From Klebsormidium nitens (lineage: Eukaryota; Plantae; Klebsormidiophyceae): a stretch of 50,570 bases of DNA. Where the stretch lies: NCBI GenBank assembly GCA_000708835.1, contig DF237568.1, positions 1 through 50,570 on the forward strand. The letters run 5' to 3'. The notes beneath the pieces are model-generated. The model saw only the letters and a list, made by a program, of their open reading frames with translations, did not search any database and was not told the DNA's origin. The translations under genes and the position numbers were made by a program. This document shows, piece by piece, positions 1 to 50,570 of the stretch (positions within the stretch are counted from its first letter, which is position 1; each line of letters starts with the position of its first letter).

Positions 1-391
1 TGTACTTTGGCAGCAGTAAGGAAAGGCGACCAATCAGGATGCTGAACGTGACCTTGTCCTCAAAAAAGGTAGGTACCGTGGGCAGACCGGTATGATGCTG
101 TCTGTAGCGGTACCGATTTCGTAGTTCCACCGTGGCATGGCTTCTTCCTCATTGATGTCAACATCTTGTCGTCAGAAGAAGGGAGCCAGCTGCAAATTCT
201 TTGATTCTTTGTCAATTCCCAGACTCAAGAGTGGGGTTGACCGCTAGGGACTTCCCCACACATGTGCATCCGCTCCTATTCAGGACGAGTGAATACGGGC
301 TCTTGGTCAGCTGAGCACAGTTTCCAGGCGGCTTTGATTGCCTGAAAGCACGTCGTCACGCCCAGTGTGAAGCAGAGAGCAGCTGGGTGCA

Positions 392-3300
392 ATGGCATGC
401 GCGGGTGCTGCTGCAACTGCACCGTTAGGTATCTCCACGTTTGAGAAACGTGCGAGCTGGTCTGGAATGCAGGCGGACAGTCAATGCCACACGTCAAGCG
501 TCGCTAGGCTGTGTGTGGTGTTCTCCAGAGAAAGCAGCTGGTTGTCTGCAGCTTTGTTGAGGAGTAAAACGTGCAGGGAGCGACAAACGCTGTGTTCTTG
601 TGTAGATAAAAGCCAATTCGCAGCAACTTTCAGCTCCGGAAGGCCTCCGCCAGACAGCCGAAGAGGGCAGAAATGGCTGGGGAGGACACAAGCGCAATTG
701 GCAACGTCGGAAGCAGCTGAGACTGAACGATTTGACAGCCAATGTTCCGAATTGGTGGGATCTCTGGACAGGTTTCCAGGTCGGTGGCGGTTGCTCAGTG
801 ATTGTTTTTTGATCCAAACAGGAGCAGCTTCTCACTTCCGTGGCCCAGAATGTGCCAGAGACGAGTGTCCAATGAATGAGACTTGTTTAAGAAGGTGCTA
901 GTCTGGTCTTCATTCAGTGGCCAAGGGTAGTCTGATTGGCGATGAGTTGATATGATCCCCTGTTTAGGGTCTACTTTTCTTCATTGCTTTGGTGGGTCAA
1001 GTCAGCTTAGATTCAGAGTGAACTGCCTCTTGAGTGGAAGAGGTTTACTGCGTGTTGCTTGGAAGGAGTCTGAGCCATGAAGTCAAGCTGAGTCACAGCA
1101 CCACCAAGCGCTCCTTAAGAAGGCTTAGACAAGGAGCTCCAGTGTAGACAACCATGGTTGTCTGAGCAGAAAGGTATCTCTCTGAACCGATCCTGTCCTG
1201 TGGCAGTACACGAAAGAAAGTTGACCCTCAACTCATAAGCACAGCTGCTTATTGTTGTCGCAGATGACCGTCTGCAAAAGGTGGCCCACCCGTCCGCCAC
1301 CCCCCTCCTCTTCCTTGAGCACATTCAGTACCAGTGGAAGACGCTGCAAGAAAGGGTGCCGGACCTAGCGGACCTGCCACTGCCCCCCGAGATCGCCCTC
1401 CAGACGAGCGCCAAAGGGAAGTGTGGGGCTAGAGTTGAGAACTGGGCGTTCCAGTCGGACACAATGAGGAGAGTGCGCATGACCTACTTCTACAGTGGGG
1501 ACGGGGGGCAAGCTTACAACTGCCTAGTCTATCCAGATACGAGGTGAGGAACGAACCACTTTCATTGATGAAACTGTTTGCTAAAGATTCCTTGATCCTG
1601 AAGAGTTTTCAGATGGTCAACTTTGAAGAGCAGATGAAGAACCTGTCTGTTGCTTACGACACGTATAGCCATCACAGCAGGACCCTTCAGTCCCTGGCGC
1701 CAATAATCTTCCAGTCTGATAAAATCTGCTCTTTCAGAGACAGCACTCTCGTCTCGGTCCTCGGTATCTGGCTTCCTAATTCTTGTATGTGGCAGGAAGT
1801 ACCACAGACTGGAAGCGCGGCCACCTTATCAGTACTTCGCTCTGCGTTTCCATGCAGATTTGACGTGCCTTTACTAGGAGTCGACCTGATTTGCCTTGGG
1901 AAAGACCGCATCCTGTATGTCATCGATTTCCAGCCCCTACAAATGTCAGACGACTACTTGGTGAGCCCACCGTTTCCTGCAATATCCATCTTCAAGTGGC
2001 TCGCAGCGTCTGTGGGCTGCTGCCCAGTCTCTTGTAGTACCTTAAGCGTGCTTGAGCGCGCGCAGGTCCATTGCGGAACCAGATTGAGGGCCCGCTCAGC
2101 GTGATTCCTTCGAGTGCAGTTTCATGGAGATGGCACACTAGTGCATCGTCTCCCAAAACGCTATTTACTTTTTGGCAATGCCATGCGAACAGTGAGGAGC
2201 GCGATTGGGGCGTCTTTTAGAAGAGCGCCGCTGCTTTGCATCTCCTTTCTTGCGGTGAAGTTTATCACATCCAACGACAATCGCACTTTCTAATGGTGCC
2301 TCGATTTTCTGGTTACTGCGTTTGAAAAGAAAGCGCCACGGTCTTGCGGTTTTGTGCTTACTGTACTTTCCAACACCTTCATAAACGATGAGACGATCTA
2401 TCGGTTCCTCACAAATCTTGGGGCACTGTCTTCAGGAGAAGTACACGGCAATCCTGGCCCCCGTCCACGAGCAGTACCTGGACCTGATCGGGAGCATGTC
2501 TGCGAAGCACTTCGACGAGGCCCAATTCTTCTCGAAGCGCATGCTCTTTGTGCGCACCGCCGACACTGACCTCTTCAAGGTGAGCCCTCGTGTTCCTTTC
2601 TCGAACCACGAGATTTCCAAAGGAGCGCACTTCCTTCGTCCTGTACAGGCCCCACGTGCTGCACTCGTGTCAAAAAATCATCGACCTTCGTTCGGGTATG
2701 AGAAACGGAGCCCGACCTTGATCGTTCTCGTCCTCAGAAGCAAAGCAAGGAGTCGTTCGCGTTTCGGTTGCATCGACTGGAGAGTGACTTTCATTCTGGA
2801 ACGAGGCAGCATTAGCAGGATCCTCTGGGACGAAGAAACTATCAGAGCAGCCGAGGCTTACTCCCATTTCGATTTTGTATTGGGCACTTTGCGAAAGTCA
2901 GACTTAGAAATTGCGTCGACCAGGAAGCGCAACAGCTCAGGAGAACGCTGTGATTAGTGACAGTGCTTATAAGGGCACCTCAGGTATTCCAGCCTGAGCG
3001 ATCATGTTCCTGACTGTTCTCGGACCGGAGATCCGAAACCCGCAAGCCCATACCAGCATTTCCCAGTCGGAAAAGATCTCATCTGCGAAAGCGCGTGCAA
3101 TTCCGCAGGCTCCGCACGGGCGGCTTTTCCACGCGTTGATGGAGTACCTGGCTGCGTACCACGCCGTCCTGGAGCGCGCGGTTCCGGACGGCAGCGCGGA
3201 CGCCCGGCAAGCGGTCCAAGCGGCGCAGGACGCGTATGACGTGTACAGCGAGCAGCGGGACCCGGCCATCGGGCTCTTCCGGAGCTACTTCGGGCACGAG

Positions 3301-3888
3301 GTAAGAACACGTTCCTCAATTTTAATCTTGTTGCTGGTGTCTGCGTGTTGTCTTCCTGAAGTCACGCCGTCGCCTAGAGTCTCTTCCGGAAGTGAGCAAG
3401 CGTTTGGGGGGGAGGAAACCAGCATCGGGCCGCGCCCCTCTGGTTGGACGCAAGCAACCTAGCGGACGTTCTAGGTCGACTTGCTTCGAAAGTCGGGTGC
3501 CGAGAAAGGTTTCTTTTGACCTCCCACATGTGTTTCTGATCAATTTACATGGAGCATTGGATCCTCCGCACCTCCTCCTGTAGCAATCAAAACTTCCTCT
3601 GATTCACGTTTCTAAGATTCAGACTGGTTCGGATCCCATCTCTATGGCAACGGAGCGTGTCGCTGGGCAGCCTGCTAAATGTGTCCAACTTTGACCTTGT
3701 GAACTTTCTTAACCTGGTGAAATAGCTTCATTGATTGGCGCAACGTTGATCAGCAACGGAAGGATCATTTATTGCTAATTTGTCGTTGTCGTTGTGTCGA
3801 GCAGTGGGCCGAGTCCTTCACTAAGGACTTCCTCTTTCCGGGGTCGAGAAGAACAGACGCGAAAGATGAGCACTTCGACGTGAGTTGA
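392..3888 (+). CDS. PUBS: Ferredoxin-dependent bilin reductase, PebA lineage (phycourobilin synthase-like), probably plastid-targeted; 6 exons, ~396 aa
   Basis: Phase-compatible exons 392(or 467)-779, 1264-1543, 1858-1960, 2436-2579, 3109-3300, 3805-3888. The product contains RRVRMTY...YNCLVYPD, FDVPLLGVDL...VIDFQPL, FFSKRMLFVR, QDAYDVYSEQRDPAIGLFRSYFGHEWAESFTKDFLFP, which follows the PebA pattern (GVDL, DFQP, RDPA, FLFP). Exon 1 is Ser/Arg-rich and transit-peptide-like, and is the least certain part. Confidence 0.88.
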
Positions 3889-4562
3889 GGAATGTCTTGT
3901 ACCATGTATAGTTCAGAAATTTGACATGCGAGACGGCTAAACAGCCGTAGGTGTTGTCGAATGAGACGGGAATCTTACCATCGTTGATCGCACTAGCTGA
4001 GCCACTAGTTGCTAATGCCAGAAACTTCCAACAATATGCAACAACGATCTGTATAGTAGGGCTCTGCTTGACGTCTTTGCAGTTGGTCTAGCAGACATCA
4101 TTGACCCCCTATGTAGCCATCACTGGAGACTGACTAATCAGCTCGACAAGTCGGTGATCGAGAAGGAGATTAGAAACAATTCAGCTACCTCGCCCGCTAG
4201 ACCGTCCGTTCCATGTCAAGAGAAACGTAAACAATGTGACAGGCACGGCTCGCAAACAGCTCGAGTGATTCTGTTTTGTGCCATCTTCGTTTGGAGCACA
4301 TGTATGCTTCGTTGTCATGACAAAGATCATGTACAAGATATCGTCAAATCAATGCGTGGCTTGCTCCTTCCATGCCAGTAGCTTCGACCCTAGACTTCTT
4401 AGATCAACGTGACAGGCTTGGCAAAAGGCGCACACATGTGAGTCAGAATTTGATTATGAAGCGCGCCGCGACTAATCGGAGCGTCGTCTGCGCAAGCTCA
4501 GTACCGAACATCTGTCTCCGGCGCCAGGACAAGTTGAGCCTGGCTGCGCGCACCTAGCTTAG

Positions 4563-5885
4563 TACACGGGACAGCTACGGTGCAAAATGCGGCCGGGGCA
4601 AATTGACCGGAATCAAATTTATCGGCGGCGGAGCACGCCGCACATTGCGACGATACGGTCGAATTTTGACGGGTCAAATTTGGGTACTTCGTGGGTGGTC
4701 GATCGGTCGACCGTACCAATATCCCCCGAGTTTTTGAAGGTCTGCTGCAAATTTGCCCCAATTTTCCCATATTTGGCTGTAAAATTGGGGTGTAAAGCCA
4801 TGACTCCACAAGGACTTCCAATAGATATACAGAGATGCAACCTGTGCAGGGGGTTCAAGCTTGGAGTGTTGAAGAGCATGATGTAATTCACTTGGCAAGG
4901 AACTTCCATTTCAACATGGTTCCAGGCTCATAATCAGGCAAAGGTAGGCAAAGAAGAGCTTTGTCAAGACCACCATATCTTGAAGACAAAGGGCAACTCT
5001 TCACATCAATCCTTCAAATTGGACCCTCATTCTCACGGCCGTTGAAATATCGTAAGGGGTACCCAAGTCCGCGGTCAGCCGGGCAGTATTTCAGTCTTTA
5101 CGCTATTTGTAAATTACGCCCGGGGCGTACCGGTACCGGTAGGGACAAAACAATTATGTACGGTCCGTACCACTTTACCGGTAGGTAGAGAGAACTGGCA
5201 CGGAACCGCAATAGTGTGTCAGAAAGTACGTACCGTACCGGCAAAGGAATTCACCTTTAAATAATTATTTTGAGGAAAACCGAAAAGTTGGAAACTAAAT
5301 TGGGCCCCCAGGGCGAAAAGGAGAAACCAGTAAAATAATAGAAAATAGCTCGAATCTGCTAAAATAAAGTTCAAAAATTCGCTTGCCGCGAAATGTAAAA
5401 TAACTTCTCAGACCCCTTGGCGAAACCTTAAAACTTCCATAATTAATTATTCTCGGCCGATGGGGGTGAATTCCTTTGCCAGTACGGTACCAACATGGTA
5501 CCATCCTGCCATCCAGCCGCAGAGCTCCTAAAAGTGGAACCGTGTAGTAGCTAGGGTAGGTGTTGTCTAAATAAGGTAAATACGCATGTACCGGCCGATC
5601 TATAAAGTCCATGTGCTTTATCCTGCCATGCCAATTTCTATTACAGCGTTACATCCTGGTAAGTCCGGTCAATCGATTTCCGGGCAATTGTAGAAATGAA
5701 TAATCCGGGGCCAAACTGCCGCAAATTGACAGCGATTTTCTACCCCGGTCAATTTCGGCCGCGGCGAGAAGTGCCGGGATTTGGCGCAACTGCAAAATTG
5801 GACTCGTACGGAACTCCGGTGAAATATCCCCGCCGGACGGTGCAATTCCGCCCCGACCTACATTGCACCGTAGCTGTCCCGTGTA
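4563..5885. mobile_element. Non-autonomous TIR DNA transposon with probable TA target-site duplication (Tc1/mariner-like)
   Basis: TACACGGGACAGCTACGGTGCAA (4563-4585) is the exact reverse complement of 5863-5885, i.e. a 21-bp TIR plus TA at each end. Subterminal AAATTGACCGG (4600-4610) is mirrored by CCGGTCAATTT (5745-5755). No transposase-like ORF inside. Confidence 0.8.
5231..5489. mobile_element. Nested MITE (~255 bp) inside the larger TIR element
   Basis: GTACCGTACCGGCAAAGGAATTCACC (5230-5255) and GGTGAATTCCTTTGCCAGTACGGTAC (5465-5490) are 26-bp inverted repeats with one mismatch. Ends read TA|CCGT...ACGG|TA and the interior is AT-rich and non-coding. Confidence 0.75.
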
Positions 5886-6695
5886 GGTGACCGTGACGTG
5901 CTGGCATGCGCGCTGGGCGCGACGGGTACGTTCCGCGGCGGCTTCAAACTGACAGACTGCATAGACTAAAATTTGCATGCTGCTTCCCGGCCATCAAGTT
6001 TTTAGCTAGCTTCCGATCCAGACAAATTGTAGTAAGAAGCTCGCCGGTGAGTCATGCATGTTGTATAAGTCTAGCTGTTCGAGAACCTAGAACCTACATG
6101 TTCGCGATCAAAGCCACATTGACATCGGAAGGTAGACTGCAGGCCAGGGATTCAGTAGATTTAAAGAGATTCCTCAAATCAGGTTTCCTCCGAGACGGTG
6201 TGGCGCCGCTCTTTAATGACGTATGCCTACGATGAGCATCTGGCACGCGGGCAGTGCATGCAGCCAACACATTCAGTACATTCAATATGACTCAATTGGA
6301 ATATTGATTTCAAGCTAGAGCAGGCCTCGGGAGGAGATATTGCATGCACCGCTTCGATTTCTATCATTCTTGAGCCTAGGCTTAGATCTGAGAAGCCACA
6401 CATATGGTCTTATGGTTTGTCATTTGTGGAGCTGCAAATCATCACAATATGGGCGTGCGTAGATATTCGTAGTGTCTATCCACACGATCAACTCTTCGGA
6501 CCAGAACGCTTTCAATTCAGATCCTGAGTGAAACAAAATAACAGAATTGGGCGTCACATAAGCACGCGGCATTGAGGAGAGTCTCTCAAGGATCTTATAG
6601 GCAGTCTACCGTCTTATCGGGCTGAACAAAAAATGTTCTGAGGTACTCAGTAGCCACAAATTTTATGCATCCAATTAATCTGGCGGTCCCCTTCG

Positions 6696-7907
6696 TCAAC
6701 GAGCAAAGCTGCTATTCAGTCCCCACCCATGTCTCTTTCTCATGTTTTCCTCAAGTTCTTTGTCCTGGTGATCGATAAGAAACTCCTGATATTCCAGATC
6801 GTCTGCATTCGTGCAAAAGCTCTCTAGATCTCCTATGATATAGTTGAAGTCTAGCAACGCCATAGTTCGGTAGAAAGGCGTGGCTGGATGTATGCCGTCT
6901 CCATGTGTCACTTGCAGCCACACGTGTCTTCTGTCCAGATACCTCGTCAATCTGTAGGCGTCGACTACTTTCCACACTTTGTTGACAGCAAAGTGTCGTT
7001 CCTGAATTTTGACAAAAAGATCCGTCCTTTCGTTTCGACGGATGGGATCAAGGTTCGAGATAACTTCCTCGTCGCAAGCCGTCATCGTATGATAGATAAA
7101 CTTGGTCAAGGGGAGCCCTTTCGTCCCACCAATGACCTGCGACGCCTTTTGTTGCTCAAGTATCTGCGTCACTTGGATGGTCAACTTCTCTAAGTCTTTC
7201 TCATAAGACAGTTGGCCTTGGCCATAAACTATGTGGTGCAATCCCATGTTAAATATGACCGCCGACGGCTGGATGGAATCCGGCTGAAAGAAGTACTCGC
7301 TGTAGCGTAAAACTTGAACAATGAACTGGGCCCCGAAATATGTGATACAGAAGTCGAAGCCCCCTTCTTCCAGATTTTCTTTCACGAGCTCGCGAGTTCG
7401 CCTAGGGTCATGATTCTGATCGGGCAACGTCCAAGTCTTACAGGCGCCTCGCTCGAGGCCCGTTCCGTTCCGAGGATCAGACGAACGGCAACAAATACCG
7501 CACACGAAATCTGCACGCACGGTATCTATACCCAAATCGTTAACCATCGCCACAAACTGGTAATGAAGCAGGGAGTCACCCATCAGATGCACCCACGCCT
7601 GGCCCTTTCTTGCGGCTAGAAAGCTTCCCAGGTCGGCAATTGATCGGAACTCCAGGTTGCAGTTCACTTTTTGGACCTGGTCCAGTGACGTGAGATTCGC
7701 CAGTTGAAGGATATCACACGGCACCAAGCAAGTGTCCTGCTCGATCCCATTGCTTCTGGAGTTCTCGAGCGCGAACCGTTCTGATACTTGGCTCTTGACT
7801 CCACTTGTGTGGAGCAAAGTCGGCCGCAGAAGGACGGAGTCTGTGGAATACATAACGTCGCGACTCACGAGTCCAACGAAGAACATTACGAGCCCTGCAA
7901 ATATCAT
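6696..7907 (-). CDS. Intronless SGNH-fold PC-esterase/O-acyltransferase-like type II membrane protein, 403 aa
   Basis: Single 1212-nt ORF with a hydrophobic N-terminal anchor (MIFAGLVMFFVGLV), a Cys pair, VHLMGDSLL (GDS nucleophile), VIFNMGLHH and GDGIHP (DxxH). An in-frame stop lies just upstream of the ATG. Confidence 0.8.
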   Translation of the reverse strand: MIFAGLVMFFVGLVSRDVMYSTDSVLLRPTLLHTSGVKSQVSERFALENSRSNGIEQDTCLVPCDILQLANLTSLDQVQKVNCNLEFRSIADLGSFLAARKGQAWVHLMGDSLLHYQFVAMVNDLGIDTVRADFVCGICCRSSDPRNGTGLERGACKTWTLPDQNHDPRRTRELVKENLEEGGFDFCITYFGAQFIVQVLRYSEYFFQPDSIQPSAVIFNMGLHHIVYGQGQLSYEKDLEKLTIQVTQILEQQKASQVIGGTKGLPLTKFIYHTMTACDEEVISNLDPIRRNERTDLFVKIQERHFAVNKVWKVVDAYRLTRYLDRRHVWLQVTHGDGIHPATPFYRTMALLDFNYIIGDLESFCTNADDLEYQEFLIDHQDKELEENMRKRHGWGLNSSFAR

Positions 7908-8918
7908 GGCAAGAGTTTGTCATTGCCAGTGTTGTTGCAAATTTTTTGAGAGCTCTGGTAGGATGTCACTTGCCGTTCTAGTCCTTTTGACATGACGAGT
8001 GTTTTCTGCCTCGAAACTACGCATGAATGATCAAGTGATTGATTCACTGCATAGTCAAGTCTGCTGTATAAGCCAGTGACGGCAAAGTCACGGTATTCTG
8101 CTAGACTCGTTAGCATTTTCTTCCTTGCTTTGAACTCAGCGAACGACCCGTGAGAGTGTATTTCGAACTGATCTGGGACTGTTTTCGAATACTTCAGTGC
8201 AAAGCAGTCGCTTTCGAGGTTACAACACAGTCACTCTGGCAGTTCGTTTACTAGAGTCTGAAGTGTACCTTACAGAATGACGAAGAAAGAATACGTGAAA
8301 AAAGTTCAGAACTTCCCATCTGGAAACATATGAAATTTTAGCACAACTTGTTCTGCCTTCCGGAAGTTGCATTTTTACCAAGATTGTCCTTAATTCTGAG
8401 AAACATCAGCGCCCATGACAAATATTATACGGTAATATCCATGCTCTGAAGTTTGAAGAGTCGAAGCTGCCTTTGTTTTACCTTCGATTTCTTGCGACTG
8501 ATGAAACCTACATATGGTCCATTTTTTTCAAGGCTAAAAGGATACACGACTTATTTCGAAAGATAATCGGACTCTCATCTTACCTGCGATTCCAGCTAGC
8601 GAGAGACGGATGGTGCCGGGCCCCATACCTGCCTTTACGAGGTCTTCAATGACGTTGAAGGACCTTCGAACCGAACCTTTTCATCAGATGTCCCTGCCCT
8701 GCAGCCAGCCGTCAGTGCGCGGAATAGATCACTTGGAGGCAACAGGACAAAACGATTCCGCCCGCAAAATGCCCTTTGCTTTTAGTATACTGTGAAATGA
8801 ACAAACCGCTAAGTGCTTTTGGAAAACGCGCTGCGGCTCCCTGAGCTCCCGGTTCCCTCCATGGCAAATGAGCAGAGAAAACTTCGCTCAATTTTCAGAA
8901 GGCTGCGGATTGGAAGGT

Positions 8919-9104
8919 TTGCTTGACGTGACGGCATGACTCCGAATAACTAGTACTCTGTATCCTCTGAAGTCTGCTTGATGTGACGGCATGCATGCCT
9001 CAGAATACCTATTACTTCGGATACTCTCATTCTGCTTGATGTGACGGCATGACCAGAATACCGTACTTCGGATACTCCGCAACTGCTTGATGTGACGGCA
9101 TGAC
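8919..9104. repeat. Degenerate 4-copy minisatellite (51-58 bp period) with conserved core TGCTTGA(C/T)GTGACGGCATG
   Basis: Cores start at ~8920, 8974, 9032 and 9083. The intervening segments are related to each other (CAGAATACC...TACTTCGGATACTC). Confidence 0.85.
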
Positions 9105-9687
9105 TTATAAATCTTCGTACTCTGATGATCCGAGTTTTGGCTCGATTGGCTTGCCGCTTTACTATAGTAAAGAGAGAGCTTTAGTAATGAAGTAACTTCG
9201 CGGTTCGGGCGACGTCGCTGTACGACGTCGCGGTGCGGCCCTGAGTGTAAGACTTAATCGGGCTTGCGGGAAAGCGTCGCAAGGCAGCGGCCGACTATGA
9301 AACGTACAGTTGATGGCAAAAATCTGCTACGTAATGGATGGCCTGCTTTTTCCGACTGCCCTGCGCGTCGGCGGGGGTCAGTGCTCTTTCTAACTACATG
9401 CATACATATCAATGTGTACAAGCATTACAAACATAGCTGTATATATCAGGGCCATGCATTCGATCAGTGACCGACCAAACGATTCCGACGCTTCAAGGTG
9501 TTCAAATCGGTCAACAATTCTTCTACGTTCAAAAACAAGCAAACAGCAGGCCTCGAGTCCGCAACTATACGAGCTGATAACGATCTCTGCACCATCCAGA
9601 ACGCTCTACTAGTGTTTACAGCCAAAAGTTCCTCCCCCAACCTTCGTGCGGATCCTACACTCTCTCTTTCCAAACTTCGCCGCTCTT

Positions 9688-11861
9688 TCACTGCCCCTTC
9701 TTACTATGATGCTCCCGGTTCAATTCTGCGACCGGTTCCGTCACCGAGGGCTTGGCCGGCCTGAGTCCTTCCCGGGGGCTTGGCCGGGGGCTTCCGGGGG
9801 CTTCCGGCGCCTTGGCCGGAATCCGGTGGTAATACGCCGCCATTGCCCGGGGGAGGAAGACGCACACCAGGAACCCGAACAGGTTAAAGTGCCAGAACAG
9901 CCAGTTAACCACCGCGAGCGCCTTGCCAAACGAAACCCACAGGTTCATGTCCCGGTTAACCAGCAGGGACCAGATGATAAGCGGACGGCCCAGAACCTCC
10001 GAGGAGATCGGGGGAGCGTCTCGCGTGAGGACACGTGTCACCCAGTGGTACAGCGAGGTGAGGCGCACCGCGTTGTAGAGGATCGGGGTTAGCGCCCTAA
10101 CCGGGAGCGAAACCCCGCGGGAGCCGTGGATAAGATTCTCGGTCAGGATCTGGCACGAGAGCAGGAAGAGGTGGGGGGAGCTCGCGAGCACGCTCTCCGT
10201 GTCGCCGCGCGAGAAGCCGCCCAAGATGTACGCCATAGGCAGGAACTGCACAAGAAAGGGCGACCGCGCACTTAATGGCCAAACAAATGGACCGCTGGCC
10301 CGGACGTTGCCGAAAGAGAGATCGATGGTTGACTTTCGGAGTCGGTAGTCTTTTCTTCCGATTCCTTGTAATCCATTCCAGAAGTACCTTTCGGAAGTTC
10401 GAGCATCAGAAAGTCATCAGTAGGATCGCGTGCCGGTTTTACGGCAACCTGTACCGTGATAGAGAGGAGAGGAAACCACTTTTTCATCCCGTTCGTGGAA
10501 CAGAAGCCCAGTTACACGGCGGTGGGTAGGTTGAATCGACAGGATTCCCTAAAGGGACAGCATCTGTCAAGTTTGGGGCCTTTTACAAAGCGCTTTTCAG
10601 ACAAGGACGAAGAATCCGGCGTTCTAGATTTAACCAGGGCACGGACTTCGTAGCTTACAAGAAGCTGAGAGACAACTTTCTCAACATTCGTGTTCCTGTG
10701 GACATGAACGAACGGGTGCGAGAGGACGGGAAGAGATCAAAACGAAACCAGTCAACTTCAGTCAGACTTCGCGGTAAACAGCACAGAGCAGTTCAGCAGT
10801 TTCTGACAGACACGTATTCGTTCAAGAAAGCGGATGCAAAATCTCCGTTTGCTCGCTGATAGCTCTCAATGACGTGATATGGATACTCGAAGTGCGGCTC
10901 CGACAAGAGGTTGCAATTGAAGCTGAGAATTTCTCATCCATCATCTTCATCGCCGCTCTTTCAAGACCGAAGCGGACACTCAAACTAAAACGGCAAACCC
11001 GACTAGCATAGGCCCAAATGTGGGCTGAAAGTTTGCGATCAATGAGCGTGGCCCAGATGCTGGAGTAACAGGCATTCCATGGAGGTTAATTTTGGAAAAG
11101 GAAGACGTTCTTACAAACCGCAGACACAACTCAGGCTGAAGGGATATCTGCGCGGAATTCATGTGAACGAAAAGTGCTCGACATGTCAAAGGTCGATAAA
11201 ATCCGCAAGTAACCAAAGAATCCTTGCTTCATCCGATATTGACAGCTCAAACAGAGCACTGCTGCCTACTGGGTTGAGTTTACAATTTGCTCTCTCATCC
11301 AATCCTCATTTTGCAAGTTCATAACCATTGCGTCGAATCAGGGTCGCATTCTCCTGCATAATCTGTCACCTACTTACCCTCTTAATGGCCAAGTACACAC
11401 TCTCAATCGCAACGGCATAAGTGTCTTACACGGATATTCAACAGACACCAACCTGAAACCAGCCCAGCTCCAGCTTTTATGCGCGCGCTCACCAGGCCAA
11501 TGAGCGCGCCGGAGAGCACGTAGACCTTGAAGAGGCGGCAGCCCCGGAACAGCCGCGGCGGGGCCTCGCGTGACGTCGGCGGGAAGACGAATCCGTTCAG
11601 GATGGCGATATACGCGGACGCGAAGATGGGGAATACGAGGTCGAAGAAGGGCACGTTCCCGCTGGTTCCCAGCACCACGATGAACGTCACCAGCTGCAGG
11701 TCCACTATCGTCAGCGAGTTGAGCACGTGCGTCAGCAGGCCCTCGGGTGACGTCGCCTCCGCGGGCGGCTCCGCGGCCGCGGGGTCTCGCGGAGTTTTGG
11801 GCCGCGGCCAGGGGTTCTCCGCGTGCGCCACCTGGACGCCGCCCATTGTGGCGCCGGACAT
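9688..11861 (-). CDS. Plant multi-pass membrane protein of unknown function (At5g52420-like), paralog 1; 2 exons, ~308 aa
   Basis: Exons 11861-11493 and 10245-9688 (phase 0). Motifs QLVTFIVVLGTSG, FVFPP, PHLFLLSCQILTE, SLPVRALTPILYNAVRL, LAVVNWLFWHFNLFGFLVCVFLPRA match my recollection of this streptophyte family. Confidence 0.85.
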
Positions 11862-13615
11862 CGCGCGCGCGCGCAGGGGTAGGCGCGTTTTGATTGGGAC
11901 ACGTGGCGGGCGTAGGCTTGTTTGACGTAAGGGGGGCAGGCTTGTTTGCAGCACCCAGAGGAGCCAAAACTTTGAGAAGCAGCTGAATTGAGACAGCTTA
12001 TAGCGGATGGCTTGGGGCTGCTGTCGAAACCCGCCTTGTGCGCTCGACTCTGCCAGGTTGCTCAAAGATAGAAGCTGAAACCAAAAACAAAAGCTCAGAA
12101 TGTCAGCACCTCTTGCAATGCTCGTGCATGACCCAAGCTTCTGCTTCAAATGTCTTCCATTGCGCTTTGCTCCGTTGTAGTCTTGGCCGCCCTTTGAAGG
12201 TACCCCCTTCGCGCATTCAGTGCTGCCATTTACCCTCTGCCATTTCCTCCTGTCCTCTCCTCGTCCTCCCTCTGCTAAAAGTGCAGCTCATTCACGAGAC
12301 CTCAATTCGACTCGAGAGAGAGTGGTGCGAGTCGAAACCAGAGGGAATTAGGTGTCCGCGACGTGATCTTCGCTGGCAATGATTCGATTCGTGTCAGAAG
12401 CTTCTTTCGCCGCATCGCAAGAGTCGAGTACTTTCTCCGACTCGATTGACCGGACAGTGACAATGCAGGCGACATTCCTCCTTTTCGACGATCCAGAGGC
12501 TCCGCACAGCCCTATGTTTAAATCTCTGTAGTAAGCTTCAAATCCACCTCGAAGACAAAGTGTGGAACTGCAGAGTTTGAAATTCGGGAGCTTAGACACG
12601 CTACTGCCGACGACCCTTGAGGGACGCGCATTCTGAAAGGGCGCCGTAGGAGCGCTGTTTTACCTGTGCAACGAACTCCCCACGGTTGCAACCGTCCCAC
12701 CTCTTCTTTACAGCATCTGCCCTGAGAAGCTCGACCTTTCTGCCGTTTGCATGCCCATCTCCAAAGCGCTTCTTGTGCAAGAGCGTTTCTTATTTCAGCC
12801 TTTCTGAGAGGACAAGCACGGGTTGAGCGAAGATGAAGGAAGAGCAGGGCCAGCCGCGCTTTGCATGGATCGACTGGGACTGGGAGTTTGTGGAGGCGTT
12901 CAAGAAGTCCAAGCTGCTGTGAGGCGACCTTCTTCCGCGTTCACAAATCTGTCTCGTAAACTTCAAGTATTGAAATTGAGGAACATTGAGGGTCAGGTTC
13001 CCAGGGTGTTTGAGTCAAAGGCCAGGTGGGCACTTCTGCTCAAGTTTGATGAAAGAATTGCTCTCAGACGCGGTCGGAGTATTCACTTCATCCTCCGATT
13101 GGACTCTGTCCGTTTCTTCACAAGGCTTCTGGGGGACACGAAAAGCGCTAAATGCCGATGCTTCGCCACGTTTCCTTGAAGCTTGATGCATGCTGGGCAG
13201 TTATCCTACATGCAGTAAGTCACAAGATCCTCGCTGATAACTTTGATTTTGAAAACTTGGACGGAGAAATATTCTTTGCGTGAAGTATTTTGATCAATAC
13301 TATGCGTGTAGACGCGTGCTAAAATAACATCAGCCTTAGTTCAACCGTTTGGGCCTCCCGTTCCAAAATTTGGTACGTCCCAAGAATAGAGTCCGTGCTT
13401 TAACTGGAGGCACACAGATGCCACTCTTGTAAATTTTCAATGTCTCCCACTCTTGAAGTCCCTCTTCTGAATGAACAAGCTAGAATAGCTCCCTCAGATC
13501 AACAGACTACGGAAACCAAGCGGCGAAAGTATTCTGCATTCCAGTATCTTCATCGCTGCTCAGAAATTATCTAAGCATATCGTGCGGTCTGTCTAGTCTT
13601 CGTCATTTTTCGAAA

Positions 13616-15133
13616 ATGTTATACAGCCAACTGACGTCATTCTACAGGGCGGAGAAGGGCGCTCCCCCGGCCGCCACGTCAGCAGTGGCCATCAAGGCCC
13701 CGGTCGACATCGTGGAAACTAGAGTGGCGCACGTGTTCTTCATGGACGTGCCGGGGCTCAAGAAGGATGACGTCGTCGTGCAGATCGAGGACCCGCCCGA
13801 GAAGCGCATCCTCAGCATCAGCGGTACGTTGGCATGACGTCATGGTGGTGGTCAGAAAACAACTTTGGAAAGTGGTAATGTCCATTCGTTTTGGGGCTGA
13901 ATGACTGTGAGTCTGAGTGCAAGGCAATCCTTGCAGCTCGTGACATGTAGAAGGACCGTTCAATGACCTCTGCGTTTGAGCCGGACGGATTTCCCTACAC
14001 TGAAACCTTCTCCGTACAACAATTTTGTTTTCTCTGCCTGTCTTAAAAGTTGACGGCCGAAATGAGTCCTGCTCGCTTGAATTTCTAGTCGGTCGTGTCA
14101 TCCTGCATTCCTCTGGGAACGATGGGGACATCGAGTTCCGTTAAGTTCCCTTATGGAGCGCGTCCAACTCAAATGAGACCCTCACGCGAGGAATCCCAGT
14201 CTGTAGCAAGTCCGAACACAGCCCGGACTCTGAAGGGAGGGTTATAGTTGCATCTCCGAAATATTCATTCTTTTCTCTAAAACGTGGGCTGTCAAAGTAC
14301 TGGCTGACTTTACTAGACTTCGCCTTAACGGAGGCCAAAGACAGCCACTTCAGGATGGTTGAAAAGTATTCTCCTGCGAGATCGGCGGGCTTGGACTTGA
14401 TTCAACCCTGAGTTGGTTCCGCGCATTCCAGGGGAAGGATTCCGTCCGGTGATCGACAAGCCGTTCGAGGTGCACCGCGCGGAACGGCCGCTGGTGGGCG
14501 CCTTCACGCGCCGCTTCCACCTCCCGGAGAATGTCAACCTGGTGAGCGCCGGTTTGCTACTAACCCGCGTGGTTTATTGCGGCATCTCACTCCTTCCTTC
14601 AAGTTTGACAACAATGCGACCCATCGGTGACGCAAATCTGCACAATTCAAAGAACGGTTGAGCCGTTCGTCTCTTGTTCTGTCCGAACTATGTCTGGTAC
14701 AATCCGGTGACCTCGGATCTTGAGAATTCCACATTCAACCATCTCTTGACCACTGGTGACTCAAGCCTGTGAACTTCAGGCTAAGACGGTCGTTTCGTTT
14801 CTCGTTCAGTCATAGTCAAATATGCTACAATCCGTCGAACTTTGTCAAATCCTGACTCTCTAGAAAGACTTCAGAAACCACGACCACGGTCGTAAACGGA
14901 ACGGTAGCTAACCGGAGCGAAGCTATAGAGCGCCTTTTCTGTCTCTATTTGCTACGCTGATTAGATACAAGGTACGACTTGGGTGCTTTTTGATGCAGGA
15001 CGCGATCCGCGCGCGCGTGGAGGACGGTCTGCTGACGGTGCTGGTGCCCAAGCGGAGGCAGGAGGAGCCCGCCGCGACGCGCGAGAACAAGGGGGCCAAG
15101 GCCGAGGACCAGCAGCGATTCCGGGCCAAGTGA
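13616..15133 (+). CDS. HSP20: Small heat-shock protein (alpha-crystallin/HSP20 domain); 3 exons, 150 aa
   Basis: Exons 13616-13823, 14432-14541, 14999-15133 are phase-compatible. Motifs PVDIVET..HVFFMDVPGLKKDDVVVQIE, AERPLVGAFTRRFHLPENVNL, IRARVEDGLLTVLVPK. Confidence 0.9.
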
Positions 15134-16760
15134 AGGGAGCGGAACAGCGGACAAACGGTTGGCCTAAGTCTCTTGTCGGTCTAATGTCTAGTCAAGGGCG
15201 GTCCAAGATGGTTGTATGTAAGAAAAAAAGGGAGAGGCTGGAAGCCTGTTTCGACGGCGTGGGCTCGGTCTGTAAGGGTCCAATCTGTTCAGCGAACCCA
15301 ATCACCGACTCATGGGCGATTGTCATTCTTCTGAGTTGGCCTGCAAGCATTGCATTCTGTTGCATCGACGGCCGTCTTGCAACCAAGCCCTCTGGTCAGT
15401 ACAAAGGAGTCACTTCGTAATATGAGATACGACTTTCTTTGACACGACAGACTGGATGCCGCATTTGACGCTGTGATGCGTCCTTCTGCGAGGCTGCTGC
15501 ACATACTTGATGCTGTTATCAAGGCTCTCGGAACCGCCCGCAACTTCAGCCGTCGCTGCGCATGGCAGAGCGTGCAACGGTGGCCGCCCCATTCGCCTTT
15601 TCCACAAACGGCCTGGTGCATTACCATAGAAACTTGTATAATCCCGTCGGCAGCATGTTGAATTGAATGCAACCAACATCGAGGCGCTCATTCGGTCGGC
15701 AGCTAGAATTGCTGGCGCGTGACGCAGATTGTACGTCAAGACGTTTTCGATCATCATGAATCGATGCATGATGCAATCATGCATGCTCCAGCAGATGGGA
15801 TTCAATAACCCACGGCGATCTGTATTGCCGCTCATGAAACAGCTTGTATACCGTTGTGCCGTCGGATCAAGCTTTAGCTTATGTAAGCGCGGTATCTTGC
15901 ATTCGCGATATCTATGCCAATGCACGCGCGCCATGCCAGTATTTGTTGTGGTATACTGTGGTAGCTAGGATAATCATGCGGATCGATGCGGGGCGCCAGG
16001 TAGACCTTATTTTTGGGTAAAATATAGACATCACCGGCCCAGAGAAGCTCTGACATGCAGCGCAATCGACCATGGCGGCTAGCCTAGTAGCTAGGATCTA
16101 TCAAAGTAATTGTCGGTAGCGAACCGTTGAACCAGCTTGAGATATGGCATCCGCCACTTGATCGTGTGAAAAAAATCGTTCACCGTGACGGAAGCTAGCA
16201 TGTCTTGCAAGACCTGCACATTTGATGCATGTCAGGCAATCTGCAATCGCGCCAAGAACTCGATGGCTAAGGTCAATGAGATCGAACAAATCCTCTGTAA
16301 GCCTGACGTTAGTAATGATAAACTAATCCACAGAAGGTGGTTTGAAATCGATGGTAAACGTTGCTATTTTCGCAGCTTCATGCCGCCTACTCCCTCAACT
16401 GGCTCGACATGCTTCTAGCCACTTCGGCTTCCCTGGTCCCTTCAGAATACTTGGAATTGGGAGCTTTTTCAGGCTCCACCCTTACAGCGAGCTACTTCAG
16501 ACTCTCAATCAATTCACAAGTAGGACGGCACAAAACGAACTGCAGTATCACTGTAAGGCTTAAAGCCAGAACTTGGGAGTAGCAGCGTTCTATTGTCGCC
16601 CATTTCTTCGCCCCTGAGGTGCGCCGTCAAGAGCAAATCCTACTGAACGAGCCTCCTGCCCTAAAACAATCAACTAGTCGCCCGCACGCCTGATCAGACC
16701 AGTGTCTCCTAAGTCGGCTGACAAACGCTACCAATTCACATGTCACATGCCTCCCTCAAA

Positions 16761-19700
16761 TCACATTGGGGACCGCCGGGGGGGTGCCCCACGAGGCTGC
16801 CATTGTGGCCCGCCATACCCCCTCCGTCCGCCCGCGTTGCTGTGCAACCCCCCCGAATGAGCGTTCCCTGGCTTCTCCCCATCAGCTTCGTAGATGCCCG
16901 GCTTGCGCACGTCCCCCGAGTTCTGGAACCCCCCCCTCCGCGCCGTGCCCCCCTGCGGCCCCCGCTTCTGGTACCCCCCAAAGCCCGCGCTCGGGTCCAT
17001 CTCCTCTCTGGAATCCGCACCCCACCCAGTGGCCTGCATCGGCGGGTCCCGTGCTGACGTGGCATGGAACGCGGGCGTTCGGTCCTGAGGCCCGGGAGTC
17101 CTGCTCAAACCGCCGGGCGCCACGTGTGCATCCTTGCACCGAGTCCCGAACTTGCAGTTCCCCCTCTGGAAGAATCGGCACGGCCGCTGACCCACCCCGC
17201 CTGCAACCGGGCTCCCGCTGCCGTTGCTGGCGTTTGAGTAAGAGTCGCTGCCCCGCTGCCACGTGCGCCCGAAGCCCTCAAACCCTTGGCCCCCCTTGCC
17301 TTGCCGCGGACCCTCGAACTGCTGCTGCCGATTGTACGCGCCATCGTCATGCTGGCCGTTCTGTGGGCCGCCGTTCTCCCCTCCCCACCCCGTCGCCTGC
17401 TTCTGCTGCGCCTCTCCACCTCCCCAGGACGAGTACTCCGACGCAGAGCCCCCCTGCGCACGCCCCTCATGCTCGCCGTAACCGCCGTTGGCCGCCGGGT
17501 TCTGGTAAGCGCCTCCGTCAGCAAATCCGCCGCCGTTGGCGTACCCCCCCGCGCCGCCATACTCACTCGCCGCCCCCCCTACTGGCTGCTGCTCTTCCTC
17601 ACCCCCCCAACCGGTGGGGATCGCAGTCCACCCCTGCTGGCTCTCCTGCGGTGCGTTTTGCCACCCCTCCCCGTCTTGATAGCCATTCCCGTAGCCGCTA
17701 TCCTGCTCTGTACCACCAAACGCCGCAGCCTGAGCGCTGCTCTCGCCGCCCTCTCCCTCCTGGTAATACGCATCTGCCTGCGGTTCCAAATCGCTGCCGA
17801 GGGTCTGTTCGACTGCGTCGTATGCCGCTCCTGGGGGGGGGTACTCGTCCACATTTTCGGCCCCGTTTGCGTCGGCCCGCTCATTGACCCAGTATTCGCT
17901 GTCGCCTTGCCGAATGGGCTGCGTGACCGACGTGTCGGGCGGAGAAGGGGTGTCGCTCGACGGGGTGTACTGGCCCGACGAGTGAAGCCCTGCAAAAGCA
18001 AGCACGAAAAGGTATCAACGGCTTGAAAAACTGGACCCAGAGGGCACGGTTCCAAGGACGTTGGCGTTCGAAACGAAAGCCGGTAAGGTTCAGAGGGCTG
18101 GGGATACTCGCTGATTGTAACGAACGTTTCGTCGGACAATTGAAGGGAACGCCTGCTAAAGGCCGGCTCTGAAGGGCATGTTGATTCTGTACCTGGCTCC
18201 TCCTTTTGATCCTTCTGCATCTTGTTTGACGCCTTCCATTGCAGGCAGCCAAGCGCAATGCGGCACGCAACTATTGCTGGTGAACAGATGGCCAGACTAA
18301 GGCGCCACAACGGCAGCGAATTAGGAAGCAGCAACATTCACAAGGTACGCCAATCTCATCTAAAGAGAACTTCCGATCAAGCGACCACAGACAGAAGCAT
18401 CTCCTCAAAAACCTGAACCAAGCAGCCAATCTCACCTGACGCTTGCCCTGCGCCTGCATATTGCCCCTGCCACCCGTACTGGTGTGCGCCCATCTCCTGC
18501 TGGCCCCCGTACATTTGCTGTGGGGCCCCCTGCTGCCGCGCAAACTGCCCCACGCCCCCCTGCTGCGTGGCAAACTGCCCCACCCCCCCCTGCGGGTACG
18601 TCTGACTGGTCCCCCCAAACCCGCTCGAGAACGGTGGAGGGCCCGCACTGCCCTGGTACCCCGGCTGACTGGCTGGGTACATGGCGGCTGGCTGCTTATA
18701 CCCCTGCGGCGCACTGTTGGATGAGTAGTACCCAGGATAAGCGGTCGGCAGGGGCTGCTGCTGGGGGGGGTATTGAGTCGAAGGGTAGACCTGGGAGGTG
18801 GGGTATAATTGCGGAGGGGGTCCAGCGGACGGGGGGGTCGCCTGGACACGAGAGTCGGAGGCATAGCTGCTCGGGTACCCCCCATAAGCGGACAGCTGGG
18901 GTTGCAAGAAGGGGGGGGGGGCGGGCTGGACTGGTAGCTCCCGGCGCTTTGCCCCGGGTACTGCTGTGGCAGCGAGTAGGCGTCGTGCTGACCGTACTGG
19001 GGGGTTTGACTCTTGGCCGGGTACTCGTGAGTGAACTGAGGGGGGGTGGTGTAAGTTTGGACTGGCGCCGGGGGTTCCTCTTGAGGGGGGGAGGTACGGC
19101 CGAGGCTGAGCTGGCGGATCACCTGCATGGGGTCAATTGGAATGCTCTCCTGACCCCCATGAACGGAGAAAGTGGTTGTGGTTGCGTCACTCGATTCGTG
19201 GCTCTGACCCCACGTCTCCCTAAGGATGTCCGCCTCCGTCCGCATGGCGGGCATGCCGTTGGGTTGTTGGAGACCCGCCGTTTGTTTGAGGGGTTGGTAG
19301 GGGGCGTATCTGGGTGGTGGACGGTGAATTTTCTCAGACGGCACGTGGACGTCGGGAGAACCGTCGCTGGCGGCAGAGACTGCCTCCAGGGGGGACGTGG
19401 GGGAGGCGCGGTGCTCCTGCTCCGCACGGGACTGCACGCACAAAAAGTTAAAGAGTCGATAAGGACTCTGATGGAGCACGATGCAAAGATCAACGGAATT
19501 TTAAAGTCTTCGGAGATTGGGAGGGTCGTGTCAGTACTGATTGAAAAAACAGAAAGCTTTGTGAACTTGAGTTCCCTTAAGGAGAACACGCAAGAACGCC
19601 GTAAACAGATCTCGGGTCAAAAAAATACCGGTACGTTATCCTTCTACCCTGCTCAAATCATGCCCGTTACCATTACGGAATATCACAGCTAACGTTGAGA

Positions 19701-22700
19701 ACTTTATCGTTGTCACGCTACTTCGACGAGCCTGAACCCTTCACCCCAAATCCAAGCACTCCGACCGCAGATAACAATCAAGCTGATTCTCAAATGCTTT
19801 GGAGGGCAGACTAGCAAATAGACCTCGTCGGCTCACCGCAATCTCCGCAAGAATCGAGTTGATGTCGAACTCCGAGCCCGCCTCCTCCTTCTGCTGCGTC
19901 TGCTGTGCCTGCTTCCGCTCCTCTCTTTGCCGCTCCTCCTCTCGCAGCATCTCCGCCTCACGCTCTCTCTCCTCAAACTCCGCGTCATCCACCATGCCCT
20001 CACCCGGCACATCCTCCCACTCCCCGGGGGCCTCGTCCCCAGCCGATCCACCCCCCCACTCCGACGACCCGGCCGCAAATTCGGCCCCCGGCCAGCCCTG
20101 CGCCTCGTCGAGCCCGGCGACCCCTCCACCCCCCCTCCGCCTCCGCCGGGGCGCCTTCTTCCCTCCAGTCCCCGCAAGCTTCGCCTTCTGCAGCAAAGCG
20201 TCCTCCGCGCGCCTGCGGCGCTCCGCCTCGATCCGCTCCGCCTCCTCCTTCTTGCGCTTCTGCTCGTCGGCCTTGCGCCGCTGGTCCTCGTCGAGGCGCC
20301 GTCCCGCCTTTACCCTGTCCTGCTCCATCTTCCACACCGCTTCCACTGCAGGATCCAGCGGCTCGCTCGCCGCGGGCCCATTGTCGGCGCCGTCAAACCC
20401 GGTGGGCTGCTCGACAAACCCGGTCGGTTGTTCGACAAACCCTGTGGGCTGCTCGACAAAAGCTGAAGCAGGCGCATGTGCGCCAAACCCTCGCTGCCCA
20501 AAGCCAGCGGGCTGGGTCTCAGAGGGCGAGTGCAGCGGTTGTGATGGGGAAGAGAACGGTGGTCCCGAGACGCCCAGGTCAGGCTGACGTTGAGTTGACG
20601 GGGAAGGAGGCATGGGGGCTGCCGCAGCTGTCGCCGCTGCTGCCGCTGCGGTTGTTGCGTAAGCAGTTCCATTCGGCCGGGCGAAGGCAGAGCCGGGCGC
20701 CTGACGAGCTCCGACTTGACGCGACTGCAGGACAAGAAATCGCATCAACTGGTGTGACAAGCGTCCACTCGAAGACGGAACTTGTCCACACGCCTTTTTG
20801 TGGAGATAAGAATCATGGAAAACACCATAGAAAAGAGAAACTTGCCAGAGGCCGGACGCAGGTCACCGCAGCACTGCTACACACACGAAATGGGAGGTGA
20901 GCAGAAGCCACTTTCTACGTAAGTACCCTGGAAGACAATTGACAAATTTCAACCTGTGCGACAGAACTCAAACCTGCATGCAACCAATACTCTTTCGCCA
21001 GATCACTACAGGTCCCACGGGAGACCGACCTGACTCCTGTCAATTTGGACCCCACAGAAGAACGCTCCACTCACCGCCGCTCGCTTGGCCTCCTCTTGCT
21101 GCTGCTTGGCCCGCTGCTGCCGCTGGTACGCCTCGATGCGCGCCAGCCGCTCCTCCTCCGCCTGCAGCCGCAGCGCCATCGCGCGGTCCTCGTCCTCGAT
21201 GCGCTTCTTCTCCTCCATCTCCGCCATCATCCGCTCGTATGCCACCTTCTCCGCGCGCTTGCGGGCCGCCTCCTCGCGGCTCTTCTTCTTCCGCGCCTCC
21301 TTCTCCTTTTCTTCCTCCTTCTCTCTTGCAATCTCCTCCGGAGTCTTCTGCTTTACGGGGGCAGTCTCCACCTTCGGCGCAGCTTTGGGCTTCACCTCTG
21401 GGGGCGGGGTCACTACCTTTGCAGCACCGTTGACAGCTGGCGCCACGGGAGTGGGCGCCGCACGGGGCGCTGTGGAGGCTTTTGCGGAGACTCGGGGTAC
21501 TTCGCTCTCCGGCTCCACTTCGTCGCCGTTGGTTTCAGGAGGCAGGTCCCTGGTCTTGACGGCCTTCTTGACTTTGGGCGGCTCAGAGTCGGGCTTGAGG
21601 GCAGCAAACGGGTTGGAGGATGCGGGAGATCCTGACAAGAACACAGACGAATGTCAGCAATCTGAACATGTTCAATCGTCCAGTTGCCGTCACATCTACT
21701 ATAGAGTTCAGATGGGGCGACAAACTTCAGATGGGGCAAAACAGGAGGCTGCAACAATCTCTGCATGCAATTCAAACCAACCAAGAACAGACTCACCAGG
21801 ACGGGTGATGGCCAACAAGCCAGTAATATGCCCACCAGCATCCACGTACAGCAAAACATTCTCTTACGACTTTGGCAGGCAAGGCCCGAAAGGGAACGCA
21901 GACTCCTACGATAACATCAGCCATCTTGCCATCTCGTCAGTGAACCAACTGCTGACTTCAACAGCAAGCCAATCGCCACATAAAGCGAAGGCAACAGCCA
22001 AGCTTACCTTCAGCCTCGTCTTCGTCCCCAGCCTTCCCCAACCCTCGCTTCCGCATCGGCTTCGGCTGCTGCACCTTCTTCTTCTCGCGCCGAGCCGCCG
22101 CTTCTGCCGCCATGGCGTCTGCGTGCGCCTGCGCCGCCGCCTCTGCCTGCTCCTTAGCCTTGGCCTTGTCCCGCCGACTCTGCTCCTCGCGACGCCGCCG
22201 CTCTTGCTCCTCCTGGTGGACAGATGGCGCAAAAAGGTGCTGAGATTCGAGCTTGAGAACAGCCTTTACAGTCTCCTTGAGGAAAAAATGTAGCATCAAA
22301 GGTTGAGGAAAGCGCAGCTTGTAAGACGAAGCAAGCAAAGGAAACAGTGGATTGCCTTTTCTACAACATTCTAATGGAAAGGTCATGGGCAAAGGCGGAA
22401 CAAAGAACCAACGGACACCAACTGAATTCCTTGTACCCAGATCTCGAGAGCTTCCATTTCACCAGAGTCTCTAGGGCATGTCCGTGATCGCCCCATTTGG
22501 TTGACCAAGTGTTAGGAGGAAGCCTGCTCCTCCTGAAACAAGTTTCGACCGTGATGCTCAAAGCTTACACCCCAACCAACATTCGCACCTTCTCCTTTGC
22601 AAGAGCCTCCTCTTTCTCGCGCGCCTCCTGCTCCTCCCGCTCTTTCGCCCCCGCCACTTGGCGCTCCTTCTGCCTAGCCTTCTCCTCCCTCTTCTGCCGC

Positions 22701-24782
22701 TTCAGAGCCTCCGCCGCCTCGTGCTTCGCCTTTATTTCCGCCTTGCGCCGTGCCTCCTGCTCTTCTCTCCTCTTCTGATTAGCCTGCAGAAAGTACGATA
22801 CAAAAGATGGTCACCAAACCGGAAACTAACATGCTGCCATCAGAATCATTTGACCGAACCAGTTTATTCAAGTGATGCCCTCTAGATGCTGAGAAACGTC
22901 AGATAGATAAGCCTGCAAATTCCCCCAGCAACTATCAAAGTATGTCATGACTGCTCGCCAATCATTCCCTGCCTACCTCGTCTTCTCTCTTCTTCCTCTC
23001 AGCAGCCTCCGCCTGTTTGCGCTGTGCCTCCTGCTGCCTCTTCTGAGCCGCCTCCTGCCTCCTCTGCTCCTCCGCCCTCCTCTGCTCCCCTCGGCGGTAC
23101 CGCCAATTCTCATCCTCCTCTTCCGAGTCCGTCTCGTACTCCGAGTCGCTGTCAGACCGGGACATTGTAGGGACGAACACAAATCCTGGGCCTCTCCCCA
23201 TGCCTCCAAAGTGCACATGCGGGCCACCGCCGAAAGAGCTCCTGCCGAAAGAGCCCCCAGCATGCGAGGGGCCGCCGCCACCAAACACCCCGCCCCCAAA
23301 GCCTCCTCCAAAGGGACTGCGACGGGCGGCAGCCTGGCGAGCGAATAATTTTGACAGCCTGTACAGAGACAGAAATGAGTTGTTTTTAAAATCGACGATG
23401 CCTTGACCAAAAACAGTTCTGCTCCATGTTCAGACCTGGCGCCATAAACACTTTCCAACTCTCATGAGTGCTGGAACACGTATGTGACAAGAAGAAGTCC
23501 CCAAACTGCAAAGCGCACTTTTGAGATGTAAGATAACTTTTCCATCACAAGATCCCACTTTTGGAGCGTGCCCCAGGACCTTGAATCAGACCTACTCTGC
23601 AACAATCATGGGAGAGATGCTCACAAGTCCATGAACTGCTCGAACGGCACAATGTCGTCGTCATCATCCCACTCGATCTCGTCCTCGCTGTCAGGCTGCT
23701 GCATGCGCTTGTGTGCCGCATTGATCTCCTTGAACTTCTCCGTAGCCTCCGGTGATTTGTTCTTGTCAGGGTGCCAGACCAGCGCGAGCTTCTTGAAAGC
23801 GGTTCGAATCTGCAACATACAAACTTGTCAAGATTGCCATTCTCTCAGACCTCCCCGGGACAATGCCCTCCATACTATTGACAATTACAAACCACCAAAA
23901 GGAAGATTGTCTTTGTGCCACCTTCAGCAAAAGAAGCTGTCAATCGGCTGCAAAATCACTCTCACAAGCAAGAAAAACCCCACAACCTTTGAAAAGATGA
24001 TCCTCCAACATGCAAGGAAAAGCTGCGGAGCCCCACAACAGATACAATTATAGTCCCGATAAAACACCAAGACAATGAACGATGAACACTGAAAACTCGA
24101 ACGCAACTGTCAGCAAAGAAATGTGGCACTGTTCCAGAATGAAGACTGGCATCGACGCCCAAGCTTAACATGAAAACCACACTCCATAATTTCAGACTGA
24201 ACACAAGGACAAACGAATTTGAAAATCAGAATGGGAACCCTCAAAATCGCCATCTCTGAGTGTGCAAAGTAAAACCCCTAGGTTGTTCGACCCCACTGCT
24301 TGCTTGATTGACTCCAGCAAACCCTAAATTGTGCAGATAACAGGTGATGCTTAGGTTGTGCAAAGAAAATGAATGCTTTCTCACGCTCTAGCTTCGGAAA
24401 GCTGGAAAGATGCGGAGCTCGAATAAAGGGAGGCTCGAAAAGAGCCGACAGGATGCGAAGCTAGCATAGGGGTTGGTAGTGAATGTTCCAAGCCAATCTG
24501 TGGTTACCTGCATTCCTCACCAGAGTTGCTGCAATGAGACTGTCTATTCGTCCCATTCAAATCAGACCAGGCAAATGATAAGATACAGACAAACTGTTGG
24601 TAATCGACCTTCCTCCAGTGGTTGGACGGGCAATGAGATACCGACGCATCAAAATCCCCTTAGCAGGTCATGAGTTCAAAAGCATCAGGAACAACACAGA
24701 ATCAGACCCTCACCTCTGTTTCTTCTGCATCCTCAGACACCCCCAAAACTGCTGCCGCCCTCGTTTTGGTAAGGCCCACCAT
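16761..24782 (-). CDS. Large J-domain (DnaJ) protein with coiled-coil, low-complexity regions and a C-terminal CCCH zinc finger; 9 exons, ~1568 aa if one C is added at the G11 run
   Basis: Exons 24782-24714, 23809-23625, 23358-22977, 22783-22589, 22212-22008, 21631-21075, 20724-19837, 19431-18436, 17989-16761. J-domain VLGVSEDAEETE|IRTAFKKLALVWHPDKNKS has an intact HPD and is followed by a G/F-rich segment. Zinc finger CRFFQRGNCKFGTRCKDAH (C-x7-C-x5-C-x3-H) at 17124-17180. All junctions are phase-compatible except exon 8, which is 1 nt short. Confidence 0.72.
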
Positions 24783-26763
24783 GACGACACTAGGTTGGCA
24801 CGGACAAATTTGCAGTCAAGATCTAGAGCGGAAAAGAGCTTCAAAAGCTGGGCTAGTCAGACATCACTCCCATTCAAGTCAAACTCTTGACGCTGATCAA
24901 GAGTTGCCTCGTAAACCGACGTTGATTGAGAGGTGCCTCGTAAACAGTTCAGAATCAAGTACGCTGCAGATCCATAGAGTTACCCTTGATGCTGGTAACA
25001 GCTAAGATGTTCCTAAACCTCTTGCAGACGCAGATCCACAAAAACCCTATGGCTGTGTAAGATTGAGAGGCTTGGAAGAACTGAATGCAACCCAGTCGGC
25101 TTTGCATTACGTGTCCTTGTGACTTACTTAAATCTTGAGCAACCTACTAACGTAACCAAGCGACCAAAGAACCTGACATGACAAAGCTACAATGCTCGCC
25201 AAGCTCCCACTAACATGGCAGTACCTATCCTAGGCGGTCCTGGGAAACCAAATCTGACCACCCCATGCACAAAACAGCTTGTCCCCTTGCTAGCTGCTGG
25301 TCCACTTGCGCAAGTTGAAGCAGGGAGTGTTCCTGCTTGGCGCTTAAAGGCTGTAAAACAAACAATTTCTGAATTCTGAACAGGAACTTGAATTGAAGTC
25401 CCGGCAAACAGGGGGATTGTCAGATATTGTGAGAGATACTTTGCAAAAGCTCACGTCAGCACAGTCTATAGCCTTACTATTAGGCCGCAGACTGCAGATC
25501 TAGGGCCTAACTGACGTCAGGCTCCGCACATCGGACGGTACTTCGATGTTTGCGGTGACGAACCCTTGTCATCGACGGTATACCGTCTTAGCGAGGCTTG
25601 CCAACCCTAGTAGCTTTGGCGCCAAAATGGACGGACAAGATATGCAGGGTTTAACTCTGCAGGCGACTCGCGATCGCGGCAAGAATCAGCGCGCGGCCGC
25701 CGCACCGTACGTCGGCCGGCCGCGGGCGGTCAGGTGTGGAACCGCGCGGCATGTTCAGCCTGCGGCATGTGACCGCGCGCCGCTCTCTTGCAAGAGGATG
25801 CTCTCATCTGGTACACTCATCTCGCGGCGGCTTTGCGAGGGTCAGACTATCTCACATGATTCGCGAGGTAATTCGAGTATAAGACGATGGTGTAACATGT
25901 GTCAGCATATAGGTAGTGCTCCAAATGTCCAAACGTGCAATCAAATTGCACTGTATTGCTGCGAAAAGAAGCAATTGTGCATGATGTATGAACGGAAACG
26001 TACTCGAGTTTCAAATTCAGATCCAAGTGCATGGTTGTAACACGATCTGATAATCTGATCTTGAGGATTGTTATCGCGGCCTGCCACCGTCAGGGCAAGG
26101 TACACCCTGGAAACTGAGGTTGGTTCGTGCAAGGTTCATTTTCTCGTCAAAGTTCGTGTTAGTATGCTATAAGACCTGGTACGTTCGGGTTGTTGCTACG
26201 TGCAGTGCCTCGAATGGATGAAAATCCATGATGCGAACGCAAACGGCCCCTCTTAAAGTGGAGCTCTTGTAGGTTATACTTCAAAACGTTCCTGACCGGA
26301 TTCATGCATTTCTAAGGTCTTCCACAACTAAAAGCATTACTCATGGGATTTGAATCGTGGGAGATACTATGATTATGAAAGTGTCCGAGAAGCGTCCGAA
26401 TCTGTGATACTGCAAACTTGGTTATAGACGAACGGCCTTGACTTCAATCGACCCTGTTCAAGGCTTTTGTTCGTTTCACAACCCTTGATCATGCAAGCTT
26501 CTAACGAATCTAACGTATTGAACAGCCGCTCTTTGCATCGTACATGTACGTAGAGATTGCGCTTTACGCCCCTTCCAGTTCTGTATATACGAGGAACGGC
26601 GGAACCCCAGCTTACCCAAATATCTATCAGCGCTTGTTATGTTTCATTCTATCCGGCTCATGCCTTTATGTATGGTACAGTTCCGCAATTGTAACTTGAA
26701 TGCAATGCTTACTCCCGTGCGCTCATGCGGGAATGGCTATGCTTCCCTATGCGGACGTGGCGT

Positions 26764-29700
26764 TTACGCCATGATCCGCTTTGGCAGCAGCTTTTGCTGC
26801 ACGTCCGCTGACGTGGGCATGTTTGACGCTCCCAGCGTGGCCGCCTCGCGTACTTGGAGACTGACGTCAGCCTGGCCCGCGCGCGACTCGGAATTATAAA
26901 CCTTTTTCCATTGCGCGACGAAGTCTTGGACGGTGGGATGGTCCATGTAAGGCGCAGCAGGGTCGAAGTTCCATGGCTTGGAACCCTGCCACGTGGCAAC
27001 AAGCCCAGAGAGTCAGCAACGCACGGTCGCGAAAATTTGCCTCGAACCGGGGTTGAAAGTTGGTTTACAACGCTCAAAAGGGGCGTATGAACCCAACGGA
27101 AAAAGAGGTCTACCTTTTAGAGTTGTACAAGAAAGACAGTCGGACTAAAAGGGACGTCAAGTTGAACTTGTCCTTTGACGAGCCTCTGATTTAAAGACGA
27201 AGTTATGAAGTCAGTACGAGTTTTCGCCATTTGCATCATTTGAATCGAAAATACGAACAACCAGATATGTTCAATAGACGTCCAAATTCAAGCGAAGGTG
27301 AAAGAAAGACCACGGACTAAGCCTACAGCGGGTTTCAGCGGACCAAGGTTGGACCGGCTCGCAGAATTCCTTAGTGCAGACTCTGACGACCGCCCAGAAG
27401 GCTCACTTTCGAGCGCCCGGGTTACGATAGGAACAAAATAAGACCGATCGATGCCCGTGAGATTATGCAACCTTTTGCAAGCTCATTTTGGACGCGCCCT
27501 CGGAGCTGCGATCCCGTCGCGCAGGCCAGAAGTACTGACAAGCCTTCAACCAGCTTTTCCTGCTATTCATCAGAGCGGAGACAACCCTCAATGAGATTGT
27601 CCATGCACCAATGAAAACGCGAAGAAGGCGACTTTCAGTTTGAAGGAGGAAAACTCGATGGCAGAAATTAGACGTGAGGAATTAACAAAAACTAGACGTG
27701 AGAAATTAAGATTACAGTGTGACTTTCTTAACACGCTCTCGTATTTCCCGTTTCTGTTTTTCAAGTGTCTCGCCCAGAATCTGCATTCTGTCATCTTCCT
27801 TTCAATGCCATGCACACAGCATGATTGCACAACAATCCAAATCTAGAAGGTCTCATTTCTTGTCCCCACCTTGGCGCAGTAGTGCACGTTCTTGACCTTC
27901 TTGACGTCGACGTTTTCCGGATGTTGCCAGAGCATGGCCAGCACCAGGTTGTAGCAGCTCGGGATCGGTCGGTAAACGGCCTCGAAGTAGCGGTTCAGAA
28001 AGTCCTGCTCTGCGAATGGCGTCGCGGGCCACTCCTCCATCTTCTGCAGCATGTCCCTGCAAGATGACGTCAGCAGAACGTCAGCGGAGGGATGAGCAAT
28101 TGAGAAGCCCTGTGACCTTCAACATGAGAGCGTCGAAAGGTGAGGAGCTCTAAGTGGAGTATCGACACGGTCTGGGGACGTAAGGCAGTCGCAAGAAAAT
28201 TTCATGGGTGCATGTTGCGATTGCACTCGCAGAAAGTGGTAAAGCAAACGAAGAACGATCCAGGGTGCCCTCGGAAGCGACACGTGTCACATGCTGGACC
28301 CAGTACAACTCTGTTCTCGCTATAGTTGCCCTACGACGTGCATTTCGGACACAGGCACAGCAGAAGGCTCACGTGCGGATCCTTCAACGGCAACAAACTC
28401 TGACAAAGTTGCTCAGAAGGAAAAAGAGATCAGGCCTGACGGCTCAACTTGAAGATGGTGGAGCTGGGCTCGAAGACAAACATGCCGGCGTTGAAGTAGG
28501 GGGCGGGCTTAGGCGCGTCTGCGGTCCAGGGCACCTTGTGTGGGGCCTGCTGGCAGTAGCCCAGCTGGTACTGCACTGTGTAGCTCCACGTGCCTGCGCC
28601 GTGCAGGATGACGTCAGCAACCGACTGATTTGGAATGGAGTATTCTGGACCAAATCCTTGCGGCAGGAAGATGTCAAAGGTCTCTACTTGATGGACAACT
28701 GTAAGGTCGGTACAAGCAGCTCTCAGATTCCAGATGAAAGGTTGTCCAATTGGCAGATGAACATCTTCGCAGTCCCAGGCAAGTCGAACGCGGAGAAAGG
28801 GTACAGTGGTAGACTCAGGTTGTGGGTACAGTAGCATCTGACCTCAAGACCGGAAAGCAAGCCCAGCGTCGAAGCCTGGAAAACCCGCTTTTCTGAATTT
28901 TGGAGTAGTTTTATGACTGGGAAGTAAAATCTTGCTTTTCGAAATAGGTTTTCTGACAAGTTAATCGTCCGCTCAACCTCACAGAAACAGTCCATGACGG
29001 CGCTCAAGGTCCCAGGGGGCCTGTCAAAGAGCTCGTCGATATTCTGGAAAAGGAGCATGTCGGCGTCCAGGTAGATCAGCTTGTCGTACTCCTCAAACTG
29101 CACACGTACACAAAGAAGGACCTGGGCCTCAGTGGCGTGTTGACCGCATTGCAAAAGTTTTTCGGTGTAAGTACTGGCGCCTCTGAAACCAAGACTAGTC
29201 TGAGCTGTTGATCTTTATTCATGTGTATTTAAGGCCCACCAGTCTTTTAGCCAGCCATCTATAACGCTTCAGGATCATATGCATGAAATCCACAAGCCTG
29301 CACACTCTAAAAGGTGCAACAGAGCATGGGGTTCAACTGCCTAATTTCAATACCTTAAACGGGAAATAGCTCCACACATCAAGACCTGTCAATCTGGGAA
29401 ACCCTTTATGCTTCAACCTCCCACTTAGAAATGTTACAGTGCAGATCCCACAAGAGAACCCCTGCCTCCTTTCATATTGCTTTCTTCCTAACCTGCCCTG
29501 CTTGCCAGAACAAAGCACCGAGTCAAGATATATCTTCAGAGTGATCTGTGATCCTGCAATTAAGCGCACACCCATCGAAACCAACACTATGAAAACACAC
29601 ATGACATATTGCAAAGTACGGGCCCCGAGGCAGAAAACCAATGCAAGTTTTAGAGACAAGCCCACGACCATAAGAGAAAAGCTGACATCACCTCTCATCC

Positions 29701-30617
29701 CCTGACCAGCCCGGTTCCACGCAGCTGGGTGTGTTGAGACAAGACGACTAGCATCTGCACAGCAATGCCACGTCAAGTTCTCGCACCGCCCTCGGGCTAG
29801 CCCACCCACGTTGAGCAAATGTTCAGAAAGTATAGGGTCCAACGTTGTTAAGTTGACTCTGTCAGCCAATTGGTTGCGGTTGCAGGTTCAGTCCTCTATA
29901 TTGCGCAACCACTCGATCAATGCATGGGAGCGGCATCACCATTGCTCTTTAACAACAGAAGGATGAGACACGAATCTCGCCCAAAATACAAGTAGAACAA
30001 TGTTGCAGGTTTGAAATGATGGGGCCTTGGCAGACTGAGAAGAGGCTTGTGCAGTTGATCATGCTACTGTGGGTGCCTAGGTCACAAATTTGAACAGTGG
30101 GCATGTTAGAAGGCCCCAGCCCACTAGATTGTCAGCAGATGAGTTCCTCCGATTAGTTTGTGACCAGACAAGATCTGCAATAAGGATTGCATTGTGCTGC
30201 CAAGATTGTCCAACTGCCTACAAACCCATAAAAGGTTGACAACTCAAGCCCATTCCTATCAAAGCATACATTCTGGTCTCATCAAAAGGTAATCAAGGTC
30301 CCACCCACCTGCCATATCCGCAGCTTGGTATAGTTCACCACATAGTAGTCGCACGCAAACTTGACGGCCCCCGCGCTCTTGGGCTTCACCTTTTCAATCT
30401 CCCGCACAATGCACCCCTCCCTCAAAAGCCAGTTCCTATGCGCTCCAGGCACACAATCTGTGACAGCCACAATCAGGGGGTACGAGCTCTGCACCGCCCT
30501 CAGACTTTTGGCCAGTGCCACCACCCCCTTCACATAGTCCCCCGCACCCATGAGAAAGGTGACATACGCACGGTGCTGCAGGCCCACCCGCCGCATCGTC
30601 CTTGCAAGATCGTCCAT
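26764..30617 (-). CDS. GolS: Galactinol synthase (GT8); 5 exons, ~325 aa
   Basis: Exons 30617(start uncertain)-30309, 29097-28983 (or 28978), 28593 (or 28624)-28449, 28056-27870, 26985-26764. Motifs RAYVTFL.G.GDYVKGVVALAKSLR, NYTKLRIWQF.EY, YLDADM (DxD), GYCQQ.P, YFNAGMFVFEP, FAEQDFLN, HYCAKGSKPW. Confidence 0.92.
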
Positions 30618-31918
30618 GATTATGAGCAGCTCATGGAGTGGTGCAGAGCACCGGGCTTGAGACAATGTTCCAAGGAGTGGTGTAAGTTGCTGACAGCTGG
30701 CAGCTCCCTGAACAGAATATTAGTATAATGCGCAATGCCGGTAGTGCTGCCCAAAAGGTAACCCAATGCTGCCTTCTATCTGCTGGCGCCGCTAAGGTGG
30801 TTGCTCAGCGAGCATCATGAGCTGTATCACTTGATATGTGCGCTTTAGAAAGTTTCGAACGTGCATTCTCTAGCTGCACGAGAACTCAAGAGTCAATGAC
30901 TTCAATGTCGGGGGGCCCGGCTTGGAATCTGGATTGACCTGCTCTCGAGTCTCGCGACTCTCTCCCCTGTCTTGAAGTTGAAGTTCTAGAAACACACTGG
31001 ATCCGGGGCTTCCGATGCCGTCCAAAAGCTGGCCACGCCCTATCGAACGCCCTACAAGTGGTACACGAGCACGTGGTCTGGACTTCAGAAGTGGCGTGAT
31101 CACAAGTTTTGGGATTCGCGTCGATCACCTTCCTGGGTTCAGCACTTGGATTCGACGAGAAAGCTGGTCGATACAACGGAATTCACTGAGGTCCGTATCC
31201 AGAGCGGGACCCTAGGTCTCTCGACGTCGAAACAGTCCTGGGATTCTCCTTTGATGGTTTACAGTAGGTGCATCATGGAGCCCTAATCATGTACTGAAAG
31301 GTTCAGAGTAGGCGAGTAAGGTACATGGAGTCCAGGACAGTACTGCTCAGGTTTGGGATGCGGGAATTGTGGGCAGCGGCACGCGCTGAGGATCATCAGC
31401 CCGATGCAACAGCAGCGCCGTGTGCAGCATTAATGCAGGAGCATACGAATCATGTGCAGCATGCGCATATGCAAAACGCTTGGGGGGCGAGGTGCAGACG
31501 GTTCATCAGTGAAGGCAAATCTCGGGTTCGATGCAAGGACTCATTGACATGTCGCTACTACGGCGTACACCAAGTGATTTTTGCCCCAGATGCAAATATA
31601 AGATGCTACTAGCTCTGCATGTTGTGGAGATGTTTGTGTCGGCGTTGCAACCCACATTTCGAAGCTGCCTGCTCCATTGAAAAGGGCGCACACAATCGGC
31701 CTCTTTGGGCTCTTTCGGCTTGCTGCCTGACATGCTGCATTTCGGGACGCGCGGGACATCAGTGCAATCACCATAATCAAGCCCGTTAAAAGCAGTAGGA
31801 CAGAAGTACTCCTAGCAACGCTGGTATCAATTTGGAGCTCAGCACTCCAACTTCGATTGGCAGCTACTTCGTACTCTGATCCTACCGGACAAACGCTGAC
31901 GTCATCAGTTGCACCTAA

Positions 31919-31980
31919 CTTCCTGCTGGTCCGAGTCTGAACATTGCAAGTTGCTTCCTGTTGGTCCGAGTCTGAACATT
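31919..31980. repeat. Two-copy direct repeat (27 bp, 35-bp period)
   Basis: CTTCCTG(C/T)TGGTCCGAGTCTGAACATT at 31919-31945 and 31954-31980, with one mismatch. Confidence 0.8.
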
Positions 31981-32097
31981 TATCCAAGCGGCTCAGCTTG
32001 TTTAAAGCAGCTCGCCCTTGCCCTTCCAACGAAATTTGCTTTGCGGGTTATTGAATGGCGTGTCATATTGAAACACGCTTTCTGCAGGCACGCCCCC

Positions 32098-35000
32098 TCA
32101 GATCCCACCGCCAGCTTCTCTACTTTCTACTGGCTCCAATTCTCCTCCATTGGCAGGATACCAGTTGGCTATCCGATCTACCCGGTCCGGAAACTCTGCC
32201 TCCCACTCTTCTCTCGTAAGTACTCCGCTGTGCGCCTTCCAGAACCGCCGGAAGTTGATCCGGCTGGGCTTCCAGTCGCGAGCGTCTCCAAAGAGGCGCT
32301 CTCCCGCGTATTGTCCACTTGTCAGCATGCGCCACTTGGCGATGGGCTCCACAGCAGGCGACACGTGGCTCTGCAGGGCACGCATGACGCACGCGACACG
32401 GCCATCGCCCCAGTATGTGCCGCGAAGCATGCGCCCCGCCTTGGTGACGTCCGGCTCGCGCGCAAATGCCGCTGCAAAAACATTGTTACAAATAAGTTGT
32501 TTGAATCTCGGGGCTCTTTCCGTCTGTCGTTTTTTGTCTTCGTATCAATGTAGGACCCCTGCTTGTCGACGGGCGAACGAATCACTTTTGTAAAACTGTG
32601 ATTGTTGTGTCTCGCCGTCTCTGACAAGTAGCGCTTGGCAAAGCGGCGCACAATTCAGGTCCGGTTGTGGACAACGAAAGATTGTTGTCAAAGAATCCTC
32701 CAACAAAGAATCCTCCTGAGGCGTTTCAGAATCGGACGAGATTAAACCAGCAGAGTACGAAACAACCTCCCTGTCCTTACATCAAGCTTTCGAGCAGTAG
32801 CCACAGCTGGTCAATTGCTTAGGCTTGAGCGACCTTTCAATTTGGTACTCGTCAATTGTTCCGAAGCCAAGCTGCTTTTGAATGCGCCGCCAAACCGCCT
32901 ACGAACAACCAATCGCACATCAATACAACATTTCTCCATTCGGAAATGTTCTCACCTGCAAACCGCCTGTGCTCCATCTCCGTGGCCATCCTAGTTCCGG
33001 CGTTTGCGAGCCGCCTCTCCTCACGGAAGATGACGTCCTCGCGCGCGCGCTTGATCTCGGCCTCGCAGTCAGCGGTGAACGGGCTCAGGTAGCGGCCGGC
33101 AGCAATCTCTTGACGCCTCACAGGGTTCTTCTGGTGCAGGTAGTTCTGATACAGCAGCCAGAAAGCTCGGCGGCCCTGGAAGGGGAAGTGAACAAAAAGC
33201 CTAAGACTGTGGCAATAAGGAGAGCGGGTTGCAGCTTTCTTCTCTCGCGCTTATGCTACAGAGCTTTGACGAACTTTCTACTGGGTAATGACGACCTTGA
33301 TGAGCAGACGAACATGTATTCTGAGGGAGAAGTACCTCATGACAACGGAATCCTCCTTTGTAACAAGCTAATCTAGCTTGTTGACCAGCAACTATCCTTT
33401 CGTACGGCCTCTCATATCTCCGTGGTTCGTTAGCCCACTATTCACACAAGTGCTTGAATGTAACCGGAAGAAAGAAGGCGGCCTTTGCTTGACTTTCCAC
33501 CGCATACAACGGGTGCAGTTCTGATTATCATCACAGGTTGCCTGACCGCAACCATATGCTCCTCGAATCTCGGTTCTTCTTAGCTCACCTCCGGAAAGAG
33601 TCGTCGAAATGTCAGCTCTCCCGTTGGCGCTTGAACCTCCCTCAAACCCGCGCCCGGCGACAGCAACCGCAGTAATCGCAGTGTCAAGGTCGCCCACTTG
33701 TCGAAAGCGTCCGTTGCGGCGGAGACAAGCTTCTTGGCCGCGGGAGTCAGCGTATCGTCGTCCCATGCGTTCGGTGTGGGCTTCCCAGCGCGCGGCGCAC
33801 CCTCCAGAATGGACTCGGAAGTCACACCGAAGACTTCCAGCAAGAAGCTGTCTTCGTTGACTGCACAAGTTCGGTGTTCTTAACTAGTCAGAAGCAACAG
33901 ATCGGTAACGAACAGGGGAATCCTGTTCCGACCGCTAAGCAGCTGTCGACTGTCCTCGGGCCAGGAGCAGGATCAATGCAAACAACCTCTCTCATAAGAC
34001 CAGTCTTTCCCCGCAGTCTCTCCTCGACGAAGCATAAAACGAATGCCTTCCTAGGTGCGTGATACGACTCTCACCGGAGTCTCCGCCCCCTGGCTGCACT
34101 CTTCTCGCCTCTTCTTCGGCGACAAGCTTCATGAGCTCCTCCAGCGGCAGGTCGCCCAGGTCTCCCGCCAGCTGGGCGACGTGCGCTTGCATCAGAAACA
34201 CGGCGGTGCTGGGCACGACGTCGAGCGTTCGTGCAGCCGGATCATCCAGGTAGGCAGTGACGCCAGCCACAACCTAAACAAGAGAGAAAAAGCTGCTGTT
34301 TTTGAAAAGCTTCCAGATTGATCTTCAAACAGCGGTATCGTTATGTCTGGCAACTGCCCGCAGTCGAGATTGAACTGCAAGCGAGTCTGGGTGAAGCGAC
34401 ACAAGCGCCTTACAATTGGTCGAAATTCTGTGGCGAATCTGTGACACCTGAGACGGTCGAACCCCTTCATAAGGATCATAAGAATGTGGGCTAAGCTTAG
34501 AGGACGATCTCCGTCATTCATTTTTTTTGACAAGACTCCGATCCGACCTCCGAATTCTGGTCGCGTTTCAAGACTCTTCGACATTCAAACCGTTGCCAAA
34601 TCAACCCACCTGATCCTTCATTGTGTATCGATAGTAGACGGCCAGGCACGTCTCCTGCAGCATCTTCCAGACGGCCTCGCCTCTCTCCGTGCCAGGTGGC
34701 AGCTGCTGGGCCGCCGCGGCGAGGACCAAGAAGGGGACGACACGTGCCTGCTCCCCGGTGAAGCCGAGTGGGTCGAGCGTGACCACCCATCCGAGAACTT
34801 CGCGCATCCGCTGCAGGGCGATCGCGCCGTGGGGGCCGCCGATGCACAGCGGCAGGATGGCGTTCACCTGTGGCGCACGTAGCTTAGTATTCTAACGTGA
34901 GACTGGGCCTTTGCGTAGACTGGAAATCTCTGAATGACAAAGATTTGAATGGTGGCGAGCAGAGGTTGCTTTAAGAGCTGAGCGATTGAAACGACTTGAA

Positions 35001-38000
35001 CTGAATTGTTGTATCAAAAAAGTTAGTCAACTTTTTCAAAACGGGCAGACACGAAGTTGTATTGGATCTGGTACCGGTACTGGATCTCTGATGATCTCGT
35101 AGCGTTTAGCAGTTGCAGCTTGGCTTGACCTGACGTCAGCTCCGGAAGACGTTATTCCGGAGACCTCATCGAGATAGCAAGCGCAGTGAACGCACAAAGT
35201 TAGACCAGCACGCAGCAATCACCTTTCTATCCACGACATCCAATCGGGCCCGACTCCGAGACGACGTTTCTTGTACTGAAAGGCGTTGCGGCTGACCTGC
35301 TCTCTGGCCGCCCCGACGAACACGTTCCCCGACGCGTCCCTGCTGAAGCCCCCGTGTATGGCCTGCTCGTTGCCGCCATACTGCACCGCCTCAAAGAACG
35401 CGTCGTCCGTTGCGAATGCGGACGTAATGATGGACCGGACCTGCCCAACCAACGGTGTGCATCTGAGAACTTGACAGGCTTCCAACTTTCTCACCGATAA
35501 AACGTTCTGGCCAGGTTACGTATGAACTCTCCAGTACACATTGTTGTGATGAACAGAAGAACTGCCCTGAATTTCTTTCGAGCGAGACGAGCCCCGGATC
35601 AAATTTCTTAACCGCGACCAGATGCTAGACATCCGACAACTTCTCAGCTTTCTCCGCTGACAGTAGATTGTGCTCAAAACCTCTGCACATATACTGAGCT
35701 CCTTACTAGATCAGACACAACACCTCTTCCCGTCAAGGATATGCGGGTGAAGCGCTGACGTGGCCTCAAATGGCTAGCGAGGGGTCCAAACTTTACGTTG
35801 GTGGTGTTGCCTCTGAAGCAACAGACCATTTGAGAACAGACTTCGGTGAGGAGCTCAGTTCCGGGCTACGACCGGTACCGCCCAAACGTCTTTCGTTGCT
35901 TCAAGTGTTGAGCATAAGTATTACGTCTTCCTTCCCTGCTGACCTGGATCATGTGCGGCCCGACCACAACGGCCGCCCGCGGGCGCTGCACGTACAGCAT
36001 GACGCAGAAGCAGGCGCCCTCCGCGGCCGCGTCCGCGAGGTCGCGCGCGGACAGCATGCAGCGGCCCAGGACGTCCGTCAGCTCCGCGTATTCCGCCCGG
36101 AAGTGGTCGACGTCCAGGGTACGCACCACCTCCTGCGGAAACCTCAGAAAAGGGTTTGCTCAACAGCCAATCAGGGACAAACTTGCGCGGATCTATTTCT
36201 GCTTACTACTGGGAGAGCAAGCTTGGTCGTGCGGAGCTTCGAGCACATTGCTCATGTTACGAGAAAAGCGAAGTGACCGCGAAGTGCCAAATATGCATCA
36301 AATGAACGATAACGGAACGCCGGAAAGAGGAAGAAAGAGGGAAAACGCAAGCCAAGAATGAATGAAGGGTTACCCCTGATTTAATTCAACTTTATGAAAG
36401 CAGATTGAGTCCTCCGCTTGCCGCTCCAAAACTCAACAGCTTCCCGGCCTTGAATGTACTTTGTTCCGATCATCATATCTAGTAGAAGTCTTCCTGATCA
36501 CACGACATGACACAGCCGTTGCTGGCAGCTTCCGACCGACCGTATCTGAGTACAATATTTAACCGTTCAACGTTCCGCTTTTCCGTGAATGAAACAAAAC
36601 TCCCACAGCTACTCACATCGACCTTCCCCTGCACGTCGTCTAGCAGGTCCACGTTTTCCAGCACCCTCTTGTTCAGCGCGCGCGCGAGGCGCGCGCTCCC
36701 GCGCAGGTCGTACGCCATGCTGGAGATCTGCGCGGCCTGCCCGCTTCGCAGGCCCTGCTTCTTCGCGGCGACCACCTGGGCCAGAAGACTGTCCAGGGTC
36801 GCCCTCAGCTCCACGAGCCGGGCGTGAACCCGCTGCTTCTGGCGGCGCGGCGCGTCCTTCAGCGCGCGGCTGCGCTCCATCTCGAGGGAGGCGCCGAGCT
36901 CCTGGGAGCAAAGGGAAGCTTTCCGTTGAAAAACGTCAGGTGGATGAACATTTTGGACGCGAACTTCTGATCAAAAGGAAAGTGCTGCTACTGCTGCGTG
37001 ATTATGGAACCGGAAGGCAATTACCAGCTGGCGCCTAGTCTCTTTGACCGAAAGCAGACTCAAACCCGCTCAATCATTGACCGCCAGCTTGTTGCGAGGG
37101 CTGATGACGTGAATCAGACGTGAGCCACCCATCTGCGGGAACCCGCAGATTTGACGTAACCGCACCCGGCCCAGCAGTAAGACGGAACTGTAGCAAGTTC
37201 TTGTCCATCATCCAATCCTCAACTGCTACCTCATTCCGTCACTGTCTTTCCAAAATGATCTGAATCCTTCCCCTCACCTCCAGCCTGGCTTGCGTTGCCT
37301 CGATGGTGACCTCGTCCTGGTTCTGGCTCAGCAACTGCGTCGCCGCGACCGCGTCCGCACAGATTTGTGCCACCACTAGTTCGGACGCCGCCTCCGCGCC
37401 CGCGGTTTCCGCTGACGTCACGTCGACGCATCTCTCGGCTGTCGAGTCGCCCATCTGGACGACCAAGCTCTCGATGGGGTCCGCCGGATTGTACAGCGCC
37501 ATTGCTCGGAACGTGGCGCACCCGGCGGCAGAGTCGAGGGGCTCCAGAGTAAGACGCTGCCACTTGCCACTGCAGTGAAAGAAAGCGACTATCTCGGTCA
37601 GAAGGTCATCAACGTTCAAGTACGGTTGAAAAGATGCTTCGGGAAAACAGTCTTTGAGTGTTCATCCAGAAGAGCAGATTGCAAGATTTGCATCAACGGT
37701 GACGGGTCGAAGCTGGGTCCGTTCAACGGTCTCGTTTCATTTCTGACCATTGCAATCATTTCATGCCTCCAAGCTTTAAAGAACTCATGCTGAACTAAAG
37801 ACAAAACAAAGTCCTAGGGTTCTCACCGATCTCCTTAGTCACTCAAGCTTTGCCAGTCTTCAAGCAGACGAAACGAGTAACTTTATAACTTCGTTATAAG
37901 CAGTCTCAAAGTCCGTCGACCTTCAAGCATTAGCGGACCCTACCTGGCCAGGTGGAGTAACGCGGCCAGTCCGCTGCCCAGCTGTCCGGCGACCTTCTTC

Positions 38001-40168
38001 AGCGCGCCCCTCATGTCCGACGCGCTCGCAATGTAGATGAAGGCGCCTTCCTCGGTTCCCGCTGCGGCCAGCCCGGCCATCAGCCGGTGGTCGTGGGCCG
38101 GAGTGAAGCCCAGAGCAAAGATCTGCACCGAACACCGACCGGCATAGTTACCAGGCAGGACGGTTCAGAGGCCGTCTTGAAAGTCAATCACCGTTTCCTT
38201 TGGGCAGCCTGCATGCGAGATCTCTCGTTCTGGTCCGAAAACTTAATTGGGAAGAGACGGATGGAAATGCTGCTCACAACCGGATGCGAGCCACGGTCAG
38301 TCTTAAGATCGTGAGGTATTTCCGTGTAGCAATCGAATTTAGGTTTTCAAGGCAAATTGGTCGTCAGCGCATGGCCAAGTCCGCAAGAATCGTGAATCGA
38401 GACGAGCTCTTGTATTCTACACACATTTAGGTCGGCTATCTCAACTACAAACCAGATGCTTTGCGAACTAAACGGTCAAACCGCCCGAACATTCTATTAG
38501 TAGGTTGCATCAGGAAAACGATGTTATGCTTCTTAAAACGCAAGGTCCGCTCGTTTTCGTCTTTATTGCAAAAGCGGTGCTCTTGCAACCGACCTGGCAC
38601 GAAGTCAAGGTTTCCTTCACGAAGCCGTTGAACTTCTCCATCCTTCGGTGGACCTCTGAGTCGCTCCCCCGGGTGTGGCATCCGTCCGTGAGCCACACGA
38701 TAAGCAGGGACTTTCCCGCGCACGCGCTCGCGCACAAACGCTCAATGTAGTCGAAGCACGCGAGAAAGTCGGTCATTCCGCCGACGTTGAGGCGGCCGAT
38801 AGGATAAGTGTCGCCCTTGGTTAGAGGGACCTCCTGAACCTGCGGACGTCAGGAGGGACACACTGAAGTCTGAGATGTGAACAGAATATTCCAACTGCCT
38901 TTTTCGGACTCCTTTCAGCGAGATTATGAAGGGTGCGAGGAGTTGAGACTTCTCGGAACAGCATTATACATGATTCACTCTGGCCGTCTCTGTCGGGTGC
39001 ACTCTTCGCTCAATTTTTACAGCGAGAGGGAGAGGGCCGTTAGAAGTCAGACCCTTTCAAAGCAGCACCGTTGCACGGTTGAGATCTGGCTGCAAGCTCT
39101 GGTCGTGGTTAAAAAGTAGGCTTTGAAAGAGGTTTAGACCTTACCTTGTCGTCATACGCGCCAAAGTGGATGCTCTCAATGCCAGCTTCCCACAGTTGCT
39201 TCAGAAGGGCTTCGCATCCGTCCTTCGCTTGCTGCAGAGATACCACGAACTTGGGCTCAGCTCCTAAGAATACGCCATAAGCGCTGTTTGTAGACTGACG
39301 GATTGGGACTTTTCCGTCAGTCAGCTTTGTTCAGACATCGAGTGATTGTCAGCACCCACAGAGGATTTGAATCCTGCACAAACGGTTTGTTCACAGAGGC
39401 AACTATACGCCACTTTCGAGCTCCACGTTGAAGCGCAAAACCAACAACGAGCTTTCAAATAGGATCCACTCAAGCGCTTCCAGATCCTTTAGTCTTAGAC
39501 GAGCAAGAGACGGTATTGGACCATGTGCGTGTAAGGATACTATTTGACTCTGCTGAACAAATTGCAAACCATGCATCTTCAGGTGAAACTTGACCAGAGC
39601 AAGCCCACCCGAAGTTTTCTTGAGACTTTTGATTTTCAATGCATATGACCTAGATCTGAGTTGAGTGAGCCCATGCAGTGCCAACCCAGGGAAGCTCGCT
39701 GCAGCGCTAGACTTCTGAGTGGATCCTCTGCAACCCTATCTTTGAAAAGATTCCGGAGTCACACTGTGTGACATCTTCAGCCCTGCCATCAGTGAGTGTG
39801 CCATTCTCATCATGAGGAGAATTAGGGGAGAATGGCAACCCAGTTGAACAAACCGTTACGATTCAAGACATGCCAGCAGATCTCAACGAGCTCGACAGTA
39901 TCTCGAGGAGTTCCTTGAAAGAAAGGAGATAGCGCGCAGCCCATGAATCTTCAGAATGATCGAAAGATGAACCGATAAAACTCACCTCAAATGCCGAGCC
40001 TGACATCGAGCCGCTCTTGTCAAGCAGCACGATAGCATGCCGCTCCGCTCCCACCTTGCCATACGCTGTCTTCGAATCCCCAATTGCCACTTGGATGTCC
40101 AGTAACTTTTGTCCAAGCGAGCCCCAGTCGGTGGCGGCCAGCTTGGTTACACTTACGGCAGGAGCCAT
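32098..40168 (-). CDS. VWA (MIDAS) domain protein with a large uncharacterised C-terminal region; 13 exons, ~975 aa
   Basis: Exons 40168-39986, 39231-39145, 38839-38594, 38122-37944, 37569-37278, 36901-36617, 36132-35944, 35440-35297, 34867-34610, 34273-34075, 33860-33589, 33175-32956, 32471-32098 join in frame (2928 nt). MIDAS motifs LLDKSGSMSG, GGMTDF, VWLTDG, followed by IFALGF. Confidence 0.82.
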
Positions 40169-40587
40169 CGCGCCGGTGGCGTGCCTACACTCTTTGAGTG
40201 TTGTACCTAAAAGCTGTGATCAAAAGTAAAGAAGAGACTTGGAATTCTTGAATGTGCGCTTGACAGTTGCAAAACGGTGTTTGTTTAGGACTAGCAGCGG
40301 ACCAGTTGACTTCGGAGTCCTCTCCAGGATCTGGACTGAAGGCCAGGATGAAAAGGAGCTGGTGACGTTGTAGTGACCCATTTCGGCCTCATCTTTGCCG
40401 GAAGAACGGAGAGGGCACTCTACACTGCTTTTAAGATTAGCTGTTAGCTACAGCTGAGTCACATTTAGAGGGAGCCCCCTATCGAATGACGAACGGTGAC
40501 GTTCTGCAGTGCAATGCACTGCCGGTGCGGCATGATCTCTTTGGATTACCGTATGCGGTCGGCTGGTCGGCGGCCGCGCGGAGAGCC

Positions 40588-40595
40588 TATTTATA
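40588..40595 (-). promoter_or_regulatory. TATA box (TATAAATA on the minus strand), probably for the VWA gene
   Basis: Canonical TATAAATA within a GC-rich patch, ~420 bp upstream of the VWA ATG and oriented toward it. Confidence 0.5.
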
Positions 40596-41095
40596 AGCGA
40601 GCGCCCCCGGCCGCGGAGCGATGGACCTCACTATCGGACGGTTGTCAGAGGTCGATAGATATTCAGATGGATCGAGCGACTGCCAAGTGGCACTTTCTGA
40701 GCCTGTTTGAGATCCACTTGGCGCGGTTGACACAGCCGGCCTGTGAATGGGGCATGACCTCTCTGCGCTGGTGTTGCATGCACCCCTTTGCACGGCTTGC
40801 CTCTGACCAAAAGCATGTGCCTTGCTCCTCCAACAGCTCAAGTTCTCCCTCTTCCCTTCTCATTCAGAGGCGCCATTCCCAGAGGAAGCTGACATAGAGC
40901 GCCATTGTAGCAAGGTAAAGGATAAGAAAGCTCTCTGGCTGAAGTCACTATTTGAGGAACACCACCATCGAGTTCTAGTGCTCCTTGTGAGGGAATTGCC
41001 AAAGGTTGCAACTTTGCAGATTTCACCTCGCGCTAGTGCTGCCAGGTACTCCGGTGTTGAAGAAGTTCTGATTACAGTCTTGAGACTTTGCAACG

Positions 41096-42830
41096 ATGTC
41101 GGGAGCTTCACTTGCTGCTGGGGACACCATTGAAGATGAGAAGTATGGAAACATCAGGGCTGACGAGAAGCCGGCAAAGGAGGGCACTTTCATGGACATG
41201 CTGGTCAAGCCTTTGAGAACCCCACTGACTCTCATTCACACGCAGCTCATCTGCTTCTCGGCTGTGCTGGTAGCAAGCGGGGCCGTGCCAATTCCCACTC
41301 TTCTGTTTCCGCTGCTTGCGACTCTCTACATAGTCCTCATGGCAGTGCTGATTTTCACGCCTGTCGATTCAAAGAGACCCCCGGCCAAGCTGTTTGATGG
41401 AGACAAGCGGTTTGAGATATACACCGTCTTCGAGACAATCATAGCGCTGATCCTTCCTGTTGGTAAGTGGCTTGGACTTAAGTTGCTCATTCATAGATGA
41501 TGGTTACAAAGGAACTGAGCCATGAGCTGTGCTTGTCTTGCTAGGTTGACATGATCTTTTGTAAGTTGGTTACATGCGTAGGGCTGCTTTCGCTTGCGAA
41601 ATCAGTCGGCTGCTCCAAGATTTTGTGATGTTTTAGGTGCTGGCATAGGTTGCCATGCATGTTAGCAAATCTTGAGGACCATAGAGCATTTGCGCGTACA
41701 CTTGAATAATAGTTTTGACTTTTGCAAATGAGTCACTCTGTGGTGATCGTAGGAAAGCTCATTTGAACGCGGTAATTGCAGGGTACATTCTGGGTGCATT
41801 TGTTAGAGGAGATTCGAAAGCTGTCGCTGCTGCTGCCCCTCACATGTACCTGCTCAGCAGCCAGATCTTGGTAAGGCTCACCCTAGTGTGAAGCATGGAC
41901 ACCTTGTTCAAACAATTCCCAAAGTGATAATAACTGGAGCTTGGGAGTGGTCCACACTGTCGTTTGAAGCGCTCTGACATACGGGCTTTGTTTGAGGCGC
42001 ATTGACCAGATTCAGGAGTATGTTCTTGAGCTCTGTGAGACAAAATGCACCAATAATCTTGATAATCTTTCAGTTTGTGGTAGTGGCTCTTATTTGCCTG
42101 GGCAGAGCGCTGGGTACACTTGCAAGTCCATTCTGGTGATCTGCAATTCCTCTGTTCTCTGGCATGAAGACCTGCTCAATGTGTCTAAGTGTCGGCCTAT
42201 GCAACATGTTTCATAATGTTGGTTTGCTCGATCATATTGGATTCTTGCGAAATCTGCTACTTGCAAAGATTGCCCGAAGCAATGACCAATTGAGACGATA
42301 AAGAGCAGCGTACCTGTTCAAAGTAGCGAGCGCATTTGTTGACTACCCGTCTGCTCTTTCTGATCCACTTCCTGTTATTGCTGCAGACTGAGAACTTGGC
42401 CAAAGCCATGGGCTCTCACATCTCCCTGCCGATCCGCGCGCTCGTCCCTGTCCTCTACAACTCCGCCCGGCTGCCCTCTCTCATGAACTGGGCCAGGGAG
42501 GCATTCCGTCGGGTGCCTGTGGCCATTGGAACCGACCACCTTCATAAGATGGAGAAACTGGCAAAGATGACCGTCCTGGGGGGCCGGTTGAGAGACGCTG
42601 GCTGGGCCTGGTTTGGCAGGGGATTGGCTGCGCTAAACCTGGTGTTCTGGACCGCAAACCTGTTCTTCTTCCTGGTGCCCCTATTTGTCCCCCGGGCTAT
42701 GAAGGCGCACTTCTTGGCGGAGAGTGAGGCGGGCGCCAAGCCAAGCGTGGTCCTGCCGAAGCAGTTGCACGAACAGGAGAAAGCGCAAGAGCGGATGATG
42801 TCTCCAGAGGACAAGGCGAAGGCGGCATAA
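41096..42830 (+). CDS. Plant multi-pass membrane protein of unknown function (At5g52420-like), paralog 2; 3 exons, ~299 aa
   Basis: Exons 41096-41462, 41782-41870, 42387-42830 are phase-compatible. Motifs QLICFSAVLVASG, YILGAFVRGD...AAAPHMYLLSSQILTE, SLPIRALVPVLYNSARL, GRGLAALNLVFWTANLF are collinear with the gene at 9688-11861. Confidence 0.87.
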
Positions 42831-44488
42831 GGAATGATAAGACAGAAATTGAGCTTCTGATGAAGATGTCGAGGCATAGAGCTTGCCAGTGCAGCTGAAT
42901 GATAAATATTTTGGTTGCAATGGGTGTAGTCAATCCTGTACTATACAACTAGGACGGTCATGCACTTTGAAGCGTGCTTAGAAGGTTTCTTGGCTGCGAG
43001 ATCAAGGAATATGCATCGGTCGATCTCTGCTGAATCTTGTTGCAATCGCTCGATGTTAATGTTAGGCTTACTTTGTTGGGTCGGAACCATGATTGATAAT
43101 CATTAAGCACGGAGTTTTTATCATGTATGCAGCCGAAGTGTTGAGATGGAAATTGTTATGATGGACTGGAAGCATTCAGCGCACAGTAACACGTGCTTTC
43201 ATGGTCTAGCTAGCTGTAGTGACCATGCATCCTTGACGTAGAAGTTTCCTTGCAACCACTGAAACGGATGCATGCACGCTTTGGAGTTTGAGCCAACCGC
43301 AATCATGGTTGAAGCATCGACCGGCTTTTAAACCCACCATTGCTAAAATAAGCTACTGTATAGAAGAACCGCCTACAGTATACAGATGGTTAAAGACGAG
43401 CTAGAATCATATTGCACATACCTACATATCACTTCCAACTTGTATATGGCCGTACGCTATCAGTTATCAGATAAGTATAGTCAGTCACATGAGCTCCCTA
43501 TTTCATGATGTAGTATAGCATGTAACTTTGATCCGAGCTAGCTATAGTTCGGCTATTGAAACATAGTAGACAATAAACCATGATTCGAAATCATTCAGAT
43601 TCATCATGAACTTTGAGTCACCCGGGCACGTCACTCTGTCATAGCGGCAGCCGCGCCATGAGAGCTATACCTGGCGAAGACCCCCCCGCCCTTGCATGCG
43701 CGGCGGCGGCCCATGCCTATAGACTGACATGTTGAGAAGATGACGCAAGCAATCCCCATCCAGATTCCTTCATTTTTCGGGAACGATTGCTAAGTGCACT
43801 GCATGCATGGGCAAATTTGTCATTGATATGCTGGCACTTGCCGAGCCGGTGAAAGATATCATAACGATAAGGTCCAACCGGCCATGCCCACCCGTCTCTG
43901 GGCCGGGGTTTGTCCCACGCCCGTCATGTGTGGAAATAAAGTACAGTCTAAGGGATGAGTCCGTCATCCTATATGCACTTCGAGGCCGGGCCCATGGTCA
44001 TTGATCATGAAGAGCTGGTTAAGTCAACATTCAATGGGCTCAAAGATCCACATGCATCCGTATTTTGGTATAGAAAGTGTAAAGATGATCTGCCTGCCGT
44101 TCGATCACTGCAATTGTACAGTGCATGCAAAACGTTGCGGTCTTGAAAGATGAATCTAGCTCGGTGGCCGGCTAATTGAACGTAAGGCTCAATCGTCTGG
44201 GGTATCATAACCGGGACACTGGCTCGTTTAACTTGCGCAAGTGGTGCGTGCCATCGCCTCATAAACTCAACTCTTCGTGTTGGATGTTTTGGCCCGATAA
44301 ATTATATCTCCTCGTCGCTGCTTCATACTCCTACCAAAGGTCTTTCTGCTTAGACAGCGCGTGTTCCGACAATAGTCTAATTCTCCAACGACTTAAGATA
44401 CTGGCGTGCATTCCAACATGTAGCAGTGGCAGCGACCTGTTTCTACTCCCTTTACAGCACGACCCATTGGCTGTAAGGGGACCACGAC

Positions 44489-47086
44489 CTACAATGTGAT
44501 CTTGTAAGTGCAAGAATTATCCACGAGAGTTACATTCCTGAAGTTCGGAGAGTCGGGGTTTACAGTGATGTTGCAGGAGATCCTTGCCTGCAAATTAACG
44601 AGTTGCCAATTAGCAAAAGAGTTCCATGATGGGCAGATAATCCACACCAAATGACTGCTACAAACCGCCGCCAGCTGCTGCAGCTTCAGCCGAATCTCCG
44701 CCTAGGTTTCGTCCGGAAGTTATGCACTTGCACCAGAACGCTTGCCTGACCAAAATCCAATCAAAACTATTGCATCGTTTGCCAGAGGCAGGACCAGACA
44801 AACCTCATTTGCCTTCTGCCTTCAGAGAAGGGGCCAAAGCAAATGCATTCCACCACTCTGGGCAAACACTACAAAGCATCTTCAGTGGCATTCCTCGTCA
44901 CTTCTGCATACCTTTTCCAAGTCGTGCCATGCTCAGGCCCTGCACAACTTCACTCACTCGTTTCCAGCAGAGTCCACCATCTCCAAAAACGTGAATAAAA
45001 CTCGAGAACGAGGATGGCGATTGGGCGAACTGGAAAGTAAGAACTAACCTGGAACTCGTGCCCAAAGGTCCCCAGAACGCTAAACCTGCCCGGAACGAAG
45101 GTGTTGACAGTCAGCGGCACCCTGTTGCGGCTCAGGTCCGAAGACAAGTCCCTTAGTTTCGAGATGACGTTGAAGTCCCGACCGATCGCCGACAGCGCAA
45201 TATCCCGGTTGCTTCGGGCGGGTATGTGTCCTTCCTTTACCGGAACCGTTGCGAGCGTCGTATTCCGGTACAAGATATATGCACTGGTGTTGTAGTACGT
45301 TAGGGCGAAGTAGTTCGGGTTGTCCAAACTCAGCGTTCCACTCACGTTGAAAGTGAGCGTGGCTTTTGGGGGTAGGGGAGTGATATTTGGCCTCAGTTGG
45401 TGCACTTTGAGATTGTTAAACTTGACACCCGGCTCCTTGGGCCGGAACAAAAGGTACCCTATCAGCGCCAAAATTCCTAAGAGGAGAACGAATATGAGGC
45501 AGCATGCGCCCCCACATAACAAGGCACGCCGGTGGTGCTGCACGCAACCCCGGCTCTTCTTTTCGGGGACCCCCCTTTCATCCTCGATCCCGTCAAAGGT
45601 GCCCAGCCCCCCCTTGGAGTCGTCCACCGAATCCTCTCGGTTATGTTTGAACCCGTTTTCTAGTGCTGTGCCCGCACGACCGTTCTCGTCCTTCTCTTGA
45701 TCTTCTCCTGTAGCTGTGTCCGGGTCCGCATTCTCCTCCCGCTCGTCTCGATCTTCCTCGCCCCCGAAACGTGATGCATCCACCTCTAGCTTCTCAAGCC
45801 GCTTGCCCACTTCGAGGTCGTCTGTCGGGCTGTCAAGGTCGCCTGCAGAATGAACAAGCGGAACGCTCAATATGTGCAAACAAGTTGTGGCCTCGGTGGA
45901 ACCCACAAAAAGGCAATTATACTGAATGTGAACGAGTCAATTGAGTAAGCGACTCAATCTGGTGGAGAAAGAGAAAGGAGCTCATCAGAAGCAAGATGCT
46001 CACATGGCGCTTCTTCAACCGGTGGGTTACTGTTTTGTCAAGTCATGGTCACATTAAAACAAATCTAGGTTGGAACCATGGATGTAGCAGCACAAACACC
46101 CCATAGACACAGTCTTGTTGTCCTTCGATTCATTTCTAGCATAACCAGATTACAATCAGAAGCAGCCAAAGCAAGTCTTTCAAAGTTGTTGTGGAGCTTG
46201 CATCAGTAATTGAGGTGGCTTCTCCATTGCGCAAACACAGGACAGACGATTGAGGAGTGAATTGATCAATCATTTTGGCAAATGACGAAAGTACTGCTTT
46301 TCAGAGCGGGTCCGCCTGGTCAAATACCAAAAGAAGTTTTGTCAGAACCATCACTCCTTGTTGTATACTGTTCCAAGTCCTTGGATACTGTAGCAGTCAG
46401 AGCCTTTAATCCAGGGCTCAAAATACCCTCTGACGCCATCTACTTCTGCTTGCGGCACACTAAGATAAGCCAGGACTGTGTAGACAATCGGCAACACCAA
46501 GGGAAGAGGTGGAACAACTTCCCTTTAAGAAGCCCGGAAACCTTTTTCTAACTTTTTCTGGGACACATTTCCACAGCCCAGAGTTGCCCGTCGTTCCTTT
46601 CTCTTAAAGACACAATGAACCTGGCATGTTCCACCTCTCTACTAAAATCGAAGGAAAGTACAAATCTACAAAAGCAGGGACACCAAAGTGTTTAAAATAA
46701 GCTTTGGCCAGCACGGGTCACACCCGTCAAGATCCCAACAAGCTTTGCCGAGCTTTGCTCTGCAGAGTGCCATGAAAATCTGGAAATGACAACATCATCC
46801 CAGATTGGTGGTACAGGAATGTGTTGGAAAATGAGGGTGTGCGCAATGCGGGCTCTAAAAACTCACCAGGAAGAGACGACTCTTCCATCTTGCGGCTGGA
46901 CTTTCCCAGCGCCATGTACCCCATTGTGTTGTTGAAAGACGGCCTGGCCTTCAGAGGCGGGGGCTTCTTCTTAGTAGGCTGTCTTATCGGTGGGCCTTTT
47001 CTAGTTGTCTGCTCTGAGGTAGACGTGTGCTCACCAAGACGTCTGACTGATTCACTGGCGTCGAACCCCTCTTTGACTTCCCACAT
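44489..47086 (-). CDS. LEA_2 / NDR1-HIN1-like single-pass membrane protein; 3 exons
   Basis: Exons 47086(start uncertain)-46867, 45842-45049, 44587-44489. A Cys-rich juxtamembrane segment and TM helix (GACCLIFVLLLGILALIGYLLFRPKEP) precede NPNYFALTY and GHIPARS, and the C-terminus carries the typical Cys pair (ISCNITV...NSCTYKITL*). Confidence 0.85.
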
Positions 47087-47707
47087 TTGCCTCCCAAAGC
47101 AGCGAATAGCTGTGCTCTTGCTCCGCTACAAACATTGCAAGCAGCTTCCGGTGAAGAGGATCTTCCAGAATTCTTCAGAGGACGCCTCTCCTCCCATTTT
47201 GGCTCCTCTAGCTACCTCAAATTGAAAGCGAGGATGGTCATCGTGCGCTGATGTACGGTACCCTTCAATAGCGTCATCCGAACTTGAAGTTGAAGTCTGA
47301 GCTCTTGAAGCAGCCTCAGGGCGGTCCCCCTGCGCAACTTGCTCCTACAATGTGGGACTGAGAAGACCATGTAATTCGACCGTCGATGGAAGCTCTGGCG
47401 ATGACAACCCTCCGATCCGCATAAAGCATGCTGCACACAAGGACTACAGAACTACACACCGTCGAACAACTCTGCAACATTCGCCATCGTCGATTACAAT
47501 AAAGTTGCTTCAAGTTACGCGTCAGCAAATGGCGCCCAATTTGTGAGCTGCTCTCCCACAGTCTCAGACTGCAAACTTGCAACTTGACGAAAGCGGCCTA
47601 TCACTTTTGAAAGCGCTTTAGCTTTTACAGGCTTTAGGGGAGTTGTGTAGCTAGGTGGCAGCCCTTTCCACTTTTCAAGAGAGAAACTACCTTATAAGTC
47701 AGGCAAT

Positions 47708-49924
47708 ATGGCGACGAGTACATGTCTCAGGAGCACGGTCGGCACGGGCCTCTGTAGCGCTTCTGTTTTCGCTTCTGAAAAAACCTTGACTACCAACACA
47801 TGTACAAACAGATCAGCGGTGTGCAATTTTATTGGGCTTGAACAACGTGGGAAGGCAGTTGCGGGATTGTTTCTTGCAAGGAAAGGCTTCCAAAGCTTGG
47901 GAGTGTGCAGAACGAACGGACACTCAAGGAGGGGTTTGAGAGTCCAATCTATGTCCGAGGATAGTCCTCTCCCCTCTCAGATGAATGTGGAGGACGCTCT
48001 CAAGTTGTTTGGAGTGGCAGAAAACGCGTCCTTTGATGAGATCATCAAGGTCAGAAGGGACCTTGTTGCGCGCTTTGAAGGCGACATGGAGAAGCTGGCG
48101 GAGGTAAGGGAAAAAGAAACTCTCACTCGATTGTTCGTCTATAATCGTCTGAGCTGCAAAGTGAGGCCAGTAACCTGCCCTTGATTGGATGGATATACGG
48201 ACAGTAGAGTCTGCTTCACGTCCTCATAAAGATTGCTCATGGTCACAGCGTGAGAATTGCAAACAAGGGCTTTCCTGATGATCATGAAGTGCTCATTTGC
48301 GATGCTGCGTGGGACATGCTTTCTTATGCTATCCAGTTTTAAGAAAGTGTGACTGAAGGGACGGTTTTATGATATTTCCGGAACAAGACCGCTGTGATGG
48401 TGTCCAATTGCACAGACTATTTTCAAGTTGCAAGAAGTTTGCACATCGAAGTTCGAATATCCTGCCCGGCTTCACCTTCGATCTTGATTTGTAATGTTTG
48501 CTTGTGATAGCTGCAGGACCAAACTTGACATCGATGAAATACAGAAACATTCAGACGAGCTGCTTGCTTGTTACAGCTCTTCGGTGTACCTCACATGGGG
48601 CACCTACCCAGATCTTGTAAACACGGATGATGAAGCAGGACTTTGTGGTCGGCAATTGAAAGTGGCGACTCAGTTGGGGGTCTGGAGGAAAGGTTCAGCG
48701 TGTTTCTAGAAGTTGCTTAGTAGATAGGATGGAACGTAGGGCTCTTCGGATCTGCGTGTCTAATTTTCTGCTGGATTCTGCTCTGTATAGGGAGTGTGCT
48801 GGAAAGAAGAGCGCAGATTCTATTCTGCATAGCAATTGACGAGCCCTGCAAGATCGAAAATGGATGCAAAGAAACAACTGGAGTGTACGACATCATGGCT
48901 TTCCCTCGACAGCTCTCCCTAACCACGGGCAATTGCCTGTTCAAACAGGTTGATGAGGCGTATGACATCCTCCTCATGAAGAGCTTCTCAAGGAGGAAGG
49001 CGGGCCAAGTGAGCGAGGAGGGCATCCGTTTTGCTGACGTCAGGAAGGCCCGCCCCGCTAACCTCACCCCAGCGTGGCTGAAGTCAGCCCTATCCAAGGT
49101 CGCCGTCTCAGTTGAAACGCCCGACAGCAAAACCCTGGCAACTGAAGCTGCAGTGTTTGGGGTTCTGGCTGCGTGGACTTTTGCGGGGGGGCTTGCGCAG
49201 GGGGGAGATCTGACCCCCGTTTCGTCGGGTGGGGACGTACCAGGGCTGCAGCTGGCGCTCGCTTTGGGGGCAGCGTTTTACTTCCTGCAGAAGGAGAGGG
49301 TCAAAGCTGGTGAGGATCTGCTGTTGTTGTTTTGTTGATTTGTTGATTCACATTGTTATCTTGATACTATGATACATGACATTGTGTGTTCATGCGAGGA
49401 GAGCTGTTGACTCCGTCAAGCCCTTTTCCCTCCGCCCCATCATATCGGAGGGGCCGAAATAGTTGGTACATAAAAACCTTGGCAGCTGCTATGAGTATTG
49501 TGCTCTTCCTTGAAATACTATCTGGATTGGCTCTTCCAAAGTGAATAAAGTGTTTTCCTCTGGGCTCCCTAGTTTGCTGGTATTTCGTGTTCTCATCCCG
49601 CTTGTATTTTCGAAGCAGGAGACTGGGCTATTTTTCCCAAATTATATAATAGAGCTTGCTTGCAGGTAGACCCTTATAGACGGTGTTCCGCAGCAGATAA
49701 CTCAAAAGGGGCCGCACAATAACACCCATATGTCTTCCATTTGTGCAGTCAAGGCGGGGTTGATCACTGTTGGGGGCATGGCGACTGGATCCATTGTGGG
49801 CGGTCTTATTGAGGCATGGCTCCGGGTGGACATCGTACCCGTTTTGGGCATCGACTCGCCCGCAGTGGTCGTCAGCGAGTTCGTACTTGTGGCCCTGTTT
49901 CTTACAACAGCATATGTGCGGTGA
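47708..49924 (+). CDS. CPP1/CDF1-family (DUF3353) plastid membrane protein with a J-like domain; 3 exons, ~310 aa
   Basis: Exons 47708-48103, 48949-49309, 49749-49924. Transit-peptide-like N-terminus; MNVEDALKLFGVAENASFDEI, VDEAYDILLMKSF.RRKAG.V...IRFADV, DVPGLQLA, WLRVDIVPVLGIDSPAVVVSEF. By recall it is closer to the At2g20920-type paralog than to CPP1 itself. Confidence 0.88.
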
Positions 49925-50570
49925 GGGGTTGGCTCGAAGAAAAGTTTCAAGGTCTGAAAGTCTTCACAGGGCAGCCATGTTAGATACAACTTACGTTCAG
50001 CAGTTTGCTCTCTTTGCTCGAGGGCAGATTGGGCTCTAAGCTTTGTGTGTTGAGACTAAGACTTTCAAGAAAGTCAGGAGCTGAAGGTCTAGTGGCTAGG
50101 CGTAGCTTCTGTATATCGCAGCCTAATGCTAGGCGACTGTAAATCTGTACATGACCTTAGGTGCTGCACATATGCTCTGGGAGCGCTAGGACGATTGCAT
50201 GGATTCCCCGACCTGTACAGATTGCCGAATATCTTGCAAGCAAGTTGATGAATTAGGTTGGTTCGTTGCTTGCAAGGAGTGAGGTTTTCGCTTGGTGTCA
50301 TATTAAAAAGGATGTACAAACGTTGAGGTCCAATGCAAGGCTTCCTTCATGGTGGCAGCCAGGCCTCTGTCCCGACACTCGTCTGAATTGGTCACTGGAC
50401 TCCGTCATTTGAGTACTGGGCATAGATGTGTTCAAGTTGGCCGCGAATTGCTGGATAGCTCGCGCATTCCCTGTTGTATGTGCACTCTTATGTATCCTTA
50501 CGAACATTCACAAATATGCAGAACGAATTATTGTGAATCAGCTAGTGTAATATATCCTAGAATGTTATGA

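Follow-up and report, generated by a model that had tools for sequence, protein, structure and literature searches.

A nine-exon gene of Klebsormidium nitens for a predicted class-B-like J-domain protein with a charged helix, prion-like tracts and a CCCH finger

J-domain proteins with RNA-binding modules

J-domain proteins determine where Hsp70 works. The spliceosome-associated J-proteins DNAJC17, Cwc23 and Cwf23 measure about 300 residues and are not known to have a G/F tract or long disordered regions. DNAJC17 and Cwf23 combine a J-domain with an RRM, the J-domain activating Hsp70 in RNA processing (PMC13388955; 10.1101/2024.06.27.600868). In Trypanosoma cruzi, the RNA-binding protein TcZC3HTTP, with orthologs in trypanosomatids, unites CCCH and DnaJ domains (10.1101/2023.07.17.549355; for the domain pair also PMC2873481). 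TcZC3HTTP reportedly associates with RNA-binding proteins as well as mRNAs and changes partners under nutritional stress (10.1101/2023.07.17.549355).

The window analysed here, a stretch of 50,570 nucleotides from Klebsormidium nitens, holds a gene for a further variant of this already known kind of protein. Like TcZC3HTTP, the alga protein carries one C3H finger and a J-domain in a single polypeptide. However, TcZC3HTTP belongs to an unrelated lineage, is described as trypanosomatid-exclusive and, in the published domain description, comes without mention of a G/F tract, a giant charged helix, or prion-like or GW tracts; the common layout is most likely convergent. The alga protein resembles DNAJC17, Cwc23 and Cwf23 in the order of its parts, the N-terminal J-domain preceding a charged helical region and one RNA-binding module, which is a CCCH finger in the alga and an RRM in the others, Pfam giving no RRM match in any exon. 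In DNAJB2, DNAJB6 and DNAJB8, similarly, the J-domain stands at the extreme N-terminus with a G/F tract immediately behind it, and the canonical beta-sandwich client-binding domains are missing; the alga J-domain is close in sequence to DNAJB and DNAJC5 types. In contrast to these three, which it exceeds five- to sixfold in length, the alga protein has in addition an ER/K helix, the CCCH finger, and GW and RG tracts. Conserved, Gly-adjacent Trp residues in a fast-evolving disordered region recall GW182/TNRC6 and plant GW/WG Ago-hook proteins, but the motifs are much sparser and the exon 9 profile search gave no homology; no GW182/TNRC6-type or plant Ago-hook protein is known to carry a J-domain.

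Homologue searches were run exon by exon, with a length window in the protein search that covered sequences of under 900 residues. Within that scope no characterised ortholog was found and relatives came only from Klebsormidium-like algae, the matches elsewhere being confined to the generic J-domain and CCCH finger. Exon 9 returned only two relatives from 5.8 billion proteins and, as a profile against 1.84 billion representatives, one relative, the other 231 matches being to the finger alone; a motif scan of the 150 finger matches listed gave no J-domain HPD context. Exon 7 retrieved three Klebsormidium-like ORFs and exon 6 no relatives. Of two metagenome scans, the first was empty and the second gave 80 loci matching the J-domain only, and the ESM Atlas yielded only weak CCCH clusters (scores of 0.78 or less). 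A sequence-only reading of the locus had named it the best candidate for an undescribed system. Within the searches made here this stands as far as a characterised ortholog is concerned, but the layout is not without precedent, as CCCH + DnaJ and J + RRM proteins have been published.

Gene structure, transcription and conservation

The locus is a single, real and transcribed gene, which runs on the minus strand from 24782 down to 16764 and whose nine exons, an open reading frame of 1567 codons, encode one protein of 1567 residues (Table 1). All exon pieces are open, with phases that close to 0 at 4701 nt. Seven exon joints are present in spliced RNA contigs from four runs of four studies, each GT..AG on the minus strand, with the exon 2–exon 3 joint (23624/23357) found in four runs. 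For the exon 1–exon 2 joint, an RNA contig has a loose end at 23811 that is identical to the 3' terminus of exon 1, and the exon 1 donor, GAG|GTGAGG, is the top-scoring junction. One RNA contig of 3959 nt covers 18584 through exon 1. The best RNA runs contain a fraction of 0.59 of the sequence words, the same as the exonic fraction of the span (4704 of 8022 nt). The spliced contigs of the four studies bear out the phase-compatible exon chain proposed from sequence. One spliced transcript and one conserved frame include everything from the J-domain and G/F tract, by way of the charged helix and the prion-like tracts, to the CCCH finger and the RG tail.

Table 1. Exons and sequence features of the gene, in window positions
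Feature	Position	Strand	Content
Exon 1	24714..24782	-	Start codon 24782-24780 and first 23 codons; J-domain helix I, AVLGVSEDAEETE
Exon 2	23625..23809	-	J-domain helices II-III with HPD (23773-23765), then acidic linker (23695-23654)
Exon 3	22977..23358	-	G/F-rich tract (~23321-23172), acidic Ser/Asp/Glu patch, start of predicted ER/K helix (23141-22977); joints in RNA contigs
Exon 4	22589..22783	-	Predicted ER/K charged helix
Exon 5	22008..22212	-	Predicted ER/K helix, then conserved basic NLS-like cluster (22092-22042)
Exon 6	21075..21631	-	Pro/Ala/Lys-rich linker, then charged helix; joints in RNA contigs
Exon 7	19837..20724	-	Disordered part (rich in Ala, with EQPTGF repeats), two long predicted helices, NLS-like cluster, Trp motifs
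NLS-like cluster	20125..20160	-	KKAPRRRRR, exon 7
Trp motif	20005..20025	-	GEWEDVP, exon 7
Exon 8	18436..19431	-	Conserved Ser/Pro-rich part, then Tyr/Gln/Pro/Gly prion-like tract (18910-18437)
1-nt genome versus RNA difference	18910..18911	-	11-C run on the minus strand; assembled genome frameshifted here
Tandem 30-nt duplication	18530..18589	-	Two GGVGQFA[T/R]QQ units
Exon 9 (last)	16764..17989	-	Gly/Trp/Gln-rich disordered tail with 6 GW/WG motifs (~17690-17013), CCCH finger, RG-rich end; stop 16766-16764
CCCH finger	17124..17180	-	C-x7-C-x5-C-x3-H, exon 9
RG-rich end	16767..16970	-	Exon 9

The gene is conserved under purifying selection. All nine exons occur, in the same order and with the same intron positions, on the metagenome contig L002 of a diverged relative, at 53-88% identity per exon (exon 4 86%, exon 5 88%, exon 6 73%); exon 1 is 78% identical in both L002 and a further relative, L083, which carries exons 1-7, and exons 8-9 are found on L001. 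Values of dN/dS are 0.05-0.27 in each computable exon, low-complexity exons included (exon 4, 0.08), with exon 3 saturated.

The exon chain as first read needed correction in exon 8, which is a single exon that RNA contigs cross without a joint. An intron within it, explaining the frame change, was rejected because no joint lies there in the RNA contigs. The assembled genome is frameshifted in this exon and RNA contigs of four runs break at 18560-18590, features that would suit a false join of two neighbouring genes, one for a J-protein and another for a CCCH protein, or a pseudogene broken by the frameshift at 18910. However, RNA contigs of three studies (X1, X5 and X7) contain an extra base, a G inserted behind 18910, which removes the genome-assembly frameshift, and exon 8 is one open frame in the relatives L001 and L002, in frame at the counterpart of 18910. 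The contig break falls inside the 30-nt tandem repeat (contig ends 18583-18594), dN/dS is 0.17-0.27 on either side of it, the exon 8–exon 9 joint (18435/17988) is phase-compatible and present in four runs, and the J exon and CCCH exon are still linked on L002. A misjoined pair or a pseudogene is largely refuted by this evidence and is considered highly improbable; across the few dozen bases of the repeat itself we infer continuity from depth, frame and orthologs. As the reference is one base short at 18910, gene models derived from the assembly could truncate the protein or drop the finger exon.

Domains and low-complexity tracts

Judged from its sequence, the protein is a non-canonical class-B-like J-domain protein. 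As in J-domain proteins (Hsp40/DnaJ) generally, a J-domain of about 70 residues has an HPD between helices II and III and, following the original definition of class B, the N-terminal J-domain is directly followed by a Gly/Phe-rich region without a CxxCxGxG region. The domain starts at about residue 5 and is split between exon 1 (helix I, 'AVLGV...') and exon 2; its HPD is intact and its helix IV is atypical, being without the KRxxYD motif. Pfam DnaJ matches exon 2 at E=3.8e-13 (49.8 bits, cut-off 27.8), and PDB J-domains match at 1e-9, with DnaJ2, Ydj1, DNAJB9, DNAJC5 and DNAJB1 as the best solved relatives. In exon 3 (G17 R13 E12), Gly makes up 17% and Phe 7% of the residues, and there are 8 FG/GF dipeptides. 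Pfam and composition recover the J-domain with intact HPD, the acidic linker and the G/F tract named in the sequence-only reading. No exon gave a Pfam match to DnaJ_CXXCXGXG or, at E<=1, to the DnaJ_C beta-sandwich client-binding domains, the latter setting the protein apart from canonical class A and B members; the regions modelled with AlphaFold2 are predicted to be helices or disorder.

The first ~180 charged residues (exons 3-5), previously taken for a coiled coil, look like an ER/K single alpha-helix in composition, which is preferred to a classic coiled coil because hydrophobic residues are too few, at only 5-7% (5% in the exon 3 charged segment, 6% in exon 4). Exon 4 (E26 A20 K18 R15) has 16 opposite-charge i/i+4 pairs, and a charged spacer that is helical throughout would span about 25 nm. 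In exon 6, a stretch resembling a UIM (EDEDRAMALRLQAEEE) was dropped, being without Pfam support even at E<=10. AlphaFold2 predicts two helices in exon 7, 125-185 (pLDDT >90) and 247-284, with the remainder below 50, and an alignment of four relatives reveals conserved Trp motifs there, GEWEDVP among them. Two basic NLS-like clusters (exons 5 and 7) are kept in relatives, together with conserved SP/TP clusters.

The C-terminal portion also contains the P/Q/Y/G and G/W/Q-rich tracts and the one CCCH finger expected from the sequence-only reading. The exon 8 tract (in %, Q18 G16 P15 S11 A11 Y10) has 16 Tyr distributed along its 158 residues and is prion-like or FUS-like in being polar and Gly/Gln/Ser-rich, with aromatic residues at regular intervals. 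No fold is predicted for exon 9, which is modelled as disordered (mean pLDDT 37) and includes 6 GW/WG motifs. All 15 Trp of exons 7-9 are kept in a 53-62%-identical relative; Gly is a neighbour of ten of them, where 4.7 would be expected (p about 0.005), and each of these ten GW/WG motifs is conserved, in Gly/Ser/Thr/Glu/Gln contexts within predicted disorder. The finger matches Pfam zf-CCCH (PF00642) with 24.9 bits against a cut-off of 20.5, and its Cys and His ligands and flanks, together with all 9 Trp of exon 9, are invariant in the relatives P0001 and P0002. No second finger was found by Pfam in any exon of the protein, which distinguishes it from tandem CCCH (TTP/TZF) proteins. The tail, previously described as RG/RGG, is indeed RG-rich, but only one true RGG is present, the other five being RG dipeptides.

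Possible functions in RNA–protein assemblies

We lean, with modest confidence, towards a J-protein that puts Hsp70 onto its neighbours in RNA-protein assemblies, a reading that draws entirely on the behaviour of such modules in other proteins. The HPD-bearing J-domain at the N-terminus would dock ATP-bound Hsp70 and trigger ATP hydrolysis, as in the J-domain family, with the adjacent G/F tract probably tuning the Hsp70 step as in class B J-proteins. The ~180-residue ER/K-type helix may act as a long, stiff spacer to the C-terminal ~740 residues, which are predicted to be disordered and multivalent, with a Gln/Pro/Gly tract in which Tyr recurs evenly, with Gly-Trp motifs, the CCCH finger and RG dipeptides, and which probably bind RNA and partition into RNA-protein assemblies. 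Hsp70 would be loaded onto neighbours inside these, so that the assemblies are kept dynamic or taken apart; candidates are stress granules, P-bodies and nuclear bodies. J-proteins already described as acting on RNA machinery are DNAJC17 (PMC13388955), Cwf23 (10.1101/2024.06.27.600868) and TcZC3HTTP (10.1101/2023.07.17.549355).

A stress-granule role is plausible, but a lone CCCH finger binds RNA weakly and such fingers can mediate protein contacts, which, like the atypical helix IV of the J-domain, argues against Hsp70 loading in RNA-protein assemblies, and the pair of basic clusters kept in relatives suggests that the protein is nuclear, a poor fit with stress granules. These clusters would fit a nuclear RNA-processing role equally well, in which the protein would be a functional analogue of DNAJC17, Cwc23 and Cwf23 with a CCCH finger replacing the RRM, working at the spliceosome or nuclear speckles rather than in cytoplasmic granules. 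Splicing factors commonly contain a single CCCH finger. The conserved SP/TP clusters, as well as a layout of J-domain, charged helix and RNA-binding module as in DNAJC17 and Cwf23 (PMC13388955; 10.1101/2024.06.27.600868), point the same way. Nonetheless this role is rated unlikely: neither an RRM nor another splicing-factor domain was found by Pfam in any exon, and Tyr-rich prion-like and GW-rich tracts are not DNAJC17 features.

The preserved, Gly-adjacent Trp in predicted disorder would also suit an RNA-bound adaptor, GW182-like but with a J-domain of its own, between Hsp70 and either Argonaute or the CCR4-NOT deadenylase on target RNAs, with the Gly-Trp motifs as docking sites. Elsewhere, Hsp70 and J-proteins participate in Argonaute loading (PMC5084781), and in C. 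elegans a J-protein binds a specific Argonaute (PMC11194074). Yet ten motifs per ~1000 residues are sparse beside known Ago hooks, Trp evolves slowly anyway, and the exon 9 profile search gave no homology to any GW protein. Such an adaptor seems quite improbable; if true, an early-diverging streptophyte would couple chaperone-driven loading or remodelling of silencing complexes directly to the RNAs they target. Just as doubtful is a DNAJB6-like anti-aggregation chaperone, whose Tyr-, Gln- and Gly-rich tail would recognise aromatic or Gln-rich clients instead of RNA, the finger being minor or protein-binding. The N-terminal J-domain and G/F tract without canonical C-terminal client-binding domains are compatible with this, but an S/T-rich region of DNAJB6 type was not found in the protein, and the invariance of finger ligands and flanks across relatives, with RG dipeptides adjoining, indicates nucleic-acid binding.

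The targeting of chaperones to RNA-protein condensates is under active study, and most of the known examples are general-purpose J-proteins. The gene described here hard-wires a J-domain, via a spacer, to condensate-type sequence and an RNA finger. As a J-protein that puts Hsp70 onto its neighbours in RNA-protein assemblies, its product would serve as a clean natural model of targeted Hsp70 recruitment, in a terrestrial alga that tolerates stress and stands close to the base of the lineage of land plants.

Gene structure and transcript evidence

The J-protein gene of Klebsormidium nitens is real. Translated in six frames, the sequence contains, on the minus strand, a series of long open segments that begins at 24782 and ends at 16764, and enumeration of splice sites with the frame kept open leaves one best GT..AG intron per gap, producing nine exons. 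Contigs from four public runs, each of a different study, were placed on 17900-23899. Seven of the eight proposed joints occur in them at precisely the predicted positions, with the eighth, between exons 1 and 2, represented by a loose contig end at 23811 whose letters are those of the exon 1 3' end. A single 3959-nt contig extends from 18584 up to and including exon 1. Over the introns, contigs are either absent or reach a few percent of the depth seen on exons, thus the runs behave as RNA, and the best of them contain 0.59 of the sampled words across the 8022-nt span, matching the exon share (4704 nt), so that the last exon is also in RNA. The joints, the long contig and the presence of the last exon all speak for one transcript rather than two genes, and the alternative of two genes or a pseudogene is very improbable.

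Inside introns 7, 6 and 2 there are low-depth contigs (19508-19818, 20810-20986 and 23334-23541; depth 3-4, compared with 68-190 for the exons), as could come from unspliced precursor RNA or traces of DNA. Each of the four runs also has contigs that match just a short stretch at 21150-21152, in the Glu/Lys-coding part of exon 6, before continuing into unrelated sequence; these probably derive from other transcripts sharing a charged-repeat coding stretch.

Exons of the J-protein gene, RNA-contig joints and other features
Feature	Position	Strand	Detail
Exon 1	24782-24714	minus	start ATG at 24782; first 23 codons
Exon 2	23809-23625	minus	
Exon 3	23358-22977	minus	
Exon 4	22783-22589	minus	
Exon 5	22212-22008	minus	
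Exon 6	21631-21075	minus	
Exon 7	20724-19837	minus	
Exon 8	19431-18436	minus	
Exon 9	17989-16767	minus	stop codon 16766-16764
RNA-contig joints	23624/23357, 22976/22782, 22588/22211, 22007/21630, 21075/20724, 19837/19431, 18435/17988		all CT..AC on plus strand
HPD tripeptide	23773-23765		
GEWEDVP	20005-20025		exon 7
VEQPTGF units	about 20370-20460		exon 7
Glycosyltransferase family 8, exon-like ORFs	28430-29154	minus	Pfam E=1.2e-5
DUF7733 ORF	11403-12149	minus	Pfam E=7.7e-18

Within exon 8 the genome frame changes without any RNA joint. In contigs of three studies an additional G follows plus-strand position 18910, within a coding-strand run of 11 C (18910-18911), and two relatives are open in one frame at this place, so the reference genome is most likely one base short there. 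Including the additional G closes the phases and gives a coding sequence of 4701 nt (1567 codons); together with the joints, this bears out the sequence-only reading, which had placed all modules on one phase-compatible exon chain. In the assembly, the previous frame continues open as far as 18274, meaning that automatic gene models could read on and miss the CCCH finger exon.

The RNA contigs break at about 18560-18590 in each of the four runs, exactly at a perfect-register tandem duplication of a 30-nt unit (18530-18589, two GGVGQFA[T/R]QQ units), where the relative on metagenome contig L002 has a single copy-like stretch. This is a normal assembly break. Continuity of the transcript across these few dozen bases is deduced from uniform depth, from the orthologs and from a frame that remains open, rather than read directly.

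Domain anatomy

A Pfam scan of the open segments returned two significant domains, DnaJ on segment 23827-23624 (E=3.8e-13; 49.8 bits, cut-off 27.8) and zf-CCCH on the final one (24.9 bits, with a cut-off of 20.5). Exon 1 supplies the beginning of the J-domain ('AVLGV...') and lies ~900 nt upstream of the remainder. Residues 1-84 comprise the J-domain, nearest to the DnaJ2, Ydj1, DNAJB9, DNAJC5 and DNAJB1 types, and an acidic run behind it; a G/F tract follows in exon 3 (8 FG/GF dipeptides). A stretch of ~180 consecutive E/K/R/A/Q residues, previously read as coiled coil, begins near the end of exon 3 and continues across exons 4 and 5. With only 5-7% hydrophobic residues and many opposite charges at i/i+4, it bears the signature of an ER/K single alpha-helix rather than a heptad coiled coil, and such a helix would measure about 25 nm at 1.5 Å per residue.

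Exons 6 and 7 contribute additional charged helices, richer in hydrophobic positions; AlphaFold2 predicts two helices of exon 7 confidently, the remainder being disordered. Two conserved basic clusters resemble nuclear localisation signals. At its end, exon 8 encodes a Q/G/P/S/A/Y tract in which 16 Tyr are spaced out, and exon 9, predicted to be disordered throughout (mean pLDDT 37), contains a single C-x7-C-x5-C-x3-H finger, nine Trp and six RG dipeptides. The modules proposed earlier (J-domain with intact HPD, acidic linker, G/F tract, low-complexity tracts, one finger) are thus all present; the RG/RGG tail holds as to RG, with one RGG among the six. A 53-62%-identical relative retains each of the 15 Trp of exons 7-9, of which 10 are Gly-adjacent (4.7 expected, p about 0.005).

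In exon 7, GEWEDVP, with E-W-E-D-V-P invariant in four relatives, matches the W-x-x-V core and acidic flanks of the Atg8-interacting (AIM/LIR) motif and may point to a link to selective autophagy. The copy number of the VEQPTGF unit differs among relatives, with three units here and five in the relative P0152.

Relatives, selection and distribution

Exons were searched one by one, the protein-homologue search spanning proteins up to ~710 residues. Among 5.8 billion proteins, exon 9 has two matches only: P0001 (84% identical), from the Logan genomic contig L001, and P0002 (53%), from L002, a 24-kb JGI contig. On the latter contig the nine exons all lie on one strand in the same order (per-exon identity 56-88%), with the same start MVGLTK, GT/AG sites at identical codon positions and a DnaJ ORF that precedes the finger exon by ~7.6 kb. 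A third source (L083/L084) contains exons 1-7 and a fourth (L085) exon 7. For the exons of the J-domain and the ER/K helix dN/dS is 0.05-0.10, and for the low-complexity exons, the finger exon against both relatives included, it is 0.15-0.27, indicating that the disordered parts are also coding and constrained. As to neighbours, the DUF7733 ORF lies about 4.6 kb past the 3' end of the gene, and a glycosyltransferase family 8 fragment is also found on L002, on the opposite side of the J-protein gene.

A profile of exon 9 against 1.84 billion cluster representatives gave one strong match, P0002; in the other 231 the alignment is confined to the ~30 residues of the finger. Repeated CCCH fingers characterise the best 7 of the 150 matches listed, and no HPD in a J-domain context occurs among those 150. 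This exhaustive search, applied with no length limit, did not reveal any long protein sharing the tail. Exon 6 had no match, the first of two metagenome scans gave none and the second generic J-domains only, and the ESM Atlas gave weak CCCH clusters only. The literature yielded no plant or algal protein with this layout, the sequence-only reading had recognised none among land plants, and no Arabidopsis CCCH or J-protein family member is known to have it. The gene appears restricted to Klebsormidium-like algae, as far as the databases searched reach.

Known J-proteins and possible function

By the original definition (N-terminal J-domain plus G/F), the predicted protein is a class B J-protein, although it is without the C-terminal client-binding domains of canonical members. 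Other proteins are already known in which a J-domain is joined to an RNA-binding module. DNAJC17 and Cwc23/Cwf23 share this pairing, but their module is an RRM (PMC13388955; 10.1101/2024.06.27.600868), and the mRNA-associated TcZC3HTTP of trypanosomatids has the same CCCH and DnaJ pair (10.1101/2023.07.17.549355; PMC2873481). What is novel is the combination of class-B-like head, very long ER/K helix, prion-like tract, GW-rich tract, one finger and RG tail, in addition to the protein's size and its restricted distribution.

Several roles could be accommodated by this anatomy. The NLS-like clusters, along with SP/TP clusters, fit nuclear RNA processing of the kind performed by DNAJC17 or Cwf23, which is nevertheless rather unlikely. 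Hsp70 and J-proteins act on Argonautes (PMC5084781, PMC11194074), a point in favour of a GW-type adaptor to Argonaute or CCR4-NOT; this is unlikely, as is, to the same degree, a DNAJB6-like anti-aggregation chaperone.

Recruitment of Hsp70 to RNA-protein assemblies, as suggested by the anatomy and worded without commitment to stress granules, is somewhat favoured. That the J-domain would recruit Hsp70 and stimulate its ATPase through HPD is a safe family inference. The multivalent disordered tail, aromatic and Arg-containing, would probably, together with the RNA-type finger, bind RNA and partition into such assemblies, and the long helix would keep the J-domain away from the tail, so that Hsp70 could be loaded onto neighbouring proteins in the assembly. 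As a whole, this functional reading is a reasonable proposal.
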